Below are positions 1 to 64,000 of a stretch of 64,000 nucleotides of DNA, piece by piece. Source of the stretch: Candidatus Altiarchaeota archaeon (GTDB taxonomy: Archaea > Altiarchaeota > Altiarchaeia > IMC4 > SCGC-AAA252-I15); the NCBI GenBank assembly GCA_043800255.1, contig JAZDNF010000013.1, forward strand, positions 22,474 to 86,473. Direction: 5' to 3'. Every line of letters starts with the position of its first letter. Positions within the stretch are counted from its first letter, which is position 1. Made by a program: the position numbers and the translations under genes. A model generated the notes under the pieces. That model was not told where the DNA came from and made no database searches. It worked only from the letters and a program-made list of their open reading frames with translations.

Positions 1-1803
1 CATGTTGCCCTCTATTATGAGAACAGGCTTCGGGAAGTTCCTCACCATCTCGGAGGCCTGATTGAAAAGCCGCCTGTCGACGATAGACTGCAGAAAATCA
101 TCGACCGTCTTCCTCTCAACCGCGACCCTGTCGCTCAGGATATAGTCTGCAATCTCAAGCTGCTTCAGCTCGACAGCGCACTTTTCCCCCAACCGCTCGG
201 CAATGCGGGAATTCCTCTCCCTGACGTCGACAAAGACTTTGACCTCCACAGTACCCTTATCGTCTTTTGGGGTAAAATCCATGATACTCTGCTGTTTGGA
301 ATCGAAGCCGGTCTCCCCTGCCAAGCCTTTCACGAGATTTGACATCTTCTTCTCCTTGTGGTAGGCTGCCCACAGGTAACCCTCATCCCTAGTGCCCTTG
401 GATATCAGAACCTTCACCTCCCCAGCCTCGCTCCTCCCAGTCCTGCCCCGCCGCTGTATTGACCTGATCTCCGACGGTATGGGCTCGTAGAATACAACAA
501 GATCGACCTTCGGGATGTCCAAACCCTCCTCCGCCACAGACGTTGCGACCAGCACATCATAGAGTCCGTCCCTGAAATTCTCAAGGATTTCGACCTGCTT
601 CTTCTGAGTCATCCCCCGCTTGTAGTCCCGGGCAGCCTGGCCGACGAACTCGTGCACGCTGAGGCCGCTGTCAGCCAATGTTTTCACTATCTTCTCCACG
701 GAGTCCCTGTACTGGGTGAACACCAAAACGCGTTTGCCTTTATAATTTTGGACGATCTCGAGCAGCTTCCCGAGCTTCGGATGCTCCACGCCGGAATCCT
801 CGAGGGACTGCACATGCAGTCTCACCTTGGTGAACCTCGGATCAGACAGCAGCTTCCCAACCGCCTTAGACTTCTGCTTCGAAAGCCTCTCCAAGTAATG
901 GTGCAATGCTGACACGCCCTGCGTCTCCAAGAGCTCCAGCGCGTGGTTGACCTTCAATGCTGAGGCAACGACGGAAGCAGCCCCATAGGAGTCGGCGCCA
1001 TCAGTTATCTCCCCCCTTATTTCAGACTGGATTTTCAGCAGGATCCTCTTGTTGATTTTCTTCAGTTCTGCGCTCTCCAGGTAGCCGAGAACCTTCAGCA
1101 TCCTAACATCGTCTCTGAGTATCGACTCTAGTATCTCCTTCAGCCGCTTGAACTCCTCAGGGAGCACAACACCAACCCACTCGACCCTCGTTTCCTGGAC
1201 GTAAGGCCTCACGTCAACGTCCGTCTCAGTCTTAGCCTCAATCTGCTCGATGAACAGGTTAGCGCAGATTTCATCAATCTTCTCCTTCTGGCTGCTTGGA
1301 GACGCAGTCAACGCCAGTATCAGGGATTTGGAACGCTCACTCATGTACTTTCTTGCAATCCTCACGTATGAGTAATCGCCCGACGCCCTGTGGGCTTCGT
1401 CGAATATTATGAGGGAGTAATCCTTGAGGCTGAGGCCGCGTAGGAAGTCATTCTCTATCGTCTGCGGCGTGGCGAACACGAACTGAGCCGCCCAGTAGAG
1501 CTTCTTCCTCTGCGCTATTGGAACGGTTCCCGTGAGCAGCGCAGTGTCAGCCTCAACCAGGTTTTCGTCGAAGGTCCTCTTGTGCTGGACTGCCAACGGC
1601 TTCGTAGGGGCGAGGAACAGCACCTTATCCTGCGGGAACTCGCTTACTCTGGCGACGGCGACCAGCAACGCCACTATGGTCTTTCCCAGCCCGGTCGGCA
1701 GGACTACTAGAGTGTTCTTCTCCAGCGCATTGGAGAATATCCTCTCCTGATACTCCCTGACCTTGATCCGGTTAGGCTTCACCAGACGATGCTCAACGTA
1801 CAT
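1..1803 (-). CDS. hef: Hef-type helicase-nuclease, partial; the C-terminus runs off the window start
   Basis: The minus-strand ORF starts at ATG 1803 and stays open to position 1. It has a Walker A (LVVLPTGLGKT), a DEAH box (FDEAHRA) and helicase C motifs. It ends in an ERCC4/XPF nuclease motif (ERKTVDDF). The ORF track omits it because it is truncated. Confidence 0.8.
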   Translation of the reverse strand, partial: MYVEHRLVKPNRIKVREYQERIFSNALEKNTLVVLPTGLGKTIVALLVAVARVSEFPQDKVLFLAPTKPLAVQHKRTFDENLVEADTALLTGTVPIAQRKKLYWAAQFVFATPQTIENDFLRGLSLKDYSLIIFDEAHRASGDYSYVRIARKYMSERSKSLILALTASPSSQKEKIDEICANLFIEQIEAKTETDVDVRPYVQETRVEWVGVVLPEEFKRLKEILESILRDDVRMLKVLGYLESAELKKINKRILLKIQSEIRGEITDGADSYGAASVVASALKVNHALELLETQGVSALHHYLERLSKQKSKAVGKLLSDPRFTKVRLHVQSLEDSGVEHPKLGKLLEIVQNYKGKRVLVFTQYRDSVEKIVKTLADSGLSVHEFVGQAARDYKRGMTQKKQVEILENFRDGLYDVLVATSVAEEGLDIPKVDLVVFYEPIPSEIRSIQRRGRTGRSEAGEVKVLISKGTRDEGYLWAAYHKEKKMSNLVKGLAGETGFDSKQQSIMDFTPKDDKGTVEVKVFVDVRERNSRIAERLGEKCAVELKQLEIADYILSDRVAVERKTVDDFLQSIVDRRLFNQASEMVRNFPKPVLIIEGNM

Positions 1804-1839
1804 GGTAAGGTAATTAATAAACTGCGATAATATTATAGC

Positions 1840-2478
1840 ATGTCCTACTACATCAGGGGTAAGACGATAGCTGAAACCTGGAACAGGCTGCTGAATGTCA
1901 TATGGTATTCTGGAGAGGACATCAAAAGCCAGAGGGGGAAGACCAAAGAAATGTTGAACCTGATGTGCGAGGTCGCGAACCCGGCAGACAGGAGCATAAA
2001 AGGCTTCCCCATGGGCGAGGAAGAGCTTAAGGCGTACGCAAAACAGCTTCTGTCAAAGGACAGGAGCGGGTTCGAATACACATACGGGGAACGGCTTAGG
2101 GCTTGGGGTTCTGACATACTGGATAAGCCTGTGGACCAGCTTGACGCCATAGCGAAGACGCTGAAAAGGAGCAGAGGCACGAGGAGGGCGACGGCCGTCA
2201 CATGGATTCCGCCAATAGACTCAAAGAAGGAGGAGGTGCCGTGCCTGATTCTGGCGGACTTCAAAGTGAGGGATGGGAAGCTGAACCTCACCGCAGTGTT
2301 CAGGAGCAACGACATGTACGGCGCATGGCCTGCGAACATGTACGGTCTGAACAAGGTCAACAATTTCGTTGCAAAAAAGGTCGGAGTGAAGGCTGGCGCG
2401 ATAACGACACTTTCCATTTCAGCCCACGTCTACGAGCACGACTACGGCAACGTCAAGAAGGCGTTGAGGATTCAGTAG
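1840..2478 (+). CDS. thyA: Archaeal-type short thymidylate synthase (ThyA-like, ~210 aa)
   Basis: 212 aa. It resembles the short archaeal ThyA family (MJ0757-like) and has a conserved Cys in the PCLILADF region. Confidence 0.6.
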   Translation: MSYYIRGKTIAETWNRLLNVIWYSGEDIKSQRGKTKEMLNLMCEVANPADRSIKGFPMGEEELKAYAKQLLSKDRSGFEYTYGERLRAWGSDILDKPVDQLDAIAKTLKRSRGTRRATAVTWIPPIDSKKEEVPCLILADFKVRDGKLNLTAVFRSNDMYGAWPANMYGLNKVNNFVAKKVGVKAGAITTLSISAHVYEHDYGNVKKALRIQ

Positions 2479-3266
2479 CTTCCCAAGTCCTTGAGGAGAG
2501 TGGTGTGATGTTCCACTTCTTTGAGGATTCCATCGACCTCATTCCAGGACATGCCCCGGTTCTCGAAGTCCATGAAGAACAGGTACTCTCCCAGCTTCCT
2601 CCTGGAAGGCCTAGACTCTATCTTCGTCAGATTAATGTTTTTGTCTGCGAAAATCTTGAGGATGCCGTACAGGGCTCCGGGCCTGTCCTTCACGGCGAAT
2701 ATGATTGAGGTCTTATCGCCCTTCGATTTTTTCTTCGATATCGCGATAAACCTGGTCTGGCTCGGCTCGTCCTGCACGTTCTCCCGTATCACCTTCAGGC
2801 CGTACCTGACGGCAGCATACTTGGGGCCGATTGCAGACGCACGGACCTCATCTGCGATATCTCTCACAGCAGCTGCAGTAGACGCAGAGGATACACGGAC
2901 GGCCTTAGGATAGTTTTCTTTGATGAAATTAGCTGATTGATCTAATGCATGAGGATGAGACATTATTTTATCGATTTCATCAGAGTCACTGTTTGAAATT
3001 AAACACAAATTTATGTCAAGAACAATTTCAGCCACAATATAAACATCGTATGATAGGAGACACGCCATAGTCTTTGCCACGCTACCCTCAAGAGAATTCT
3101 CAATTGCGACAACACCATACTCTGTTTTCCCGTCGCTTACACTGTCGAAGACCTCTGCTTCATTACTGCAGTAGACTATTTCTGCGCTAGGGTAAATTTC
3201 CCTCGCCGCTGACTCCGTGAACGTCCCCTCGGGGCCCAGCACTGCGACCCTAGCATTGCCTTTCAT
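2472..3266 (-). CDS. pheA: Prephenate dehydratase with C-terminal ACT domain
   Basis: Typical PDT N-terminus (RVAVLGPEGTFTE) and ESRP motif, followed by an ACT domain. Confidence 0.8.
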   Translation of the reverse strand: MKGNARVAVLGPEGTFTESAAREIYPSAEIVYCSNEAEVFDSVSDGKTEYGVVAIENSLEGSVAKTMACLLSYDVYIVAEIVLDINLCLISNSDSDEIDKIMSHPHALDQSANFIKENYPKAVRVSSASTAAAVRDIADEVRASAIGPKYAAVRYGLKVIRENVQDEPSQTRFIAISKKKSKGDKTSIIFAVKDRPGALYGILKIFADKNINLTKIESRPSRRKLGEYLFFMDFENRGMSWNEVDGILKEVEHHTTLLKDLGSY

Positions 3267-3519
3267 TGTCCTTACAGTATTCGATTATATTCTTGAAAAG
3301 CCCTCTCACGAACTTCTCGTCCAGGTCGGACTTCAAGACCATGTTCCGTAGTATCCTCTCCTCGCGTTCAACGTCCTCGGTTGGGAGGCCTGCCGCCCTC
3401 TTCACGTCGCCTATCCGCTTCACGATCTTAAGCCGCTCCTCGACCAGCTTCAGCAGCTCTGCATCGAGTTCGTCGATCTCCCTCCTAAGCTCGTCTATCT
3501 CATCATCATAGCTTCCCAT
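3250..3519 (-). CDS. Chorismate mutase, AroQ class
   Basis: 89-aa all-helical protein with the AroQ signature (LDxELLxLVxERL...R). It overlaps both pheA and the upstream herA-like gene. Confidence 0.75.
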   Translation of the reverse strand: MGSYDDEIDELRREIDELDAELLKLVEERLKIVKRIGDVKRAAGLPTEDVEREERILRNMVLKSDLDEKFVRGLFKNIIEYCKDNERQC

Positions 3520-5035
3520 CGTTCCACGCTCCTACAATGTCGATGTCCTCGCCCCGGACTTCAGTCTCCCTGGGACGGATTTTTACCGGGACAGGCAGGT
3601 TCACGGCGGCGCCAACAACTATGGCCTCCCCCCTCGCTAGCGAGGGCAGATCTCTCACTATGTCCTCCGTGACGGTTTCAACCGACTGCCTGATGTACTC
3701 CTGGTCTGAAGGGTTCATGATCTTCATTATTATCTGAGTATTACACTGCGATAGTATATCAGCGTCCAGTTTGTTGGGCCGCTGGCTCACAACGCACAAT
3801 CCGACGCCGAATTTCCTGCCCTCCCTCGCTATCTTCCTCAGAATCGGCTTAGAGAGTATGTTATCGCCCTCAACTACTCTGGGAGCGAAATTATGCGCCT
3901 CTTCCACGATTATGAGAACGGGCGTGTCAAGTCTGACGCCGTTGGCGTCGCCCTTCACGAACCTCTTCCTTGCCGAGAATATGCCCCTCGACACCGTCGA
4001 TACTATGGTCTCGCTCACTTTTTCATCAGCCTCAGAGAGGTTTATGACGGTCAGCTGGTTCCTGCAGACTATGTCGTTCAGTGAGGTGCCGCTCATCTGG
4101 AAGACTCTCATCCTCTCAAGGCGGCTGATCCGCCTTATCAACGCGCCCACCGTGGAAAGGCTGACCTTCTGGGTTATGCCCTTCAGCACATCGGATGGGA
4201 ATATGTCGGTGTCGACCTTCTTCCCGTCCTTCTTTATGTCATAGATGATGCCAAGCAGGTTGAGCACGATGCTAAGATCGTACTCGTCGTAGAACTTATA
4301 AGCGAGGGTCAGAACCTCGTCGAGCAGATCCCTCTGCGTTGAAGTCAGGTCTGGAATCAGGTTTGAGAAATCGGCTGTGGTGAGCGTGCTTGCCGCGACC
4401 GTTATCCTGTCCTTGCCTTCTATGCCGTAGACTCTCACCTTCGAGTCCTTGAATCTGACGTCCTTGAACTCTCCGTGGGGGTCGAAGAGCACGACAGACC
4501 CGCGTTTTTTCATTATCTCCTCCACCAGGACGCCGACGGTGTAGCTTTTGCCTGCCCCAGTCATCGCCAGCACGGCGCAATGCCGTGATATGAGCTCGTT
4601 GATTGAGACGTAAACCGAGACGTTGTCCCTTGTGGAAAGCGTCCCAATGTGGGCTGACTTCGCGGCATCCTGCCGGAGCAGCCTCTTGAGCATCTCATCG
4701 TCCGCAAGGTAGACTCCGACTCCGGGCTGGATCCCGTGCCTGGGAATCTCAAGGCTGCCGTTGTTCTCAAAGCCGAGAACCTTCACCACCGAAACAGGGT
4801 ACTCGCCCTCGTTGAGGACGATATGGTCCATCCGCATGTCCCTGCCGAACTCGTCCGGCAGCAGCTCGTTCGAGATTGTAATCTCCTTCACTATGCCGAG
4901 CACGTCCTTGCCTGTCACAGACTCCTTGACGCAGACGAACTCATCACGCTTGACGTGCTCCTCCATGCTCTCCTTTATCACGAACCTAAAGCCCCGGAGG
5001 GATGTTGTGCCTATGACCTGCCCGACTGGCTCCAT
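3506..5035 (-). CDS. HerA-like DUF87 ATPase (HerA/FtsK superfamily helicase)
   Basis: Walker A (AMTGAGKSYTVG), Walker B (IVEEAH) and a VVSQRP motif. ~509 aa, typical for HerA. No nurA, mre11 or rad50 gene is adjacent. Confidence 0.7.
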   Translation of the reverse strand: MEPVGQVIGTTSLRGFRFVIKESMEEHVKRDEFVCVKESVTGKDVLGIVKEITISNELLPDEFGRDMRMDHIVLNEGEYPVSVVKVLGFENNGSLEIPRHGIQPGVGVYLADDEMLKRLLRQDAAKSAHIGTLSTRDNVSVYVSINELISRHCAVLAMTGAGKSYTVGVLVEEIMKKRGSVVLFDPHGEFKDVRFKDSKVRVYGIEGKDRITVAASTLTTADFSNLIPDLTSTQRDLLDEVLTLAYKFYDEYDLSIVLNLLGIIYDIKKDGKKVDTDIFPSDVLKGITQKVSLSTVGALIRRISRLERMRVFQMSGTSLNDIVCRNQLTVINLSEADEKVSETIVSTVSRGIFSARKRFVKGDANGVRLDTPVLIIVEEAHNFAPRVVEGDNILSKPILRKIAREGRKFGVGLCVVSQRPNKLDADILSQCNTQIIMKIMNPSDQEYIRQSVETVTEDIVRDLPSLARGEAIVVGAAVNLPVPVKIRPRETEVRGEDIDIVGAWNDGKL

Positions 5036-5070
5036 GATATAATATCCAGTTGTATGAATAAATTAATCGC

Positions 5071-5586
5071 ATGAAGTTTATCACGCTTTTTGCCCTGATG
5101 TCGGTCTTGCTCGTCGCAGGATGCACGAAAGGCAAGTCTCCAGCCGTTACGACAACAATGTCGGCGCAGGCTTCGAGCATTTCAACATCGACCCTGGAGG
5201 GGAAGGTAAGCTTTCTCATGAACTTTGAGGATTATGAGAAGACTGGCGTACTGTCCTTTGACATGGAGAACAACCTCGGAGGCGACATCTACCTGATGGG
5301 ATCATCGGGCATACACCCGTGGTACATGGTCAGCCTGACGTTGGAAAAGTTTGCAGACGGCAACTGGATCGCTGTTGTGAACGCCTCAGACTACGGTGTG
5401 CCAGACCAGATGGTGGATGTCCCGCCTCTCAAGATAGAACGAGGAGGAGTCTATCATCTGGAGTGGAATCACAAGATACCAGACCCGGTGAACGGGACGT
5501 ACAGGTTCGCTCTCGGCTACTATCTGACGAAAAAACTTGAGTTCCATCAGAGGACGCACTCGCATGAGTTCACGGTAGGAAAATGA
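5071..5586 (+). CDS. Lipoprotein, hypothetical
   Basis: Signal peptide with a lipobox (LLVAGC). Confidence 0.5.
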   Translation: MKFITLFALMSVLLVAGCTKGKSPAVTTTMSAQASSISTSTLEGKVSFLMNFEDYEKTGVLSFDMENNLGGDIYLMGSSGIHPWYMVSLTLEKFADGNWIAVVNASDYGVPDQMVDVPPLKIERGGVYHLEWNHKIPDPVNGTYRFALGYYLTKKLEFHQRTHSHEFTVGK

Positions 5587-6080
5587 CAAAAGCGCTTGTT
5601 ATAGGGAGGTTCCAGCCGTTCCACATAGGCCATCTATCCGGGATAGAGTTCGTCCTCAACAGGGTGGACAAGGTCATAATAGGGATTGGGAGCAGCCAGG
5701 AGAGCAACACCCGCGAGAACCCGTTCAGCGCGGACGAGAGAAAGAGCATGATAGAACGGTCGCTTGACTACGACAATAGCAGGTACGATATCGTCTACAT
5801 CCCGGACATAAACGACGATGTCAGGTGGGTGGGGCATGTGAGGAAGATTGTTCCAGAATTCGACCACGTCTATACCAACGGCGAGAATGAGATGAGACTT
5901 TTCAAGGATGCCGGCTGCGACATCAAGAACATACCATTCTACAACAAAAGCACCTACAACGCGACCAACATAAGGGAGAGGATGAGAGTCGGCAGGCCTT
6001 GGAAGCATCTCGTCCCGCAGGGAACAGCCAAGACGATAGACGAGGTCGATGGTGCGAGAAGGGTGAAGGAGCTAGGCTGA
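5583..6080 (+). CDS. nadM: Nicotinamide-nucleotide adenylyltransferase (archaeal NMNAT)
   Basis: Cytidylyltransferase motif (GRFQPFHIGH). ~165 aa, matching the archaeal NMNAT family. Confidence 0.8.
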   Translation: MTKALVIGRFQPFHIGHLSGIEFVLNRVDKVIIGIGSSQESNTRENPFSADERKSMIERSLDYDNSRYDIVYIPDINDDVRWVGHVRKIVPEFDHVYTNGENEMRLFKDAGCDIKNIPFYNKSTYNATNIRERMRVGRPWKHLVPQGTAKTIDEVDGARRVKELG

Positions 6081-7607
6081 ACTCAAAAGTTTTCGGTATA
6101 GGCTGATGTAGCCGTCAACTGTCGCCTTGATCGTGAAAAGCCTTGCCCTTCTCATGCCGTTAGCCTGGAGCTGCCGGTAGATTTTCCGGTCCTTTTTTAT
6201 GAGAGCGTACATCTCCAGAATACGCTCAGAGAGGTCGTACGGGTTCGCGATGCTCACCAGCATGCCAGTGGACTTCCTGAAATCCATGAATCTGCTGTCA
6301 GCTATTCCGGGATAGTCAACCTGCACGTCCCTTATGCCTCCGGTCCTGGAGCCTATCACCGGAGCTCCCTTGCACATTGCCTCAATCTGGGTGAAACCGA
6401 AAGGCTCGAAGCGTGATGGCATAATGTAGGCGTCGGCCGCAAGATAATAGGGCATTAGGTCATCAACCCATCCCCTCTTCACGTACACCTTTTTAGGATG
6501 CTTCTGCCTCAACTTCCGGAGTATGTTCTTGACCTTCCTGTCGAGGTTCCTCCCTCCTGCCAGGAGTATGAACCGGACATCCTCAATCCGCGGGTTCTCC
6601 TCCAGGAACATGTCAACAGACTGAACAAGGGCGTCTGTCGCCTTCTGCCCGGTGTTCTGCCGACCAGTATTCAGGAAGACTATGCCATCCTTCAGGCCTA
6701 ACAATCTGAGGAGCTTCGACTTCGCATTCCTCTTCTTCCCTAAGTCGGATAGTGTCATCTCTCTGACGTTCATGCCGTTGTAGACGTAGGCGAACTTGTC
6801 CTTGGGGATGCCCTTACTCTTGAAGGGAGGCCACACGTCATACTTTAGGTAGCTCCTGCTTACCGTGTTCACCATGTCAGCATAGTATGCTATGATGCCC
6901 TCAGTCCATACTGGACTCAGGACCCTTCCCCCGCGTCCTTTTTTCCTGCCCTTCGCAGGCGTGTAGGCGAACCGCTCGATTATCGAGGCAGGAATAAATT
7001 TTGAGATGCCGAAATCTTTGAGCACCTTTCTTGGGACCATGTCATCGACTCCCTTCTCATGCCCTAGCAGGTGTATCGTGAAAAGAAATCTCACGTTGGG
7101 AAAACGTCTTCTGACCAGCAGAGCGGCCATGCCAGCCTGCCGGTCATTCGCATGCAGCAGAACATTTTTGTCCTTCAGGTTTCTCCTGAAGTAGGTCAGA
7201 AAAGCCTTGGCGAACAATGCGACCTTCTCGTGCTTCCGTTTCAGGGGATAGGGGTTCTTTACGTTCAAAGCCGACTGTTCGTCCGAAGAGAAGAGGACTA
7301 TGTTCTTCCTCCCGGTAAGCCCTCGCATCCTGCGAGCCTTTACCGTCAAGTTTCCGCCGTTCACACTAATCTTAAATGAGTCGACAACCTCTGTTGCAGC
7401 CTCCAGGTCTATTCCATGCGAGGGGAGGAAAATCTGGACATCCACGCCCCGTTTCACCAGCCCGGCCTCAAGGCCCTTGATGAACGTGTTAAGCCCGCCC
7501 ACGGTGCGCGGAGGGTATTCGAACGTCAGAAGGCAAATCTTCTCTCGCATCTTCGGTTCTGTTCTTTTAAGCATGCTCCCTTTTGACAGGCTGATATCGT
7601 CTCTCAC
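6072..7607 (-). CDS. glgA: Glycogen/starch synthase-like glycosyltransferase (GT5 N-terminus + GT1 C-terminus)
   Basis: N-terminal FEYPPxxVGGL motif and C-terminal EPFGFTQIEAM GT1 motif. 511 aa. Confidence 0.65.
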   Translation of the reverse strand: MRDDISLSKGSMLKRTEPKMREKICLLTFEYPPRTVGGLNTFIKGLEAGLVKRGVDVQIFLPSHGIDLEAATEVVDSFKISVNGGNLTVKARRMRGLTGRKNIVLFSSDEQSALNVKNPYPLKRKHEKVALFAKAFLTYFRRNLKDKNVLLHANDRQAGMAALLVRRRFPNVRFLFTIHLLGHEKGVDDMVPRKVLKDFGISKFIPASIIERFAYTPAKGRKKGRGGRVLSPVWTEGIIAYYADMVNTVSRSYLKYDVWPPFKSKGIPKDKFAYVYNGMNVREMTLSDLGKKRNAKSKLLRLLGLKDGIVFLNTGRQNTGQKATDALVQSVDMFLEENPRIEDVRFILLAGGRNLDRKVKNILRKLRQKHPKKVYVKRGWVDDLMPYYLAADAYIMPSRFEPFGFTQIEAMCKGAPVIGSRTGGIRDVQVDYPGIADSRFMDFRKSTGMLVSIANPYDLSERILEMYALIKKDRKIYRQLQANGMRRARLFTIKATVDGYISLYRKLLSSA

Positions 7608-8257
7608 CGGATGAATGCCAGTGCCTCGTCTATCCTGCCGAGCTCTATGCCGGTGGTCCTCATGCCGGTAACATAGCCTTCGGAGTTCGCAACCAACCCG
7701 GATTTTACGAAGGGGATGCCGGTGTTCACAGAGCCGACGTTGCCTTCAACCTTCAGAACCTCTGAAATCTCTTTCAGCTGGCCCTCAGCGTCAGGGTGTG
7801 CTAAGAATCCGGTGTTGGTTGCAGCAAGGCATACGCCGGATTCCTCATGGCCTCCGACAGGCATTCTTTCGACGTCAACGCCGAGAACCTCAGATATTAT
7901 CTTCGTGTCCTCCAATTTGGGGCTCACTATCGCACCATGGTCATTACAGGAGATCAGATTGCCCAACGCGGTGAACCGCTCATCGACCCTGCCGACCCTG
8001 ATCTTGTGTTTTTTGAAGAATGTTAGGGCGTCCTTGATCTCAGAGTCGGAGACGAAATACGGGAAGAGAATGCCGTTCGAGTTGCCTGCGCAGAACATTC
8101 CCACGAGAGTGGTGCCGTAAACGTGCATCCTGAGGGTGGGCGCTTTGAAGACGTTTATCTCAGGGAAAGAGTGCGACAGTACCACGTACCGGTCGGTCGC
8201 AAAACCCAGCAATCCGATGAAATCCTCCCCCCTGACCCTAATCTGCTGGTAGTACAT
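7604..8257 (-). CDS. eif6: Translation initiation factor 6 (aIF6)
   Basis: Full-length similarity to aIF6 pentein repeats. It lies immediately downstream of rpl31e, as in many archaea. Confidence 0.85.
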   Translation of the reverse strand: MYYQQIRVRGEDFIGLLGFATDRYVVLSHSFPEINVFKAPTLRMHVYGTTLVGMFCAGNSNGILFPYFVSDSEIKDALTFFKKHKIRVGRVDERFTALGNLISCNDHGAIVSPKLEDTKIISEVLGVDVERMPVGGHEESGVCLAATNTGFLAHPDAEGQLKEISEVLKVEGNVGSVNTGIPFVKSGLVANSEGYVTGMRTTGIELGRIDEALAFIR

Positions 8258-8258
8258 C

Positions 8259-8516
8259 CTACTTCCCAGATAATGAGGCGACCGTCTTATCCTCTTCCGA
8301 GGTTACGGTGACCTTTATCCTCCTCGGCGGCTTCTGGATGCCTCTCGCCCAGAGCATCTCGTTGACTGATTTGTCAACCTTCACCGGCTTCTTCAGACGC
8401 TTCTCAAGAAACTTTCGCACATATTTTACAGCGTCAGCAGCTCTCCTAGACTTCCTCTTGTCGTAAACTACCCCTAACGGGATCCAAATGTCCTTAGAAT
8501 CTTCCTTTGCAGCCAT
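8259..8516 (-). CDS. rpl31e: Ribosomal protein L31e
   Basis: 85 aa with the L31e signature region (VRKFLEKRLKKPVKVDKSVNEMLWARG). Confidence 0.85.
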   Translation of the reverse strand: MAAKEDSKDIWIPLGVVYDKRKSRRAADAVKYVRKFLEKRLKKPVKVDKSVNEMLWARGIQKPPRRIKVTVTSEEDKTVASLSGK

Positions 8517-8519
8517 TTT

Positions 8520-8951
8520 CTACCTTATGTAAGAGTTAATGTCATCCTCATCGTCTTTCTTGTCGTCTGGTATCATGATCTTCGGCGTCGGAAACGGCGC
8601 CGGAAGCCTGACCTCCCTCGACAGTACCGTAGCCTCGACGATGCAGTTCAGGAGTATGGTATTGTGAACCTTCTCGGCGATATCCTTCGGGAGGTTCTTG
8701 TTCCCGCTCTTCTCCCACTGCTCGAATATGCTCTCGATCTTTTCCTTGGAATCCTCCAAGGACAGCTCCCCCGCTATCTTTATGACGCCGACGTTGGGCT
8801 CGTAGACGCTAGTGAACCTGAACATCACGGACAGAGCAGTCTCAGACTGCTTGACCTCAGTCACCGTGCTGTTGTTGTTTATGGTAACATTCTGAGGGAC
8901 GTCTGAAATGCGCCTGGCCTCGATGCTCAACACGCTCAAGTTTATTTTCAT
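8520..8951 (-). CDS. Hypothetical protein co-transcribed upstream of rpl31e-eif6
   Basis: 143-aa ORF lying 3 nt upstream of rpl31e on the same strand. It has an acidic C-terminus and no motif I recognise. Confidence 0.4.
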   Translation of the reverse strand: MKINLSVLSIEARRISDVPQNVTINNNSTVTEVKQSETALSVMFRFTSVYEPNVGVIKIAGELSLEDSKEKIESIFEQWEKSGNKNLPKDIAEKVHNTILLNCIVEATVLSREVRLPAPFPTPKIMIPDDKKDDEDDINSYIR

Positions 8952-9007
8952 GCTAACCTAATTATGCTCTATTTAATAAAATAAGGCCTATATCTTTTGG
9001 GGATACC

Positions 9008-10042
9008 ATGTCTGAACCGGTTTTCAGCCAATATTACGCCAGCGCATTATACGCCCTCGCCACTTTGGCAGCGTCTGTCATCGTCGCAAAGCTCGTATAC
9101 GCCATACTCGGAAAGTACGCTAGCAGGGTCGCATCGAAGACGAAATCTGACCTTGATGACAGGATTCTCGAAAAGGTCAAGGCACCCGTATACTATATTA
9201 TAATACTTGTAGGATTCAACCTCGCCCTCGGAGGCATGCTATCTGAGAGGTATGCTGGCATCGCCGGAAAAGCCATATCATCGCTTCTCATACTGGTGGC
9301 AGCGTGGGCTGGCGTTTCTCTGGTTGACATTCTCATACTGGATTTTGGCAAGAAACTTGTATCGAAGACGAAGACGACCGTTGACGATCAGGCGCTTCCC
9401 TTCCTGTCTAAGGTTGCGAAGATCGCATTATATGCTGTGGCGGTCACGATCATACTTGACAGGTTCGGCTACTCGATAACCCCTATTGTCGCAAGCTTGG
9501 GTGTTGCAGGCATCGCAGTAGGCTTCGCAGCCAAGGACACCCTCTCAAACCTTCTTGGGGGGTTTTTCATAATGGCGGACCGCCCTTTTGTGATAGGGGA
9601 CAGGATACAGGTCGGCAGCAACATTGGAGAGGTTATCGACGTCGGCCTGAGGACCACGAAGATTGAAACGCTTGAGCATACGATAGTCATAATACCCAAC
9701 TCTGAAATCGTCATGCGGGAGGTCACAAACTACTCCCTCCCTGATGTAAGAATCATAGTCAAACACCGTATTGGAGTCGCCTACGGCTCAGATCCCGAGA
9801 AGGTTAAGCGGATTCTGACCGAGATTGCAAGAAGCTGCAAGGTCCTGCCGGAACCTGAGCCGAGAGTCTATTTCACGGAATTCGCAGACTCCTCCCTCAA
9901 CTTCGACATAGTCTTCTGGGTCGACGACTTCAGGAAAAAACCCGAAGTCATAGACGAAATCAACACCAAAATAAACAAAAGATTCCAAGAAGAAGGCATC
10001 GAAATACCCTACCCAACCAGGACAGTATATCTGAAAAAATAA
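9008..10042 (+). CDS. Mechanosensitive ion channel, MscS family
   Basis: Three N-terminal TM helices followed by the MscS beta-domain (GDRIQVGSNIGEVIDVGLRTTKIET). Confidence 0.75.
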   Translation: MSEPVFSQYYASALYALATLAASVIVAKLVYAILGKYASRVASKTKSDLDDRILEKVKAPVYYIIILVGFNLALGGMLSERYAGIAGKAISSLLILVAAWAGVSLVDILILDFGKKLVSKTKTTVDDQALPFLSKVAKIALYAVAVTIILDRFGYSITPIVASLGVAGIAVGFAAKDTLSNLLGGFFIMADRPFVIGDRIQVGSNIGEVIDVGLRTTKIETLEHTIVIIPNSEIVMREVTNYSLPDVRIIVKHRIGVAYGSDPEKVKRILTEIARSCKVLPEPEPRVYFTEFADSSLNFDIVFWVDDFRKKPEVIDEINTKINKRFQEEGIEIPYPTRTVYLKK

Positions 10043-10050
10043 CAGAACAC

Positions 10051-10362
10051 ATGAAAACATGGGAAAAAGGCGCAATAATAGGAGCACTATGGGGAATAAT
10101 CACATTGCCAGCATATTTAATCATTGGTTATGTTTTCTGGGAAAAGGATATCCCTGAGATTGTTTCGATTTTTATGGATTTTCTTGCATTTGCTCCATTA
10201 ATAATTATTGGATTCTTTTTTTCCGAGGTAAGTCTCGCAGCCTTACAACTTCAGAGTAAATTAATCGAAATAATTTTCTATAACACATTAGGTTGGATTT
10301 TTTCTGGAATGATAATCTTCTCAATTATTCAGAAATATAGGACTAAGAGGAATAACAAATGA
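10051..10362 (+). CDS. Small membrane protein in an A/T-rich islet
   Basis: 103 aa with 3 predicted TM helices. Local G+C is much lower than in the flanking genes. Confidence 0.35.
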   Translation: MKTWEKGAIIGALWGIITLPAYLIIGYVFWEKDIPEIVSIFMDFLAFAPLIIIGFFFSEVSLAALQLQSKLIEIIFYNTLGWIFSGMIIFSIIQKYRTKRNNK

Positions 10363-10541
10363 GAAAAGCTAATTTTTTAATTTCAATAATTTTCATAATT
10401 TACTTATTAGTTCCCCCGGTTCCTGCATATAACACATATCTGAAACTGAAGGGGAATACAAATAAGTATCAATTGGATGCCCCAGGGAGGATTAATTCAA
10501 GCGATAATAACATTCCAGTTATAGTATATTTGAAAAAATGA
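10359..10541 (+). CDS. Small membrane/secreted protein in the same A/T-rich islet
   Basis: 60-aa ORF with an ATGA overlap with the previous ORF and a hydrophobic N-terminus. Confidence 0.25.
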   Translation: MRKANFLISIIFIIYLLVPPVPAYNTYLKLKGNTNKYQLDAPGRINSSDNNIPVIVYLKK

Positions 10542-10960
10542 CGACTGTTGTTGCGACTGGGGTTTTTGAGCTGATTCATCCGGGGCATATTCTGTTTCTG
10601 GAGGAGGCCAAAAAGCTGGGGGATCGGCTTGTTGTCATAGTGGCGTCTGACAGGAAGGCTGCTGAGAAGAGGAGGTTGGTGATACCTGCCGAACAGCGGC
10701 TGCATGTTGTTAGGTCATTGAAGCCTGTTGACGATGCGATAGTGGGAGACAGCGAGGACATGTTTAAGCCAATCCTCAGGTTGAAGCCTGATATTATCGC
10801 ATTGGGTAGGGATCAGAAGTTCGACGATGATGAGCTGAGGAGGATGCTTGCGGAGAGGGGGTTAAATGTGAAAGTGGTGAGGATAAGAGAGTACTGGGAC
10901 AAGCCGCTGCACGCGTCTAAGAAGATAATAGAAGAATTCAGAAAGCATCAGACAGCCTGA
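10538..10960 (+). CDS. ribL: FAD synthetase / FMN adenylyltransferase (archaeal RibL)
   Basis: Cytidylyltransferase fold (GVFELIHPGHILFL). ~140 aa, typical for RibL. Confidence 0.8.
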   Translation: MTTVVATGVFELIHPGHILFLEEAKKLGDRLVVIVASDRKAAEKRRLVIPAEQRLHVVRSLKPVDDAIVGDSEDMFKPILRLKPDIIALGRDQKFDDDELRRMLAERGLNVKVVRIREYWDKPLHASKKIIEEFRKHQTA

Positions 10961-11116
10961 GTCTGCCCGGGCTTTTCCCTCTTCTGGTCTCTTGACAGCC
11001 TCAGGAGTATGCCGCTCATGCCGGCCTTCTTCATCTCCTGGAACTCCTTCTCCGAGACCGTGAGCGTTCTAGACCCCTCGATGAAAACGTACTCGCCAGT
11101 CTCCTTGTTGTAGTAG
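10948..11116 (-). CDS. Small ORF (56 aa), hypothetical
   Basis: My own translation of the minus strand gives MELYYNKETGEYVFIEGSRTLTVSEKEFQEMKKAGMSGILLRLSRDQKREKPGQTQAV. It is below the track size cut-off. Confidence 0.3.
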
Positions 11117-11130
11117 AGCTCCATCGTATA

Positions 11131-11943
11131 CTATTGCCCCAGCAGGTTTTTAAGCTTTAGCGCGTCCTCCTCAAGATTAGGGGACTCTGAGATTAGCGTC
11201 ATATCAGGTTTTAGCCGTCTTATCACGTTGGCCAGCAGCCTGTAATCCGGCTGCCCTGAGCCTATTGGGAGGTGCTTTCTCTCGCCTCCCTTTTCAGTGT
11301 ACTCTATGCCTGAGAAATGGCAGTGCATGTGTTTTTTTCCGAAGGCTGCGCGGTATTTTTCGAATATGCCTTCAAAATCGCTCTCAGTCTTGAGGTTCCC
11401 ATTGTATCTTGCGTGCATGTGGCTGAAGTCGACGGCTGGGATGACGCCGTCCAAGCCTCTGCACAATCGTATTAGCTCGTCAAAGGTTCCGAACTGCTTC
11501 ACCTTGCCTGTGGTCTCAGGCCCCAACAGTATAGCATTGCCTTCGCCGTCCAAAATCCTGCGCAGGTCGACTACTGCCTCCCGTATCAGTTCGAACGCCT
11601 CCTCAGGAGGCCTGCCGGAGTAGAAGCCAGGATGGAATACGACGATGCCGGCGCCGGCCGCACGCCCTATCCTCGCCGACTTTAGGATTCTCTTCTTCGA
11701 CGCCTCTATCTTCTGCTTCTCCTTCGAGGCCAGGTTTATGAAATAGGGCGCGTGGACTGAGAGCGTGATGTCGTTGTCTGATGCCGCCTTCCTGACGCCG
11801 GCAGCAGTCTTCTCTGTCAGGAAAACCTGCCTCACGAACTCCAACTCCATCGAATTCAGGCCTATTTCCCGCAGGGTCTCGATGCCCTCGACCACGCCGC
11901 CCTCGCATCTCAACGGTATGCCGCCGGTTCCTATGCGTATCAT
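11131..11943 (-). CDS. nfo: Endonuclease IV (AP endonuclease family 2)
   Basis: TIM-barrel AP endonuclease 2 signature (LSVHAPYFINL, HxxHxxYN, His/Asp/Glu metal ligands). Confidence 0.8.
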   Translation of the reverse strand: MIRIGTGGIPLRCEGGVVEGIETLREIGLNSMELEFVRQVFLTEKTAAGVRKAASDNDITLSVHAPYFINLASKEKQKIEASKKRILKSARIGRAAGAGIVVFHPGFYSGRPPEEAFELIREAVVDLRRILDGEGNAILLGPETTGKVKQFGTFDELIRLCRGLDGVIPAVDFSHMHARYNGNLKTESDFEGIFEKYRAAFGKKHMHCHFSGIEYTEKGGERKHLPIGSGQPDYRLLANVIRRLKPDMTLISESPNLEEDALKLKNLLGQ

Positions 11944-11975
11944 CTTATAAGAAATATTATTACAAAGTTAATAGG

Positions 11976-12806
11976 ATGGGCAGACGGCCGAAATCAATGA
12001 GGGATGCGCTTGAAGGCAGACTGGATGAGAACGAGTTAGATCTGGTGCCGAGGGCTTTTGACATTATAGGCGACATTGCGGTGCTTGACCTGCCAGATGA
12101 GCTTTCAGGCAAGAGGAAGTTGATAGGTGAGGCGCTCCTTGAAACGTTCACGAACATAAAGGTTGTCGTGAACAAGAAATCCAACGTTGAGACAGAGTAC
12201 AGGATAAAGGACGTCGAAGCCATAGCAGGCGAGGATAGGACGGTCACCGTACATAAGGAGTACGGCTGCAGTTACAAACTGGACATCAGCAGAGCATACT
12301 TTTCGCCCAGATTGGGGACTGAGCGGATGAGGGTCGCGGAGCAGGTGAATGAAGGCGAACGGGTTCTGGTGATGTTCGCAGGCATAGGGCCGTATGCGAT
12401 ACTGATAGCAAAAAAGAGGAAGCCATCGGAGGTTGTCGCAGTCGAGATCAACCCAGACGCCGTCAGATACATGAGAGAGAACGTGAAACTGAACAAGGTG
12501 AATGTGACGATTGTGGAAGGAGACGCCAGAGAGGAGGTGCCAAAGTTGGGAGAGTTTGACAGGATAATAATGCCGCTGCCGAAGGACGCCCAGGATTTCC
12601 TGGATGTTGCGGTGCCTGCAGCCAAAGACGGCGGGATTATACACTTTTACAGCTTCGCCCACACTCCGGAAGAGCTGGGAGAGAGGGTTAAAGAAGTCTG
12701 CAGCAGTTTGGGATGCAAAGTAGAGGTGGAAAATTCAGTCCAATGCGGCTCCTACAGCCCCTGCCTTTCAAGAACGTGCGCGGACTTCAGGGTGACAAAA
12801 GATTAG
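11976..12806 (+). CDS. trm5: tRNA (guanine37-N1)-methyltransferase Trm5 / Taw2-like
   Basis: Met-10+ class I SAM methyltransferase (VLVMFAGIGPYAI, motif II NPD...). Confidence 0.75.
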   Translation: MGRRPKSMRDALEGRLDENELDLVPRAFDIIGDIAVLDLPDELSGKRKLIGEALLETFTNIKVVVNKKSNVETEYRIKDVEAIAGEDRTVTVHKEYGCSYKLDISRAYFSPRLGTERMRVAEQVNEGERVLVMFAGIGPYAILIAKKRKPSEVVAVEINPDAVRYMRENVKLNKVNVTIVEGDAREEVPKLGEFDRIIMPLPKDAQDFLDVAVPAAKDGGIIHFYSFAHTPEELGERVKEVCSSLGCKVEVENSVQCGSYSPCLSRTCADFRVTKD

Positions 12807-14059
12807 ACTATGACGCCTCGCAGGTCATAGTATGTGCAGTCGGTTATTCTGACTTTGACTTCTCGGCCAAGCATGTTTTCTGCTGGCTCCAGTATTATGG
12901 GCTTGTAGGCGTGGTTTCTGGCGGTGTAGGTTCCGTCAGGATTCGCCTCAGAGACCAGCGCACCTCCACCCCATCCAACCCATCTGCGGTTCTCCTCAAG
13001 GCCTATATTAGAGAACAGCCTGCTCATCCTCCTGGAACGCTCCTTCGTGACCCTGCCAGGATGCTGGTCCAGTGATGCTGCTCTCGTGCCAGGTCTCGGC
13101 CAGAACCGCGACACATTCAGCACAGCAGGCCTGACCTGTCTTATAAGGCTTAATGTAAGTTTGAAATCCCTGTCAGTCTCATTCGGGTAGCCGCAGATGA
13201 CGTCAGTCGAAAGCGTAATGTCAGGGATGCTCTCTCTGATGCGGGAGGTTAAACCTATGAAATCCTCTGCAGAGTATTTCCTGCCCATATCTCTCAATAC
13301 GTTGTCGCTGCCGCTCTGCACCGGGATGTGAGCGAACTTGTAAATCTTATCGTTCCCGTATGCTGTCATAAGTTCGTCCAAGAAGCTCAGAGCATGATCA
13401 GGGTTCATCATGCCAACCCGAATCTTGAAGCCGCCGTCTACATCGCATACGCTATGGAGGAGCTCAGGCAGGCTGCATCCGATGTCAGCCCCGTATGCTC
13501 CGGTGTCCTGCGCCGTGAGCCAGAACTCTCTGACGCCCCTGAGCACGCCATCCTCTATCCGCTCCACTATGGAATCAGCATCATACGACCTCAGTTTGCC
13601 CCTAGCCCGTTTGGTAATACAGTAGGAGCACCCGCCCAGACAGCCCTCTGCTATGGGCACAATATCTATGAACTGGCTGTCAGATGCGCGCGGGGCTGAG
13701 AATTTGTCAGAGCCTACGTCGATTTTCACGAACCTGGCTCCGGCTTCAACAGTCCTGACAGCGTCGCGTATGTCTGAGACGTTTGTGCCGATGAACGAGA
13801 ACCTTGGGAACCGGTCAACAATCGACTGGTCGGCGGCAGGCAGGCAGCCTGCCACAATGACCTTGCAGCCGTCTCCTGACAGCGCCTCCAGACGCCTAAT
13901 GATTTTATGCTCTGTGGGAGTCTTTACCGTGCAGGTGTTTATTATCCTCAGCTCGGCATCCTCGCTGAGGGTATAACCCATCTCCTGCATCAATCCTGAG
14001 ATTATGTGAGAGTCTGACTGGTTCAGAGCGCAACCGTAGGTCTCTAAGGCATAATCCAT
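12803..14059 (-). CDS. mtaB: Radical-SAM methylthiotransferase (MtaB / e-MtaB, ms2t6A37 family)
   Basis: MTTase N-domain (ETYGCALNQSD...TCTV), radical SAM CxxxCxxC (CLGGCSYC) and a TRAM domain. Confidence 0.8.
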   Translation of the reverse strand: MDYALETYGCALNQSDSHIISGLMQEMGYTLSEDAELRIINTCTVKTPTEHKIIRRLEALSGDGCKVIVAGCLPAADQSIVDRFPRFSFIGTNVSDIRDAVRTVEAGARFVKIDVGSDKFSAPRASDSQFIDIVPIAEGCLGGCSYCITKRARGKLRSYDADSIVERIEDGVLRGVREFWLTAQDTGAYGADIGCSLPELLHSVCDVDGGFKIRVGMMNPDHALSFLDELMTAYGNDKIYKFAHIPVQSGSDNVLRDMGRKYSAEDFIGLTSRIRESIPDITLSTDVICGYPNETDRDFKLTLSLIRQVRPAVLNVSRFWPRPGTRAASLDQHPGRVTKERSRRMSRLFSNIGLEENRRWVGWGGGALVSEANPDGTYTARNHAYKPIILEPAENMLGREVKVRITDCTYYDLRGVIV

Positions 14060-14092
14060 CGTGGTTTTAAGACTAGGGGAAAAATAGTTAAT

Positions 14093-14635
14093 ATGCGGCT
14101 GAAGTTCGCCATCCTCGCGGTTCTGGTCCTCCTGAGCGGCTGCCTGGGCAGGGAGCAGGCCACAGTCACAAAATACGTGTGCGCAGACGGCAGCGTCGTC
14201 CTAAACCCTAGAGAATGCATAATCGTGGAGAAACCTGCAACAGTGAAAGTCTACGTCTGCCCTGACGGCAGAACCGAGAACAGTGTCGAAGACTGCCCAA
14301 CAACTTCTACAGTCACTTCAACGCTATGCGAACCCTGCTTGCAGGAGACTTGCGGAAAGGAAGTTCAGGATAGTATCAGCTCCACATCAACAACGTCGGT
14401 TAAACCTTCAACAACATTGGAAACGTCCACAATCGAGGAGGTCTCCGAGGCAGAAAACGCCTGCATCAGCTTAGGCTGTGATGCGGATACGGCATACGTC
14501 GGCAGCAAGAATTCGGACAAGTATCATCCGTGCGACTGCCGTTACGCCAAGAGGATAAACCTGGAGAACATAGTCTGCTTCAGCTCTGCAGATGATGCCG
14601 CAGAGAGGGGTTACACGCCAAGCACCGGCTGCTAA
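14093..14635 (+). CDS. Lipoprotein with Cys-rich repeats and a C-terminal Ada-like zinc-binding motif
   Basis: Lipobox LLSGC. It has tandem C-x-D-G motifs and a Ser/Thr-rich linker. The C-terminus (YHPCDCRYAKRINLENIVCFSSADDAAERGYTPSTGC) matches the Ada_Zn_binding pattern C..C...N..F.S...A..AGY.PC..C. Confidence 0.5.
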   Translation: MRLKFAILAVLVLLSGCLGREQATVTKYVCADGSVVLNPRECIIVEKPATVKVYVCPDGRTENSVEDCPTTSTVTSTLCEPCLQETCGKEVQDSISSTSTTSVKPSTTLETSTIEEVSEAENACISLGCDADTAYVGSKNSDKYHPCDCRYAKRINLENIVCFSSADDAAERGYTPSTGC

Positions 14636-14684
14636 GGCTATTTTTAACCAGAAATTAATATGTTAAAAACATTCGAGGTGAACC

Positions 14685-14942
14685 ATGAACCAAGATGAGA
14701 AGGAGAGGAGGATTTTTGAACTGCAACTTGAAAAGGTCAAGCTACAGCATAAGTTCGCGAAAGACGGCTTTCTGATGATATTCTTCATGCTGTTTGTCGG
14801 GGGGCTTTTTGTGTCAACAAAATTATCGTATCTCCCGATACTGATGGTAGTGCTCATAGGGCTTTTTGTGGCAATACTGGCCCTCGTTGCGATACCAAGA
14901 GTGCTGTCGCACGAGCTTGACAAGCTGATGCCGAAGGAGTAG
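14685..14942 (+). CDS. Small membrane protein, hypothetical
   Basis: 85 aa with a charged N-terminus and two TM helices. Confidence 0.35.
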   Translation: MNQDEKERRIFELQLEKVKLQHKFAKDGFLMIFFMLFVGGLFVSTKLSYLPILMVVLIGLFVAILALVAIPRVLSHELDKLMPKE

Positions 14943-14968
14943 GGAGTCAAAAACTCCTCTCCTGTTTT

Positions 14969-16372
14969 CTAACCTCGGAGGGCATTAAGATGCCCTACAC
15001 TTTTTCTTATGTGACCCTCTGACGCGATGTCGCCCCTGTTCCAGAGTCCGCCACCTTTGATTGCGTTGACACCGTTAAGCGACATAGTCCTGGCCTCTTC
15101 TATGTCCGCGCCGAAGCCAACGCAGGCAACAGCTCTCGAGCCTAATGCGTATGCTTTTCCGTCGCGCAATTCCATCGACCCAGGATAGAGCCTGAAATTG
15201 CGGCCGTCCCTCACAAGGCCTGCTGCAGAGGCCAGTTCGACCGGCTTCCCAACCTCGTCCCTGAGAACCCTGCTGGGGTACGTTTTATCGTATCCTCCGT
15301 AGGATGGCGGCACCTTGTAGGTGACGACCGACGCCTTCTTCTCGAAATCGATTTTCTTCAATTTTCCCTCGATCATGTTATAGCATACGTCAACGAAGTC
15401 GTCCTTGATGAGGGGGACGATGTTCATTGCCTCAGGGTCTCCCAGTCGCGAGTTTATCTCCAGTATCTTCTGGCCTTCCCTGCCGTGCATGAAAGCCAAA
15501 TAGAAAGGTATGCCCCTCAGGCCGGGGTTGGCAGTCTTGCCTCTGACTTTATTGAAAATCTTCTCAGCGTACTTTACCTCAGACTCCCTGTCAGATTTGC
15601 TCATGAACGGAAGACGATCCTCGTAGCTCTTGTAGGAGCCCATGCCGCCGGTGTTCGGCCCCCGGTCGCCGTCAAAAGCCCGCTTATAGTCTCTGACATC
15701 TGGTGCCGGCACAAGGTGCTTCCCGTCGGAAAAGCACTGTAAGCTGGACTCCTCCCCCGCAATCTTCTCCTCGACAAGCACTGTGCCGCCCTCGAAGTTG
15801 GACATGAAATGCTCGTAGACTTCCTCTCTGGTTTTGAAGTGGTCTCCCCAGACTCCGACGCCCTTCCCGTATCCTGGAAGGTCTGGTTTGACAGCCACCT
15901 GGTTCTCGAGCTCGTCAAGCCACCCATAGAGGTCCTTTTTCACGTCCTCCTTGGAGCCGTAATCTGCCGGCCTGAAAACCTTGAACCTGGGGTTGGCTTC
16001 CGGCGCACAGTCTGCCATCATCTCCCTCTGGAGGACCTTCGACTCCTCGTAGGCGTATTCTTTGGTGGGGCATATGACTGGAATGCCGGTCTCAGCCTCG
16101 ACCTCGTCTCTTACGCCGTTGACTATGGGGCCCTCAGGGCCTATGAAACCGAAGTCTATCTTCTCCTTGTACTGGCCTACGAAGTCGGTGATTGAGGGAA
16201 CGTCCAGCTTCGGGATGACCTTATGTACTTCAGCCCTCTCGACGTTGAAGGGGTTCTTCTGCTTGTCAGCTATGTACAGTCTGACGTTGTGGCCGCTCCT
16301 CTTGAGGGCGTCCACAATGCAAGCCCCCCTTGAACCGTAGGTTACGACGAAAACTCCCACTTCAGCCATCAT
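14969..16372 (-). CDS. purD: Phosphoribosylamine--glycine ligase (GAR synthetase)
   Basis: ATP-grasp fold with PurD signatures (EEKIAGEESSLQCF, KRAFDGDRGPNTGGMGSY, NSRLGDPE). Confidence 0.8.
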   Translation of the reverse strand: MMAEVGVFVVTYGSRGACIVDALKRSGHNVRLYIADKQKNPFNVERAEVHKVIPKLDVPSITDFVGQYKEKIDFGFIGPEGPIVNGVRDEVEAETGIPVICPTKEYAYEESKVLQREMMADCAPEANPRFKVFRPADYGSKEDVKKDLYGWLDELENQVAVKPDLPGYGKGVGVWGDHFKTREEVYEHFMSNFEGGTVLVEEKIAGEESSLQCFSDGKHLVPAPDVRDYKRAFDGDRGPNTGGMGSYKSYEDRLPFMSKSDRESEVKYAEKIFNKVRGKTANPGLRGIPFYLAFMHGREGQKILEINSRLGDPEAMNIVPLIKDDFVDVCYNMIEGKLKKIDFEKKASVVTYKVPPSYGGYDKTYPSRVLRDEVGKPVELASAAGLVRDGRNFRLYPGSMELRDGKAYALGSRAVACVGFGADIEEARTMSLNGVNAIKGGGLWNRGDIASEGHIRKSVGHLNALRG

Positions 16373-16450
16373 ATCACCTCAACCAGAAACATAATCTTGT
16401 GTCAGAATAATTTGAAGGAGCACTTAAAAGTTAACGCACCATAATTAACG

Positions 16451-17497
16451 ATGACCATATTGTCTGACGATATCGGGAGCTTCCCGCCGCCTGCAGGTTT
16501 CACGCGTGAGGATGCAAGCCGGCTGGCCGACAGGATTGTGACCGGCAAGGCTTCAGAGGATGAGAAGGCGAGATTCAACAGGACAGTGGTTGAGCTGATG
16601 GACGCGAAAGTCTCAGCCGGCATAGAGGCTCCGAACTACCCGCAGCTGAGAGACATGATAGAGTCCTTCTACGCGTTGATTGAGAACCACTCCGAACCTG
16701 AGGAGCCTTTCGTCATATTGAAGGAGAATGCTGTGATGCCTGAAGTCGACGCGGTCGGGGAGTACGCCAGGAGGCATTACGAAGAGGTGGGAGAGCCGCT
16801 GAACCTAAGAGTCTGCGTCACAGGGCCTATCGACCTGTACGTGAGGAAGATAAGCACGCAGGTGGACGGCGACCTGTTGAAAAACCTGGGAAAGAGCGTC
16901 GGCCGGTTCCTGGAGAACGCGAGATTGGATGAGAAGCACGTAAAGACCAGAGTCGTCAGCATAGACGAGCCCTCATTAGGCTTGAACCCTAACATCATAG
17001 TAGAGCAGGAAGACCTCATAGAGGCCTGGAATCTCGCGACAGATGCTGTGAAAGACCTTGACGTTCAAGTGCACCTCCACTCTAGCGCGGAGGCTGAGAC
17101 GGTCTACCAGACGGACAGCATAAGGATTATCGGGGTCGAATCTGCCGAAGACCCGGACAACCTGAAAGGGTTCGAGAAAAAAGACCTTGACAGCTATGAC
17201 AGGTTTCTAAGAGTCGGAGTGTCAAGGTCCAACATCACTGGAATGATAGCAGACTACGAGAAGCAGACGGGCGTGAACGCAACTGGCAGGGAGGCACTCT
17301 TAAAGCTGGTCGACACTATGGAAGACCCTATCACCATAAGAGGGCGGCTCGAGAAAGCCTACAACATCTTCGGCGACAGGATAAAGTATGCCGGCCCGGA
17401 CTGCGGCCTGGGACTGTGGCCTGACATCAATGCGGCGGCAAGGCTGCTGGAGAACACCGCCAAATCCATAGCAGAGTTTAATAAGAACGGAGGATAA
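16451..17497 (+). CDS. Cobalamin-independent methionine synthase (MetE) C-terminal-domain-like protein
   Basis: UroD/MetE TIM-barrel family (VSIDEPSLG, GPDCGLG). One expected Zn-ligand Cys appears to be replaced, so the function is uncertain. Confidence 0.55.
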   Translation: MTILSDDIGSFPPPAGFTREDASRLADRIVTGKASEDEKARFNRTVVELMDAKVSAGIEAPNYPQLRDMIESFYALIENHSEPEEPFVILKENAVMPEVDAVGEYARRHYEEVGEPLNLRVCVTGPIDLYVRKISTQVDGDLLKNLGKSVGRFLENARLDEKHVKTRVVSIDEPSLGLNPNIIVEQEDLIEAWNLATDAVKDLDVQVHLHSSAEAETVYQTDSIRIIGVESAEDPDNLKGFEKKDLDSYDRFLRVGVSRSNITGMIADYEKQTGVNATGREALLKLVDTMEDPITIRGRLEKAYNIFGDRIKYAGPDCGLGLWPDINAAARLLENTAKSIAEFNKNGG

Positions 17498-17507
17498 ATC
17501 CTTTAAG

Positions 17508-18092
17508 ATGAGAGAGGCAAAAGCCAGGAGGAAGACTAAGGAGACCGACGTCGAAATCCAGCTCAACATAGACGGGACCGGCAAATCCGAAGTGAAAGTC
17601 CCGCTTAAGTTTCTCTCGCACATGCTCGACTCCTTCTCAAAGCACTCAGGCTTCGACCTCAAGATTAAGGCCAAAGGCGACCTCGAGATTGACGACCACC
17701 ATCTCGTTGAGGACGTCGGGATAACGCTGGGGGAGGCGCTGAACAAGGCGCTGGGAGATAAGAAAGGCATAACCCGGATGGCCTACTCCATCGTTCCGAT
17801 GGAGGACTCAAAAGCTGAGGTGTCAGTCGACCTGAGCGGCAGGCCGTACGCCAAAATCGAGCTACCGTTCTCGGAGTTCCAGGACAGAAGAGTTGGAGAC
17901 ACTAGCAAGGAGAACATCGTCCACTTCTTGGAATCCTTCGCATTGAACGGAAAATTCAACCTGAACATAAAAGTCGAAGGCAGAAACGACCATCACAAGG
18001 TGGAATCCTGCTTCAAGGCGCTTGCCAATGCATTGAAAGAGGCTGTAAAGATTACTGGGAAAGGCATACCCTCAACAAAGGGCGTTATCTGA
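17508..18092 (+). CDS. hisB: Imidazoleglycerol-phosphate dehydratase
   Basis: IGPD motifs (DDHHLVEDVGI, HHKVES). Confidence 0.85.
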   Translation: MREAKARRKTKETDVEIQLNIDGTGKSEVKVPLKFLSHMLDSFSKHSGFDLKIKAKGDLEIDDHHLVEDVGITLGEALNKALGDKKGITRMAYSIVPMEDSKAEVSVDLSGRPYAKIELPFSEFQDRRVGDTSKENIVHFLESFALNGKFNLNIKVEGRNDHHKVESCFKALANALKEAVKITGKGIPSTKGVI

Positions 18093-18615
18093 GCAACTCG
18101 GCAGTCGGTTTCATGCCGTTTATTCTGGCAAACGTTGACATGACCTTCACCAGACTGTCGATTTTGCCGTAATCAACAACTGCCTCATCAATGCCTGATC
18201 TCTCACAGCTCATGAGCAGGTTGGTCACTGCCAGCTGGTGGGTGCTGTTTTCGCCTGACGTCATCTCAAAAGCAGGGTATTCGCCGTGCAGGTTAGCCTC
18301 CCCAGCCGCCATAATCTGACGCAGACGCTCATCAGCCCATCGGGTCCTTAGAGTTGAGGCACAATGCTCGATATTCCGGAGGTGGGCTTTCGCTTTCTTG
18401 GGCCCGAAAAGTTCGACAAATGCCTTGCTTTCGCCAGGAGAGAACATGCCCTTAGCCTCAAGGACGGCGCCCATCGTGTCAAAAACAGAGGTTTTTCTTG
18501 CTGGCTTAAGGTCAGGCAGTTCGGTGAACATGACCTTAGGTTCAACCGCCTGATGCTCGCCCTTGGATCTGCTTGCGGGTTTAATGCCGCTCACGATTAA
18601 TATTGGCCAATACAA
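18085..18615 (-). CDS. Hypothetical protein, divergent from rbcL
   Basis: 176-aa ORF with coding-like composition. I recognise no motif. Confidence 0.4.
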   Translation of the reverse strand: MYWPILIVSGIKPASRSKGEHQAVEPKVMFTELPDLKPARKTSVFDTMGAVLEAKGMFSPGESKAFVELFGPKKAKAHLRNIEHCASTLRTRWADERLRQIMAAGEANLHGEYPAFEMTSGENSTHQLAVTNLLMSCERSGIDEAVVDYGKIDSLVKVMSTFARINGMKPTAELLR

Positions 18616-18630
18616 TTAATTAACCTTAGA

Positions 18631-19899
18631 ATGGCTTATGAGGGTTTCGTTGACAGGAACTATGAGCCGGCAGAGGACGACATCATAGTATTGTTCTACG
18701 TTGAGCCTCCGGAAGGCAGAACCGTGGAGTGGAGCGCGGTCAGGATTGCCGGAGAGAGCAGCGTCGGCACGTGGACTGACGTCTCCACTGAGACGCCGAG
18801 AATTAAGAACGAGCTCGGCCCTAGGATATACGACGTTGACGAAAAAAACGGTCTGGCGAGGATAGCCTACCCCGCAGGACTGTTCGAGTACTCCAACATC
18901 CCCCAGATCATGTCAAGCGTAGCAGGCAACATCTACGGGATGAAGGAGATAAAGAATCTAAGACTGTTAGACCTCAGGATTCCGAAGAGGATGATAGAGG
19001 AACATAAGGGGCCGGCGTATGGCATCGAGGGAGTGAGGAAGGTCTTAGACGTCAAAGAGCGCCCCCTCGTCGGCACCATAGTCAAACCAAAGCTCGGTCT
19101 GAATACTGAAGAGCATGCGAAGGTGGCATACGATGCATGGGTTGGGGGGTGCGACATCGTCAAAGACGACGAGAACCTCACGAGCCAGGACTTCAACCCG
19201 TTTGAGGAGAGGATCGTCAAGACGCTGGAGATGAGGGACAAGGCTGAGAAGGAAACCGGCGAGAGGAAGGTTTACATGCCGAACATCACCGCAGAAACCG
19301 ATGAGATGATAAGGAGGGCGGAATACGTGAAAGAGCATGGCGGAGAGTACGTGATGGTTGACGTCATAACTGTGGGCTTCTCAGGCCTGCAAAGCCTTAG
19401 AAAGAACAGCCATGACCTGGTCCTCCACGCACACAGGGCAATGCATGCCGCATTGACGAGGAACAAAAAGCACGGCATAACCATGCTCGCGCTGGCGAAA
19501 CTCTACAGGCTCATCGGAATGGATCAATTACATATTGGAACAGCAGTCGGGAAGATGGAAGGAGCAGCAAAGGAGGTTGTCAAGATCAAGGAGGAGATAA
19601 CCGAGAAAACGGTTGACGAAAGCGAGTTCTCCCTGGAACAGGACTGGTTTAGCATAAAGCCGACCTTCCCGGTCTGCTCCGGAGGCCTGCACCCGGGACA
19701 CGTTCCAGAGCTTATAAGATTGTTCGGCAAGGACATCATAATACAGGCCGGCGGCGGAGTCCACGGCCACCCTGACGGCACAATAGCGGGGGCGAAGGCG
19801 ATGAGACAGGCAGTGGACGCTGCGATGTCGGGCATAACACTGGAGGAGCACTCCAAAAGGAACAGGGAACTCGCAGCTGCCTTGAAAAAATTCAGATAA
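18631..19899 (+). CDS. rbcL: Ribulose-1,5-bisphosphate carboxylase, form III (archaeal RuBisCO large subunit)
   Basis: Catalytic motifs (GTIVKPKLGL, GGCDIVKDDE, carbamylated-Lys context). At 422 aa it is typical for form III. Confidence 0.9.
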   Translation: MAYEGFVDRNYEPAEDDIIVLFYVEPPEGRTVEWSAVRIAGESSVGTWTDVSTETPRIKNELGPRIYDVDEKNGLARIAYPAGLFEYSNIPQIMSSVAGNIYGMKEIKNLRLLDLRIPKRMIEEHKGPAYGIEGVRKVLDVKERPLVGTIVKPKLGLNTEEHAKVAYDAWVGGCDIVKDDENLTSQDFNPFEERIVKTLEMRDKAEKETGERKVYMPNITAETDEMIRRAEYVKEHGGEYVMVDVITVGFSGLQSLRKNSHDLVLHAHRAMHAALTRNKKHGITMLALAKLYRLIGMDQLHIGTAVGKMEGAAKEVVKIKEEITEKTVDESEFSLEQDWFSIKPTFPVCSGGLHPGHVPELIRLFGKDIIIQAGGGVHGHPDGTIAGAKAMRQAVDAAMSGITLEEHSKRNRELAAALKKFR

Positions 19900-20040
19900 C
19901 ATGGCTGAGGACGTTGGAACGCGGATCGTGAAGGAAGTCGTCCAGATCGGCATACTCCTGTTCATAATACGGTGGCTTTACGGCGTTCTGAGGGTCGAGC
20001 TCCTCGTATTAAAAGGGAGAAAACAAAGGGGTAAGAAGAA

Positions 20041-20238
20041 ATGAATTGCGGATTATGCGGCAGGCCTGTGTACGACAACCAGCCCATATGCGAAGGATGC
20101 AGAAAGTCCAGGAACACGAAAGGCAAGAGAGTCCAGAAGAAGTTCGACAGGGAGGAGAAGATAAAGAAGGCCTGGGGTTTCTCGCAGAAAGAGGAGGACG
20201 AGGAGGAAGAGGACGCGCAGGCCGCGTGGGTTGACTAG
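20041..20238 (+). CDS. Small zinc-ribbon protein with an acidic tail
   Basis: CGLCG...C..C four-Cys motif in the first 20 aa, followed by a Lys- and Glu-rich tail. Confidence 0.4.
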   Translation: MNCGLCGRPVYDNQPICEGCRKSRNTKGKRVQKKFDREEKIKKAWGFSQKEEDEEEEDAQAAWVD

Positions 20239-21203
20239 CGCCTTCTCCGGGAATGCTGCCGGTAATACTGAAGTGGATGTTTCACGTTGCAGGTTTGCTT
20301 GCAGAAGCCGTAGGATTTTATCTTAGGACAGCTGGGGCACGAGTATTTCGTACCTCCGACGGAGCCCATGAGGAAATCCAGCTGATAGCCTGCCACAGTC
20401 TCGTTGTACTTCGGAGACCTCTCGAATATCTTGAGTATGGCCTCTTTAGTTAGGCCGAGCCCGGCGAAAAAGGTCCCGAGTATGAACATGCCGTTGTGGT
20501 TCAGGTTCCCCGACTCCAGGAACGAGATGAGCTCCTTTATGCAAGGCGGAATCGCAGTATCATCCAACTGCTCTATCTTCATGCTCTTCTGTGGCGTGAA
20601 TGTCACATCCTTGACTTTTGCCGCCTGTTTTTTCAGCATGTCCGGGACTGAAGCGAGTGGAACCGGCTCCTCCACAGCAGAGCGGATCTGCTCCCGCAGG
20701 AGTGCCAGTACCTCAGAGTCAGACAGGTTGGTATTCCCCCTGTCGACGACCCTGTTAACCAGCCTCCATCTTGGGTCGAACCTGGCCAGATGGGATGACA
20801 GTCTCACATAGTCAAGAACCTTGATTCTGCTGCCCTCAACCGGGAATGCCAGATCCCGCTTGATCGTCTCGACCAAATGCTTATCCTCAGACTTCAGCAG
20901 CTCGTAGGCTGAGTTCGCCTCGCCCTGGGCGTACCTTCTGATTACGTTCTGGTTCTTCGTCAGGTTGGCGAGTATTCTGGCAATCGGATAGCTTAGTATC
21001 GTAAGCTCCATGCCAACCCTGTCCTCCAGGTTGGGGCTCACCCGGTTGTTTAGGGAATTCAGAAGCCTCTGCCTTCCAAGCTCGAACGACGACGAGTAGA
21101 CCGGATGCTTCAGGATGTCATCAAGCGACAGGTTCAGCGATTTGACGAAATCCTTTGCCTCGCTGAGAAATGGATACTTGGCGAGAATTTCAAGATTGGA
21201 CAT
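20235..21203 (-). CDS. priL: DNA primase large subunit (PriL)-like, with a C-terminal Fe-S Cys cluster
   Basis: 322 aa. It has a helical N-domain and a C-terminal cluster of 5 Cys (CPSCP...CKQTC), as in the eukaryotic-type primase large subunit. Confidence 0.5.
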   Translation of the reverse strand: MSNLEILAKYPFLSEAKDFVKSLNLSLDDILKHPVYSSSFELGRQRLLNSLNNRVSPNLEDRVGMELTILSYPIARILANLTKNQNVIRRYAQGEANSAYELLKSEDKHLVETIKRDLAFPVEGSRIKVLDYVRLSSHLARFDPRWRLVNRVVDRGNTNLSDSEVLALLREQIRSAVEEPVPLASVPDMLKKQAAKVKDVTFTPQKSMKIEQLDDTAIPPCIKELISFLESGNLNHNGMFILGTFFAGLGLTKEAILKIFERSPKYNETVAGYQLDFLMGSVGGTKYSCPSCPKIKSYGFCKQTCNVKHPLQYYRQHSRRRR

Positions 21204-21239
21204 GATGGTTTAAATTAGGGCATACAATAAGAGCCTGAA

Positions 21240-22001
21240 CTAGAGTTCCAGCACCTCGAATCCAGAGCCCCTCACGAACTTTATCGGGTGTATGTTCTCG
21301 CTGTGGTCCGTGCCCCTCATCTTTTTGATGGTGAGGCTCCTGCCCGCGGCCTCGCCGGACATCGTATAGTGCAGCTGTATTACCCCGTCAACGACGTAGC
21401 TTTCTATCCCCATCGTCATCGACTCACGGTAGGGGGAGAGCTCGCTTATCATTATGGTCGTCAGGCCGGCGGCCTTGAGCTTGAAGTTCACGTAAAGGAG
21501 CATCCTCCTCACCTGGGTGGCATTCTCCATCATCAGGTCCAGCGCGGGGAGGCTGTCTATCACAACCCTCTTGGCGTTAACCTTCTTTGCGGTCTCTACG
21601 ATGATGTCAAATATCTTCGAAGGCTGGGTTTCGCCTGGCAACACCTGGAAGCTGCCATCCTTCTTCTTTGCCATAAAATCGCCCAACTCTATTTTGGAGA
21701 GGCTGGCGTCTATTACAACAATCTTCTTCTCCCTCTCGAGGGAGTCCATGTCCAGGTTGAACGCCTTGATGTCTTTTTTTATCTCAGACGGGCTCTGCTC
21801 CAATGCCAGCAGTATTCCGTTTTCATTGTACTCTGATGCGCCCCTGCACAGGAACTCCACCCCGAATAGTGTCTTGCCTGTGCCCGTCTCCCCAGCGACC
21901 AGTATGGTCCTGCCCCTAGGGAGGCCGCCCTCGACAAGCTTGTCAAAGCCTTTTATTCCAGTCGGAACCCTCTCATAAATTTCGCTTTCAGAGTCCATCA
22001 A
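21240..22001 (-). CDS. KaiC-like RecA-superfamily ATPase (single KaiC domain)
   Basis: GIKGFDKLVEGGLPRGRTILVAGETGTGKT Walker A plus a KaiC-type Walker B. Confidence 0.7.
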   Translation of the reverse strand: MMDSESEIYERVPTGIKGFDKLVEGGLPRGRTILVAGETGTGKTLFGVEFLCRGASEYNENGILLALEQSPSEIKKDIKAFNLDMDSLEREKKIVVIDASLSKIELGDFMAKKKDGSFQVLPGETQPSKIFDIIVETAKKVNAKRVVIDSLPALDLMMENATQVRRMLLYVNFKLKAAGLTTIMISELSPYRESMTMGIESYVVDGVIQLHYTMSGEAAGRSLTIKKMRGTDHSENIHPIKFVRGSGFEVLEL

Positions 22002-23662
22002 CGCTCCCTCAACCGTTTTACTATGAATACTATCGCAATAAGTAATAGGATGGGGATTACATAGTCTTTTATTACTGACCTGTCGATCCTCTCCTTAAGG
22101 TCTGAGTCTGTCTTGTTCTCTACGACAGTTATGTTCGTGTGAGCCGGCTTGTAGCCTGCACGCACCGCGCTCACCTGCCACACGCCAAGGAGGTCCGCCT
22201 TCACGACGGTCTTTACGTCAACGTTCGACCGCATCTGCAGCTCGCTGCCGGAAGGCATCAGGATTTTCAGTATGGACGCTACCTTATTGCCTCCCTTGTC
22301 CGTGACGTCGATGTCCAAGTCCTGCCCGAGAAATATCTCCCTCGGCACGTTGACTATCAGTTTGGGCGTTACGATGTGCGTCGGGCATAGGTCGCACGGC
22401 CCTCCGCAGTCTATCCCAAGCTCGTTCTTGTCCTGATAGCCGTTGAAACAGTAACATGGCCTGCAGTCTCCGCCGCAGTCCACTTCCGCCTCGTTGCCGT
22501 TTTTGATTCCATCCTGGCACGTGCCAGGGACCTCGCACTGCAGTATGCTGAAGTACTTTTCAATGGACGGGTACTCGTCCCTTCTGGCGCTTACGATGTA
22601 AGTCCCGCCCTGGTAGAGCATTGTATTTGCCATGCCGCTCTCGTTGGTCTTCAGGTCTGTTATCGCATCGCCGCGATAGTAGAGCCTCAGCATGACGTCC
22701 TTCAGGACTTTCCCGGTTTCAGAGTCTCTGACGAGTATCTTCACAGGCTCGCTTAGGCAGGTCTTCTCTACGCTAGCGTCCAAATCCCCTATTATGGGAG
22801 GCAGCACCTTTACTGATACGAAGCTCGTCTCGCTGATTGAGCTGTTGGTGTATATCTTGAGGGTTGTATTGTAGGTCTCGTTTCTTGCGTCCTCCGGGAT
22901 CCTGATGACCAGTTCAGCGTTCTCGTGGCTGTAGGGGTCTAACGCCTTTGAGGGGGGAATCACGCTGAGGACTGTCGAAGAGATGTTGTGTTCGTTTGAT
23001 ATCAAGTCTGTTTTTGTTATGGCATTGACCATCACAGGCTCGCCTGCCGCCGACTGTATGTTGATCTGGAAGCTCCGTTCCAGGCCTGCTGGAACCTCCG
23101 CAGTTATTGATTGCACGGTGATGCACGCCGGACAGAACTGTCCTCCGCAGTCTACGAGCGTCTCGCCTGAGTCAAGCACGCCGTTGGTGCAGGTGTTTGA
23201 GTAGACTGTGAATTCCGCCGAGTCGGAGCGCAGGACGCCCCGGACGTCCTTGACATTCACCCTGCATTTCCATTTTCCAGGCGATGCGGCCGGGTATATG
23301 CTGAATCCGTAGAATATCTTCCGCGACGTCACGTTCAGAGGCCGCACGAGGCCTGTGTCGGCTGAATAGTGAGTGCTGACGTGGTCAGCGCTGTCTTCCT
23401 CCGCTTTCTCGGCGTTCCATGCCACTGCGTTGATTTCCTCTATGTCGTCAAAGCCGTTCAGGTCTGTTACCGTGACATTGCACCACTCGGTCACAGTATT
23501 GTCGCCTTTCCCGTCCGATTTCAGGATTACGTATTGTGTTACGTCAAGGCCTTCGATAACTGGCGGCACATTCCTTATGTCGACGCCAACTGTGACGTCT
23601 GCGCTGGAGAATGAAGCTAGGAGGAGGACTGAGAATAGCAGGAGGTATCGGCTTTTTTGCAT
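21998..23662 (-). CDS. Secreted, membrane-anchored surface protein with tandem D-C-G-G-x-C cysteine mini-modules
   Basis: N-terminal signal peptide and a C-terminal TM anchor followed by a basic tail (IVFIVKRLRER). It contains three NGxE..VDCGGxCxxC modules. Confidence 0.6.
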   Translation of the reverse strand: MQKSRYLLLFSVLLLASFSSADVTVGVDIRNVPPVIEGLDVTQYVILKSDGKGDNTVTEWCNVTVTDLNGFDDIEEINAVAWNAEKAEEDSADHVSTHYSADTGLVRPLNVTSRKIFYGFSIYPAASPGKWKCRVNVKDVRGVLRSDSAEFTVYSNTCTNGVLDSGETLVDCGGQFCPACITVQSITAEVPAGLERSFQINIQSAAGEPVMVNAITKTDLISNEHNISSTVLSVIPPSKALDPYSHENAELVIRIPEDARNETYNTTLKIYTNSSISETSFVSVKVLPPIIGDLDASVEKTCLSEPVKILVRDSETGKVLKDVMLRLYYRGDAITDLKTNESGMANTMLYQGGTYIVSARRDEYPSIEKYFSILQCEVPGTCQDGIKNGNEAEVDCGGDCRPCYCFNGYQDKNELGIDCGGPCDLCPTHIVTPKLIVNVPREIFLGQDLDIDVTDKGGNKVASILKILMPSGSELQMRSNVDVKTVVKADLLGVWQVSAVRAGYKPAHTNITVVENKTDSDLKERIDRSVIKDYVIPILLLIAIVFIVKRLRER

Positions 23663-23678
23663 CTTGGTTATATATCAG

Positions 23679-23879
23679 ATGGCTATTTTAATATGTATTA
23701 TTAATCTCTTAGGCATGGTCAGCAAAATCCACATCATAGGCACTGGAGCCATAATACTGATGGCGTTCATAGCGGTAATCGTTATACTAGTCCTTTGGAT
23801 ATACTTCGGCTACCATTATGAGGTCATTACTCCGCCTCAGATCGCCCTTCAGGAGGTTACGAGCACTCTTGCGGTTTAG
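23679..23879 (+). CDS. Small membrane protein (66 aa)
   Basis: Internal ATG of track ORF 23373..23879. Upstream of this ATG the ORF overlaps the surface-protein gene on the opposite strand, so the internal start is more likely. Two TM helices. Confidence 0.3.
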   Translation: MAILICIINLLGMVSKIHIIGTGAIILMAFIAVIVILVLWIYFGYHYEVITPPQIALQEVTSTLAV

Positions 23880-23883
23880 GAGT

Positions 23884-24201
23884 TCATTTCCCAAGCAGCT
23901 TGGCTGGGAGCTCTTTCAGATAGGTTATGCCCTCATCGAACTGTTTCTTGCCTTTTGCGGTTATCGTGTAGTATCTTCGCGGCCTGCCGGTCTGATGCAC
24001 CCATTCGTCCTTCACGTATCCTCCCATGTTCAGCTTGTAGAGGACCATGTAAGCTGTCATGTTGCCTATCGTGAACCCGAATTCCCTCTGTATTTTGTCC
24101 CTTATCTCGTAGGCGTAGAGCGGCCCCTTGTTCAGCAGGGACAGTATGTAAAGCCACAGGTTCTCCCGGGTTGTTTTCTCTTTTAGCCTCTTCAGCGGCA
24201 T
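23884..24201 (-). CDS. PadR-family transcriptional regulator
   Basis: Winged-HTH PadR signature (WLYILSLLNKGPLYAYEI...GRPRRYYTIT). Confidence 0.8.
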   Translation of the reverse strand: MPLKRLKEKTTRENLWLYILSLLNKGPLYAYEIRDKIQREFGFTIGNMTAYMVLYKLNMGGYVKDEWVHQTGRPRRYYTITAKGKKQFDEGITYLKELPAKLLGK

Positions 24202-24277
24202 TTTTATAGTATGATGTTTTATAGGTATAAAATATATATTTTATAGGTATAAAATATTACATGACCATGTCGGTAAG
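24202..24277. promoter_or_regulatory. Divergent promoter region with a 22-bp tandem direct repeat (TTTATAGGTATAAAATAT x2 plus a degenerate third copy) that includes a TATA-like box
   Basis: Exact copies lie at 24218-24235 and 24240-24257, with a degenerate copy at 24203-24216. The TATAAAAT core sits about 27 nt upstream of the inositol-1-phosphate synthase gene ATG at 24278. Confidence 0.5.
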
Positions 24278-25363
24278 ATGAAAAACATAAAAGTCGCAAT
24301 AGTGGGAGTGGGAAACTGCGCATCATCGCTGGTGCAGGGGATAGAGTACTACAAGAACGTCACCGGGGACGACTCCCTGGTGCCAGGGCTGATGCACAAC
24401 GTAATGGCAGGCTACAGGATATCCAACATAAGATTCGTCTGCGCATTCGACGTCGACTCTAAAAAAGTAGGGAAAGACCTGAGCGAAGCAGTTTTCGCAA
24501 AACCGAACTGCACCAAAAAATTCTCAAACGTCCCGAAATGGGACGTCGAAGTCCGGAAGGGGCCGGTATTGGACGGTGTCGCAGACACTACCAGGGAGAA
24601 ATTCTCGGTAGACCCCAAACAGAAGCCAGTGGACGTTAAAGAAGCGCTCAAAGAGTCAAAAGCGGAGGTGCTGATAAACTATCTCCCAGTCGGCTCAGAA
24701 GAGGCTGCAAGATTCTACGCGAACGAGTGCCTTGCGGCTGGAGTCGCGTTCATAAACGCCATGCCGGTTTTCATAGCATCCAACGAGGAGTGGGGGAAGA
24801 GGTTCAAGGAGGCCGGCATACCAACCATAGGAGACGACATAAAATCCCAGGTCGGCGCCACGATAGTCCACAGAACCCTCACAAGACTGTTCGTCGACAG
24901 AGGAGTCAAACTGGACAACACATACCAGTTGAACGTCGGGGGCAACACGGACTTCCTGAACATGCTCGAAAGGCAGAGGCTGAAGTCGAAGAAGATAAGC
25001 AAGACGCAGTCAGTGCAGTCGCAGCTGCCAACCCAGCTGCCGCCGGACAACATCCACATAGGGCCGTCAGATTATGTGCCGTGGCTTAACGACAAGAAGC
25101 TGTGCTTCATAAGGATGGAGGGCAGGAAGTTCGGCGACGTTCCGATAAACATCGAACTGCGGCTGGATGTTGAGGACTCGCCGAACTCCGCCGGAGTCAT
25201 GGTCGACGCCATAAGATGCGCGAAAATAGCGCTGGACAGGAAGGTCGGGGGGCCGCTGACAAGCCCGTCGTCCTATTTTATGAAAAGCCCGCTAATACAA
25301 TACACAGACGACGTGGCACGCCAGATGGTCGAAGAGTTCATAAAAGGGGAGAGGAACGCCTAA
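24278..25363 (+). CDS. ino1: myo-Inositol-1-phosphate synthase (archaeal short form)
   Basis: NAD-binding N-terminus ([16 protein letters not shown]) and MIPS catalytic-region similarity. 361 aa. Confidence 0.85.
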
Positions 25364-25364
25364 G

Positions 25365-25976
25365 TTGATAAAGTCAAAATTCGAGACCGAGTATCTGAGC
25401 ATAAGGCTGGGGATGATATTCTCGAAGCTGCCGCTCTCAGCGAACACGTGGACCCTGTTTTCGCTCGTTCCAGCGCTACTGGGTTTCCTGTACCTTATAG
25501 ACGAGAAGCTCATACCGGCCCTGATACTGTTCATAATCTCTGGCATGATAGACGCGATAGACGGCTCGGTCGCAAGAGTCACCAAAAGCGTCTCAAACCT
25601 GGGCGCCTTCCTCGACGGCATAATCGACAGATACGTCGAGCTGCTCCTATACGTAGGCCTCGTAATCTACCTGGGAGACGCCACGATATTCTCGACGCCG
25701 GTAACGGTCTGGGTAATACTGCTGGTCTTCGGATCGGTTATGCCGGCCTTCGTCAGAGCATACGCAGACCACAAGGGCGTTGTCACTGAACCAGAAGACC
25801 AGAGGAGGATGGGCGGCCTCCTGGAGCGGTTCGAGAGGCTTGTCCTGGTATATGCCGGCATGCTGGCAGGATACTACAACCCGCAGTATCTTGCGCTTTC
25901 CGTCGTCATCGTCGCGGTGGTGGCGAACATCACAGCCCTTCAGAGGATACTGTTCGTCATATCATACGAAAGATAG
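25365..25976 (+). CDS. CDP-alcohol phosphatidyltransferase; likely archaetidylinositol-phosphate synthase (or DIPP synthase)
   Basis: Complete D-G-x2-A-R-x8-G-x3-D-x3-D motif (DAIDGSVAR...GAFLDGIIDR). It is a multi-TM protein and starts 1 nt after ino1. Confidence 0.7.
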   Translation: MIKSKFETEYLSIRLGMIFSKLPLSANTWTLFSLVPALLGFLYLIDEKLIPALILFIISGMIDAIDGSVARVTKSVSNLGAFLDGIIDRYVELLLYVGLVIYLGDATIFSTPVTVWVILLVFGSVMPAFVRAYADHKGVVTEPEDQRRMGGLLERFERLVLVYAGMLAGYYNPQYLALSVVIVAVVANITALQRILFVISYER

Positions 25977-26007
25977 CATTTTTACGCTGAGAAGATTATT
26001 CTATAAG

Positions 26008-26352
26008 ATGTCCGAGAACTTGAATCCCAGGGATTTGATGGATGCGCTGGTAGAAAAGCATGAGAGCTTCCTGAAATCCTACGAGGAGGAGTACGACTCC
26101 CTCAGGAGGATTGACGTCCTCAGCGAGAAGGTCGAGCAGCTGGACTTCTGGATCAAGATGAGGAGGGACGAAAGCGGGGATACGCAGAAAAAAAAGGACG
26201 TCACGAAGAAGGAGTTGGACTCGCTTACCAAAAAGTACTCGATAAAGAACCCGCAGAAGAGGATGGAACTTCTGAAGGGGGGGATAAAGGAGCACAAGAT
26301 AGCTCTCGAACACTGGAACAATGAACGAAGACGAGCTGAAAAGAAAGGTTGA
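26008..26352 (+). CDS. Coiled-coil protein, N-terminal part
   Basis: Internal ATG of track ORF 25780..26352, whose upstream part overlaps the preceding CDS. Charged heptad-rich sequence. Confidence 0.4.
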   Translation: MSENLNPRDLMDALVEKHESFLKSYEEEYDSLRRIDVLSEKVEQLDFWIKMRRDESGDTQKKKDVTKKELDSLTKKYSIKNPQKRMELLKGGIKEHKIALEHWNNERRRAEKKG

Positions 26353-27235
26353 CGAATTCAGGGCCAAGACGTCCAAGAGTGAAAGGGAGATAAAGGACAT
26401 TTACGGAAAGATAAAGGCCGACCAGATGGAGATAAAAAAGTCCAAACTCGAAAGGGACAAGTGCAACGCAGAGGTCAAGCGGCTCATGGAGGAGGCCAAG
26501 AAACTGAGGAACGAGAGAGACAAGCTGAACGACGAGGTCGCGCAACTGAAGAGGAAACACAAGGACATCGTCACGAAGACCAAAAAGCAGGCTGAGGAGA
26601 TAAAGAAGTTCAAGAAGGAGAGAGACCAGCTGAACAAGCAGGCTAAGACGACCGACAGGGTCCTGGAGAAACGATTCAACAGGATGATGGAAAAGCTGAA
26701 GACCCAGGACATCCCCCTGGAGGATGAGATCAAGCTCTTCGACGATGTCCTGAAGACCGGGGTCGACCTCGATGTCGCAAAGAAGGCGACCAAAATCCAC
26801 AACCAGATACTCAGCGAGTACATCAGCATAAAGGACATGCGAAACCAGCTCGACCAGGTGTCGGGGGAAATCGATTCCAAAAAGAAGCTCGCCGACGAAT
26901 GCCACCTGAAGGTGAAGGATACCTTCGAGCAGGCCGAAAAGCTCAGAACGCTGGCTGACAAACACCACGAGAAGGTCACGGAGGAGTTCGAGAAGATACG
27001 GCCGATGAAGGAGAGGATAGACGCGCTGAAGGCTGAAATCAGCATCATACACGATGAGATGAAGCCCTACAGCGACAAACTCGAGGAGATAAGGCGCGAG
27101 AGGGAAGACAAAAAGAGAATCGCAAGCGCCGAAAAAATAAAAGAGAAGCTGATGGGCAACAAGAGGATCAGCTTAGACGACTTCAGGATCATGCTTGAGC
27201 ACGGCGGCCTCAAGCAGGAAGCAAAAACGGACTAG
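26321..27235 (+). CDS. Coiled-coil protein (304 aa, K/E-rich)
   Basis: Long heptad-repeat, lysine- and glutamate-rich ORF. It overlaps the previous ORF by 32 nt in another frame. Confidence 0.5.
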   Translation: MNEDELKRKVDEFRAKTSKSEREIKDIYGKIKADQMEIKKSKLERDKCNAEVKRLMEEAKKLRNERDKLNDEVAQLKRKHKDIVTKTKKQAEEIKKFKKERDQLNKQAKTTDRVLEKRFNRMMEKLKTQDIPLEDEIKLFDDVLKTGVDLDVAKKATKIHNQILSEYISIKDMRNQLDQVSGEIDSKKKLADECHLKVKDTFEQAEKLRTLADKHHEKVTEEFEKIRPMKERIDALKAEISIIHDEMKPYSDKLEEIRREREDKKRIASAEKIKEKLMGNKRISLDDFRIMLEHGGLKQEAKTD

Positions 27236-28371
27236 GACAGCAGGAACTCTGTCTCATCCTCATCGAACCCGAACCGTTCCCTAAGCTCTTCCGCAGTCGC
27301 TTTCTTATTCTTTAGAAGCGCCCTCAGCAGGGGAACATACTGGGCGGATATCACCTTCGTCGAAGAGTGAACGTGGGGTTTCAGCTTCAACGCGATGCTG
27401 TTCTTTATCGACCTCTCCTTCTTCGTCCTTCCCATGCTGATTATCAGTGATGGGAACCGGTACTGCGCGAACTTCCTCGACTCGGGCTTGAATACGTTCA
27501 CGCCCGCGGTCATGAGAGGCGTCGCATACCTCAGAAAGCCCCAGTACTGTCTGCTCGCTATCCTGCCCAGGAAGATGTCGGCTTTCGACAGGCTGCCGTA
27601 GGCGTCAGACAGCGACTTCTTGTCGTAGAGTGACGGGAGGTTCTCGTCAATCCACAATAGGACGTCCCTCGGCTGCTCGCTCAGGTCGTAGGTAGAGCGC
27701 ATGACCTCCTCCAGGTCTGATGAGAAGAATACTGTGCTCAACGCCTGGTAGATGTCCTTCTCCCTGTCTCTCTGGCTGAGAATCTCAAGATCAGCGGGTT
27801 TTATGACAGCCTTGCCCTCGGCGATGCTCTCCAGGTCGTTCACAGCGCTTCTCACGTCCCCGTTAACGTTCTTGGATATCTCCTCGAGGACGTTCCCCTC
27901 AACCCGCACCCCCTCCTTCTGGCATATGGCTGCGAGCAGCTTGGAGATGGATGCAGGATGCGGCCTCCTCATCTGGATCTTCTCGCACATCCTCTTGATG
28001 CTGCCGAGCTTTTTTGACTTGAGGTCTGAGGTTATGAGGAGGACAGGATTGCGGGCGTCCTTCAGCAGGCCTTCCACCTTGGCCGTCTGCTTCATAAGGT
28101 CGACATCGTCTACTAGGATAAGCTTTCTGCCGCCGTAAAGGCTGCCTGTCTGGGACAGCACTGCCGCGCCCTCGATGTTGTCGTCTGAGACGCTCACCAG
28201 TTCCATGCCAGCGTCTGCGGCAAGGCACTCTATGAGGGTTGTCTTGCCGATTCCCGTAGCACCGTACAGTAATAGGGGAGACGACCAGTCATAGGACCTT
28301 AGACTGCTGATTACAGTATTATTTCCGACAACCTCTGAGAGGGTCTTCGGTTTGTGCTTCTGAGTCCACAT
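27232..28371 (-). CDS. rfcL: Replication factor C large subunit
   Basis: RFC box II-like N-terminus (WTQKHKPKTLSEVVGN), Walker A (LLYGATGIGKTT) and Walker B (ILVDDVD). Confidence 0.7.
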   Translation of the reverse strand: MWTQKHKPKTLSEVVGNNTVISSLRSYDWSSPLLLYGATGIGKTTLIECLAADAGMELVSVSDDNIEGAAVLSQTGSLYGGRKLILVDDVDLMKQTAKVEGLLKDARNPVLLITSDLKSKKLGSIKRMCEKIQMRRPHPASISKLLAAICQKEGVRVEGNVLEEISKNVNGDVRSAVNDLESIAEGKAVIKPADLEILSQRDREKDIYQALSTVFFSSDLEEVMRSTYDLSEQPRDVLLWIDENLPSLYDKKSLSDAYGSLSKADIFLGRIASRQYWGFLRYATPLMTAGVNVFKPESRKFAQYRFPSLIISMGRTKKERSIKNSIALKLKPHVHSSTKVISAQYVPLLRALLKNKKATAEELRERFGFDEDETEFLLS

Positions 28372-28423
28372 CGCTTATAAATACTGTTTCACATTAGGTA
28401 TTATTTAACATAGAGGTGATTGC

Positions 28424-29332
28424 ATGGCCATCGACATCGAAAGCATAATCGCTGACCAGAGTTCTGACGCAGTTGAAGGGATTTTCAACGCTGCGGGCTC
28501 GAGCCTGAATTTTGCCATAATAGCAGCCATAGGTTACGTCCTAGGTTACGTCATATCCCACATAGTGTGGAGGATTCTCAACATCGGGGAACTCCACAAG
28601 GCTGTCACAGCTTACGGTGCCATGACCGCCAAATTATGGTCTTCGATAACGCACTTTCTGACGCAGTATCTGAGGTGGTACATACTGATCGCAATTCTAA
28701 CAACCACTGAGGTGGACATGATAGAGGGAGTCTACAGCTTTATGGCCGACCTCTTCTGGCTGATAATACTGACCATCATCGGCATAGGCATTGGAGGCGT
28801 CGTGTTCAGGATAATAAAAGATGCTCTCGTCCACATAGGCCTCGAGGATGAACTCAGAAAACATAACATCGCTGGAGCGCTCGGAGGCGTAACCCTCTCA
28901 GGGGTTCTGGCCGGGATAGCCAAATGGTATATCATAATAATATTTGTCGCGCAGGGCATCTCCAAACTTCCGCTGGACACGCTGAAAACGTTCATGAGCA
29001 GCCTCGTCACTTACATACCAAATGCCATAATGGGCATACTGGTCATAGTAACCGCCCTCCTGATTTCAGACTTCACGACCCAGAGGATCAGAAAGCGCAA
29101 AGTCGAGTTCGCGGAGATAATTGCCATGGCGGTCGAGGCCATAATAATGTTCTTCGGCGTTGTGCTCGCGCTGCCCAAATTCGGCATCGAAAACATCTCA
29201 GTCCTCGAGGACTCGTTCAAGATTCTCGCAGTTGGGGTTTCGATAGGGCTTGCCCTCGCGCTTGGACTGGGGTTGAAGGACCCTGTATCGAGGATAGGGC
29301 TGAGGATGGAAAAGAAGGAGTTTAAACCCTGA
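28424..29332 (+). CDS. Multi-pass membrane protein, hypothetical
   Basis: About 8 hydrophobic helices. Possibly a conserved-TM-helix repeat protein. No catalytic motif. Confidence 0.5.
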   Translation: MAIDIESIIADQSSDAVEGIFNAAGSSLNFAIIAAIGYVLGYVISHIVWRILNIGELHKAVTAYGAMTAKLWSSITHFLTQYLRWYILIAILTTTEVDMIEGVYSFMADLFWLIILTIIGIGIGGVVFRIIKDALVHIGLEDELRKHNIAGALGGVTLSGVLAGIAKWYIIIIFVAQGISKLPLDTLKTFMSSLVTYIPNAIMGILVIVTALLISDFTTQRIRKRKVEFAEIIAMAVEAIIMFFGVVLALPKFGIENISVLEDSFKILAVGVSIGLALALGLGLKDPVSRIGLRMEKKEFKP

Positions 29333-29828
29333 TTTTGCTGGGGTCTTTTACGACTGACACGCCGTCGGCCTTCTTCAGGGCTTCAATATTCTTCAGGTCA
29401 ACCTCCCTAGGCCATATCTTTATCCTCTTACCTGACGGCAGCTTGGAGTCCAGCTCAGACACACAATCAGTGGGCAGGACTATGACTTTTCTCCTGCGTT
29501 TCAGAAACTGCGCCACGACATTGGAGACCATCGTATCCGCGATCCCGTGCACTATCTTCGCAACCGTGTTGGCTGTGCAGGGCGCTACGACGACGGTGTC
29601 GAACCTGCTGCTCCCCGAGATTGGAGTGCTGTGCCCCTGCGCCTCCTCAAAAACGATTTCAGAGGACAGGTTGCGGATCCTCTCCTCCAGGCCGTACATC
29701 CTAATGACTTCTATTGCAGCGTTAGAGCATGCTACGGTAATCTCATGCCCTTCGGACAGTTTCTCCATCGCCTCAACAGTCTCCTCGAGCAGATGGCCCG
29801 CGCCGGTGATGCACCACAACAGCCTCAT
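29322..29828 (-). CDS. Flavoprotein family (archaeoflavoprotein AfpA / PPC-decarboxylase-like)
   Basis: Flavoprotein N-terminus (RLLWCITGAGHLLEE). At 168 aa it is consistent with AfpA. Confidence 0.65.
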   Translation of the reverse strand: MRLLWCITGAGHLLEETVEAMEKLSEGHEITVACSNAAIEVIRMYGLEERIRNLSSEIVFEEAQGHSTPISGSSRFDTVVVAPCTANTVAKIVHGIADTMVSNVVAQFLKRRRKVIVLPTDCVSELDSKLPSGKRIKIWPREVDLKNIEALKKADGVSVVKDPSKIRV

Positions 29829-29862
29829 TGCAGATACTTAATTAAATAGTAGGGGATATATA

Positions 29863-30420
29863 ATGATGGACGTGCGAATAGACTTCCGCAAAATCCTGAT
29901 TCTTCTGGCTCTGATCTCAGTCGCTGTCACAGCCTACGCCTACCTTTACCTGCCAGCCAGACTGCTGGAAGCTGTCCTTATCTCAGTCGGACTGCTAGGC
30001 GGCGCAGCAGTCTCCTACTATTATTACCAGACTTATGAGATGGAGGGGATGAAGTTGGAGCTGCCTTTGGGGGAGAGCGTCATACTTGCGACTAAGGGCG
30101 CGAACACAAGCATCCAGGTTCCGAAGATGGTTGGAGGCTTCGTTGGAGTGGGATCGCCCATACCGGTGAACCTTTACCTCACCGACAGGAACATTCTCGC
30201 GGAGCCTGTCGAAATCGAGGAATATCTTGAGGAGGGCAACACCTTCGTCTTCATGGTGGACGTTAAAAGCATCCTGAGATTCTCGCACGAGAAGAAGGTT
30301 CTCGCAGACTACATCAGAGTCACCTTCGAGGACGAGAACAGTTATATTAGAGAGGTCCTGCTGTTCACAGGGAAGGACACCCCCAAATGGATTGAAAACC
30401 TGCAGGAGCTCATAGCCTGA
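29863..30420 (+). CDS. Membrane protein, hypothetical
   Basis: Two N-terminal TM helices followed by a soluble domain. No recognised motif. Confidence 0.4.
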   Translation: MMDVRIDFRKILILLALISVAVTAYAYLYLPARLLEAVLISVGLLGGAAVSYYYYQTYEMEGMKLELPLGESVILATKGANTSIQVPKMVGGFVGVGSPIPVNLYLTDRNILAEPVEIEEYLEEGNTFVFMVDVKSILRFSHEKKVLADYIRVTFEDENSYIREVLLFTGKDTPKWIENLQELIA

Positions 30421-30462
30421 TTTTTATTGGCCTAATGTAATATCATTGTCTATTCTGCGAAA

Positions 30463-31890
30463 ATGGCCTTGGAATCAGGAGTTTCAGACGTCATAGAAAA
30501 GGGATTCTGGGATGCGATAACAAGATTCTCTGCGAGGCTTAAATCCTTCGACGATTTTGCGGTTGTGAGCCACCATGACGCTGACGGCATAACAGCCTGC
30601 GCGATAACTGTGGACTTCCTGAAGCAGATGGGAAAGCACGTCGAGTTCGCCGTGATAAAACAGTTAGACAGCAGAACCTTCGAGGACGTCAGGAAGATAG
30701 ATGCCAGCACAGTAGTCTTCACCGACATGGGAAGCGGCCAGCTTAACATGGTGGAGGAGGAGCTCGACGACTTTTTCGTAATAGACCACCACCCTCCGGC
30801 AAAGGAGTCGGAGTCTCAGATTAACCCCCACTCTTTCGGCTACGACGGCGGCTCTGAAATCAGCGGGGCTGGCATGGCCTACCTCGTCGCCAAAGCCGGC
30901 GGCTTCGGCAACATGGCCCATCTCGCGGTAGTCGGCGCCGTAGGCGACATGCAGGACTCTGGCGGCAAACTAAGCTCATTGAACAGGGCGATACTCTTTG
31001 ACGCGATGATGCAGGGCACTGTGGAGCTGGAGAACGACCTCCGGCTTTTCGGAAGGCAGAGCAGAAGCCTGACGCAGATGCTGGCCTACGCCTCAGACCC
31101 TATCATACCAGGTTTGAGCGGCAACCAGCAGGCGTGCGCTCAGTTCATGGAATCGAACGGCATAAAGATCAGGAACGGCGACGGCAACTTCCGCAATTAC
31201 GTCGAACTAACGCATTTGGAGCGGAAGGAGCTCACAACAGCATTGTACATTTACCTCCTAGACCTCAACACCCCGGAGTTCCTAATCCAGCGGATGATAG
31301 GCGAAGTCTACACCCTCTCAAAGGAGGAGTTCAAGACCGAGCTCAGGGACGCAAGAGAGTACTCGACGGTGTTGAACGCCTGCGGCAGGCACCAGCAGGG
31401 CGGGATAGGAGTCCAGGTATGCCTCGGCGACAGGGGAGAGTACCTGGACAAGGCTAAGAGGATGCTGAAGAAGCATCGGAGGGTTCTCAGGGAGGGCCTG
31501 GAGTTCATAAACTCGGCTCAGATTGAGTCCCTTGAAAAACTGTACCACTTCGACGCCTCCGGCAGGATTGACGAGGGCATCATCGGAGTTGTCGCTGGCA
31601 TGGCCTACGGCGCAAGGATAATAAAACCTGACAAGTCAGTCCTGGCATTCGCAGTCGACCGCGACGACCAGAACATGCTGAAGGTCTCGGCCAGGACTAA
31701 CTGGTCTCTCGTCAGGGACGGCATACACTTGGGAGACGCGATGAGGGACTGCTCAGCGCAGTTCGGCGGGGAAGGCGGAGGCCACGACATCGCAGCAGGC
31801 GCCAGGATACCCCTAGACAGGAAAAACGAGTTCCTAGCCTGCGTGAACGGCATGTTCAAAGACCAGACGACGAAAAAAGGCGTTGCCTAA
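30463..31890 (+). CDS. DHH-family phosphoesterase, archaeal RecJ/Cdc45-like (GAN-type nuclease)
   Basis: DHH motifs (VVSHHDADGITA, FVIDHH) and a DHHA1 GGGH motif (GGEGGGHDIAAG). Confidence 0.75.
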   Translation: MALESGVSDVIEKGFWDAITRFSARLKSFDDFAVVSHHDADGITACAITVDFLKQMGKHVEFAVIKQLDSRTFEDVRKIDASTVVFTDMGSGQLNMVEEELDDFFVIDHHPPAKESESQINPHSFGYDGGSEISGAGMAYLVAKAGGFGNMAHLAVVGAVGDMQDSGGKLSSLNRAILFDAMMQGTVELENDLRLFGRQSRSLTQMLAYASDPIIPGLSGNQQACAQFMESNGIKIRNGDGNFRNYVELTHLERKELTTALYIYLLDLNTPEFLIQRMIGEVYTLSKEEFKTELRDAREYSTVLNACGRHQQGGIGVQVCLGDRGEYLDKAKRMLKKHRRVLREGLEFINSAQIESLEKLYHFDASGRIDEGIIGVVAGMAYGARIIKPDKSVLAFAVDRDDQNMLKVSARTNWSLVRDGIHLGDAMRDCSAQFGGEGGGHDIAAGARIPLDRKNEFLACVNGMFKDQTTKKGVA

Positions 31891-31971
31891 AAAGTAAGCA
31901 AATGAGGCTTTTGGGCAAATGAATTCGCTACACAAAAAGTACTTTTAGCTACTTGTTTTCAATGAATTGAT

Positions 31972-33690
31972 ATGCGATGGTTGATTCTCCTTGTAGCGGC
32001 GGTACTGCTAGCGTCCGTATTTGCTGAGGCTTTTCCTCAACTTCCAGAGTACTATGAGAGTTATGTCACAGTCGATGGAATTTATGCATCGAATGGCACT
32101 TATGTTGAGGTTAAAGTTTACGGCACTAATGAGGTCGTGGGTAGCGCAGTAACAAATGAAGGCGGCTACTATGCCTTAACTGTTAACTTTGATGTTGTTG
32201 ATGGTAAGGGGGGCATCGACGAGGGGGCGAACGTAGGAGACCAGTTAGGTTGGTACGTTAACGGCGTTAGTGCAGATAGACCGGCACCCGGATCGGATAC
32301 TGCAGATCCAGGGAGGATAAACCATCTGTTTATCGTGAGCGTCGGGGAGACTCCCCTTAGAATAGTCGATTATGCACCATCGAATTCCACACAAAGGCTT
32401 AACAAGGGTGAGAATATCACCTTTTCTGTAATAGCCATCGGACCCTCAGAGTCGAAGCTAAAATACAATTGGACTATCGATGGAATTGAAAGAAGCACCA
32501 ATAAGAGTTTCACATACGGTTACTCTCCAGAAGTTGTCGGGACAAAGGTTATAAAGGTGCAAATCAGTGATGACTCAGGAGACACGGTTCTTAAAGAATG
32601 GAATCTAACCACCAACACGCGCCCAAGAATATCCCCTCCCATTCCAGCAATCTCGTTTAACAATTCTGCTGTAGTCACTTTCGACTTGATAGAATATGGC
32701 AAAGACAATGAAACCCCACCCGGATTTCTAGAATGGAAAGTCACAGGTGATAGGTACCATCCTCCAGCGTTTGCACACATAGGCGGTCTTAGAAAAACCC
32801 TGAAGATAATCCCCAACCTGGTTTATATCGGCGATGGAAGTTTAGCATTAACGTTAACCGACGCTGGGGGAGCCTCCGTTTCACAAAACATATCTATAGA
32901 CAAGAGCGTCTTCCGTGGCAACACGACAGTACCTCAAATCTTTACCACAACCACTATCCACCAGATAACAGAAAAACCAAGAGAGAGCATAGGGGGAAAA
33001 ATAGTTATATCCCTATTGGCTTTCTTAGTAGTGCTATCAATAATTTTCTTTATAACAAAGTCCAATCAAAAAGCGGTCATCCTCATACTAATATTGTCTT
33101 TTTCTATTGTGCTGCTCTACTGGAATGATTATAAAACAGAGACCAAACCTGTTACTGTAGAATTTGTATCACCTAAAGAACTTAACATAACAAAAGATTA
33201 TGTCCAAATGTGTAGCAATCTCTTCGGACGCTCAGAGGATATTATCGAACAGTTTAGGCTAGATGATTGTTACACCAGCATCGCTGTCTTACTGAGAGAT
33301 TCGTCAATCTGCGAGGAAATAAAGAGGATACATCTAGGATACCAATATGGATGCTATGGTACCAATGCATTATTCTCCCGAAATCCGAACATTTGTCTCA
33401 ATATCGAAAGCGACACGTCTATAGTGGACTGTCTAATTGATTATGCTGATGGATTAGTGGATCCCTCGGTATGTAATGTATTCAAAGGAGATATCGTGAA
33501 GAAGTCAATGTGTAACTATCGCCTTAAGGATGAGTCCCAATTATTTTATCCAAAACCAGAGGAGTATAAATGCCCAACATATAAGCATATAGACTGCATG
33601 CCTATTGTTCCACGTAGTCATACAAAATATTGCTACGGACCTTATCACGAGTGGCTTGAAGAAAACTGCGATATTTATTGGACCATGTAA
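31972..33690 (+). CDS. Surface/membrane protein with an extracellular beta-rich N-region, 2 TM helices and a 200-aa Cys-rich C-domain
   Basis: Signal peptide, two TM segments at about aa 340-385, and a C-terminal region with at least 14 Cys. The gene is visibly A/T-rich relative to its flanks. Confidence 0.55.
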   Translation: MRWLILLVAAVLLASVFAEAFPQLPEYYESYVTVDGIYASNGTYVEVKVYGTNEVVGSAVTNEGGYYALTVNFDVVDGKGGIDEGANVGDQLGWYVNGVSADRPAPGSDTADPGRINHLFIVSVGETPLRIVDYAPSNSTQRLNKGENITFSVIAIGPSESKLKYNWTIDGIERSTNKSFTYGYSPEVVGTKVIKVQISDDSGDTVLKEWNLTTNTRPRISPPIPAISFNNSAVVTFDLIEYGKDNETPPGFLEWKVTGDRYHPPAFAHIGGLRKTLKIIPNLVYIGDGSLALTLTDAGGASVSQNISIDKSVFRGNTTVPQIFTTTTIHQITEKPRESIGGKIVISLLAFLVVLSIIFFITKSNQKAVILILILSFSIVLLYWNDYKTETKPVTVEFVSPKELNITKDYVQMCSNLFGRSEDIIEQFRLDDCYTSIAVLLRDSSICEEIKRIHLGYQYGCYGTNALFSRNPNICLNIESDTSIVDCLIDYADGLVDPSVCNVFKGDIVKKSMCNYRLKDESQLFYPKPEEYKCPTYKHIDCMPIVPRSHTKYCYGPYHEWLEENCDIYWTM

Positions 33691-33846
33691 TTGACTTTTT
33701 GTGCAGGAAGCACTTCTTAGGTAAGCCCGACGAAAAAGTAGCCTTTTTATAGGAGGGTTTCCTAGTCTTTATTCTAAAAAATTATGCTGATTCTGGGTAG
33801 GGTGGAATTTTCTCCCCTATGCCAAGATTTCAGTCGGATAACTGTT

Positions 33847-34302
33847 ATGGCTAGAATGCACGCGCGCAAGAAGGGGAAGTCTTCTTCAAAGAAGCCGGTA
33901 GGCGTTCCCATCAGGGAGTGGGTATCCTATTCTGCCAAGGATTTGGAGGAGATTATAGTGAAGCTCGGCAGGGAAGGGAAAAATGCGAGCGCAATCGGCC
34001 TGACATTGAGGGACCAGTATGGCGTGCCCTCCGTGAGGAACATCACGAAGAGGAGGGTAACGTCGATATTGAAGAAGAACGACCTCGCGCCTAAGATTCC
34101 TGACGACCTGAACAATCTCATAAAAAACGCCGTCAAACTAAGGTCGCATCTGGAGAAGCACGTTAAAGACAAGCACAACAGGAGAGGTTTGACCCTCATG
34201 GAGGCTAAAATCCACAGGCTGTCAAAATACTACAGGAGCAGAGGCTACCTGCCAGAGAGCTGGCGGTACGACCCTCAGAAGGCGAAACTGGAGGGGTTAT
34301 GA
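33847..34302 (+). CDS. rps15: Ribosomal protein S15 (uS15, S13e type)
   Basis: Starts at the internal ATG of the track ORF with MARMHARKKGKSSS, the canonical archaeal S15 N-terminus, and has the S15 C-terminal helix bundle. Confidence 0.85.
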   Translation: MARMHARKKGKSSSKKPVGVPIREWVSYSAKDLEEIIVKLGREGKNASAIGLTLRDQYGVPSVRNITKRRVTSILKKNDLAPKIPDDLNNLIKNAVKLRSHLEKHVKDKHNRRGLTLMEAKIHRLSKYYRSRGYLPESWRYDPQKAKLEGL

Positions 34303-34505
34303 TGCATAAGGCCACGATGCTGACGGAATCCAAGGACGCGAAAAACGTGCTGCTTTCGATTTCCGCGGACAACAAAGGCTACGCCGTATCCGAGCTTTCC
34401 GGCGACATGATAAGAACGCAAGCACATTCAGATAACATTAGGACGCTGCTGTCGACATTGGATGACATGATATTCTGTCAGATGGTGGCGGAGTCGGTTG
34501 CATAA
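34299..34505 (+). CDS. Small conserved protein, possibly KEOPS subunit Pcc1-like
   Basis: 68 aa, overlapping rps15 and rps3ae ends by 4-8 nt. Its C-terminal helix (NIRTLLSTLDDMIFCQMVAE) resembles the Pcc1 LRxxVNSxLRxI region. The assignment is tentative. Confidence 0.35.
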   Translation: MMHKATMLTESKDAKNVLLSISADNKGYAVSELSGDMIRTQAHSDNIRTLLSTLDDMIFCQMVAESVA

Positions 34506-35067
34506 GATGGTATCAAAAAAGGGCATAAGCACTTGGAAGCAGAAGCAGGAGTACCAGATTCTGGCTCCGGAGACTTTCGAGGGGAAGAGGGTTGGTTCGA
34601 CGCTGGCTTCAGACGAGAAGAAGCTGATAGGCAGGAAGATCACAGTATCGTTGAAGGATTTGACTGACGACAGGGCTAAACAGCACATCAAGGTAACGTT
34701 CAAGATCGTTAGCACTTCAGGCAGCAACGCGATCACAAAGTTCGACTCGTTCAACATCGCGATAGGATACCTTAAGTCAAGAACCAGGAAGGGCATGAAG
34801 AAGGTCGACTACATCATGGACCTCAAGGTTTCGGACGCTTCTATCAGGATAAAGACCGTTGTAATCACCGACAAGAGAATATCAAAAAATCAGAGGTCTG
34901 AGATCGCGAAAAAGATGACTGACATCTTCAACAAGTACAGCGGCTTGAAGCTTGATGAATTCGTTCAGCTCACGCTCTTCGGCAAGCTGGGGACCGAATT
35001 GTACCATAACGTGAAGAACATCTGCAGGATATCAAGGGTCGAGGTGTACGAGATCAAGACCCTCTGA
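34498..35067 (+). CDS. rps3ae: Ribosomal protein S3Ae (eS1)
   Basis: S3Ae N-terminal signature (KKGISTWKQKQEYQILAPETF). Confidence 0.85.
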   Translation: MHKMVSKKGISTWKQKQEYQILAPETFEGKRVGSTLASDEKKLIGRKITVSLKDLTDDRAKQHIKVTFKIVSTSGSNAITKFDSFNIAIGYLKSRTRKGMKKVDYIMDLKVSDASIRIKTVVITDKRISKNQRSEIAKKMTDIFNKYSGLKLDEFVQLTLFGKLGTELYHNVKNICRISRVEVYEIKTL

Positions 35068-35482
35068 TCGGATGAACCACTTTCTCTTTTGACAAGTCCA
35101 GTATTATCACCCTGTCCCTGATTTTCTCGAACGCCGCGCTGTTGGCGACAATCTTTCTCGCATCATCAGGCTTGCAGGACGAGTTGGAGCTCAATATTAG
35201 GACAGACCACTCCGATCCCAGTTCAAGTATCTTGAACAGATGCTTTGTGAGCTCTCCCATGGTGGAGAACTCCGCGTAGAATGCGACATTAGGTTCGACC
35301 CATACCAGATCCACCTTGCCCAGGTTGACGCCATGCTTTATCACTGACGCATTCTCCATGAACGTGAACCCAAGCCTCCCGCCCAACAGCCTGTAGTAGT
35401 CGACTACCGCCTCACGGAACGGCATCTTAGAGCCTGAAACGTGCTTTTTCAACTCCCCGAATTTGCTCACAGTCTGAATCAT
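35054..35482 (-). CDS. Hypothetical protein
   Basis: 142-aa ORF with coding-like composition. No motif recognised. Confidence 0.4.
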   Translation of the reverse strand: MIQTVSKFGELKKHVSGSKMPFREAVVDYYRLLGGRLGFTFMENASVIKHGVNLGKVDLVWVEPNVAFYAEFSTMGELTKHLFKILELGSEWSVLILSSNSSCKPDDARKIVANSAAFEKIRDRVIILDLSKEKVVHPIRGS

Positions 35483-35525
35483 CTTCCATCCTTCTGCGCC
35501 CCGCCCATGTTTTACTATTTGGGGT

Positions 35526-39133
<3,608 letters not shown>

Positions 39134-39153
39134 TTATAGGTTTGAGTGTATAC

Positions 39154-40314
39154 TCACCAGTATTCTCCCTTCAGGTATTCCCTCAACAGCGAGGTGGCAT
39201 AACACCCTTTTGGAAGGGAGAACGAGATAATAACCTTCGTGAAACCAGCGTTAAGCTCGTCCCCGCCCGCAGACTCAAACCTGGAATCCATCACCGGGAT
39301 GAAACAGTCCCTGTACTCTCCCTTGGAGCTGAGCTCAGGCATACGCCCAACCTTAAAATCCTCAGGGGATACGTTCTCACCGTCCAGTATCGAGGCTGTC
39401 ACCTCATCCAGCTGGGTCTCATAACCAGGCAGCGGAAGCCTCTCGACATCAAAACCTTTTCGGATATACTCTGACAGCGCGAGGTTGAACACGTATGACT
39501 GGTAGGCGTGGACGAACATCCACCTCAGCTTCTGGGGGATGTTCCTGAGAGCGCCGACATGGTCTGTCGGCTTTTTCACAAGATGGTTCAATAAGGCGTG
39601 CTCATAGCCCAGATGCTTCGGGAAAGACCTGATAGCCTCACCATAGTCTCCGCTCTCCCAGAAACGCTGCCTTGCGCTGTCACTCTCCCCTTCTTCAACT
39701 CCGAAAGACTTCCCCAAGTATATCCTGACAGCCTCATTGAAATCCCCGCGCAGTATCTCCCTCCCGACAAGATGCGTTATGGGCCTCTGGATGCCGAACC
39801 GCTGGACTCCGTAATAGTTCGGGAACCCTGAGGATAGCTCGCCTGCAATCGCGTCAACCCTCCGCCTGACTTCATCCTCTGGCAGCACTATCTTTCTGAC
39901 GGTTACCGAGAACCTGTTACCCTCCAGGTCGCCGAGGTTTATCCTGTCATCACTGTGGCTGAAGTCTGAGAGCATTATGTCTTTTATGCTGACCTTCTCC
40001 AGGTCTTCTAGCTTGACATCCCAGACGGAGACCCTCTGCCTGGTCACAGCCCGCCTGTCTTTTGTCCCAGCGAAGCCGAGCCGCTTCTGGCTCACCCTCA
40101 GTCTCTGAGAGATCTCCTTTATTGCCCTTAGGGTGTCCCAGTTCTTCTTCTCCAGCGTGAAATGGATGTACTGGCCTTCCTCTTCAAGCCTCTCCTCCGC
40201 AATCTCCTCGACGATGAAATCCTCAGGAACCTGCTTTATGACGCCGCCCACGCCTTCAGCTCCGGATTTGTAGCACCTCATGCCAACGGCACGTTCCAGT
40301 TCCGGCGGTTCCAT
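39154..40314 (-). CDS. truD: tRNA pseudouridine(13) synthase TruD/Pus7 family
   Basis: TruD catalytic region ([13 protein letters not shown]) and a TRUD domain. Confidence 0.75.
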
Positions 40315-40367
40315 TTACGGGTCTGCCTCCATGCTAAATTATTAACCTGGAATGTAAATACAATTCC

Positions 40368-40661
40368 ATGTACGCTGAAGCGCAGAAGCAGGTCAGAGAG
40401 TATGACAGGCGGTTCGGCTGGGATTCGGACAGAGCCAGTCACATCGCATTGCACATTCAGGAGGAGCTTGGAGAGGTCGCGAGGAGGGTTCTCAGGGATG
40501 AGGGCTACAAGAAGGAAAGATTCGACAAAGGCGAGCTTGCGCAGGAGCTCACCGACATATTATACCTTACATTGAAGCTGGCCAACAAGTATGATATAGA
40601 CTTGGACTCTGAGTGGGAGCTTATGTGGAACAGATTCAAGAAGAAGACGAGCAGATTATAA
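40368..40661 (+). CDS. MazG-like nucleotide pyrophosphohydrolase (single domain)
   Basis: 97 aa with the EExxE..E..D metal-binding helix pattern (EELGEVARR, ELAQELTDILYL). Confidence 0.7.
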   Translation: MYAEAQKQVREYDRRFGWDSDRASHIALHIQEELGEVARRVLRDEGYKKERFDKGELAQELTDILYLTLKLANKYDIDLDSEWELMWNRFKKKTSRL

Positions 40662-40662
40662 A

Positions 40663-41832
40663 ATGGTTGAATTGAATCCTTGGGCGTCCGCCGACATAGA
40701 AGACTATCAGAAGCTTTTGGAGGAGTTCGGCATAGAATCTTTTGAAAAGTTCAGGGCGAAATTCGGCGGTAACCGTTACATCAGGCGGGGCATAATATTC
40801 GGCCACCGGGATTTCGGGAGAATCGCGGAAGCCATGGAGAGGAGGAAGCCTTACGCTATGATGACCGGGCTGATGCCGTCTGGGAAATTCCACTTCGGCC
40901 ATAAGATGGTCGCTGACGAGATAATCTGGTTCCAGGAGAAGGGTGCTGAGATTTTCGTATGCGCCGCTGACGTGGAGTCGTGGCTGATGAGGGATGTCCC
41001 CTTCGAAGAGGCCAAGAGAATCGCAATCGAAGAGTACCTGGAGAATTACATCGCATTAGGTTTGAAACCTAAGGGAGTCACATTCTGGTTCCAGTCAGAC
41101 TACAGGAACGAATACTACCGGCTGAGGGACATGGCAGCCAAGAGGGTAACGTTCAATGAGATGAAGGCAATCTACGGCGACCTCACTCCTGGAAAAATCG
41201 TCTCCTCTCTGGCGCAGGTCGCTGACATACTGCACCCGCAGCTTAAGGAGCTCGGAGGTCTGAAACCGGTTGTAGTCCCAGTTGGAGCAGACCAGGACCC
41301 GCACATCAGGCTGACGAGGGACATAGCCTCTAGGTTGAATGCTTATAGAATGGGACCACATGGCACGGTAGTCAACAAGGAGGGTAAAAAGACTGAGATT
41401 CCTCTAAAGGATGCTGAAGTTAGACAGGATTTCCCCTGTATTCCGCCGTCTGCGACTTATCATAAGTTCATGCACGGCCTCCAGGGTGGGAAGATGAGCT
41501 CTTCAGACCCTAAGAGTTACATCGCCCTGACGGACTCTCCCGATGCTGCGAAGAAGAAGATCATGGGCTCTCAAACGGGGGGGAGGACTACTGTAGAGGA
41601 GCAGAAGAGGCTCGGCGGGGAGCCTGAGAAATGTAGGATATATGAGATGTATATGTACCATCTTGTGGAAGACGATGCTAAGCTTAGCAGAATCTACAAT
41701 GAGTGTAGGAGCGGCAGCATACTCTGCGGCGAATGCAAGACAAGATGCGCCGGCCTGATGGAAAAATTCCTCAACGAGCATCAGATTAGGAGGGAGAAGG
41801 CGAAAGCGCAGGCGAAAAATTTTCTGGGATAG
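40663..41832 (+). CDS. trpS: Tryptophanyl-tRNA synthetase (archaeal class I, with C-terminal Cys cluster)
   Basis: HIGH-like motif (PSGKFHFGH) and KMSSS motif. At 389 aa it matches archaeal TrpRS rather than TyrRS. The C-terminus has C-x(n)-C-x6-C-x2-C, as in Fe-S cluster-bearing TrpRS. Confidence 0.75.
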   Translation: MVELNPWASADIEDYQKLLEEFGIESFEKFRAKFGGNRYIRRGIIFGHRDFGRIAEAMERRKPYAMMTGLMPSGKFHFGHKMVADEIIWFQEKGAEIFVCAADVESWLMRDVPFEEAKRIAIEEYLENYIALGLKPKGVTFWFQSDYRNEYYRLRDMAAKRVTFNEMKAIYGDLTPGKIVSSLAQVADILHPQLKELGGLKPVVVPVGADQDPHIRLTRDIASRLNAYRMGPHGTVVNKEGKKTEIPLKDAEVRQDFPCIPPSATYHKFMHGLQGGKMSSSDPKSYIALTDSPDAAKKKIMGSQTGGRTTVEEQKRLGGEPEKCRIYEMYMYHLVEDDAKLSRIYNECRSGSILCGECKTRCAGLMEKFLNEHQIRREKAKAQAKNFLG

Positions 41833-41833
41833 T

Positions 41834-42604
41834 ATGAAAGTCGGCTTCTATCAGTTCAAGCCTCGGCTGCTTGGCGTAGAACATAACCTGGAGACGGTGT
41901 CAAAGGCCCTTAACAGAGTTGAATGCGACCTTATGGTATTGCCTGAACTGTTCTCCTCAGGATACGACTTCTCTGACAGGGAGGAGCTGGCAGGAGTTGC
42001 TGAGGATGTTCCAGGCGGGCCGACAACCGAGGCCCTGATAAAAATCTCCAAAGAGAACGATATGGCGATTGTCGCAGGCGTCGCGGAGCAGACTAGCAAC
42101 AGTTTCTACAATTCCGCGGTCGTGGTTGACAAAAAGTTCGTGGGAGTCTACAGGAAGGTGCACCTGTTCGGGACTGAGAAAAGGTTCTTCAAACCTGGAA
42201 GCAGGTTCAAGGTCTTCAAGGTTAGGGGCGCGAAGGTTGGTGTCATGGTATGTTTCGACTGGTTTTTCCCTGAGAGCATGAGGACTCTGGCATTGATGGG
42301 CGCGGAGATTATAGCGCATCCCGCGAACCTTGTGATGCCTTACTGTCCTGACGCGATGATAACGCGCTGCCTTGAGAACCGAGTGTATGCTGTGACAGCG
42401 GACAGGATTGGAGTGGAAGGAAAACTGAAGTTCATCGGGAAATCGCAGGTCACTGGGCCTGATGGGGGGGTAATATACAGGGCAGGCTCTGATACGACAG
42501 AGTGTAAAGTCTTCGAAATCGACCCTGAGAAGGCAAGAAACAAAAGATTAAACAAGTACAACAATATCATAAGAGACAGGAATCCGAGGGCGTATAGGTT
42601 ATGA
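41834..42604 (+). CDS. Carbon-nitrogen hydrolase (nitrilase superfamily)
   Basis: Glu (LPELF), Lys (YRKVHLF) and Cys (MVCFDWFFPE) of the E-K-C catalytic triad, each in CN-hydrolase context. Confidence 0.75.
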   Translation: MKVGFYQFKPRLLGVEHNLETVSKALNRVECDLMVLPELFSSGYDFSDREELAGVAEDVPGGPTTEALIKISKENDMAIVAGVAEQTSNSFYNSAVVVDKKFVGVYRKVHLFGTEKRFFKPGSRFKVFKVRGAKVGVMVCFDWFFPESMRTLALMGAEIIAHPANLVMPYCPDAMITRCLENRVYAVTADRIGVEGKLKFIGKSQVTGPDGGVIYRAGSDTTECKVFEIDPEKARNKRLNKYNNIIRDRNPRAYRL

Positions 42605-43878
42605 GACTGACAGTCAATCCGGTATCGAAGCTCAAAGGCATTGTGAAGGCGCCTCCGAGCAAGAGTTATACTATAAGGGCTGTCATCGCAGCGTCGCTCG
42701 CCTCAGGCTCGTCCACTATTAGAGACCCGTTGTATTCTGACGACACGAGAGCGTGCATCGAAGCCTGCAGGCTGATAGGGGCGACGATAGCTGAGGGTAA
42801 CGCCCTGATTGTGAGAGGGTGCGGTGGCAGAATAGAGAAGCCTGGGAAGACTATAGACACTATGAACTCGGGCACCAGCATAAGGCTTCTGACTGCTGTC
42901 GCAGCATTAAGCTCTGAGAGGATTACATTGACAGGCGACAGTTCGATACAGAAGAGGCCTATCGGCCCCCTGCTGGATGCTCTGAAACAGATGGGAGTCA
43001 AAACGGAATCGAAGAACGGGTTCCCGCCTGCGACAGTGCAGGGCCCGATAAGGGGGGGAACGTGCAGGATTAGGGGCGACATCAGCTCGCAGTTCATCTC
43101 AGCGTTGCTGATGGCATGCCCTCTGGCAGAGAAGGATACGGTGATAGAACTGACTTCGCCTTTGAAGTCCAGACCATACGTTGACCTGACGTTGGACATC
43201 CTGGAGAGATTCAATGTCAGAGTGGAGAATGAAGACTACCGGAGATTCATAATAGCTGGAGGCCAGGAGTACAAAGAAACAGAGTATACTGTCGAGGGGG
43301 ACTACTCTTCGGCTGCGTTCCTGCTGGCTGCGGCGGCGTTGACGGAATCTGACGTCACAGTAAATAACCTATTCAAAGCCTCAAGGCAGGCTGACAAAAA
43401 AATCGTTAATGTGTTAGATGAGATGGGAGCTGACTTGGAGGTAAAGTCTGAGAGTGTCAGGGTCAAAGGCAATGGAAAACTGCATGGCATCACCGTCGAC
43501 CTCTCAGATTCCCCTGACCTTGTGCCGATACTGGCTGCTGTGGGAGCGCTGGCTGAAGGCAGGACAGTCCTCAAAAACGTTGAGCACGCCAGGTACAAGG
43601 AGTGCGACAGGATACATGCGATGACCGTTGAGCTTAAGAAGATGGGCTCTGACATAGAGGAGAGGAAGGACGGACTCGTCATTAAAGGCAGACCGTTGAA
43701 GGCTCCCAAGGACGCATTAGACGGCTGGCATGACCACAGGATCGTGATGGCGTTGGCTGTCGCAGGCCTGAAGGCGGAGGGCGAAACAAGGATAGGGGAT
43801 GCAGAGTATGTCAGCGTGACCTTCCCCAACTTCGTAGAACTGATGCGAAAGCTGGGGGCGCATATGTCTGTCAGATAA
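42601..43878 (+). CDS. aroA: 3-Phosphoshikimate 1-carboxyvinyltransferase (EPSP synthase)
   Basis: EPSPS N-terminus (PPSKSYTIRA) and full-length architecture. Confidence 0.85.
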   Translation: MRLTVNPVSKLKGIVKAPPSKSYTIRAVIAASLASGSSTIRDPLYSDDTRACIEACRLIGATIAEGNALIVRGCGGRIEKPGKTIDTMNSGTSIRLLTAVAALSSERITLTGDSSIQKRPIGPLLDALKQMGVKTESKNGFPPATVQGPIRGGTCRIRGDISSQFISALLMACPLAEKDTVIELTSPLKSRPYVDLTLDILERFNVRVENEDYRRFIIAGGQEYKETEYTVEGDYSSAAFLLAAAALTESDVTVNNLFKASRQADKKIVNVLDEMGADLEVKSESVRVKGNGKLHGITVDLSDSPDLVPILAAVGALAEGRTVLKNVEHARYKECDRIHAMTVELKKMGSDIEERKDGLVIKGRPLKAPKDALDGWHDHRIVMALAVAGLKAEGETRIGDAEYVSVTFPNFVELMRKLGAHMSVR

Positions 43879-43883
43879 AAAAA

Positions 43884-44753
43884 ATGCTGGGCGAGCAGAC
43901 TAGGAATACTATCAGGGGGTTTCAGAGGAACGAGATTACCGAGTATCATATCTACAGGAGGCTTGCGGACTCGATCAAGGATGCCCATAACAGGGAAGTC
44001 CTCAAAAGTATTTCAGACGACGAGCTGAGGCACTATGGCATCTGGAAGAAGTATACTGGAGCGGATGTCAAGCCCAACAGGTTCCAGATTCTGAAGTATT
44101 ATCTGATTTCAAGAATACTCGGCCTCACCTTCGGCGTCAAGCTGATGGAAAAAGGCGAAGAGCAGGCGCAGGCAGTGTATGATAAAATCTCGGCCGAAGT
44201 GCCTGAGGCTAAGACGATAAAAACTGATGAGGACAAACACGAGCATGAACTCATTAGCATGCTGGACGAGGAAAAGCTCGAGTATGTCGGCTCGATGGTG
44301 TTGGGCCTGAATGATGCACTCGTCGAATTGACCGGGGCTCTGGCAGGATTCACCTTCGCATTGCAGAATCCGAAGCTGGTGGCTGTGACAGGCCTGATAA
44401 CTGGGATAGCTGCCTCCTTCTCGATGGCAGCCTCAGAGTACCTTTCGACAAAATCGGAGGGCGGCCCTAAGAACCCGCTGAAGGCGTCAGTGTACACCGG
44501 CACAGCTTATGTGATGACAGTCATCGCCCTCATACTGCCCTTCCTCCTGCTCAACAACGTATACGTCTCCCTCGGACTGACATTGTTGATAGCGATTGCA
44601 GTGATATTCTTCTTCACCTTCTACATCTCGGTTGCGAAGGACATACCGTTCAAAAGCAGGTTCCTTGAGATGGCTAGCATCAGCCTGGGAGTCGCAACAG
44701 TGACGTTCACAATAGGATACCTCATCAGAGAATTCTGGGGGATAGAGATATAA
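43884..44753 (+). CDS. Membrane-bound ferritin-like / VIT1-CCC1 family iron transporter (MbfA-like)
   Basis: N-terminal ferritin/erythrin-like domain (EYHIYRRLA...ELRHYGIW). The C-terminal VIT1 domain has 5 TM helices. Confidence 0.65.
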   Translation: MLGEQTRNTIRGFQRNEITEYHIYRRLADSIKDAHNREVLKSISDDELRHYGIWKKYTGADVKPNRFQILKYYLISRILGLTFGVKLMEKGEEQAQAVYDKISAEVPEAKTIKTDEDKHEHELISMLDEEKLEYVGSMVLGLNDALVELTGALAGFTFALQNPKLVAVTGLITGIAASFSMAASEYLSTKSEGGPKNPLKASVYTGTAYVMTVIALILPFLLLNNVYVSLGLTLLIAIAVIFFFTFYISVAKDIPFKSRFLEMASISLGVATVTFTIGYLIREFWGIEI

Positions 44754-44777
44754 AACTCTAATCAACGTTGTTTGAAT

Positions 44778-45197
44778 TTATTGAAAAAGGATAATGTAAC
44801 TGAGAACTAGAAAGAGGAATAGATTTAGTAAAGGTGTACTAAACCCTTTCTCTTCCCCTAGAGGGCGTAAGAAAAGCATTGATTTCTTTGTTTGTATCCA
44901 CTCTATCACTCTAAAACAAATAGCAAATAATGGGGGTGGCAGTATTACAACGTAATCTAAATTTCTAATTAACCCGACAACAATCAGTATTGTGGTGTAA
45001 CATAAACTTATACCTATATTTATTATATAGTTTCTCTTCGTTGTCTCAACATGCCATACTGCTATTATACCAAAAACGCTAATGTAGATGAATGCGAAAA
45101 ACCAGATAGAATCTTCGCTTAGTACATTAGTCCCGAACAGTACTGTGCCAACAATCAAAAATCCAATTAAGATAAAACCATGGACTTTTTTATCCAT
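44778..45197 (-). CDS. Membrane protein, hypothetical (A/T-rich gene)
   Basis: 139 aa with 4 TM helices. G+C is lower than in neighbouring genes. Confidence 0.4.
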   Translation of the reverse strand: MDKKVHGFILIGFLIVGTVLFGTNVLSEDSIWFFAFIYISVFGIIAVWHVETTKRNYIINIGISLCYTTILIVVGLIRNLDYVVILPPPLFAICFRVIEWIQTKKSMLFLRPLGEEKGFSTPLLNLFLFLVLSYIILFQ

Positions 45198-45254
45198 TTC
45201 TCGATCCCCCTATTTACCTATTTGTAAATCTGGTGAAAATTATGTGAAGTTGGG

Positions 45255-45605
45255 TCAGTTTTTTATCCTGTTCTTTCCGTCGACGAGGATTACTTTGGGT
45301 TTGTGTTTTTTGGCTTCGGATTCGTTGAGGATGCAGAAGGATAGTATTAGCACCCTGTCGCCGACCTTGTTGAGGAGGGCTGCGGCGCCGTTGGCTCCTA
45401 TGATGCCTGAGCCTCGTTTGCCTTCTATGGCGTAGGTGGTGAACCTTTTGCCGCTTTCCATGTTTCCTACGAGGACCTTCTCATACGGGAGTATCCCGGC
45501 AGCTTCCAGTAGGTCGGCGTCGACTGTTATGCTGCCGGAGTAATCGATGTTGCATTCCGTGATTCTGGCGCCGTGTATCTTCCCCTTGAGCATCTCCACA
45601 ATCAT
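45255..45605 (-). CDS. panD: Aspartate 1-decarboxylase, pyruvoyl-dependent (bacterial PanD type)
   Basis: Alignable over its length with E. coli PanD (K9, H11, Y22, a G24-S25 self-cleavage site, GKRFTTYAI, NGAAA). Confidence 0.8.
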   Translation of the reverse strand: MIVEMLKGKIHGARITECNIDYSGSITVDADLLEAAGILPYEKVLVGNMESGKRFTTYAIEGKRGSGIIGANGAAALLNKVGDRVLILSFCILNESEAKKHKPKVILVDGKNRIKN

Positions 45606-46510
45606 ATTCCAACCTCCTCTATGGATTTTTTCAGAACTCCTGCAGAATGCTCCAGCTTCATCTTCTCGTCGTCAGTCAGGTTATAGTCTGCCTGGGCGAT
45701 CCCATCACCGCCTGCGGTCACCGGGACGCTGATGCAGACTCCATACTCTTTCTGGAAGGTCGAAAGCGGGAGCGTCTTCTTCTGATTCTTGATTATGCAC
45801 TCCGCAACTTCCGCAACCGCCAGAGTAGGCGCATAGAATGTGGCGCCCTTCTTCTTTATCACTTCCATTGCAGAATCCTTAACCTTCTTAAAAGCCTCCT
45901 CCAGTTTTGCGTCTGTCACGCCCTTCGCCTCAGACAGTCTCCTGCCGCCGTACCTGGCCAGACTGTAGGCTGGGAACATGCTGTCCCCGTGCTCGCCCAG
46001 CACGAACGCAGTTAGTTTTTCAGGCTTCAGATTGAAGTTAATGCACAGTTCCGACTTCAGGCGCATGGTGTCCAGCATCGTGCCGAGGCCGAAGACTTTC
46101 CCCTCATCCAAGCCAGCTCGCTTATACGCTAGATACGTCATAACATCAACCGGATTTGAAACTATCAGCAGCATATGATCCTTATTGTGTTTGCCGATTC
46201 CTGCCAGCACAGCCTCCATGATTTTTTTGTTGTTCTTCGCCAGATCCAGTCTCGTCTCACCCGGTTTTCTGGGAATGCCTGCGGTCACTATTACCAGGTC
46301 AGAGCCGTCTGTGATACTGTAGTCATCAGAGCCTGCTATCTCAGTCCTCCCAAGAGAAGAGATACAGTGCCTAAGGTCTATGGCTTCGCCCTCAGCCTTC
46401 TCCCTGAAAACGTCGACCAAAGCTAACTCATCGCATAATCTCCTCTCCATGAGATGATACGCTGTGAGCGAACCCAATCTGCCAGCCCCAACCACGCTTA
46501 TCTTAGACAT
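45602..46510 (-). CDS. mdh: Malate/L-lactate dehydrogenase (LDH/MDH family)
   Basis: Rossmann N-terminus (ISVVGAGRLG) and catalytic region (TMLDTMRL, His in LGEHGDS). Confidence 0.8.
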   Translation of the reverse strand: MSKISVVGAGRLGSLTAYHLMERRLCDELALVDVFREKAEGEAIDLRHCISSLGRTEIAGSDDYSITDGSDLVIVTAGIPRKPGETRLDLAKNNKKIMEAVLAGIGKHNKDHMLLIVSNPVDVMTYLAYKRAGLDEGKVFGLGTMLDTMRLKSELCINFNLKPEKLTAFVLGEHGDSMFPAYSLARYGGRRLSEAKGVTDAKLEEAFKKVKDSAMEVIKKKGATFYAPTLAVAEVAECIIKNQKKTLPLSTFQKEYGVCISVPVTAGGDGIAQADYNLTDDEKMKLEHSAGVLKKSIEEVGI

Positions 46511-46549
46511 AAAGGGTTATAATTCTGGCAGACTGTTAATAAATAAAGC

Positions 46550-47803
46550 ATGGAAGTGAAGCTCGGTTATGGTAAAAAGGGCGTTGAACTCTTGATACCT
46601 GACGGGAACCTGGAGCTGGTCAGGCCGAAAGAGGAGATGGGAAGGCCGGCAGCTTATCTGGATGAAGTGCTTGACGGGGGCGACATTCAGAAAATCGTCA
46701 AAGGCAGGAGCGTGTGCATTCTCCCAGAGGACTGCACGAGGGATCTGCCCCATGAGGAGATTGCAGGGTACATTTGCAACAGGATGGAAGGCTCAGGCAA
46801 GGTTACAGTAATCTTGGCCACAGGAACCCACAGTCCCTCAGATGATGGCAACCGGAGGATAGCAGGATACTACAAGAATCTTCTGAGGGGGATTAAATCC
46901 GAGGTTCTCGTCCACGACTGTTTCAATTCCAAATTCCGCGGTATTGGAAGGACAACGCATGGCACGGAAGTCCTCGCTAACGAGAAGGTGTTAGGCCATG
47001 ACGTCTACCTCACATTCTCTGCTATGAAACCGCACTATTTCGCAGGCTACTCCAACGCTTACAAGAATCTTGTGCCAGGAGTGTGCGCTTACCAGACGGT
47101 TGAAGAGAACCATTCTCTGACTATGGATGACAGGTCAACATACGGCATGCACCCGTTGAATCCAAATCCTGAGAGGAGGGACAACCCGCTGGCAGAGGAC
47201 ATCCTCGAAGGGTGCAACATGATTCTAGAGGGTAAGCCGGCGTACTCGCTATCGTTCATCTGCTCCAACAGGAGCATATTCTGGGCTGAATTTGGGAGGA
47301 TATACGAGGCCACCAGCAGAGGGATTGCGGAGGTTGATAGGAGGTCTGCTGTCAGAATCAAGCCTGCCGACTATGTCATCGTCTCACCTGGCGGTTCACC
47401 CAACGACGAGAGCCTCTATATAGCACAACGCGCTCTGGAGCTCACGAAGAAGGCCTACTCTGACGGCGCGGAGCTGCTCTTCCTGGCTGAATGCAAAAAG
47501 GGCATGGCACACAACAGGAAGGCTGAGGAGAACTTCCACCTCCCGCTGAAGGGAGACTTGGAGGAGATACTCTCGATGAGGGAAGAATACAGGCTGTACT
47601 CCCATAAGCCTTACAGGTTCGCTCAGCTTCTGAAAAGATTGGAAGCATTCCACATGCACAGCAGCCTTGACGACAGGACTGTTGAGGGCATACACCTCAA
47701 GCCTGCTGGAGACCCTCAAACGGTTGTAGACTCATGGCTGGAGGAAAATCCAAGAGCCAGGATACTAGTATTCGACAAGGCGAACAGCCTGGCAGTTTAC
47801 TGA
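46550..47803 (+). CDS. larA: LarA-family (nickel-pincer lactate racemase-like, DUF2088) protein
   Basis: 417 aa with LarA N-domain features (ATGTH, HxxAG). It is divergent to mdh. Confidence 0.6.
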   Translation: MEVKLGYGKKGVELLIPDGNLELVRPKEEMGRPAAYLDEVLDGGDIQKIVKGRSVCILPEDCTRDLPHEEIAGYICNRMEGSGKVTVILATGTHSPSDDGNRRIAGYYKNLLRGIKSEVLVHDCFNSKFRGIGRTTHGTEVLANEKVLGHDVYLTFSAMKPHYFAGYSNAYKNLVPGVCAYQTVEENHSLTMDDRSTYGMHPLNPNPERRDNPLAEDILEGCNMILEGKPAYSLSFICSNRSIFWAEFGRIYEATSRGIAEVDRRSAVRIKPADYVIVSPGGSPNDESLYIAQRALELTKKAYSDGAELLFLAECKKGMAHNRKAEENFHLPLKGDLEEILSMREEYRLYSHKPYRFAQLLKRLEAFHMHSSLDDRTVEGIHLKPAGDPQTVVDSWLEENPRARILVFDKANSLAVY

Positions 47804-47833
47804 TTTTAACGCTGCTTTCTTATAGTTTACGGT

Positions 47834-48925
47834 ATGAACACGATTGGGAGAATGTTCAGGCTGACGACGTGGGGAGAATCCCACGGAACGTCCGTAGGAG
47901 CTGTCGTTGACGGATGCCCCTCAGGCTTAGCGCTGGCTCTGGAGGACATCCAGATGGAGCTGGACAGGCGGAGGCCGGGGCAGAGCAGCCTGACCACTTC
48001 ACGAACTGAGGAGGATATTGTGGAGATACATTCGGGGCTATTTGAGGGTAAGACCCTCGGAACTCCGATCATGATGATAGTTCACAACAGGGACGCTGAC
48101 TCCAGCAAGTACATACCCTTGAAGGACACTCCACGGCCGGGACATGCTGACCTCACATGGAGGGAAAAGTTCGGCCACGTCGACTGGCGCGGCGGTGGCA
48201 GGTCATCAGCCAGGGAGACTGTCGGGAGGGTCGCAGGCGGAGCTGTTGCAAAGAAGCTGCTGAAGACCAAGGACATCGAGGTTATAGCGTTCACCAGGCA
48301 GATAGGTTCGATAGTGTCAGAAGAGGATGCTGACCTCAAATTGAAGGGATTGCGAGAGCTCGTTGACTCCAACCCTGTGCGGGCGTTGGACATCGAGAAG
48401 GCGAAGGAGATGGAAGAGCTCATAGAGATCGCCAAAAAACAGAAGGACAGCGTCGGAGGCGTCATAGAGGTTCACGCCGTGAACGTCCCCACAGGCCTCG
48501 GAGAGCCTGTCTTCGGGAAGCTGACATCAGACCTCGCTGGGGCGTTGGCAAGCATCCCGGCGGTGAAGGGCGTAGAATTCGGCGCAGGTTTCAAATTGGC
48601 TGAGATGCGAGGCTCGGAAGCAAACGACGAGTTCACAATCGAGGGTAACAGAGTTAGGACGAAAACTAACAACTCTGGAGGAATCCAAGGTGGGATAAGC
48701 AACGGGATGCCCATAATCATGAGAGTTGCTGTGAAGCCTACCTCATCCATGGGGAAGGAGCAGTCCACAGTCAACCTTCAATCGAAGAGGAAGGCGAAGA
48801 TTAGTGTGGAGGGCAGGCATGACCCCTGCATCGTGCCAAGGGCAGTCCCAATTGTGGAGGCGATGGTCAGCTTGATAATAGCTGACCACTGCCTCATCGC
48901 TGGTTTAATCCCCAGGAGGCTCTAG
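47834..48925 (+). CDS. aroC: Chorismate synthase
   Basis: Chorismate synthase signatures (GESHG, RPGHAD, GGGRSSARET). Confidence 0.85.
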   Translation: MNTIGRMFRLTTWGESHGTSVGAVVDGCPSGLALALEDIQMELDRRRPGQSSLTTSRTEEDIVEIHSGLFEGKTLGTPIMMIVHNRDADSSKYIPLKDTPRPGHADLTWREKFGHVDWRGGGRSSARETVGRVAGGAVAKKLLKTKDIEVIAFTRQIGSIVSEEDADLKLKGLRELVDSNPVRALDIEKAKEMEELIEIAKKQKDSVGGVIEVHAVNVPTGLGEPVFGKLTSDLAGALASIPAVKGVEFGAGFKLAEMRGSEANDEFTIEGNRVRTKTNNSGGIQGGISNGMPIIMRVAVKPTSSMGKEQSTVNLQSKRKAKISVEGRHDPCIVPRAVPIVEAMVSLIIADHCLIAGLIPRRL

Positions 48926-48929
48926 AAGA

Positions 48930-50279
48930 CTAGAGCTTCTCCAGGTATTTTGTGATCTCCCAGTCTGAGACGTTTGTCCTGTACTCGTCCCACTCCATCC
49001 TCTTGGCTGTGAGATAGTTCTCGAAGGTGTGCTCTCCGAGAGCTTCGCGCACCAGCTTGCTCTTCCTCATCTCGTCAAGAGCCTCGCCGAGAGATGCTGG
49101 CAAAGTTTTTATGTACATCTCGTCAAGCTTCTTGTTGTCGAACTCGTACACGTCCTCCTCCACAGGGTTCGGAGGCTTCAGCTTCCTCTTTATCCCATCC
49201 AATCCTGCGTGCAGCATAACAGCGAACGCCAAGTAGGGATTGCAGCTCGGGTCAGGACACCTTAGCTCAGCCCTCGTTGACTGCTCCCTGCCGGGACTGT
49301 ACCTTGGTATCCTAATCAAGGCTGACCTGTTGATCTTGCCCCAGCATATGTAGACCGGAGCCTCGTATCCTGGGACAAGCCTCTTGTATGAGTTCACCGT
49401 CGGGGCCAGCACTGCTGACATCGCCCTGACGTGCTCAAGCTGGCCTGCTATGAAACCGTATGCCGTCTTCGACAGGTGGTAGGGATCCTTACCATCGAAG
49501 AACGCTGTCTTCCCCGTTTTCGTGTCGAACAGGCTCTGGTGCACGTGCATGCCGCTCCCGTTTATGCCATATATCGGCTTCGGCATGAAAGTCCCGTAGA
49601 GGTCGTGCAACTGCGCGATGCTCTTGACGGTGTGCTTCAATGTTATCGAGTTGTCAGCGCTGCTCAATGCATCAGAGAACCTGACGTCTATCTCATGCTG
49701 ACCTGGGGCCACCTCATGGTGGCTCATCTCCACGTGCATGCCGAAACTCTCGAGCGCGAATACTATTCCCCGCCTAACGTCTGATGCCATGTCCCTCGCA
49801 GAGTAGTCGAAATATCCCCCAACATCGTGGGGCACTGGGCTGATTTTGCCGTTGTCTGTCTTGAAGAGGAAGAACTCCAACTCAGGGCCGGTATTAAACT
49901 GGTATCCCATCTTCTCAGCCTTCTCAATCGCCCTTTTGAGTATGTATCTCGGATCGCCTTCGAACGGTTTTCCGTCAGGCCTGTAGACGTCTGCAAAAAA
50001 CCTTGCAACTTTCTTCTCCTGCGGCTCCCATGGGAGTATCGCATACGTCGCAGGGTCTGGTTTGAGTATCATGTCAGACTCGTGTATCCTTGCGAACCCC
50101 TCTATCGAGGAGCCGTCAAACCACGTTCCATCGTCCAAGCTTGTCTCAAGATGCTCCACAGTTATGGTGACGCTCTTTATCGCACCCTGTATGTCAGTAA
50201 ACTGCAGGTTGGCGAATTTCACGTCATCCTCCTTCACCTTCTCCAAAACCTTTCCCTTCAATTCATCCAATCTAGTCAT
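48930..50279 (-). CDS. glnA: Glutamine synthetase type I
   Basis: GS beta-grasp and catalytic domains (FDGSS, NGSGMHVHQS, ATP-site motifs). 449 aa. Confidence 0.9.
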   Translation of the reverse strand: MTRLDELKGKVLEKVKEDDVKFANLQFTDIQGAIKSVTITVEHLETSLDDGTWFDGSSIEGFARIHESDMILKPDPATYAILPWEPQEKKVARFFADVYRPDGKPFEGDPRYILKRAIEKAEKMGYQFNTGPELEFFLFKTDNGKISPVPHDVGGYFDYSARDMASDVRRGIVFALESFGMHVEMSHHEVAPGQHEIDVRFSDALSSADNSITLKHTVKSIAQLHDLYGTFMPKPIYGINGSGMHVHQSLFDTKTGKTAFFDGKDPYHLSKTAYGFIAGQLEHVRAMSAVLAPTVNSYKRLVPGYEAPVYICWGKINRSALIRIPRYSPGREQSTRAELRCPDPSCNPYLAFAVMLHAGLDGIKRKLKPPNPVEEDVYEFDNKKLDEMYIKTLPASLGEALDEMRKSKLVREALGEHTFENYLTAKRMEWDEYRTNVSDWEITKYLEKL

Positions 50280-50436
50280 TCATATCACCAAAGTTCATAC
50301 ATATTTTAATTAGTACTTAAAAACTTGTTGAAAAGTTCACTTTTCTCCCTCTTTTTTGCCCTCTTTTCCATTTTTTTCCTTGTTTTTTCAGGCCACGCCT
50401 GAGGCCAAACCCGCAATATCTCGTTCATTCTCGAAT

Positions 50437-50808
50437 TCACCTCCTACCTGATGCAAATTTGCTGTATCCTCCAACAGCATCCGCTCCCTTCTCGCCGGTC
50501 CTAATTCTGATGCACTCCTCAAGCGGCAGGATGAAAATCTTGCCGTCGCCGATGTCGCCAGTCTTCGCGCCCTTCATTATAGCCTTTACCGTCGGTTCAA
50601 CGAAGTCGTCGTTTACCGCAAGCTCTATCCTGATCTTCGGGAGCAGGTTGACCTCATACTTGGTCCCCCTGAGGATTTCCGTGAAGCCGCCCTGCTCTCC
50701 GCAGCCCCTCGACCGGCTTACTGACATCCTGAAAACCTCTGCCTTGTAGAGTTCCCTCTTGACTTCCTTGAAACGTTCTGGTTTGACGTACGCTATTATA
50801 AATTTCAT
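50437..50808 (-). CDS. glnK: Nitrogen regulatory protein P-II (GlnK)
   Basis: P-II fold with a T-loop (RSRGCGEQGG) and B-loop (TGDIGDGKIF). It is immediately downstream of amt. Confidence 0.85.
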   Translation of the reverse strand: MKFIIAYVKPERFKEVKRELYKAEVFRMSVSRSRGCGEQGGFTEILRGTKYEVNLLPKIRIELAVNDDFVEPTVKAIMKGAKTGDIGDGKIFILPLEECIRIRTGEKGADAVGGYSKFASGRR

Positions 50809-50820
50809 GCTTTGTCTCCG

Positions 50821-52134
50821 CTAGGCAGGTATGTCCATATCAGGATAGGCTTCCTCACCATGCTGTGTAAGGTCTAATCCTAGTATTTCCTCCTCTCTTC
50901 TAACGCGCAGCCCAATCGAATAGTCAATTACCTTCAGGATGACGACTGTCACCGTCAAAGCGTAAACAACCGTTGCTAACACCCCTATTGCTTGAGCGAT
51001 GAGAAGCGAGGCATTGCCTGCCAGCAACCCATCAGCGCCGTTCGGGTTTATCACAGACTGCGCGAAAACGCCTGTCAGCAGGGCGCCCATTATCCCACCC
51101 GCCCCATGGCATGCCATCACATCAAGCGCGTCATCTATCCTGGTTCTCGTCTTCATGAACACGATGAACGTATAGCATACCGCACCAGCAGCAGCGCCTA
51201 TTACTATAGCAGCCAGCGGGCTTACGAAACCTGATGCAGGAGTTATAGCCACCAGACCGCATACTGCGCCAGTGGCTATGCCCAATGTGCTCGGCTTTTT
51301 GACGTGAATCCAGCTTACGATCATCCATGAGATTGCTGCGGCAGCTGCCGCCGTGTTTGTCACAACAAACGCCTGCGCAGCTAAGCCGTCGGCTGCCAGT
51401 GCGCTTCCAGCGTTGAACCCAAACCATCCGAACCACAGCAATGCCGCGCCGAGCACGGTCATGGTAATGTTGTGCGGTCTTATTTCACTTCCAGAGTTGA
51501 GTCCGATTCTCGGCCCTATTATCAGCGCAGCCGCTAGCGCCGATATTCCTGCGGATATGTGCACAACAGTCCCGCCCGCAAAGTCTAACGCCCCAAGCGT
51601 GCCAAGCCAGCCGCCGCCCCACACCCAGTGGGCTATTGGATCGTAGACTAGCGTCGTCCACAGTAGAACGAAGATTAGGAACGACGAGAATTTCATCCTG
51701 TCCGCAAATGCTCCTATTATCAGGGCAGGTGTTATGATCGCGAACATCGCCTGGAATATCATAAACACGAGATGCGGTACCGTAGGCCCATAATCAGGAC
51801 TTGGTAGCATCCCAACGCCATTCAGGCCGGCCATGCTGAGGTCTCCGATAAGGCCTCCGACATCAGGCCCGAATGACAGTGAGTAACCGATTAGAATCCA
51901 CTGTATGCTGACCAATGCTATTATGATAAAACTTTGCGTGATTATCGCGAGAACGTTTTTCCCCCGTACCATTCCTCCATAGAAGAATCCTACGGCAGGG
52001 GTCATCACCAGAACAAGTGCTGCTGATATTAGGACCCATGCAGTATCGCCAGAGTCAATCTCCTCTGCGCTGGCTGATGTGGCCAGGAGGATGAGAGTCA
52101 CCATTAACAGCGTAACATTAGTGGGCGGCTTCAT
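50821..52134 (-). CDS. amt: Ammonium transporter (Amt family)
   Basis: 11 TM helices, an Amt signature (DFAGGTVVH) and twin-His. Confidence 0.9.
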   Translation of the reverse strand: MKPPTNVTLLMVTLILLATSASAEEIDSGDTAWVLISAALVLVMTPAVGFFYGGMVRGKNVLAIITQSFIIIALVSIQWILIGYSLSFGPDVGGLIGDLSMAGLNGVGMLPSPDYGPTVPHLVFMIFQAMFAIITPALIIGAFADRMKFSSFLIFVLLWTTLVYDPIAHWVWGGGWLGTLGALDFAGGTVVHISAGISALAAALIIGPRIGLNSGSEIRPHNITMTVLGAALLWFGWFGFNAGSALAADGLAAQAFVVTNTAAAAAAISWMIVSWIHVKKPSTLGIATGAVCGLVAITPASGFVSPLAAIVIGAAAGAVCYTFIVFMKTRTRIDDALDVMACHGAGGIMGALLTGVFAQSVINPNGADGLLAGNASLLIAQAIGVLATVVYALTVTVVILKVIDYSIGLRVRREEEILGLDLTQHGEEAYPDMDIPA

Positions 52135-52442
52135 TCTTGCACCTCGGTTCTTTTACTACCAGTAGTATGTCTTCCGTTCCCCCCATTAGGATGGTTATTT
52201 TCATGTTACGGTCTCCGATGCCATGCCTATCACTTAGTGAGATGTTCATCTTACATTAATATTAATGCATAAGTTATATAAATAGTTTGTGTTTTTTTGA
52301 TGAGATTAGCATTAAAAATATGAGTTTTTTATAAAATTTGATAAAATTACGGGTATTATTGCCTAGGATGGCCTATAGATGCCATTTTTTGAAGATTTGC
52401 CATAATTTTCTATTTTTATTAGAGAAATGCACATATTTTCAC

Positions 52443-52892
52443 ATGGCCAAGTTCGATGACCTGGACATCAAGATAATACGAGAATTGAAATGGGACTCCA
52501 GGCAAAGCTACAGGGACATCGCCAGAAAACTCGAAGTCGCTGAGGGAACAGTATACAACAGGATAAACAAGATGCGGGAGGGCGACCTCATAAAAGGCTT
52601 CATGGTCGACATAGACTACTCCAAACTAGGATACGACCTGACGGCGCTGATAGGCATAACAACTGAAGGCGGCTCCCTCCAGGAGGTCGAACAGGAGATC
52701 TCGAAAGAGCCCAGCATAAGCGCACTCTATGACGTCACGGGAGAATATGACGCACTGCTTGTCGCGAAGTTCAAGGACAGGGAAGGCCTGAACAATCTCG
52801 TGAAGAAGCTCCTGGCAATGCCTGAGATAAAGAGGACCTACACGATGGTCGTCCTCAACGTCGTCAAAGAAGAGCACGGCATCAACGTATGA
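52443..52892 (+). CDS. Lrp/AsnC-family transcriptional regulator
   Basis: Internal ATG of the track ORF. HTH (SYRDIARKLEVAEGTVYNRI) plus a RAM domain. Confidence 0.8.
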   Translation: MAKFDDLDIKIIRELKWDSRQSYRDIARKLEVAEGTVYNRINKMREGDLIKGFMVDIDYSKLGYDLTALIGITTEGGSLQEVEQEISKEPSISALYDVTGEYDALLVAKFKDREGLNNLVKKLLAMPEIKRTYTMVVLNVVKEEHGINV

Positions 52893-53846
52893 TCATCCCA
52901 TAATCTTCTCGAAAACCCTTATGCAGTCTGCCTGATCCAACGCAGACATCCTGAGCGGGGCGTAATCCTTCAGCTGATCGAAAATTTTTTCCAGGACATC
53001 AACGCCAACAGCATCCGTCTTGTTGACGCACACAAAAATCTTCTGCTCGAACGTCTTCTGAACCTCGATCAGAAGTGAAATCTGCTGCCCGACATTCTCC
53101 GTCGGGTCCAGGATGAACAGGATGACGTCAGCAAGCTCGCCTATGGCGAGCAGAGCCTCCTGCTCGATCTTGTTCCGCTCAGCCATCGGCCGGTCAAGAA
53201 GCCCGGGCAGGTCGATCAGCTGCACGTTCTTGTACTTGATGTTCCTGTAGCCCATCTGGATTCTCTTCGTCGTGAACGGATACGAGTCGATCTCGACCTT
53301 CGAGCCGGTGAGGTTGCGCAAGAACGTCGACTTCCCCACATTGGGGTAGCCTGCGATGACCAGCGTCGGGAAATCCTTCACGACCGGGAAATCCTGCAGT
53401 ATGCCCTTAATCTCTATCAGAGTGTCAAGGTCAGGCCCTATCTGCTTCACGAAAGAGGAGACCCTCCCCAAAAAACGCTTCGATGGAGCGCTATCACCCG
53501 TTTTTCGCAGTTCCCTGAGGGATGTGTTCGTCAGCCGCTTCAGACTCGTCGAACACCACTGGACAGCCCCGAGAGATTTTTTGAAAACATCCTTGTTCAC
53601 TTTGATGTCAAGCAGCCGCTGATAGAATGTGTCAAGCCGCTCATAGGATGGGAAATTCTTAACTATCGCGTCCAAGTCGGAGCAGATTATTTTTTCAACA
53701 GTCCTTACCCGCTCCTCCTCGGCCCTCTGCTCTTTGAACCTTTTTTTCTTTCCTGCTGATATTTTTTTCTTGTGCTCTTTCGAACCTTTGCGAAAAGATT
53801 TTTCAATCAGCTCGTCAGAAGTCGGAATGTAGGGGAGTTTAAACAT
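52893..53846 (-). CDS. Nog1-family GTPase
   Basis: NOG1 N-terminal helical region, G1 (AGYPNVGKST), G3 (DLPG) and G4 (NKTD). Confidence 0.75.
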   Translation of the reverse strand: MFKLPYIPTSDELIEKSFRKGSKEHKKKISAGKKKRFKEQRAEEERVRTVEKIICSDLDAIVKNFPSYERLDTFYQRLLDIKVNKDVFKKSLGAVQWCSTSLKRLTNTSLRELRKTGDSAPSKRFLGRVSSFVKQIGPDLDTLIEIKGILQDFPVVKDFPTLVIAGYPNVGKSTFLRNLTGSKVEIDSYPFTTKRIQMGYRNIKYKNVQLIDLPGLLDRPMAERNKIEQEALLAIGELADVILFILDPTENVGQQISLLIEVQKTFEQKIFVCVNKTDAVGVDVLEKIFDQLKDYAPLRMSALDQADCIRVFEKIMG

Positions 53847-53879
53847 TTTTATAATAATGAATTCAATTTATTAGCATAA

Positions 53880-53978
53880 AATGGCTGCAAAAAAGAAAAA
53901 GGCCAAGAAAAAGGCTGTGAAGAGAAAGGCTAAGAAGAAAGTTAAGAGGACGGCCAAGAAGAAAAAGAGGAGGAGATA
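53880..53978 (+). CDS. Lys-rich micro-ORF (32 aa: MAAKKKKAKKKAVKRKAKKKVKRTAKKKKRRR)
   Basis: My own translation; it is below the track size cut-off. An ATG 33 nt downstream of the nog1 start is followed by poly-Lys and a T-run. Confidence 0.25.
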
Positions 53979-54056
53979 AAAAAACATCTCTTCTTTTTTT
54001 ACCCTTCTCTTTCCCGAAAATTCTTTATTTTTCAGTGCAGCATCCAATATTTTCTC

Positions 54057-55142
54057 ATGGAATCTATTGTCGCCATCTCAGACTCGCATCTCGGCTACCG
54101 CCACAGGTTCAAACTCAAGCGCCTGAAAGACTATGAGAAGGCGTTCAACGAGGCGCTCGCCAAGGCGCTCGACATCAAACCGGCTGTTATCGTCTTCTGC
54201 GGCGACCTCCTCCACCACACCAGGCCTGACCCCAAGAGCATGCGCATCCTGCTGCAGAACCTCATAAAGGCCGCTGAGAGTGCGCAAGTCGTCGTCTGCA
54301 TCGGAAACCACGAGATAGCAGGCCACCTCGGGACAGCCTATTCTCCCATGTTCTCAGACCTTCACAGGAACATCCACGTCCTGACCTCGGAGAACCCCCA
54401 CATCACGCTAACAGTCGATGGGAAGCAGATAGGCTTCCACGGCTTCCAGTACCTCAGGAGCAGGGAATCCGCGGAGGGCATGCTCGAGAGGATATCTACT
54501 CAGGTCTCCGGGAACGACTACAACATATTATGCCTGCACCAGGCCGTTGAGAAGTACCTGAACCCCCATGAGATTTCCCTCAGGGTTCTGCGGGAGGTCG
54601 CGCCAAAGTATAATCTGATCCTGTTAGGCCACGTGCACAAGCACCAGAAGGTCGGCGAAGTCTTTGACATCACCCCAACATACTATGTCGGCTCTACTGA
54701 GAGAATAAGCTTCAACGAATGGCAGAACCAGAACGGCTTCATGGTCTTCAGAGAGTATAAGTTCGGCGAACCGGATTTCGTAAGCGTGTCATCAGCTTCC
54801 ATCAAGAGGATCACAGCAGACTTGGGCGAGACAACCCCGAGCGAGATCAACAACTTCATCGACAGGAGCATAAACGATAGCAAAGGCGTCGATCTCCTGC
54901 AGATCAACATCAGTTCGAAAATGGCGGGGGACTTCTTCGACGTCAGGCAGGACTGGAGCGACTCCTACACCGACTTCACGGTATTGGACGTGAACATACA
55001 ACCTTCTGGCGCGGACAGACGAGTCGACTTCCAGAAGCTGCAGATAAACGAAGAGCTCATAAGAGAATACTTCAAGCAGACAGGCATGGAAGGGCAGAAC
55101 GAGCTCCTAGAAACCTGCATGGAGCTGTACAGCGAGATTTAA
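54057..55142 (+). CDS. Mre11/SbcD-family metallophosphoesterase nuclease
   Basis: All calcineurin-like nuclease motifs are present: I DSH (ISDSHLGY), II GDLLHH, III GNHE, IV H (LCLHQ), V GHVH. It is 361 aa. No rad50 gene is adjacent. Confidence 0.75.
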   Translation: MESIVAISDSHLGYRHRFKLKRLKDYEKAFNEALAKALDIKPAVIVFCGDLLHHTRPDPKSMRILLQNLIKAAESAQVVVCIGNHEIAGHLGTAYSPMFSDLHRNIHVLTSENPHITLTVDGKQIGFHGFQYLRSRESAEGMLERISTQVSGNDYNILCLHQAVEKYLNPHEISLRVLREVAPKYNLILLGHVHKHQKVGEVFDITPTYYVGSTERISFNEWQNQNGFMVFREYKFGEPDFVSVSSASIKRITADLGETTPSEINNFIDRSINDSKGVDLLQINISSKMAGDFFDVRQDWSDSYTDFTVLDVNIQPSGADRRVDFQKLQINEELIREYFKQTGMEGQNELLETCMELYSEI

Positions 55143-55181
55143 ACGCCGTTATTTAATTCAGAACATTGTATAGTTTATACC

Positions 55182-58100
55182 ATGTCTAAGGTCACTGAAA
55201 AGGATCTAGCAAACGAGAGGCAGAGATTAACCGACGTTCTTAGAAAAATCGCCTTGAAAGCAGACATGCCCATAAAGAAGGCCCTTGACGTAAAATACCC
55301 TGACCCTGAGGTAGGCACCCTGAACTACGCCCTCGCTAGGTCTAAAATCGTCCCGACAAAGGATGTCTGCCCCCACGAGGAGACAATCGAGGCGGCAGTT
55401 TGGAGCATACGAAATATGATGGTGAGGACGGAATCGTCTGACAAACCAATCATCGTTACAAGCAAACGCAAGAACGGCGAGACCATAAAAGATCCCAAGA
55501 CAGGGAGAACAAAGTACGTAATATTAGACGGCATGCACCGATCTGATGCTATGAAGAGAACAGGATGCGAAGACAGTCTCGTGTTTGATATCGACTATGA
55601 GAGGGAGGCTGAACTGCATGGCTGGGATGAGATAGTAGAGAAAAGCAAACAGAATTCGGGTGTGAGCATATTGAATGTGGTAAAGGATACTGTAGAGACT
55701 ATGAACAGGGATTCGGATCGAAAATTCAAAGTTGTCGAAGGCGATGACGATATTAAAACTCTTCACAAGCTGATGGATCCCAAGAGAGGGATGATTGCAT
55801 TCGGAGTAATCGATGATAAGGGCAGGTCATATAAGGTGACATACAAGGACGACTCTGAGCTTGCTCTTAAGGATATTGTCAAGGTGATGAACTTATTTGA
55901 CGAAAAACTTCGTGAGAAACTGGAGTCTGTGGATGACAACCCTAATGAGACGGTAAGGTTCTTCGGAGATGACAAGTCTGCAGACGAATTTAAGAAAAAC
56001 AAAAGTCTTGCGCTTATCACAAGGCCGAGATTCTCCAAGGAAGAGGTCGTTGAGATGGCGCTCAAGGGGGAGAAGGTTCCGATGAAGACCACGAGGCACA
56101 TATTCAAAATGCGGCCCCATATTAGAGTCCCACTGAAGCTTTTGCAGGATAAGTCAGTGCCCTATGCCGCAAAAACAAGACAACTTCACGAAGCCATGGA
56201 GAACGCCAGATATAGGTACTATCCTGAGGGTATCCTAGACTTTGCAGACATTGACGGAAAACTAGATGTTTCCGACAAGTACCTTGGCAAGGAGGAGATG
56301 GAACGTAAAAGACAGGAGCTTTTAGATGACCGCAACAGGGACTGGGCTAAAGAGTTTAAGCAAACCCATGAGTACAGGGTCGCAGGTTCCACAAAGGACG
56401 TCTACCACAGGAGCCCGGAATTCCAAGAACTCTACAAGAGCGTTGAGGGGGGGATAAAATGGCTCCTAAATCCAAAGTGGTATACAACGCAGGATAAATC
56501 CCAGGCTTTCATAATCAACGCTGAAACAACAGTAGCAATGGGGCGGGCCGCATTGTACAGCCTTAGTGAAGGAGAGAGGATTCTCCACATAGATGCAGGC
56601 ACTTTTGGAAAGAGATGGCACAATGAGATCAATAATGAATCAAAGATTAGATCAAATGTATTTGAGATCATACCAGGAACCAAGATAACAGAAGAGATCT
56701 TAGCTAATTTAAAAAAGGAGATTAAAGACGGGGGATATAGTGCCGTTACAGCCGTGCACAATGAGACATCAACTGGGATGGAGCTTCCCATAAGCACGTT
56801 CTCAAAGGTCATAAAGGAGGTCGAAAAGGAAACAGGCAGGGAGATACTATTTTTGGTAGACGCTGCAAGCTCCCTTGGAGGGATGCCAATACCTAATGTT
56901 GAGGATATAGATGTCTTGATTAGCGGCATCGAAAAATGCTTCCAATGCAACGCTGGATTATCGCTTATAGTCATGAGGTCGAGAGCGCTTGAGAAAGCTA
57001 AGAAGTCGATATTGTATAAGGGCGGGACTGGTTTCGAAAGATTGAAGGAATATGCGGACAAAAACCAGACGGTTGGGACTCCAGAATACACTCAGATTAA
57101 GCAACTCCACGAGGTACTGTGTGAGATAGGAGGGTACATATCACTTGATGGTAGATACTATCCTGGAGAGGGAGTAGAAAAAAGATATGAACGCATTAAG
57201 GACTTGGCTAGGGTAACAGAAGAGTGGGCTGAAAAGAGCGGCTTCGGCTTGTTCGCTCCGGAAGGGTTTAGATCATCAACAGTCACCACAATAACAACAG
57301 CCGGTATGAACGTCTCACCAGAGATTGTAAAAGATAGGATAAAAGCTAACTTTGGTATTGAACTTTCCCCAGGCCATAGGGAATTAAAAGAAAAGGAGCA
57401 AAAAATTGATCTGTTGAGGGTAACGCATTTTGGCGCTAAAGGATTGCCTGAGCTTGTGGATAAGGAACTTAATTTAATTTCGATTGTAGTAAAGGATGAG
57501 ATAAGGCAGAAGGCTGCCAGGGGCGAGGTTATTGGGGAAGACGCTGCCAGTAAGATAGGGAAGCTTGATGCTGGAATCAAATTCCTTATGGATCTTAGAA
57601 TACGTAGAGGGAGCAGCAACATTACGCTAAGTAGACGGCAGGAAGTAGATAATATGCGTTTTGAGAAGAAATCAGAGGCTGAAAATCTAGGGCTCAATCC
57701 AAATATTTTCTCGAGGGATGGGTGGCCGCTAGTGACAGCTGGGGTAAACTTGGACCGACTAAACGAGAAGGATAAGGAACGTATCTCCTATCATTCCGAT
57801 TTGCTGATACAATTAGGAGCGAAGACCGCCGCAATCGGGGCAGACCCGAAAGTCCTATTCGAGGAAAGTTTTCACAGGCTTGGCGAAGTCATAAGCTTGG
57901 ATAATCCAGAAAATTTTGAACTCGCCTGTGATATCGGATTAAAAGCAGTTGCTGCAGGCGTAGATCCAAACAAGATATTTACGTATGCACATGATCTCAA
58001 GGGGATCATAGACCACGATAGAGGTGGGTTGAAGACTGCCATCCATCAGTTGATTGTCATGGCGTCAAGCGTTGTCGGAAAATTTGAACTCGATGACGTG

Positions 58101-59357
58101 TATTCGGCATCTGTGATGGGAATGAGAGATCACATAAAGGATGTTGATGACCTTCAGGTGGTATGGGGCATCGTGAAAAAATCGGCTGAATCCAATTTGA
58201 ACCCAACTGATGTCTTCAAGCACATCTCTGGAGTAAGTACTGACGTCTGGAAGAAGAAAGAGTTGACAGATGTGTCGGATAGCATAATCGAATGCCATAA
58301 GATTGGGAGTCGAGTTGGAATAGACGTGCACCGACTTCTGGAGTCAGAAATAATTCCGGCAGGAATCCATAAGAGTGCGTCTGCATTATCTGAGACCTTC
58401 TCGGCGTTGTCAACAGTCTTACAATCAGAGGAGAGATACGGACTACCGCCCCGAATATTAATTGAAAATGCATTACCAGCCATGTCACACATTATAGCAA
58501 AAGACCCTGAGAAATTTGTAAAAGTTGTTAAATTAGTCGATAAATTCGGACAAGACATAAAAACCGGAGGTCATGACATAAATCGTGCCATGAGAAAGCA
58601 GGAGGGGGGCTTGCTCGGCTGTCTGGACACCGTAGGAAGTGTCGAAAATTTTAGTGAATTACTCGACCTGTATCGTCTGACGCTTGACAATGGCAAACGG
58701 CCGAAAGATTGGATTTCACACTTCTCAGAAATCAAAGAAACTCTTACAACGGAAGAAGACATGGGTAAGATACTCAAACTGGGAAATAAGGCGACAGCAG
58801 CAGGACATGACCCTGCAGGACTGTTCAAGGAGCTGTCAAAGTTAAGGAAATTCCTCTCGGATAGTAGTAGCATAGACTTATGCGTTGATTACGGCAATGC
58901 AGCGATAGAGTCGGGGAATAATCCAAGCGCATCATTTAATACAATCTTCCAGATGAGAGGAATCGCAAAAAGCGGCGACCATTTCAACAGCTTATTAGTC
59001 TCTGGGGGGGAGATGTACCGGGGGGGCATTCCCGTGGACCTTATCATGCGCTTCGGCCTAGACAAACTATCGGATATAGTGAGAGAAGCAGACGACATTA
59101 TGGACATAAACGCTGAATTGAGCGGCATATACTCCAAGGTCCATGCTGTGGGAGCCGATGCAGACGGCGTGTTCAAGGACAAATTCCAGAAGATTACGAA
59201 TTTGATTATAGATGTTGACGGCCTCCGTATGCTGAACAGGGAATTTGCTAAGAGGTCCTCACCATCAGAGATAGAGAGACTGTTCACAGATATTCGCAGA
59301 GTAAAGATGGAGTATATGGGAGTGGACAACATAAAAGACATCCTGAGGAACATCTAG
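55182..59357 (+). CDS. Giant (1391-aa) multidomain protein: ParB/Srx-like N-domain + class-V PLP aminotransferase-fold domain + C-terminal array of G-x-(D/N)-P-x-x-h-F helical repeats. No family assigned.
   Basis: ParB-like region (PIIVTSKRK...YVILDGMHRSDAMKRTG). The aminotransferase-V core runs from about aa 430 to 800. It has FIINAETTVAMGRAA, GTFGKRWHNE, VHNETSTGMELPI, a cofactor Asp (FLVDAASSLGG) and a PLP-Lys context (SGIEKCF). At least 6 repeats lie after aa 840 (GADPKVLF, GVDPNKIF, NLNPTDVF, GHDPAGLF, GNNPSASF, GADADGVF). The gene is A/T-richer than its flanks. Confidence 0.6.
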   Translation: MSKVTEKDLANERQRLTDVLRKIALKADMPIKKALDVKYPDPEVGTLNYALARSKIVPTKDVCPHEETIEAAVWSIRNMMVRTESSDKPIIVTSKRKNGETIKDPKTGRTKYVILDGMHRSDAMKRTGCEDSLVFDIDYEREAELHGWDEIVEKSKQNSGVSILNVVKDTVETMNRDSDRKFKVVEGDDDIKTLHKLMDPKRGMIAFGVIDDKGRSYKVTYKDDSELALKDIVKVMNLFDEKLREKLESVDDNPNETVRFFGDDKSADEFKKNKSLALITRPRFSKEEVVEMALKGEKVPMKTTRHIFKMRPHIRVPLKLLQDKSVPYAAKTRQLHEAMENARYRYYPEGILDFADIDGKLDVSDKYLGKEEMERKRQELLDDRNRDWAKEFKQTHEYRVAGSTKDVYHRSPEFQELYKSVEGGIKWLLNPKWYTTQDKSQAFIINAETTVAMGRAALYSLSEGERILHIDAGTFGKRWHNEINNESKIRSNVFEIIPGTKITEEILANLKKEIKDGGYSAVTAVHNETSTGMELPISTFSKVIKEVEKETGREILFLVDAASSLGGMPIPNVEDIDVLISGIEKCFQCNAGLSLIVMRSRALEKAKKSILYKGGTGFERLKEYADKNQTVGTPEYTQIKQLHEVLCEIGGYISLDGRYYPGEGVEKRYERIKDLARVTEEWAEKSGFGLFAPEGFRSSTVTTITTAGMNVSPEIVKDRIKANFGIELSPGHRELKEKEQKIDLLRVTHFGAKGLPELVDKELNLISIVVKDEIRQKAARGEVIGEDAASKIGKLDAGIKFLMDLRIRRGSSNITLSRRQEVDNMRFEKKSEAENLGLNPNIFSRDGWPLVTAGVNLDRLNEKDKERISYHSDLLIQLGAKTAAIGADPKVLFEESFHRLGEVISLDNPENFELACDIGLKAVAAGVDPNKIFTYAHDLKGIIDHDRGGLKTAIHQLIVMASSVVGKFELDDVYSASVMGMRDHIKDVDDLQVVWGIVKKSAESNLNPTDVFKHISGVSTDVWKKKELTDVSDSIIECHKIGSRVGIDVHRLLESEIIPAGIHKSASALSETFSALSTVLQSEERYGLPPRILIENALPAMSHIIAKDPEKFVKVVKLVDKFGQDIKTGGHDINRAMRKQEGGLLGCLDTVGSVENFSELLDLYRLTLDNGKRPKDWISHFSEIKETLTTEEDMGKILKLGNKATAAGHDPAGLFKELSKLRKFLSDSSSIDLCVDYGNAAIESGNNPSASFNTIFQMRGIAKSGDHFNSLLVSGGEMYRGGIPVDLIMRFGLDKLSDIVREADDIMDINAELSGIYSKVHAVGADADGVFKDKFQKITNLIIDVDGLRMLNREFAKRSSPSEIERLFTDIRRVKMEYMGVDNIKDILRNI

Positions 59358-62179
59358 AACAGGCTCTTCACAATCGGTTCCAATTTTTCTGCGCTGCCGC
59401 CTCCGATGCACATCCTATTGTTTCCGCTGTATCCGCCGCCAATCTTCTCTGAAATCTTTTTCGCGACAGCTGACGCGTCCTCCGAGCTCGAAGCGACGAT
59501 GAAGTTAGCCTTCTCTCCTGTGACGTTGAACAAGACCAGCAGCCTGCCCTCTTTTTTAACCAGTTCTTCGGCGATCTTCCTCAGCTCCTTTATGTTAGCG
59601 TCATGGACTATGTAAGCAACCCGGGAGGATTCTTTGAATTTCCTCTCTATATCTTCGACAACTTTGCCGGCATCTAACCCGCCCTGCTTCTCCTTTTCCT
59701 TGCGCAGTCTCTTCCACTCGCTGAAAAGTATTTCAGATGCTGATGCCAGGTCAGAGCTGCTGCCCAAGGTTATCTCTCCAAATTCTTTGCACTCGCGCAC
59801 GAACCTTTCTAGGGTCTCCGGCAGTTTTTCCTTCTGCACTGAGAAGACTGCCGCAGCCTTAGTCAGAGCTTCCCTGTTGAACTCCCTGTTTCTGACATCT
59901 GCCGGCAGGTTCTCCAATGATTTTTGGAACAGCTCCTCCTCAGTCCCGCTGTGCTTGTCGGAGGCTGCCCCAGCCTTGAACTCCAGCCTTACGATTCCGT
60001 CCTGTATCCTCTTCGACCTCACCAGGGTTATCCTGCCAGCCTCTTTGGTGTTGTTGAGGTGGGTTCCACCGCAGGCTTCAGCATCAACACCCTTTATTTC
60101 AACAATCCTCAGCTCTGTGCCAGGCACTGCACCGCCCTGGTACAATCTGAAGCCGTGCTTCTCCTCAGCCTCGTTCCGCTTCATTATCGAGACACGTATT
60201 GGGATGGCCTTCCCAACGAGCAGGTTAGCCTCCGTCTCTATCTTCTTCAGTTCATCGTCCGATACGCCCCTGTAGTGTGTGATGTCCAATCTTGAGATGT
60301 CAACGCTCTTGTGAGCTCCCGCCTGCCACACGTGCGGACCGAGAACCTTCCTGGCAGACACGTTCACAATGTGCGTCGCAGTATGATGCTGCGACAGCTG
60401 AGTCCTCCTGTCCCAGTCGACTTTTCCGCTGACTAGCATACCTTCCCTGAATTTTCCTGCTGAGTCCACCTTGTGCGCTATCACGTTGCCGGCCTTCTGC
60501 ACGTCCAGCACTTTCGCACTTCCGATGATGCCGTAGTCAGCCTCCTGGCCTCCGCCCTCAGGATAGAACAGTGTTCTGTCAAGGATGAGATAGTCTCCTT
60601 CAACCCCCAAGACCGTTGCGTTGAACTCCGGGCCCTCACGCTCGTAATAGAGCTGCTTGGTCTCATCGTAGTTCCCCTTCAGCTGCAGCTCCTGCTTTTT
60701 CTCCCCCTCAACTTGCTCGTGCCTTTCCTCCACCAGGCCGTAGAAGTTTTCCGGAATCCTCAGGTCAGAGTTGAACTCCTTTATCAGCTCCGGGTTGATT
60801 CCTTGGGAGTCGTAGAGTCCGACCAGCTTCTCAGGGGTGAACTTCTCCCCAGAGCCTATCATCTTGCTGACCAGAGTCTTGCACTTGCGCCTGTTCTCAT
60901 CGTACCTCTCACGCTCGACGTCTATTATCTCATGCAGGCTTCCCTTCTCCCTGAGTTCGGTGTACCATTCACCGAACTCGTTCACGTGCTTGTCCAACAC
61001 CTTGTGCAGGTCTATGCTCCAGCCGTGCTCATCCATAAGAGACCAGCATCTCCTCAGAATGCTCCTCAGGTTGTAGCCTCCTCCAACGTTGCTGGGCAGC
61101 GCACCGTCGTGTATGGCAACCAGGAGTGTTCTAGTATGGTCTGCTATCGCGTACAACGCCCTCCTCAGGTAGACCTCCTTCTTCAGCTCATCCAAGGTTA
61201 TGCCCATCTCAGTTGAGACCTGGTTCCAGACAGGGTCCAGGTTGCCTAACTCGTCGATGTCCAATAGGCCGGCGTACCTTGCGAACTGGCTCCACATCCG
61301 GTTATCGGGCTTGACTCCGGTCTCCCTGTACAGGTGTTTCATCACATCTGGGAAGACGGTGTCGTAGCTCATCGGGACTCCCTGGCTGAACCACGACCAC
61401 CTCTCGAGGCCTGCTCCCATGTCGATGACCTTCGTCTTCAATTCCCTGGATGTTCCGTCCTGGAGGACCTCGTACTGCATGTAAACCTGGTTCCCGAGCT
61501 CCAAACCCCTGGAGAAGAATTCCATGCTCGGCCCGAAGTTGCCGCCGCCTGCCCAAACGTCCTCGTGATAGAATATCTCCTCAGGCTTTATTCCCAAACC
61601 TTTGGTTAGGAACTCGTGCATCTGTTTGATGCCTTCATCCTTGAAGTAGACGTTCGGCTTCTCTGGTGTCCTGAACGTATGCTGGCCGACCATTATGAAC
61701 CCAGTATAATGCCTGCCGGTGATTCCGACAGAGTCTATGTCCGGGAACCTCAGGCAGAATTGCGGCTCCAGCACCGCATCAGCCGACGGCTCCACGAGGC
61801 CTGCGACCACGTACGGTTGGAAGTCGTTGATTCCCGCGTTAACAAAGTAGAGCTCATCATACCATCTGCACACCACAGGATACCTTTTGATTGGAACATA
61901 GTCCCACTTTTTGAAGATTTTGACGTACTCATCCCATGCGCCCTTGTAGGAGAACTTCTTCTTCGTCAGTTTTTCGCCGATGAACCTGTAGCCTCCGGAA
62001 CAGGATGGCTCGTCACAATAATCCCTTTCAACCGCAGACCAGAAGCCTCGCCCGCATTTCTTGCAGACTTTCCTCGAGAACCCAATCTCCTCAAGACTGC
62101 CTACAGGATAATACTTCTCAAAGTTCCTGTGGAATTCAGGCTTCTTCTGCCTCTTAAGCTCCTTGAAATCCCAAGCCAT
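59354..62179 (-). CDS. alaS: Alanyl-tRNA synthetase (archaeal type)
   Basis: 941 aa with the archaeal AlaRS N-terminus (KVCKKCGRGFWS zinc ribbon), a class II core, the editing HxxxH...CGGTH motif and a C-terminal DHHA1-like domain. Confidence 0.9.
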   Translation of the reverse strand: MAWDFKELKRQKKPEFHRNFEKYYPVGSLEEIGFSRKVCKKCGRGFWSAVERDYCDEPSCSGGYRFIGEKLTKKKFSYKGAWDEYVKIFKKWDYVPIKRYPVVCRWYDELYFVNAGINDFQPYVVAGLVEPSADAVLEPQFCLRFPDIDSVGITGRHYTGFIMVGQHTFRTPEKPNVYFKDEGIKQMHEFLTKGLGIKPEEIFYHEDVWAGGGNFGPSMEFFSRGLELGNQVYMQYEVLQDGTSRELKTKVIDMGAGLERWSWFSQGVPMSYDTVFPDVMKHLYRETGVKPDNRMWSQFARYAGLLDIDELGNLDPVWNQVSTEMGITLDELKKEVYLRRALYAIADHTRTLLVAIHDGALPSNVGGGYNLRSILRRCWSLMDEHGWSIDLHKVLDKHVNEFGEWYTELREKGSLHEIIDVERERYDENRRKCKTLVSKMIGSGEKFTPEKLVGLYDSQGINPELIKEFNSDLRIPENFYGLVEERHEQVEGEKKQELQLKGNYDETKQLYYEREGPEFNATVLGVEGDYLILDRTLFYPEGGGQEADYGIIGSAKVLDVQKAGNVIAHKVDSAGKFREGMLVSGKVDWDRRTQLSQHHTATHIVNVSARKVLGPHVWQAGAHKSVDISRLDITHYRGVSDDELKKIETEANLLVGKAIPIRVSIMKRNEAEEKHGFRLYQGGAVPGTELRIVEIKGVDAEACGGTHLNNTKEAGRITLVRSKRIQDGIVRLEFKAGAASDKHSGTEEELFQKSLENLPADVRNREFNREALTKAAAVFSVQKEKLPETLERFVRECKEFGEITLGSSSDLASASEILFSEWKRLRKEKEKQGGLDAGKVVEDIERKFKESSRVAYIVHDANIKELRKIAEELVKKEGRLLVLFNVTGEKANFIVASSSEDASAVAKKISEKIGGGYSGNNRMCIGGGSAEKLEPIVKSLF

Positions 62180-62240
62180 TCTCCGTTAAGTATTCTCGTT
62201 GCCTGTTAAAACGCTTTGAATTTTATACCCTGCAGATTAA

Positions 62241-62795
62241 ATGTTTACGATGAACGTCCTATTCGCGACAGGCAACAGGCATAAGGTATCGGAGGCTAAT
62301 CGTGTTGGGAAAGAATACGGTGTAAAGTTTGTCAGAGTTTCCTGCCCGTACCCTGAGATAAGGGACGAGTCCCTGGAGAGGATAGCGTCGGAGGGCGTCA
62401 AGCATGTCTACTCCCGGCTCAAGAAGCCTGTCATCGTGGAGGACTCAGGCCTCTTCCTGAAAGCCTACGATGGATTCCCATCCCCCTATTCAGCCTACGT
62501 GTTCGAGAAGATAGGCAATGGAGGGATGCTGAAGCTCGTGAGGGGAAAGAGGAACAGGAATGCGGCCTTCAAATCCGTAATAGCCTACTATGACGGCAAA
62601 AAACTTAGAACATTCACTGGAGAGGTTAAAGGCAGGATCGCCTTGAAAAAATCCGGGAACGCAGGCTTCGGCTACGACCCCATATTCATACCAAAAGGCC
62701 ACAGCAGGACCTTCGCCCAGGACCCAGAACTGAAGGAGAAGATTTCGCACAGGAGCAGAGCCTTCAAGAAGCTGATAACGTGGCTGAAGGATTAA
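62241..62795 (+). CDS. Non-canonical purine NTP pyrophosphatase (Ham1/ITPase)
   Basis: Ham1 motifs (TGNRHK, VIVEDSGLF, FGYDPIF). Confidence 0.8.
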   Translation: MFTMNVLFATGNRHKVSEANRVGKEYGVKFVRVSCPYPEIRDESLERIASEGVKHVYSRLKKPVIVEDSGLFLKAYDGFPSPYSAYVFEKIGNGGMLKLVRGKRNRNAAFKSVIAYYDGKKLRTFTGEVKGRIALKKSGNAGFGYDPIFIPKGHSRTFAQDPELKEKISHRSRAFKKLITWLKD

Positions 62796-63922
62796 ACCTG
62801 TTCTGCGCCTATCGGCAATGATGTGTCCCCGAACTGTATTATCTGGACGTTCACTGTGATATTATCCCCCTCTGAAGCGTTAGGAAAGAGGAACGCGTTC
62901 ATCTCATTGTCCAGTCTGATAATCTTCCCGTCAAGCACCAGCCCGCTCGGTGTTGAGACCGTGCCCTCGCGCCTGATGAACGGGTTCGTAATACCATTAG
63001 CCTGGAGGAGCTCCTCCACCCGCTCTCCTGTGCCGTTCAACAGCAAGTTTACTGTCCCGTTCACTATTGAATAGTTCGCCTTCATCTTGTCCAATCTTGA
63101 TTTAAGGCCTTTGAAGTCGTCTGAGGACAGGAGAACAGCCTCGCCTTTTAGGGTAACGTTTGCTCCCTCGTTGGAGAGTTTCTCCAGGGTGCCGTTATCC
63201 AGGCCATATGAGGAGAAGCTGGGCTGCGCGAGGGTGTGATTTTCCACGCCCAACTCTTCTATCAGGCTGCCGAGTTCCAGCGGCCGGTCAAAGGATGCGA
63301 AAACCCTCATGCGTCCGGCATCCAGCACCTGGGCGTCGAATTCCGAGCCAGCCGAAAGCTTCGCAGTCTCAAGGCCTATCAACTCTTCAGGAATGTTGTC
63401 AACGACCTTCTGGAACAATATGATGGCAAGGTTGTCGCCGATCTCAAGGCCGGTCTCGCCCACAACGTATACGCTGTCCTTCCCGACCTTCCCCACGTAG
63501 GCTCTGTGAAGCGTGTACTTCCCCAACTCAGACCTGGCCAGCCGCTCTATCGCGGGCAATGCCGCGGTCAGGTTGTTTACCTCGAATTTGACCATCAGGT
63601 AGGCGTCCGACAGTTCGATTCTGACTTCGCTTACGCCGTCAATTGCGGATTCCTGTATGTTCAGGAGGTTTTCCCTCTGGAGGAAGTCAGACCTCGCTGG
63701 CATCAGGACGTACTCGTCAGTCTTGCCGGTTATGACCGCCAGTATGGTCTCGTTGCCTGCGACCACGACAGAATACTGGTCCAAGTTCAGTTCAGCCTCC
63801 TCAGGCTGCTCATAGTCTGTGGTGTTCGTGAACACGAAAAACGCTGAGAACAGCATCACAACGATTATCAGGTATATCATGCCCCGGTTCTCCTTCCCGG
63901 TCTTCTTCCCGCCCTTTTTCAT
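62792..63922 (-). CDS. Membrane-anchored extracellular protein, hypothetical
   Basis: Basic N-terminus plus a single TM anchor, then a beta-rich region with several N-x-T/S sequons (NETI, NLTA, NHTL, NGTL, NVTL). Confidence 0.45.
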   Translation of the reverse strand: MKKGGKKTGKENRGMIYLIIVVMLFSAFFVFTNTTDYEQPEEAELNLDQYSVVVAGNETILAVITGKTDEYVLMPARSDFLQRENLLNIQESAIDGVSEVRIELSDAYLMVKFEVNNLTAALPAIERLARSELGKYTLHRAYVGKVGKDSVYVVGETGLEIGDNLAIILFQKVVDNIPEELIGLETAKLSAGSEFDAQVLDAGRMRVFASFDRPLELGSLIEELGVENHTLAQPSFSSYGLDNGTLEKLSNEGANVTLKGEAVLLSSDDFKGLKSRLDKMKANYSIVNGTVNLLLNGTGERVEELLQANGITNPFIRREGTVSTPSGLVLDGKIIRLDNEMNAFLFPNASEGDNITVNVQIIQFGDTSLPIGAEQV

Positions 63923-64000
63923 AACACCTTAAGTATTTAAAAAGTGGGTATAATAATCTATACCATGGATTTTCTGAAGGTGAGTTACACTGGCAGGATA

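Follow-up and report, generated by a model that had tools for sequence, protein, structure and literature searches.

Within the window, which is the whole 64,000-nucleotide stretch of Candidatus Altiarchaeota DNA that was analysed, the gene directly after mre11 encodes a 1391-amino-acid (aa) protein in which a predicted serine kinase, a class-V aminotransferase domain and a helical-repeat tail follow one another in a single polypeptide (Table 1). It is best explained, with slightly better than even confidence, as a laterally acquired bifunctional enzyme that links serine, O-phosphoserine and 3-phosphohydroxypyruvate and carries a docking solenoid, its adjacency to mre11 being positional only. 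The protein, referred to here as the giant protein, is identical to NCBI MFH0861059.1 from a Candidatus Altiarchaeota MAG, which is annotated as 'aminotransferase class V-fold PLP-dependent enzyme'. The open reading frames, gap, overlap, motifs, repeats and composition described in the initial annotation were all confirmed from the sequence, and its view that the domain combination is novel holds: the combination matches no described family found and is a rare, undescribed fusion. No characterised-family model in Pfam, NCBIfam or PADLOC spans it, and identity to homologues in public data reaches 36% at most.

Table 1. Coordinates of the giant gene, its parts and its neighbours in the window.
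Feature	Position	Strand	Remarks
mre11 ORF	54057..55142	+	361 aa; native Mre11/SbcD-family nuclease gene; upstream neighbour, outside the feature
A/T-rich box TTATTTAA	55149..55156	+	26-33 nt upstream of the giant gene ATG; located from sequence
Giant gene ORF	55182..59357	+	complete, 1391 aa
SerK/SbnI-like region (predicted)	55314..56261	+	aa ~45-360; ParB/Srx-like N-domain, SerK C-domain and family-specific RxYPE extension
Class-V PLP aminotransferase	56376..57551	+	aa ~399-790; AGXT / phosphoserine aminotransferase / PhnW subgroup
All-helical repeat region (predicted)	57642..59354	+	aa ~821-1391; about 12 degenerate ~40-aa repeats with a G-x-(D/N)-P-x-x-h-F turn
alaS ORF	59354-62179	-	convergent downstream neighbour; native

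Domain architecture of the giant protein

The N-terminal region was previously described as a ParB-like domain, and this is correct as far as the YVILDGMHR motif and the ParB/Srx-like fold of its first part are concerned; the region as a whole, however, is predicted from sequence and model to be a two-domain SerK/SbnI-type free serine kinase. The NCBIfam SerK model NF053625 matches aa 60-319 (E 1.3e-7), with a score of 31 bits against an equivalog cut-off of 380 bits, and a profile search of the PDB with this region returned only SerK and SbnI structures (1vk1, 5x0b and 5uje, E 1e-8 to 6e-7). The AF2 model of the region (pLDDT 85) gave, in a Foldseek search, nine best matches that were all SerK or SbnI and aligned over both domains (E ~1e-15, target TM 0.71-0.77), whereas ParB, Noc and Srx aligned to only ~90 residues at E >= 2e-3. 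A generic ParB was considered for this region and is ruled out by the complete two-domain fold. E66 aligns with the glutamate of the SbnI LHE motif and D116-G-x-H-R with IDGVHR, the KTTRH motif is the same as that of Thermococcus SerK, and the titles of SerK entries in the PDB name E30A and E30Q mutants. Across 70 relatives of the kinase family D116, G117 and R120 are invariant and H65, E66, H119, K302, T304, R305 and H306 nearly so. The domain falls within a longer sub-family, the stand-alone members of which have ~284 aa and an extra conserved RxYPE segment.

The central domain matches Pfam Aminotran_5 (PF00266) at 31.5 bits, the cut-off being 21.5. When a profile of seven fusions was compared with the PDB, 2dr1 (P. 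horikoshii PH1308) was far ahead of all other entries (E 1.2e-40), followed by AGXT, serine-pyruvate (SPT), PhnW and SerC entries, and none of the 37 PDB relatives of the domain is a desulfurase. The PLP lysine, the PLP aspartate and the carboxylate arginine are kept, D560 and K585 aligning with the corresponding PLP residues of 2dr1; the site is intact and of transaminase type, as had been proposed. Residues invariant in the aminotransferase domain are H409/R410, NETSTG 527-532, D560, K585, H732/R733 and R746. Of these, the H409-R410-S motif is common to SerC 3ffr and 2dr1, alanine-glyoxylate aminotransferases having HM or HT at this point, and the second His-Arg pair (GHR, 732-733) stands where 2dr1 has GYG. 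These invariant pairs suggest a substrate with an anionic side chain; the argument for a putative phosphate pocket draws in part on residues of E. coli SerC, presumably His41, Arg42, His328 and Arg329. The scores of the giant protein lie far under the equivalog cut-offs of the SerK, SerC, PhnW and BhcA models, which counts against the best reading; it is the orthologue of no characterised enzyme and might act on other substrates.

The tail is predicted to be a novel α-helical repeat solenoid of ~570 aa. Its strict motif, [GN]x[DN]Px(2,3)F, occurs 6 times over the last 561 aa, where 2000 shuffles give an expectation of 0.02, in keeping with the earlier count of at least six copies, and 12 looser copies are spaced ~40 aa apart (one gap being ~80 aa). 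One half of the tail matches the other at 22.3 bits (phmmer), the maximum in 500 shuffles being 5.9, and there is no DNA-level tandem repeat beneath it. A Pfam search of the tail found nothing, and an exhaustive phmmer search of 1.84e9 representative proteins found a sole, distant relative, a 1953-aa archaeal protein (P0004, E 7.9e-14). AF2 run on the single sequence models the tail as entirely helical, but with pLDDT 46, and comparison with the PDB by sequence or fold returned designed helical-repeat proteins only and no natural structure. The tail is absent from all other SerK-aminotransferase fusion homologues. An orphan solenoid of 570 aa and singleton status are unexpected for a housekeeping enzyme and count against the best reading.

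Genomic setting

The giant gene lies 39 nt from mre11 on the same strand, and its 3' end overlaps that of the convergent alaS by 4 nt. Its G+C content is 45.1% and its GC3 is 0.498, compared with 0.667±0.065 for the other genes of the window, and the low GC3 is present in each of its three parts, so that the A/T-richness already noted is not an artefact of the repeats. The gene is therefore compositionally foreign, while mre11 (GC3 0.76) is native to the window and alaS has a GC3 of 0.70. The proposal of lateral acquisition is supported for the giant gene; since mre11 is native, it does not extend to a two-gene unit. The upstream gene itself encodes an Mre11 of 361 aa with 5/5 phosphoesterase motifs (DSHLG 9, GDLLH 49, GNHE 83, LHQ 160 and GHVH 191), the closest solved structure being M. 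jannaschii Mre11 (3av0, E 4.7e-23, aligned over 5-347).

Orthologues of mre11 with 49-54% identity were found in 10 Altiarchaeota loci. In all nine related genomes with downstream sequence mre11 is followed by radB, immediately in eight and at a distance of 1.26 kb in the ninth, and Rad50 is absent from this position in all nine. The missing adjacent Rad50 is consequently a lineage trait and not a peculiarity of this locus, and the description of the giant gene as standing in place of Rad50 is not supported. Nevertheless, that description was right to state that the gene is not itself Rad50: the 1391-aa protein contains no Walker A, coiled coil, zinc hook or ABC-ATPase motifs, its sole CxxC (CFQC, aa 586) lies inside the aminotransferase domain, and its N-terminal fold is predicted to be that of SerK. 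No relative of the giant gene occurs after mre11 in any related locus examined. Each of the three loci that hold alaS in full (L005, L007 and L009) has an orthologue of it (58-60% identity) downstream of mre11, and L008 has a partial one (47% over 273 aa). The genes around the giant gene are housekeeping genes, and none of the genes annotated here (39-64 kb) encodes PGDH. The giant gene would thus represent a single-gene foreign insertion into a housekeeping stretch, directly after mre11 and at the radB position of its relatives.

About ten shorter SerK-aminotransferase fusions are found in metagenomes, with 747-826 aa where complete. In three bacterial loci (L018, L001 and L016), which cover both fusion clades (~41% identical to each other), the fusion is last or second-to-last in a co-directional cluster. 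These clusters encode vWA proteins (one or two), a phosphatase (PPP-type or PP2C-like) and a Ser/Thr kinase, which carries an FHA domain in two of them; some also contain CHAT-TPR or ClpB-like genes. At two further loci (L013 and L002) the fusion is accompanied by a TraG/VirD4-like ATPase, a conserved ~290-aa protein and an RyR-domain protein. Neither context is what would be expected of a plain serine-catabolic enzyme, and both count against the best reading.

Candidate roles of the fusion

In the serine-pathway reading, the kinase domain would convert free L-serine to O-phospho-L-serine with ADP, ATP or CTP as donor; a report that a SerK-like protein binds CTP and not ATP (PMC12704722) weighs against this reading. 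The fused aminotransferase would then convert O-phosphoserine and a 2-oxo acid to 3-phosphohydroxypyruvate, or the reverse, and the tail may act as a docking, oligomerisation or regulatory scaffold. These would be two consecutive steps, in one polypeptide, of the SerK-dependent serine assimilation of Thermococcus, in which T. kodakarensis takes Ser to Sep (SerK), to 3-phosphohydroxypyruvate (aminotransferase TK1548) and to 3-PG (PMC5120207). Further precedents for this reading are the serK clusters of Desulfurococcales and a stand-alone relative in Hadarchaeum, the gene of which overlaps one for phosphoglycerate mutase. It is conceivable, though rather unlikely, that the chemistry runs in another order, with the aminotransferase acting on unphosphorylated serine to give hydroxypyruvate and the SerK-like domain phosphorylating another C3 hydroxy-acid, for example glycerate, so that phosphoglycerate would enter glycolysis. 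The closest solved PLP relatives are indeed annotated as serine, serine-pyruvate or alanine-glyoxylate aminotransferases, a stand-alone long SerK-like gene of Hadarchaeum overlaps a phosphoglycerate-mutase gene, and the kinase-like domain scores far under the SerK equivalog cut-off. However, KTTRH and the catalytic Glu and Asp match free-serine-specific enzymes (PMC5120207), the invariant His-Arg pairs point to an anionic side chain, and a reductase would be needed in between; the fused steps would then be non-consecutive and the usual reason for a fusion gone.

The main rival reading, raised by the bacterial neighbourhoods, is that the fusion serves a conflict or stress system as its enzymatic effector, its activation depleting serine or making a toxic or signalling phospho-metabolite, with the archaeal tail standing in for the separate vWA, kinase and phosphatase sensor genes of bacteria. 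Its place at the end of such clusters in both clades, the TraG/VirD4-like and RyR pairing, the patchy and rare distribution and the foreign composition of the archaeal copy are consistent with this, and these neighbourhoods make a defence or conflict role conceivable. This scenario is nonetheless unlikely, given that the partner genes of both contexts are absent from the window, that the neighbourhood there is housekeeping and that the association is known only from homologues at 32-36% identity to the giant protein; furthermore, there is no recognisable toxic-effector domain, both enzymatic domains resembling ordinary intact metabolic enzymes, and there is no PADLOC match, so that a known defence system is not supported. 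A partner of Mre11 that stands in for Rad50, within a module for DNA repair, Dnd-like modification or defence that was acquired whole, is very improbable. The two genes are close and co-directional, no evident oligo-T terminator separates them, and a ParB fold with a class-V PLP domain is superficially like DndB and DndA. Against this, the composition of mre11 is native and that of the giant gene is not, radB and never the giant gene follows mre11 in relatives, and Mre11 is a neighbour in 0 of ~10 fusion homologues, with no such homologue beside mre11 orthologues elsewhere. Two bacterial homologues have Metallophos genes close by, but BLASTP shows no relationship between these and the Mre11 of the window (E >= 0.05), and one of these genes matches ApaH/protein-phosphatase models. 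The DndA/DndB analogy fails on both domains, as the first has the complete SerK fold in the models, neither DndB nor a DNA-binding ParB, and the second is a transaminase and not a desulfurase; the Rad50 hallmarks are likewise missing. Comparable A/T boxes lie at comparable distances before first-in-operon genes of the window and before none of the internal operon genes, so TTATTTAA is possibly a TATA-type promoter element of the giant gene, which may be transcribed independently of mre11. In summary, the giant protein neither replaces Rad50 nor partners Mre11, there is no evidence of joint work with the nuclease, and the idea of a module that co-opts Mre11 is not supported.

Comparison with known systems

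As in archaeal Mre11-Rad50 pairs, the upstream gene encodes a genuine Mre11-family nuclease, the alignment with M. jannaschii Mre11 reaching the C-terminal region, but the conserved downstream gene in Altiarchaeota is radB and not rad50. TerY-P-like triads, reportedly described by Anantharaman, Iyer and Aravind in 2012, are said to combine a vWA protein, a Ser/Thr kinase and a phosphatase; bacterial fusion homologues end such clusters, while the window is without such genes. The tail shares with α-solenoids (DHR, HEAT/ARM-like) helix-turn-helix units of ~40 aa, and its G-x-D-P turn is like that found in designed helical repeats ('GLDPDAI'); unlike known α-solenoids, it belongs to no Pfam repeat family, matches no natural structure and has P0004 as its only relative.

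The kinase references were T. kodakarensis TK0378 (ADP-dependent; 5x0b-5x0k), P. furiosus 1vk1 and staphylococcal SbnI (5uje, 5ujd and 6nr6). With these the giant protein shares the two-domain fold across the whole enzyme, (P/L)HE with the catalytic Glu, DGxHR and KTTRH; it differs in that its kinase is only 14-21% identical, belongs to the longer RxYPE sub-family and forms one chain with an aminotransferase and a solenoid. Its aminotransferase domain is of fold type I, class V, like PH1308/TK1548, SerC and PhnW, with K585, D560, the NETSTG loop and the carboxylate Arg in R-x-x-H-x-G, and has the N-terminal HRS motif of 2dr1 and SerC 3ffr; unlike these enzymes it is fused, lies under every equivalog threshold and has the invariant GHR for GYG. 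PH1308 is probably the orthologue of TK1548, judging from the annotation table of PMC9986279, and TK1548 serves the phosphorylated serine pathway of T. kodakarensis as its aminotransferase (PMC5120207). Both are serine or serine-glyoxylate aminotransferases by annotation only, which counts against the best reading. The Desulfurococcales, in which serK is clustered with genes for an aminotransferase and for PGDH (PMC5120207), have separate genes, whereas the giant gene encodes one polypeptide with a kinase of another sub-family and no PGDH among the annotated genes. Nevertheless, in both a SerK-family kinase is genetically coupled to an aminotransferase, a coupling that in the Desulfurococcales was read by the authors as serine assimilation via O-phosphoserine (PMC5120207).

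Domain composition of the giant protein

The giant protein is a singleton (NCBI MFH0861059.1, cluster size 1) which is annotated at NCBI as a class-V aminotransferase only. Its N-terminal region had been described in the initial annotation as ParB/sulfiredoxin-like; this holds for an N-domain of ~90 residues, but the region as a whole has the two-domain fold of the free serine kinases SerK and SbnI. The NCBIfam model of ADP-dependent L-serine kinase SerK (NF053625) matches aa 60-319 at E 1.3e-7, with a weaker match to the SbnI model, and given the score of 31 bits against an equivalog cut-off of 380, the protein belongs to a distant sub-family and is not a SerK orthologue. A three-homologue profile retrieved only free serine kinases from the PDB (1vk1, 5x0b-k, 5uje; E 1e-8 to 6e-7). 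A 70-sequence alignment was built for the region and an AlphaFold2 model was made of aa 1-400 (mean pLDDT 85), for which the best nine Foldseek matches in the PDB were all SerK or SbnI and spanned both domains (274-306 aligned columns, E 2e-15 to 6e-14, target-normalised TM 0.71-0.77), while ParB, Noc and sulfiredoxin matched the ~90-residue N-domain only, at E values of at least 2e-3. Model and matches together place a ParB/Srx-like N-domain and a SerK-specific C-domain in the protein. Eight aligned fusions of a SerK-like kinase to an aminotransferase share an invariant PHE glutamate (E66), D116-G-M-H-R and K302-T-T-R-H; across 70 relatives D116, G117 and R120 are invariant and conservation reaches at least 90% at E66, H119, K302, T304, R305 and H306, with T303 in neither list. 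PMKTTRH (300-306) aligns with SPKTTRH of 5x0b and 1vk1, its KTTRH being identical to the Thermococcus SerK motif, and E66 and D116-G-M-H-R align with LHE and IDGVHR of SbnI, the catalytic glutamate of which we take to be E20. In SerK the catalytic glutamate is E30; titles of PDB entries name E30 mutants and so show it to be the residue altered in mechanistic studies.

Residues ~399-790 form a class-V aminotransferase domain (Pfam Aminotran_5, 31.5 bits against a gathering score of 21.5). A seven-fusion profile found P. horikoshii PH1308 (2dr1) first in the PDB (E 1.2e-40), followed by serine-pyruvate, alanine-glyoxylate, 2-aminoethylphosphonate and phosphoserine aminotransferases. The Schiff-base K585, the pyridine-N aspartate D560 and the carboxylate-binding R746 align in 2dr1 with the lysine of SSSQK, the aspartate of FVDAVS and the arginine of FRIGHMG respectively; these residues and the NETSTG loop are retained in the giant protein and invariant in the fusions, which bears out the earlier suggestion that the cofactor Asp and Lys are present. 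The N-terminal H409-R410-S motif is shared with SerC 3ffr and 2dr1, with HM or HT at this place in true alanine-glyoxylate aminotransferases, and a second invariant His-Arg pair (732-733) lies where 2dr1 has GYG; the equivalent of this pair in E. coli SerC is presumably H328/R329. Partly on the strength of that assumed equivalence, the His-Arg pairs may form a positively charged pocket that receives an anionic side chain, phosphate for example. With the SerC equivalog models the scores are 18 bits for TIGR01364 (cut-off 444) and 33 bits for TIGR01366 (cut-off 402). Given that the 37 relatives of the PLP domain in the PDB include no cysteine desulfurase and that the N-terminal region has the SerK fold, the proposed analogy with Dnd systems (DndA plus DndB) is not supported.

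The repeat with a G-x-(D/N)-P-x-x-h-F core that had been noted in the C-terminal tail is real: the strict motif [GN]x[DN]Px(2,3)F is present in six copies (0.02 expected), and the two halves of the region score 22.3 bits against each other (maximum of 5.9 in 500 shuffles). Twelve looser copies lie ~40 aa apart, and since no more than 4 of the 11 units put through a leave-one-out test reach significance on their own, the array is old and degenerate; no tandem repeat was found in this region at the DNA level. Pfam gave nothing for aa 801-1391 at E <= 10, HEAT, ARM, TPR, ANK and Sel1 included, and an exhaustive phmmer search of 1.84 billion representative proteins returned only P0004 (1953 aa, E 7.9e-14, 22% identity). 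An HMM of the 37-aa repeats of P0004 does not detect those of the giant protein, and the phmmer match is therefore the single line of evidence for the relationship. P0004 itself has ~25 very regular repeats of 37-41 aa ('LIELSNKCVENKIDPxxVL') and a non-repeat C-terminus of ~700 aa with no Pfam match, and is encoded on an archaeal contig beside the ribosomal S6e and eIF2-gamma genes. An AlphaFold2 model of the tail from the single sequence (no alignment) is all-helical, its pLDDT of 46 making it usable for helical secondary structure only; Foldseek with this model gave nothing below E 0.08, the matches being designed helical-repeat proteins, and the sequence profile search of the PDB gave, noise apart, nothing but designed helical-repeat proteins, which have a turn of the 'GLDPDAI' type. 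Given the lack of a Pfam match, the single relative, the helical model and the designed-repeat matches, the tail is an alpha-solenoid of a practically orphan family; it is a new repeat family essentially without relatives. The domain identities of the giant protein are regarded as close to certain.

The mre11 locus in the window and in related Altiarchaeota

The ORFs of mre11 and the giant gene lie where they had initially been placed (see the table), with 39 nt between them and a 4-nt overlap of the 3' end of the giant gene with alaS. The mre11 product has 5/5 Mre11/SbcD phosphoesterase motifs, and its top solved relative in the PDB is M. jannaschii Mre11 (3av0, E 4.7e-23, aligned over 5-347); it matches Pfam Metallophos, the archaeal Mre11 models being matched below their cut-offs (62 bits against 500 for the NCBIfam Mre11 equivalog models). 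That the giant protein is not Rad50 is confirmed by the absence of a Walker A motif and of a zinc hook, CxxC being confined to the aminotransferase domain. Neither rad50 nor radB is found anywhere in the window, in which the only ORF of more than 600 aa other than alaS and the giant gene is CDC48 (720 aa).

Orthologues of mre11 were found in ten Altiarchaeota loci (49-54% identity), with nog1 divergent and upstream in six and alaS convergent and downstream in four. The next conserved gene after mre11 is radB in all nine loci having downstream DNA, at -34 to +95 nt in eight, often overlapping, and at 1.26 kb in the ninth; RadB of one locus (L005) scores 223 bits on TIGR02237 (cut-off 172), and the copies of the other loci are 50-76% identical to it. 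No rad50 is adjacent to the pair in these loci (L003-L012). Given that radB follows mre11 in every such relative and that the window has neither radB nor rad50, the missing Rad50 is a property of the lineage, and the initial view of the giant gene as standing in place of Rad50 requires correction: the conserved Altiarchaeota operon is mre11-radB and not mre11-rad50, and the giant gene occupies the place of radB in the window genome. The absence from close relatives that had been named as a sign of an island holds here: no part of the giant protein is encoded in any of these loci. The interval between radB and alaS varies, with a methyltransferase-like ORF in L007 and a 601-aa DEAD/Hef-like helicase in L009; a homologue of the latter (37% identity over 511 aa) lies ~52 kb from mre11 in the window genome, which points to rearrangement around the locus.

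Coordinates of the ORFs and loci discussed (window, or locus where named)
Feature	Sequence	Position	Strand	Remark
mre11 ORF, 361 aa	window	54057-55142	+	ORF call
Giant gene ORF, 1391 aa	window	55182-59357	+	ORF call
alaS ORF	window	59354-62179	-	convergent, downstream of giant gene
32-codon ORF	window	53881-53979	+	between nog1 and mre11
Homologue of L009 helicase	window	304-1758	-	
572-aa ORF	window	31972-33690	+	
376-aa ORF	window	62792-63922	-	
mre11-radB pair	L008	10001-11742		example of the pair
First fusion neighbourhood	L018	177-12223		co-directional, fusion at or next to end
First fusion neighbourhood	L001	43-9347		co-directional, fusion at or next to end
First fusion neighbourhood	L016	3600-10269		co-directional, fusion at or next to end
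Second fusion neighbourhood	L013	364-7380		TraG/VirD4-type coupling ATPase, conserved ~290-aa protein, RyR-domain protein
Second fusion neighbourhood	L002	4167-14908		TraG/VirD4-type coupling ATPase, conserved ~290-aa protein, RyR-domain protein
108-aa ORF	L002	1793-2119	+	
Stand-alone SerK-like gene, 284 aa	L033-L035	4925-8051		Hadarchaeum, directly after radA
P0004 gene	L038	8001-13862		

The lower G+C of the giant gene stands, since GC3 is low in all three parts (kinase 0.56, aminotransferase 0.46, repeat 0.49) and at 0.498 overall lies 2.6 SD under the window mean of 0.667; mre11 and alaS have 0.76 and 0.70. The annotated stretch at ~37-64 kb (17 genes) is ordinary chromosome, with CDC48, TruD, a class-I aaRS, EPSP synthase, MDH, a LarA-like protein, chorismate synthase, Lrp, Nog1 and mre11 identified by family search and GlnA, PII, Amt and AlaRS by eye. 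The A/T-rich box TTATTTAA is found 26-33 nt before the ATG of the giant gene, and because such boxes precede first-in-operon genes of the window and are absent before internal operon genes, it suggests that the giant gene may have its own promoter.

Three further ORFs were noted. The 572-aa ORF has the lowest GC3 of the window (0.41 against 0.67) and no match in Pfam, NCBIfam or PADLOC, and is a second orphan gene of compositionally foreign kind. The 376-aa ORF has an N-terminal hydrophobic segment and is not matched by any Pfam family; its homologues in L003 and L004 are weak (25% identity) and lie no more than ~2 kb from the same ITPase-like gene. The peptide encoded by the 32-codon ORF, MAAKKKKAKKKAVKRKAKKKVKRTAKKKKRRR, is extremely basic, and a T-rich stretch comes after the ORF; given that the nog1-mre11 spacers of the ten related loci do not conserve this ORF, it may be spurious or lineage-specific.

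Relatives of the fusion and their gene neighbourhoods

Metagenomes hold ~10 shorter SerK-aminotransferase fusions, 747-826 aa where complete, which lack the solenoid, are 30-37% identical to the giant protein and fall into two clades with ~41% identity between them; a homologue search with a full-fusion profile gave nothing new, aminotransferase word matches being dominant. Mre11-like neighbours, which co-option of Mre11 had led one to expect, are found beside none of these ~10 fusions. Given this, and given that the GC3 of mre11 is native-like and that of the giant gene is not, co-option is not borne out and the giant protein is very probably independent of Mre11. Metallophos genes in two fusion loci, L001 and L018, were considered as a recurrent partner and rejected, being unrelated to the window Mre11 by BLASTP; ApaH/protein-phosphatase models match the L001 protein, and no such model matches the L018 copy.

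Two gene neighbourhoods are seen repeatedly across both fusion clades. In the first, one vWA protein or two are encoded with a Ser/Thr kinase, which carries FHA in two loci, and with a phosphatase that is PPP- or PP2C-like; two loci add a small Zn-ribbon protein, and a CHAT-TPR protein, a bacterial PH domain or a ClpB-like ATPase is sometimes present. The second holds a TraG/VirD4-like ATPase, a conserved ~290-aa protein and a RyR-domain protein. PADLOC 2.0 gave no family for the giant protein at E <= 0.01. Locus L002 also encodes an HSP90-like ATPase and a protein of 500 aa in which deformylase, spermine-synthase and SEC-C domains are combined. Its 108-aa ORF duplicates the N-terminus of the fusion encoded 8 kb downstream, is 57% identical to the clade-B fusions of L015 and L016, and is a truncated paralogue or a pseudogene fragment.

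The SerK-like sub-family also has stand-alone members of ~284 aa, which occur widely in Hadarchaeota, Bathyarchaeia, Asgard archaea and some bacteria. Two of three Hadarchaeum loci have the gene overlapping that of a cofactor-independent phosphoglycerate mutase, and in L034 a 44-nt gap lies between them; the overlap is a hint of a role for the sub-family in the metabolism of C3 phospho-acids.

Candidate chemistry and rival readings

Free serine kinases have been known only since 2016, and those characterised, SerK of Thermococcus and SbnI of Staphylococcus, are few. No description of a fusion of the SerK/ParB fold to an aminotransferase was found in the full-text literature or in a 2025 survey of ParB-CTPase-fold fusions and its supplements, in agreement with the initial annotation, which knew of no such domain combination. 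In T. kodakarensis, SerK phosphorylates free serine, and aminotransferase TK1548 and dehydrogenase SerA can form 3-phosphoglycerate from the O-phosphoserine; Desulfurococcales have serK in clusters with genes for an aminotransferase and PGDH (PMC5120207). Judging from a class-IV/V aminotransferase inventory (PMC9986279), PH1308 is probably the P. horikoshii counterpart of TK1548. On the simplest reading, the fusion would join two consecutive steps, with the kinase region predicted to convert serine to O-phosphoserine and the aminotransferase domain predicted to interconvert O-phosphoserine and 3-phosphohydroxypyruvate, in either direction, the solenoid serving as a scaffold. This specific chemistry is proposed tentatively, at somewhat under an even chance. 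A natural kinase-aminotransferase fusion of this kind would count as direct evidence, at the level of the genome, that serine is converted by way of O-phosphoserine to 3-phosphohydroxypyruvate as has been proposed, and would also offer a handle on substrate channelling.

It is conceivable that unphosphorylated serine is transaminated and that the kinase has another substrate, a variant that is considered improbable. The view of the initial annotation, in which the giant protein is a partner of Mre11 or a Dnd-like module, is highly improbable, given that radB follows mre11 in relatives and given the PDB relatives of the PLP domain and the fold of the N-terminal region. The co-opted Mre11, which made the finding look spectacular, does not hold; the giant protein consists of known enzyme kinds and an orphan repeat, and is neither a categorically new system nor a Rad50 substitute.

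The main rival to the two-step reading casts the fusion as the output enzyme of a conflict or stress system, which the neighbourhoods of the bacterial fusions suggest; it is judged unlikely. The recurrence beside vWA/kinase/phosphatase and TraG/RyR genes hints that phosphoserine chemistry may be regulated, and possibly defensive, and the fusion and its bacterial contexts are worth experiment. In its fullest form, which taken jointly is distinctly doubtful, the fusion would be a new class of metabolic effector in prokaryotic conflict/stress systems: in bacteria it would act as the output enzyme of vWA/Ser-Thr kinase/phosphatase (TerY-P-like) and TraG/RyR clusters, in the archaeon it would be a self-contained version with the novel alpha-solenoid as sensor or docking module, and once activated it would rewire the serine/phosphoserine pool, drain it, or produce a signal in the form of a phospho-keto acid. 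Among known systems, it is the TerY-P triad that the first neighbourhood of the bacterial fusions resembles.

Follow-up and report, generated by a model that had tools for sequence, protein, structure and literature searches.

Helical repeats in the tail of a fused SerK-like/aminotransferase protein from Candidatus Altiarchaeota: a candidate TPR-like docking solenoid

The three-part protein and its closest described systems

TPR-type arrays are typically protein-docking scaffolds attached to enzymes, and orphan alpha-solenoid tails are common. The systems closest to the enzyme part of the protein described here are SerK (TK0378 of T. kodakarensis) and the class-V aminotransferases of the phosphoserine/AGXT type, both of which are matched by that part. 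In some Desulfurococcales, serK clusters with aminotransferase genes, an arrangement that has been read as a serine-assimilation route (PMC5120207). In our protein, by comparison, the two enzymes are joined in one chain, to which a repeat tail is added.

The gene was found in a window of 64,000 nt, the whole stretch of DNA that was analysed, and encodes a protein of 1391 aa in three parts (Table 1). Its product is deposited at NCBI as MFH0861059.1 from a Candidatus Altiarchaeota MAG under the name 'aminotransferase class V-fold PLP-dependent enzyme'; this label covers the aminotransferase only, and about 40% of the protein is repeat without annotation. The N-terminal domain is matched by the NCBIfam SerK model NF053625 over model positions 22-241 of 244 (E 1.3e-7), with a score of 31 bits that does not reach the equivalog cut-off of 380 bits. 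By this match, the domain is homologous to SerK in fold and family, and its kinase function is putative. The second domain scores 31.5 bits against PF00266, which exceeds the Pfam gathering threshold of 21.5 bits, and in the PDB it matches 2dr1 (E 1.4e-18) and the SerC entry 3ffr (E 4e-11). A candidate position for the PLP lysine in this domain, S-G-I-E-K, was picked out by eye. Because the scores lie far under the equivalog cut-offs, the substrate specificity of both enzyme domains is putative; plausibly, the fused enzymes would convert serine to O-phosphoserine and this to 3-phosphohydroxypyruvate.

A homologue of 776 aa with 36% identity (P0003) has both enzyme domains and no tail, and the tail is therefore an accessory add-on. 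The gene upstream of the fusion-enzyme gene is Mre11/SbcD-like. It shares no similarity with the phosphoesterase encoded close to P0003, and a conserved Metallophos neighbour was rejected.

Table 1. Features of the fusion protein gene, numbered from the first letter of the window
Feature	Nucleotides	Strand	Residues (aa)	Turns or remarks
Whole gene	55182..59357	+	1391 in total	ORF, three-part protein
SerK-like (ParB/Srx-fold) domain	55359..56138	+	~60-319	NCBIfam SerK model NF053625
Class-V (AGXT/phosphoserine-type) aminotransferase domain	56376..57464	+	~399-761	PF00266
Unit R0	57642..57734	+	821-851	LGLN/P (GLNPNIF), motif seen in sequence; low-confidence helix-loop-helix, model 1
Module M1, R1-R4	57792..58271	+	871-1030	IGAD/P, AGVD/P, VVGKFE (degenerate), SNLN/P
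LDN/PENF cap		+		R1/R2 junction in M1
Module M2, degenerate R5-R8	58272..58760	+	1031-1193	GID/V, GLPP/R, IKTG/GHD, NGKRP/K
Module M3, R9-R12	58761..59222	+	1194-1347	AGHD/P, SGNN/P, GGIP/V, VGADADG
Unit R13	59223..59354	+	1348-1391	RSS/PSEIERLF; predicted helices
IGADPKVLF	57834	+	885	motif copy
LDNPENFEL	57897	+	906	possible degenerate copy (earlier note); cap at R1/R2 junction
AGVDPNKIF	57954	+	925	motif copy
NLNPTDVF	58194	+	1005	motif copy
AGHDPAGLF	58800	+	1207	motif copy
SGNNPSASF	58911	+	1244	motif copy
VGADADGVF	59148	+	1323	motif copy

Repeat units, modules and the single relative of the tail

The tail (aa 821-1391, ~570 aa) is a genuine internal repeat: aligned to itself off the diagonal, it scores 96 at best, 8.5 SD above shuffles (38 +/- 6.8). 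All seven motif strings that the earlier note had picked out are in frame in the ORF and lie where it had placed them. An eighth copy, GLNPNIF, begins at aa 837 (nt 57690), which is where that note let the region start. The pattern G.[DN]P..[LIVMAS]F was observed 4 times against 0.003 expected from 20,000 shuffles, an enrichment of about 1000-fold, and the shorter [DN]P..[LIVMAS]F 5 times against 0.035. The period had been put at 45-110 aa, which proved too long. According to the predicted helices and to an alignment with the 37/41-aa tandem repeats of the protein P0002 (see below), the unit measures about 37-45 aa and there are about 14 of them; neighbouring strong copies are separated by 40 and 37 aa, and in each of the 79-80-aa motif spacings one degenerate unit is skipped.

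A four-unit module of about 150 aa, made up of the strongest units, is present in duplicate. M1 and M3 align with a Smith-Waterman score of 90 (z = 11.1, 0/500 shuffles), with 24.5% identity over 159 columns in blastp (E 4e-8) and with E 7e-4 in an hhalign self-comparison. M1 and M2 give a Smith-Waterman score of 53 (z = 4.5) with a shift of one unit, so that R1-R3 pair with R6-R8. The array grew by duplication of this module (R1-R4 and R9-R12), with the more degenerate module between. Other procedures recovered less: hhalign self-comparison of the single sequence returned only R1-R2 versus R9-R10 and R1 versus R12, fixed-lag BLOSUM autocorrelation of the tail showed no significant period (lags 36-40 reached no more than z 1.4-2.0), and an HMM trained with the six strong units failed to pick up the in-between ones (P ~0.08). 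The degenerate units are backed by the module duplication, the alignment to P0002 and the predicted secondary structure. As repeats, R0, R5 and R13 are not supported statistically by their sequence; R5 was placed from predicted helices alone, and R0 and R13 are probably the N-terminal and C-terminal caps, respectively. Neither the remainder of the window nor loci L001-L003 yielded a further copy of the repeat.

When 1.84 billion protein representatives were scanned exhaustively, P0002 was the only relative of the tail repeats to emerge (phmmer E 5.6e-14). P0002 is an unnamed archaeal metagenome protein of 1953 aa, found on contigs ERZ23491059 scaffold_5219 and Ga0073581_108051, where its gene neighbours are eIF2-gamma and ribosomal protein S6e. 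The phmmer match amounts to 68 bits, whereas the reversed sequence gives -1.6 and shuffled sequences give no more than 6. In hhalign, the unit profile of the tail aligns with that of P0002 at full length and in register (probability 89%, E 2.3e-6). The tail itself aligns with P0002 continuously over 4-5 units in register; aa 1129-1189, in M2, and M3 likewise align in register to its repeats. The two proteins have in common the register L-x-x-K-x-x-x-N/G-x-[DN]-P-x-x-V-[LF] and a mixture of 37- and 41-aa units. They differ in that the tandem units of P0002, about 27 in number, are nearly identical (mean column identity 46%), whereas the roughly 14 units of the tail have diverged strongly (23%). 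The residue before the turn is Asn/Lys in P0002 but Gly in the tail, and P0002, unlike the tail, shows amino-acid usage of a very low-GC type. Its flanking domains are also other than those of the fusion protein, kinase and aminotransferase being absent.

An HMM made from the P0002 units alone barely touches the tail (i-E 0.34) and has no match in the PDB. A Pfam DUF3709 match on P0002 segments was rejected; it spans 11 residues, lies under the cut-off and is missing from the tail. No relatives were found in genome contigs with the tail or the P0002 repeats, or in metagenome contigs with the tail. A word-indexed search was empty both for the tail and for a four-unit profile and missed even the protein itself, which reflects the sensitivity of the tool. 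In a six-frame scan of the P0003 locus (L003), the 204-aa ORF downstream of P0003 gave no match at E <= 1 to the four-unit profile A3, which combines rows from the tail and P0002.

Predicted structure of the tail and the role of the turn

Two AF2 models of the tail were obtained, both all-helical and both of low confidence (mean pLDDT 47.9 and 56.0, pTM 0.36 and 0.43). The sole confidently modelled stretch is R8-R11 (aa ~1151-1276, pLDDT 70-89), and a pseudo-MSA of 6 rows did not improve the model. DSSP assigns a 4-residue loop to each motif copy in the models and starts the next helix at the Pro; the modelled unit consists of a helix of ~16 aa, this loop and a shorter helix. Since every modelled copy lies in a loop between helices, the motif reads as a helix-capping turn. 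Along the whole tail the predicted helices alternate regularly between long and short. Foldseek searches with both models gave no significant match (none at E < 0.1), and the non-significant lists consist mostly of designed helical repeats and TPR, ARM and HAT proteins. The solenoid of helix-turn units suggested by the earlier note is thus borne out as to the predicted all-helical content and the place of the motif at the turn, but its stacking is not, given the low confidence of the models and the Foldseek outcome.

From these models, a unit would comprise a helix of ~16 aa, joined by a 4-residue turn to a shorter one of ~10-14 aa, and a short linker that is acidic or rich in Ser, with the conserved structural signature h-x-x-h-G-x-K-x-x-x-x-G-x-[DN]-P-x-x-h-F. 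The Gly would C-cap the first helix, the Asp/Asn would N-cap the following one, and the Pro would be the first residue of the latter; the hydrophobic pair after the Pro may pack onto the preceding helix. The hairpins would then stack into a TPR-like solenoid. The same capping solution, A-A-G-x-D-P-x-x-h, is found in the connector 'ELGLDPDAI' of 8v2d_J, a de novo designed DHR that is a component of nanocage O43_129. The tail-only unit profile matches the helix-loop-helix connectors of 8v2d_J with E 2.6e-6, and 8v2d_J also ranks second in Foldseek, but the alignment is confined to about 20 residues round the turn. Because 8v2d_J is artificial, we take the likeness as a convergent ideal helix cap and not as homology.

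The tail might instead consist of two diverged copies of one helical bundle of ~150 aa, connected by a linker; the G-x-D-P turns would then be generic helix caps, and a regular superhelix would be absent. Such an arrangement would suit the facts that the statistically solid elements are the ~150-aa duplication and six to eight strong turns only, that fixed-lag periodicity is not significant and that AF2 gives no confident global fold. We regard it as improbable, since P0002, with which the tail aligns over several units in register, is an unmistakable 37-aa tandem array, the long/short alternation of predicted helices runs regularly throughout the tail, and M2 can be matched to M1 once it is shifted by one unit.

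The tail is acidic, with a pI of 5.5 and a net charge of -15.7, which speaks against DNA binding, and the suggestion of a DNA-binding scaffold made in the earlier note is disfavoured. A modular nucleic-acid-binding helical repeat like PPR, OPR, HPR, TALE or mTERF, which would read RNA or DNA with one unit per base or few bases, would resemble the tail in that heptatricopeptide and octotricopeptide repeats have a comparable 37-38-aa period. The top Foldseek match of model 1, a Toxoplasma mitoribosomal helical-repeat protein (9i05_Xh, E 0.45), the ParB fold of the N-terminal domain and the Mre11/SbcD-like upstream gene point the same way. The 9i05_Xh match is, however, not significant, the ParB-fold domain fits the SerK model at full length rather than a DNA-binding ParB, the tail has no match to PPR, mTERF, Puf or TAL in Pfam, and P0003 does without the tail. 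Together with the acidic charge, these points make a nucleic-acid-binding repeat highly improbable.

Proposed role and comparison with known repeat families

On balance, we favour the reading of the tail as about 14 alpha-helical hairpin units forming a TPR-like solenoid that would serve as a protein-docking or assembly surface, and that would have neither nucleic-acid binding nor catalytic activity. Purely by analogy with other alpha-solenoids, the solenoid may tether both fused enzymes, the SerK-like kinase and the class-V aminotransferase, to one another or to a partner. An ordinary protein-docking scaffold, and no new type of machine, is the most likely assignment; nothing in the tail suggests a new mechanism. 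Recruitment of a defined partner by the tail, if it takes place, would point to channelling between enzymes in a DPANN-related lineage that has been little studied. The SerK-like/class-V aminotransferase fusion, taken as a Rosetta stone, supports the proposed archaeal assimilation route from serine through phosphoserine to 3-phosphohydroxypyruvate.

The repeats have no sequence match in Pfam, NCBIfam or the PDB; the tail is a sequence family missing from current domain libraries, and the unit alignment is a possible seed for a new Pfam repeat model. A stronger proposal is that the tail and P0002 form an undescribed, archaea-restricted alpha-hairpin family (37/41-aa unit, G/N-x-D/N-P cap) that is independent of TPR and serves as a scaffold coupling the fused enzymes to a specific partner. 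We think this quite unlikely; if true, a candidate partner would be the O-phosphoserine-consuming machinery of cysteine/Cys-tRNA synthesis, giving a channelled metabolon in Altiarchaeota.

The earlier note had seen no match to TPR, HEAT, Sel1, ankyrin or PBS-lyase repeats; no Pfam model of these indeed matches, but the statement is too strong for TPR. The profile A3 aligns with the engineered consensus TPR CTPR-rv4 (7obi_A; E 1.9e-6) across three repeats without loss of register, its DP lying opposite the TPR 'LDPNN', and it also matches the TPR designs 5fzr and 5fzq (E 0.005-0.01). The Foldseek lists moreover include OGT, YrrB, LGN, MamA and a consensus TPR superhelix. The tail could accordingly be a true but strongly diverged member of the TPR superfamily, carrying an insertion of 3-7 residues per repeat, hence simply an unannotated TPR. 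We consider this unlikely. With tail-only rows, the 7obi_A signal is largely gone (0.7-5.4 bits, where shuffles reach up to 3.7), the classic CTPR3 consensus gives 2.3 bits, and hhalign of the tail unit profile against CTPR3 gives a probability of 0.4%. TPR-clan Pfam families (CL0020) were not matched by the 555-aa domain at E <= 1 or by four-unit segments or single units at E <= 10, no natural TPR in the PDB was matched, and every Foldseek match is non-significant. The similarity to TPR at the sequence level thus appears marginal and owed mostly to the P0002 rows.

Compared with the other classes, no match was found to the Pfam profiles of Sel1-like, HEAT, ARM and PBS-lyase repeats (single units E <= 10, domain E <= 1), and the Sel1 signature G-x-G-V-x-x-D and the HEAT D/R pattern are not in the tail. 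ARM units have three helices, whereas the tail units have two predicted ones. For ankyrin, there is neither a Pfam Ank match nor a TPLH motif in the sequence, and the period of 37-45 aa differs from the 33-aa Ank unit. Relative to TPR, the tail unit is longer (37-45 against 34 aa) and does not carry the signature W4-L7-G8-Y11...A20-F24-A27 (P32). Sel1-like (SLR) and HEAT/ARM repeats resemble the tail, with its predicted solenoid, as alpha-solenoid classes with units of 36-47 aa that are often interaction modules fused to enzymes. TPR resembles it in having two-helix hairpin units, which in the tail are predicted, a conserved Asp-Pro before the next helix and small residues (Gly/Ala) at helix-helix contacts. 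The tail would be a sequence family that has not been described before but belongs to a well-known type, the alpha-hairpin solenoid of TPR-like build.

Internal repeat and its period

The tail of the 1391-aa protein had been described in an earlier note as carrying recurrent motif strings, and all seven strings quoted there were found in frame, at aa 885, 906, 925, 1005, 1207, 1244 and 1323. An eighth copy, GLNPNIF, lies at position 57690, the very coordinate at which that note began its description. In its strict form, G.[DN]P..[LIVMAS]F, the motif was observed 4 times against 0.003 expected (20,000 shuffles), and the top off-diagonal Smith-Waterman self-alignment of the tail scored 96, against 38 +/- 6.8 in shuffles. 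This alignment corresponds to the duplication of a module of ~150 aa (aa 865-1013 versus aa 1185-1332, 24.5% identity, blastp E 4e-8), each copy of which holds three of the quoted motifs at matching relative positions. These sequence comparisons indicate that the internal repeat is real, as had been claimed, and statistically solid.

The period is shorter than the 45-110 aa proposed earlier, because neighbouring strong motifs are 40 and 37 aa apart and each motif gap of 79-80 aa covers one degenerate unit; one unit measures about 37-45 aa. We parsed the tail into about 14 units of this length, designated R0 to R13. Comparison of the four-unit modules M1 (R1-R4) and M3 (R9-R12) gave z = 11.1, and that of M1 with M2 (R5-R8) gave z = 4.5 with a one-unit shift, in which R1-R3 pair with R6-R8 and the variant turns GLPP and IKTGGHD are included; no significant similarity was observed between M2 and M3. 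An HMM built from the six strong units alone left the other units undetected (P about 0.08), fixed-lag autocorrelation of the tail gave no significance, and hhalign self-comparison of the tail recovered only R1-R2 versus R9-R10 (E 7e-4) and R1 versus R12. Among the non-seed pieces of the tail, just aa 1129-1189 were picked up by P0002, a 1953-aa relative from an archaeal metagenome. Since these tests recovered units weakly, R0, R5 and R13 are putative units, suggested solely by remnants of the motif and by helix prediction.

Host protein and its enzyme domains

An exact look-up identified the protein as NCBI MFH0861059.1, 'MAG: aminotransferase class V-fold PLP-dependent enzyme [Candidatus Altiarchaeota archaeon]', which is the sole member of its own 90%-identity cluster. 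Its domains and the motif loops are listed in the table.

Features of the repeat protein and two further ORFs of the window
Feature	Position	Description
Host ORF	55182-59357 (+)	1391 aa; repeat tail is the 3' 40%
SerK-like domain	aa ~60-319	ADP-dependent serine kinase SerK model, almost full model length, E 1.3e-7; 31 bits, far under the 380-bit equivalog cut-off
Class-V aminotransferase domain	aa ~399-761	Pfam PF00266 above gathering threshold; PDB 2dr1 E 1.4e-18; SerC structure E 4e-11
Repeat tail	aa ~821-1391	no curated-family match
Motif loops		LGLN/P, IGAD/P, AGVD/P, SNLN/P, AGHD/P, SGNN/P
Degenerate motif loops		GID/V, GLPP/R, NGKRP/K, GGIP/V
572-aa ORF	31972-33690 (+)	no Pfam match; flanked by a DHH-family gene and genes for ribosomal proteins; in the window's lowest-GC stretch (GC 0.428, 32001-34000)
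376-aa ORF	62792-63922 (-)	no Pfam or NCBIfam match

The SerK-like (ParB/Srx-fold) domain and the aminotransferase thus named stand in one chain (55182-57464, aa 1-761), and this fusion is kept in P0003, a metagenomic protein of 776 aa (locus L003, 6001-8331) that has both domains (36% identity, with 85% of the query aligned). The P0003 sequence stops directly past the aminotransferase; because it has both enzyme domains without the tail, the tail is a lineage-specific accessory outside the catalytic unit. SerK produces O-phosphoserine (Makino et al., PMC5120207). The kinase-aminotransferase fusion is possibly a Rosetta-stone link for the route from Ser through phosphoserine to 3-phosphohydroxypyruvate proposed in that work, a route that the window protein would fit.

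The P0003 gene belongs to a same-strand cluster (L003 15-8935) comprising, in order, a Metallophos phosphatase, VWA, a Ser/Thr kinase-FHA, a 126-aa ORF, a ClpB-like AAA+, a YbjN/CesT-like chaperone, P0003 and a 204-aa ORF. This arrangement resembles a cassette of the signalling or conflict type, an odd setting for a metabolic enzyme. The window locus is ordinary archaeal chromosome, with genes for glutamine synthetase, ammonium transporter, NOG1-type GTPase, alanyl-tRNA synthetase, Ham1 NTPase and chorismate synthase. The whole 1391-aa gene is a compositional outlier: its GC content is 0.44-0.46 and its GC3 0.46-0.55 in all three domains, whereas the flanking genes compared (54057-55142, 59354-62179 and 48930-50279) have GC ~0.53 and GC3 0.70-0.76. 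This suggests that the gene was acquired horizontally or differs strongly in its codon usage or expression.

The tail is acidic (pI 5.5, net charge -15.7), which argues against the DNA binding that had been considered for it. By analogy with other enzyme-appended alpha-solenoids, its most likely role is in docking to other proteins or in self-assembly. The gene 40 bp upstream on the same strand (54057-55142) encodes an Mre11/SbcD-like phosphoesterase, matching NCBIfam Mre11 models at E ~1e-17, far under their cut-offs, and no Rad50-like gene adjoins it. A conserved phosphoesterase neighbour was considered and rejected, this product being unrelated to the phosphoesterase of the P0003 locus.

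The relative P0002 and the capping turn

When the tail was compared exhaustively by phmmer with 1.84 billion cluster representatives, one relative only was returned besides the protein itself, P0002 (E 5.6e-14). Its gene (L001 8001-13862) lies on an archaeal metagenome contig and adjoins those for eIF2-gamma and ribosomal protein S6e. P0002 contains about 27 near-perfect units of 37 or 41 aa in tandem (consensus DNYFNKLIELSNKCVENNIDPEDVLNGLSNIKELI) at aa ~224-1250; its flanks, ~220 aa N-terminal and ~700 aa C-terminal, have no Pfam or NCBIfam match, making it a second orphan giant. The tail aligns continuously with P0002 over four to five units, its D/N-P opposite the P0002 D-P, and the score is 68 bits, against -1.6 for the reversed query, at most 0.3 in 150 shuffles and at most 6.0 in 7-residue block shuffles. 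In hhalign, a profile of 14 window units aligned with one of 25 P0002 units along the entire unit (probability 89%, E 2.3e-6). The relationship is robust.

No orthologues of the tail protein were found in the searched genome and metagenome contig collections. In the word-indexed homology search the tail query (57690-59354) missed its own database entry, which the N-terminal query returned; negatives of that search with low-complexity or repeat queries are therefore untrustworthy. The tail matched nothing in Pfam and NCBIfam at E <= 1, and the top match among PDB sequences reached only E 0.12. Since two proteins of the 1.84e9 representatives belong to it and no curated model covers it, this sequence family is essentially an orphan.

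AF2 modelling, suggested earlier, gave helices throughout in two low-confidence predictions: one without MSA (mean pLDDT 47.9; 70-89 only at aa ~1151-1276, R8-R11) and one with a pseudo-MSA whose 6 rows were halves of the window tail and segments of P0002 (pLDDT 56). DSSP mapping of these models placed every motif copy in a predicted 4-residue loop, preceded by a ~16-aa helix and followed by a shorter helix starting at the Pro. Helix-capping rules place Gly at C', Asp/Asn at N-cap and Pro at N1. Since the loop residues obey them, the motif is, on the predicted models, a capping box: it forms a structural turn between helices. LDNPENFEL, listed earlier as a possible degenerate copy, is indeed in frame at aa 906, but LDN/PENF is the cap at the hairpin's other junction.

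Comparison with TPR and designed helical repeats

The earlier statement that the repeat does not match HEAT, TPR, Sel1, ankyrin or PBS-lyase consensus agrees with Pfam: at thresholds up to E <= 10, models of TPR, Sel1, HEAT, ARM, Ank and PPR matched neither the domain nor its four-unit segments nor its single units. A3, a four-unit profile built from two rows of the window and six of P0002, did match engineered consensus TPRs, with three repeats aligned in register (7obi_A, E 1.9e-6; 5fzr and 5fzq, E 0.005-0.01). The engineered 'LDPNN' lies opposite the DP of the tail, and a deletion of ~3 residues per unit is required. When the match was dissected, window-only rows scored 0.7-5.4 bits, where shuffles reached up to 3.7, and P0002-only rows 8.8-10.7 bits. 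A3 scored 2.3 bits against the classic CTPR3 consensus and matched no natural TPR; the window unit profile gave an hhalign probability of 0.4% with CTPR3. The TPR signal is thus fragile. Because unit length and curated profiles speak against membership, we call the architecture of the domain TPR-like without classing it as a TPR.

The window-only unit profile also matched the de novo designed helical-repeat protein 8v2d_J, whose connectors read 'AAELGLDPDAI' (E 2.6e-6), and which is second in the Foldseek list; the connector match is independent support from PDB for the capping turn. The sequence family, which has no curated model, is the new part, and the kind is a familiar one, a helical-hairpin array.
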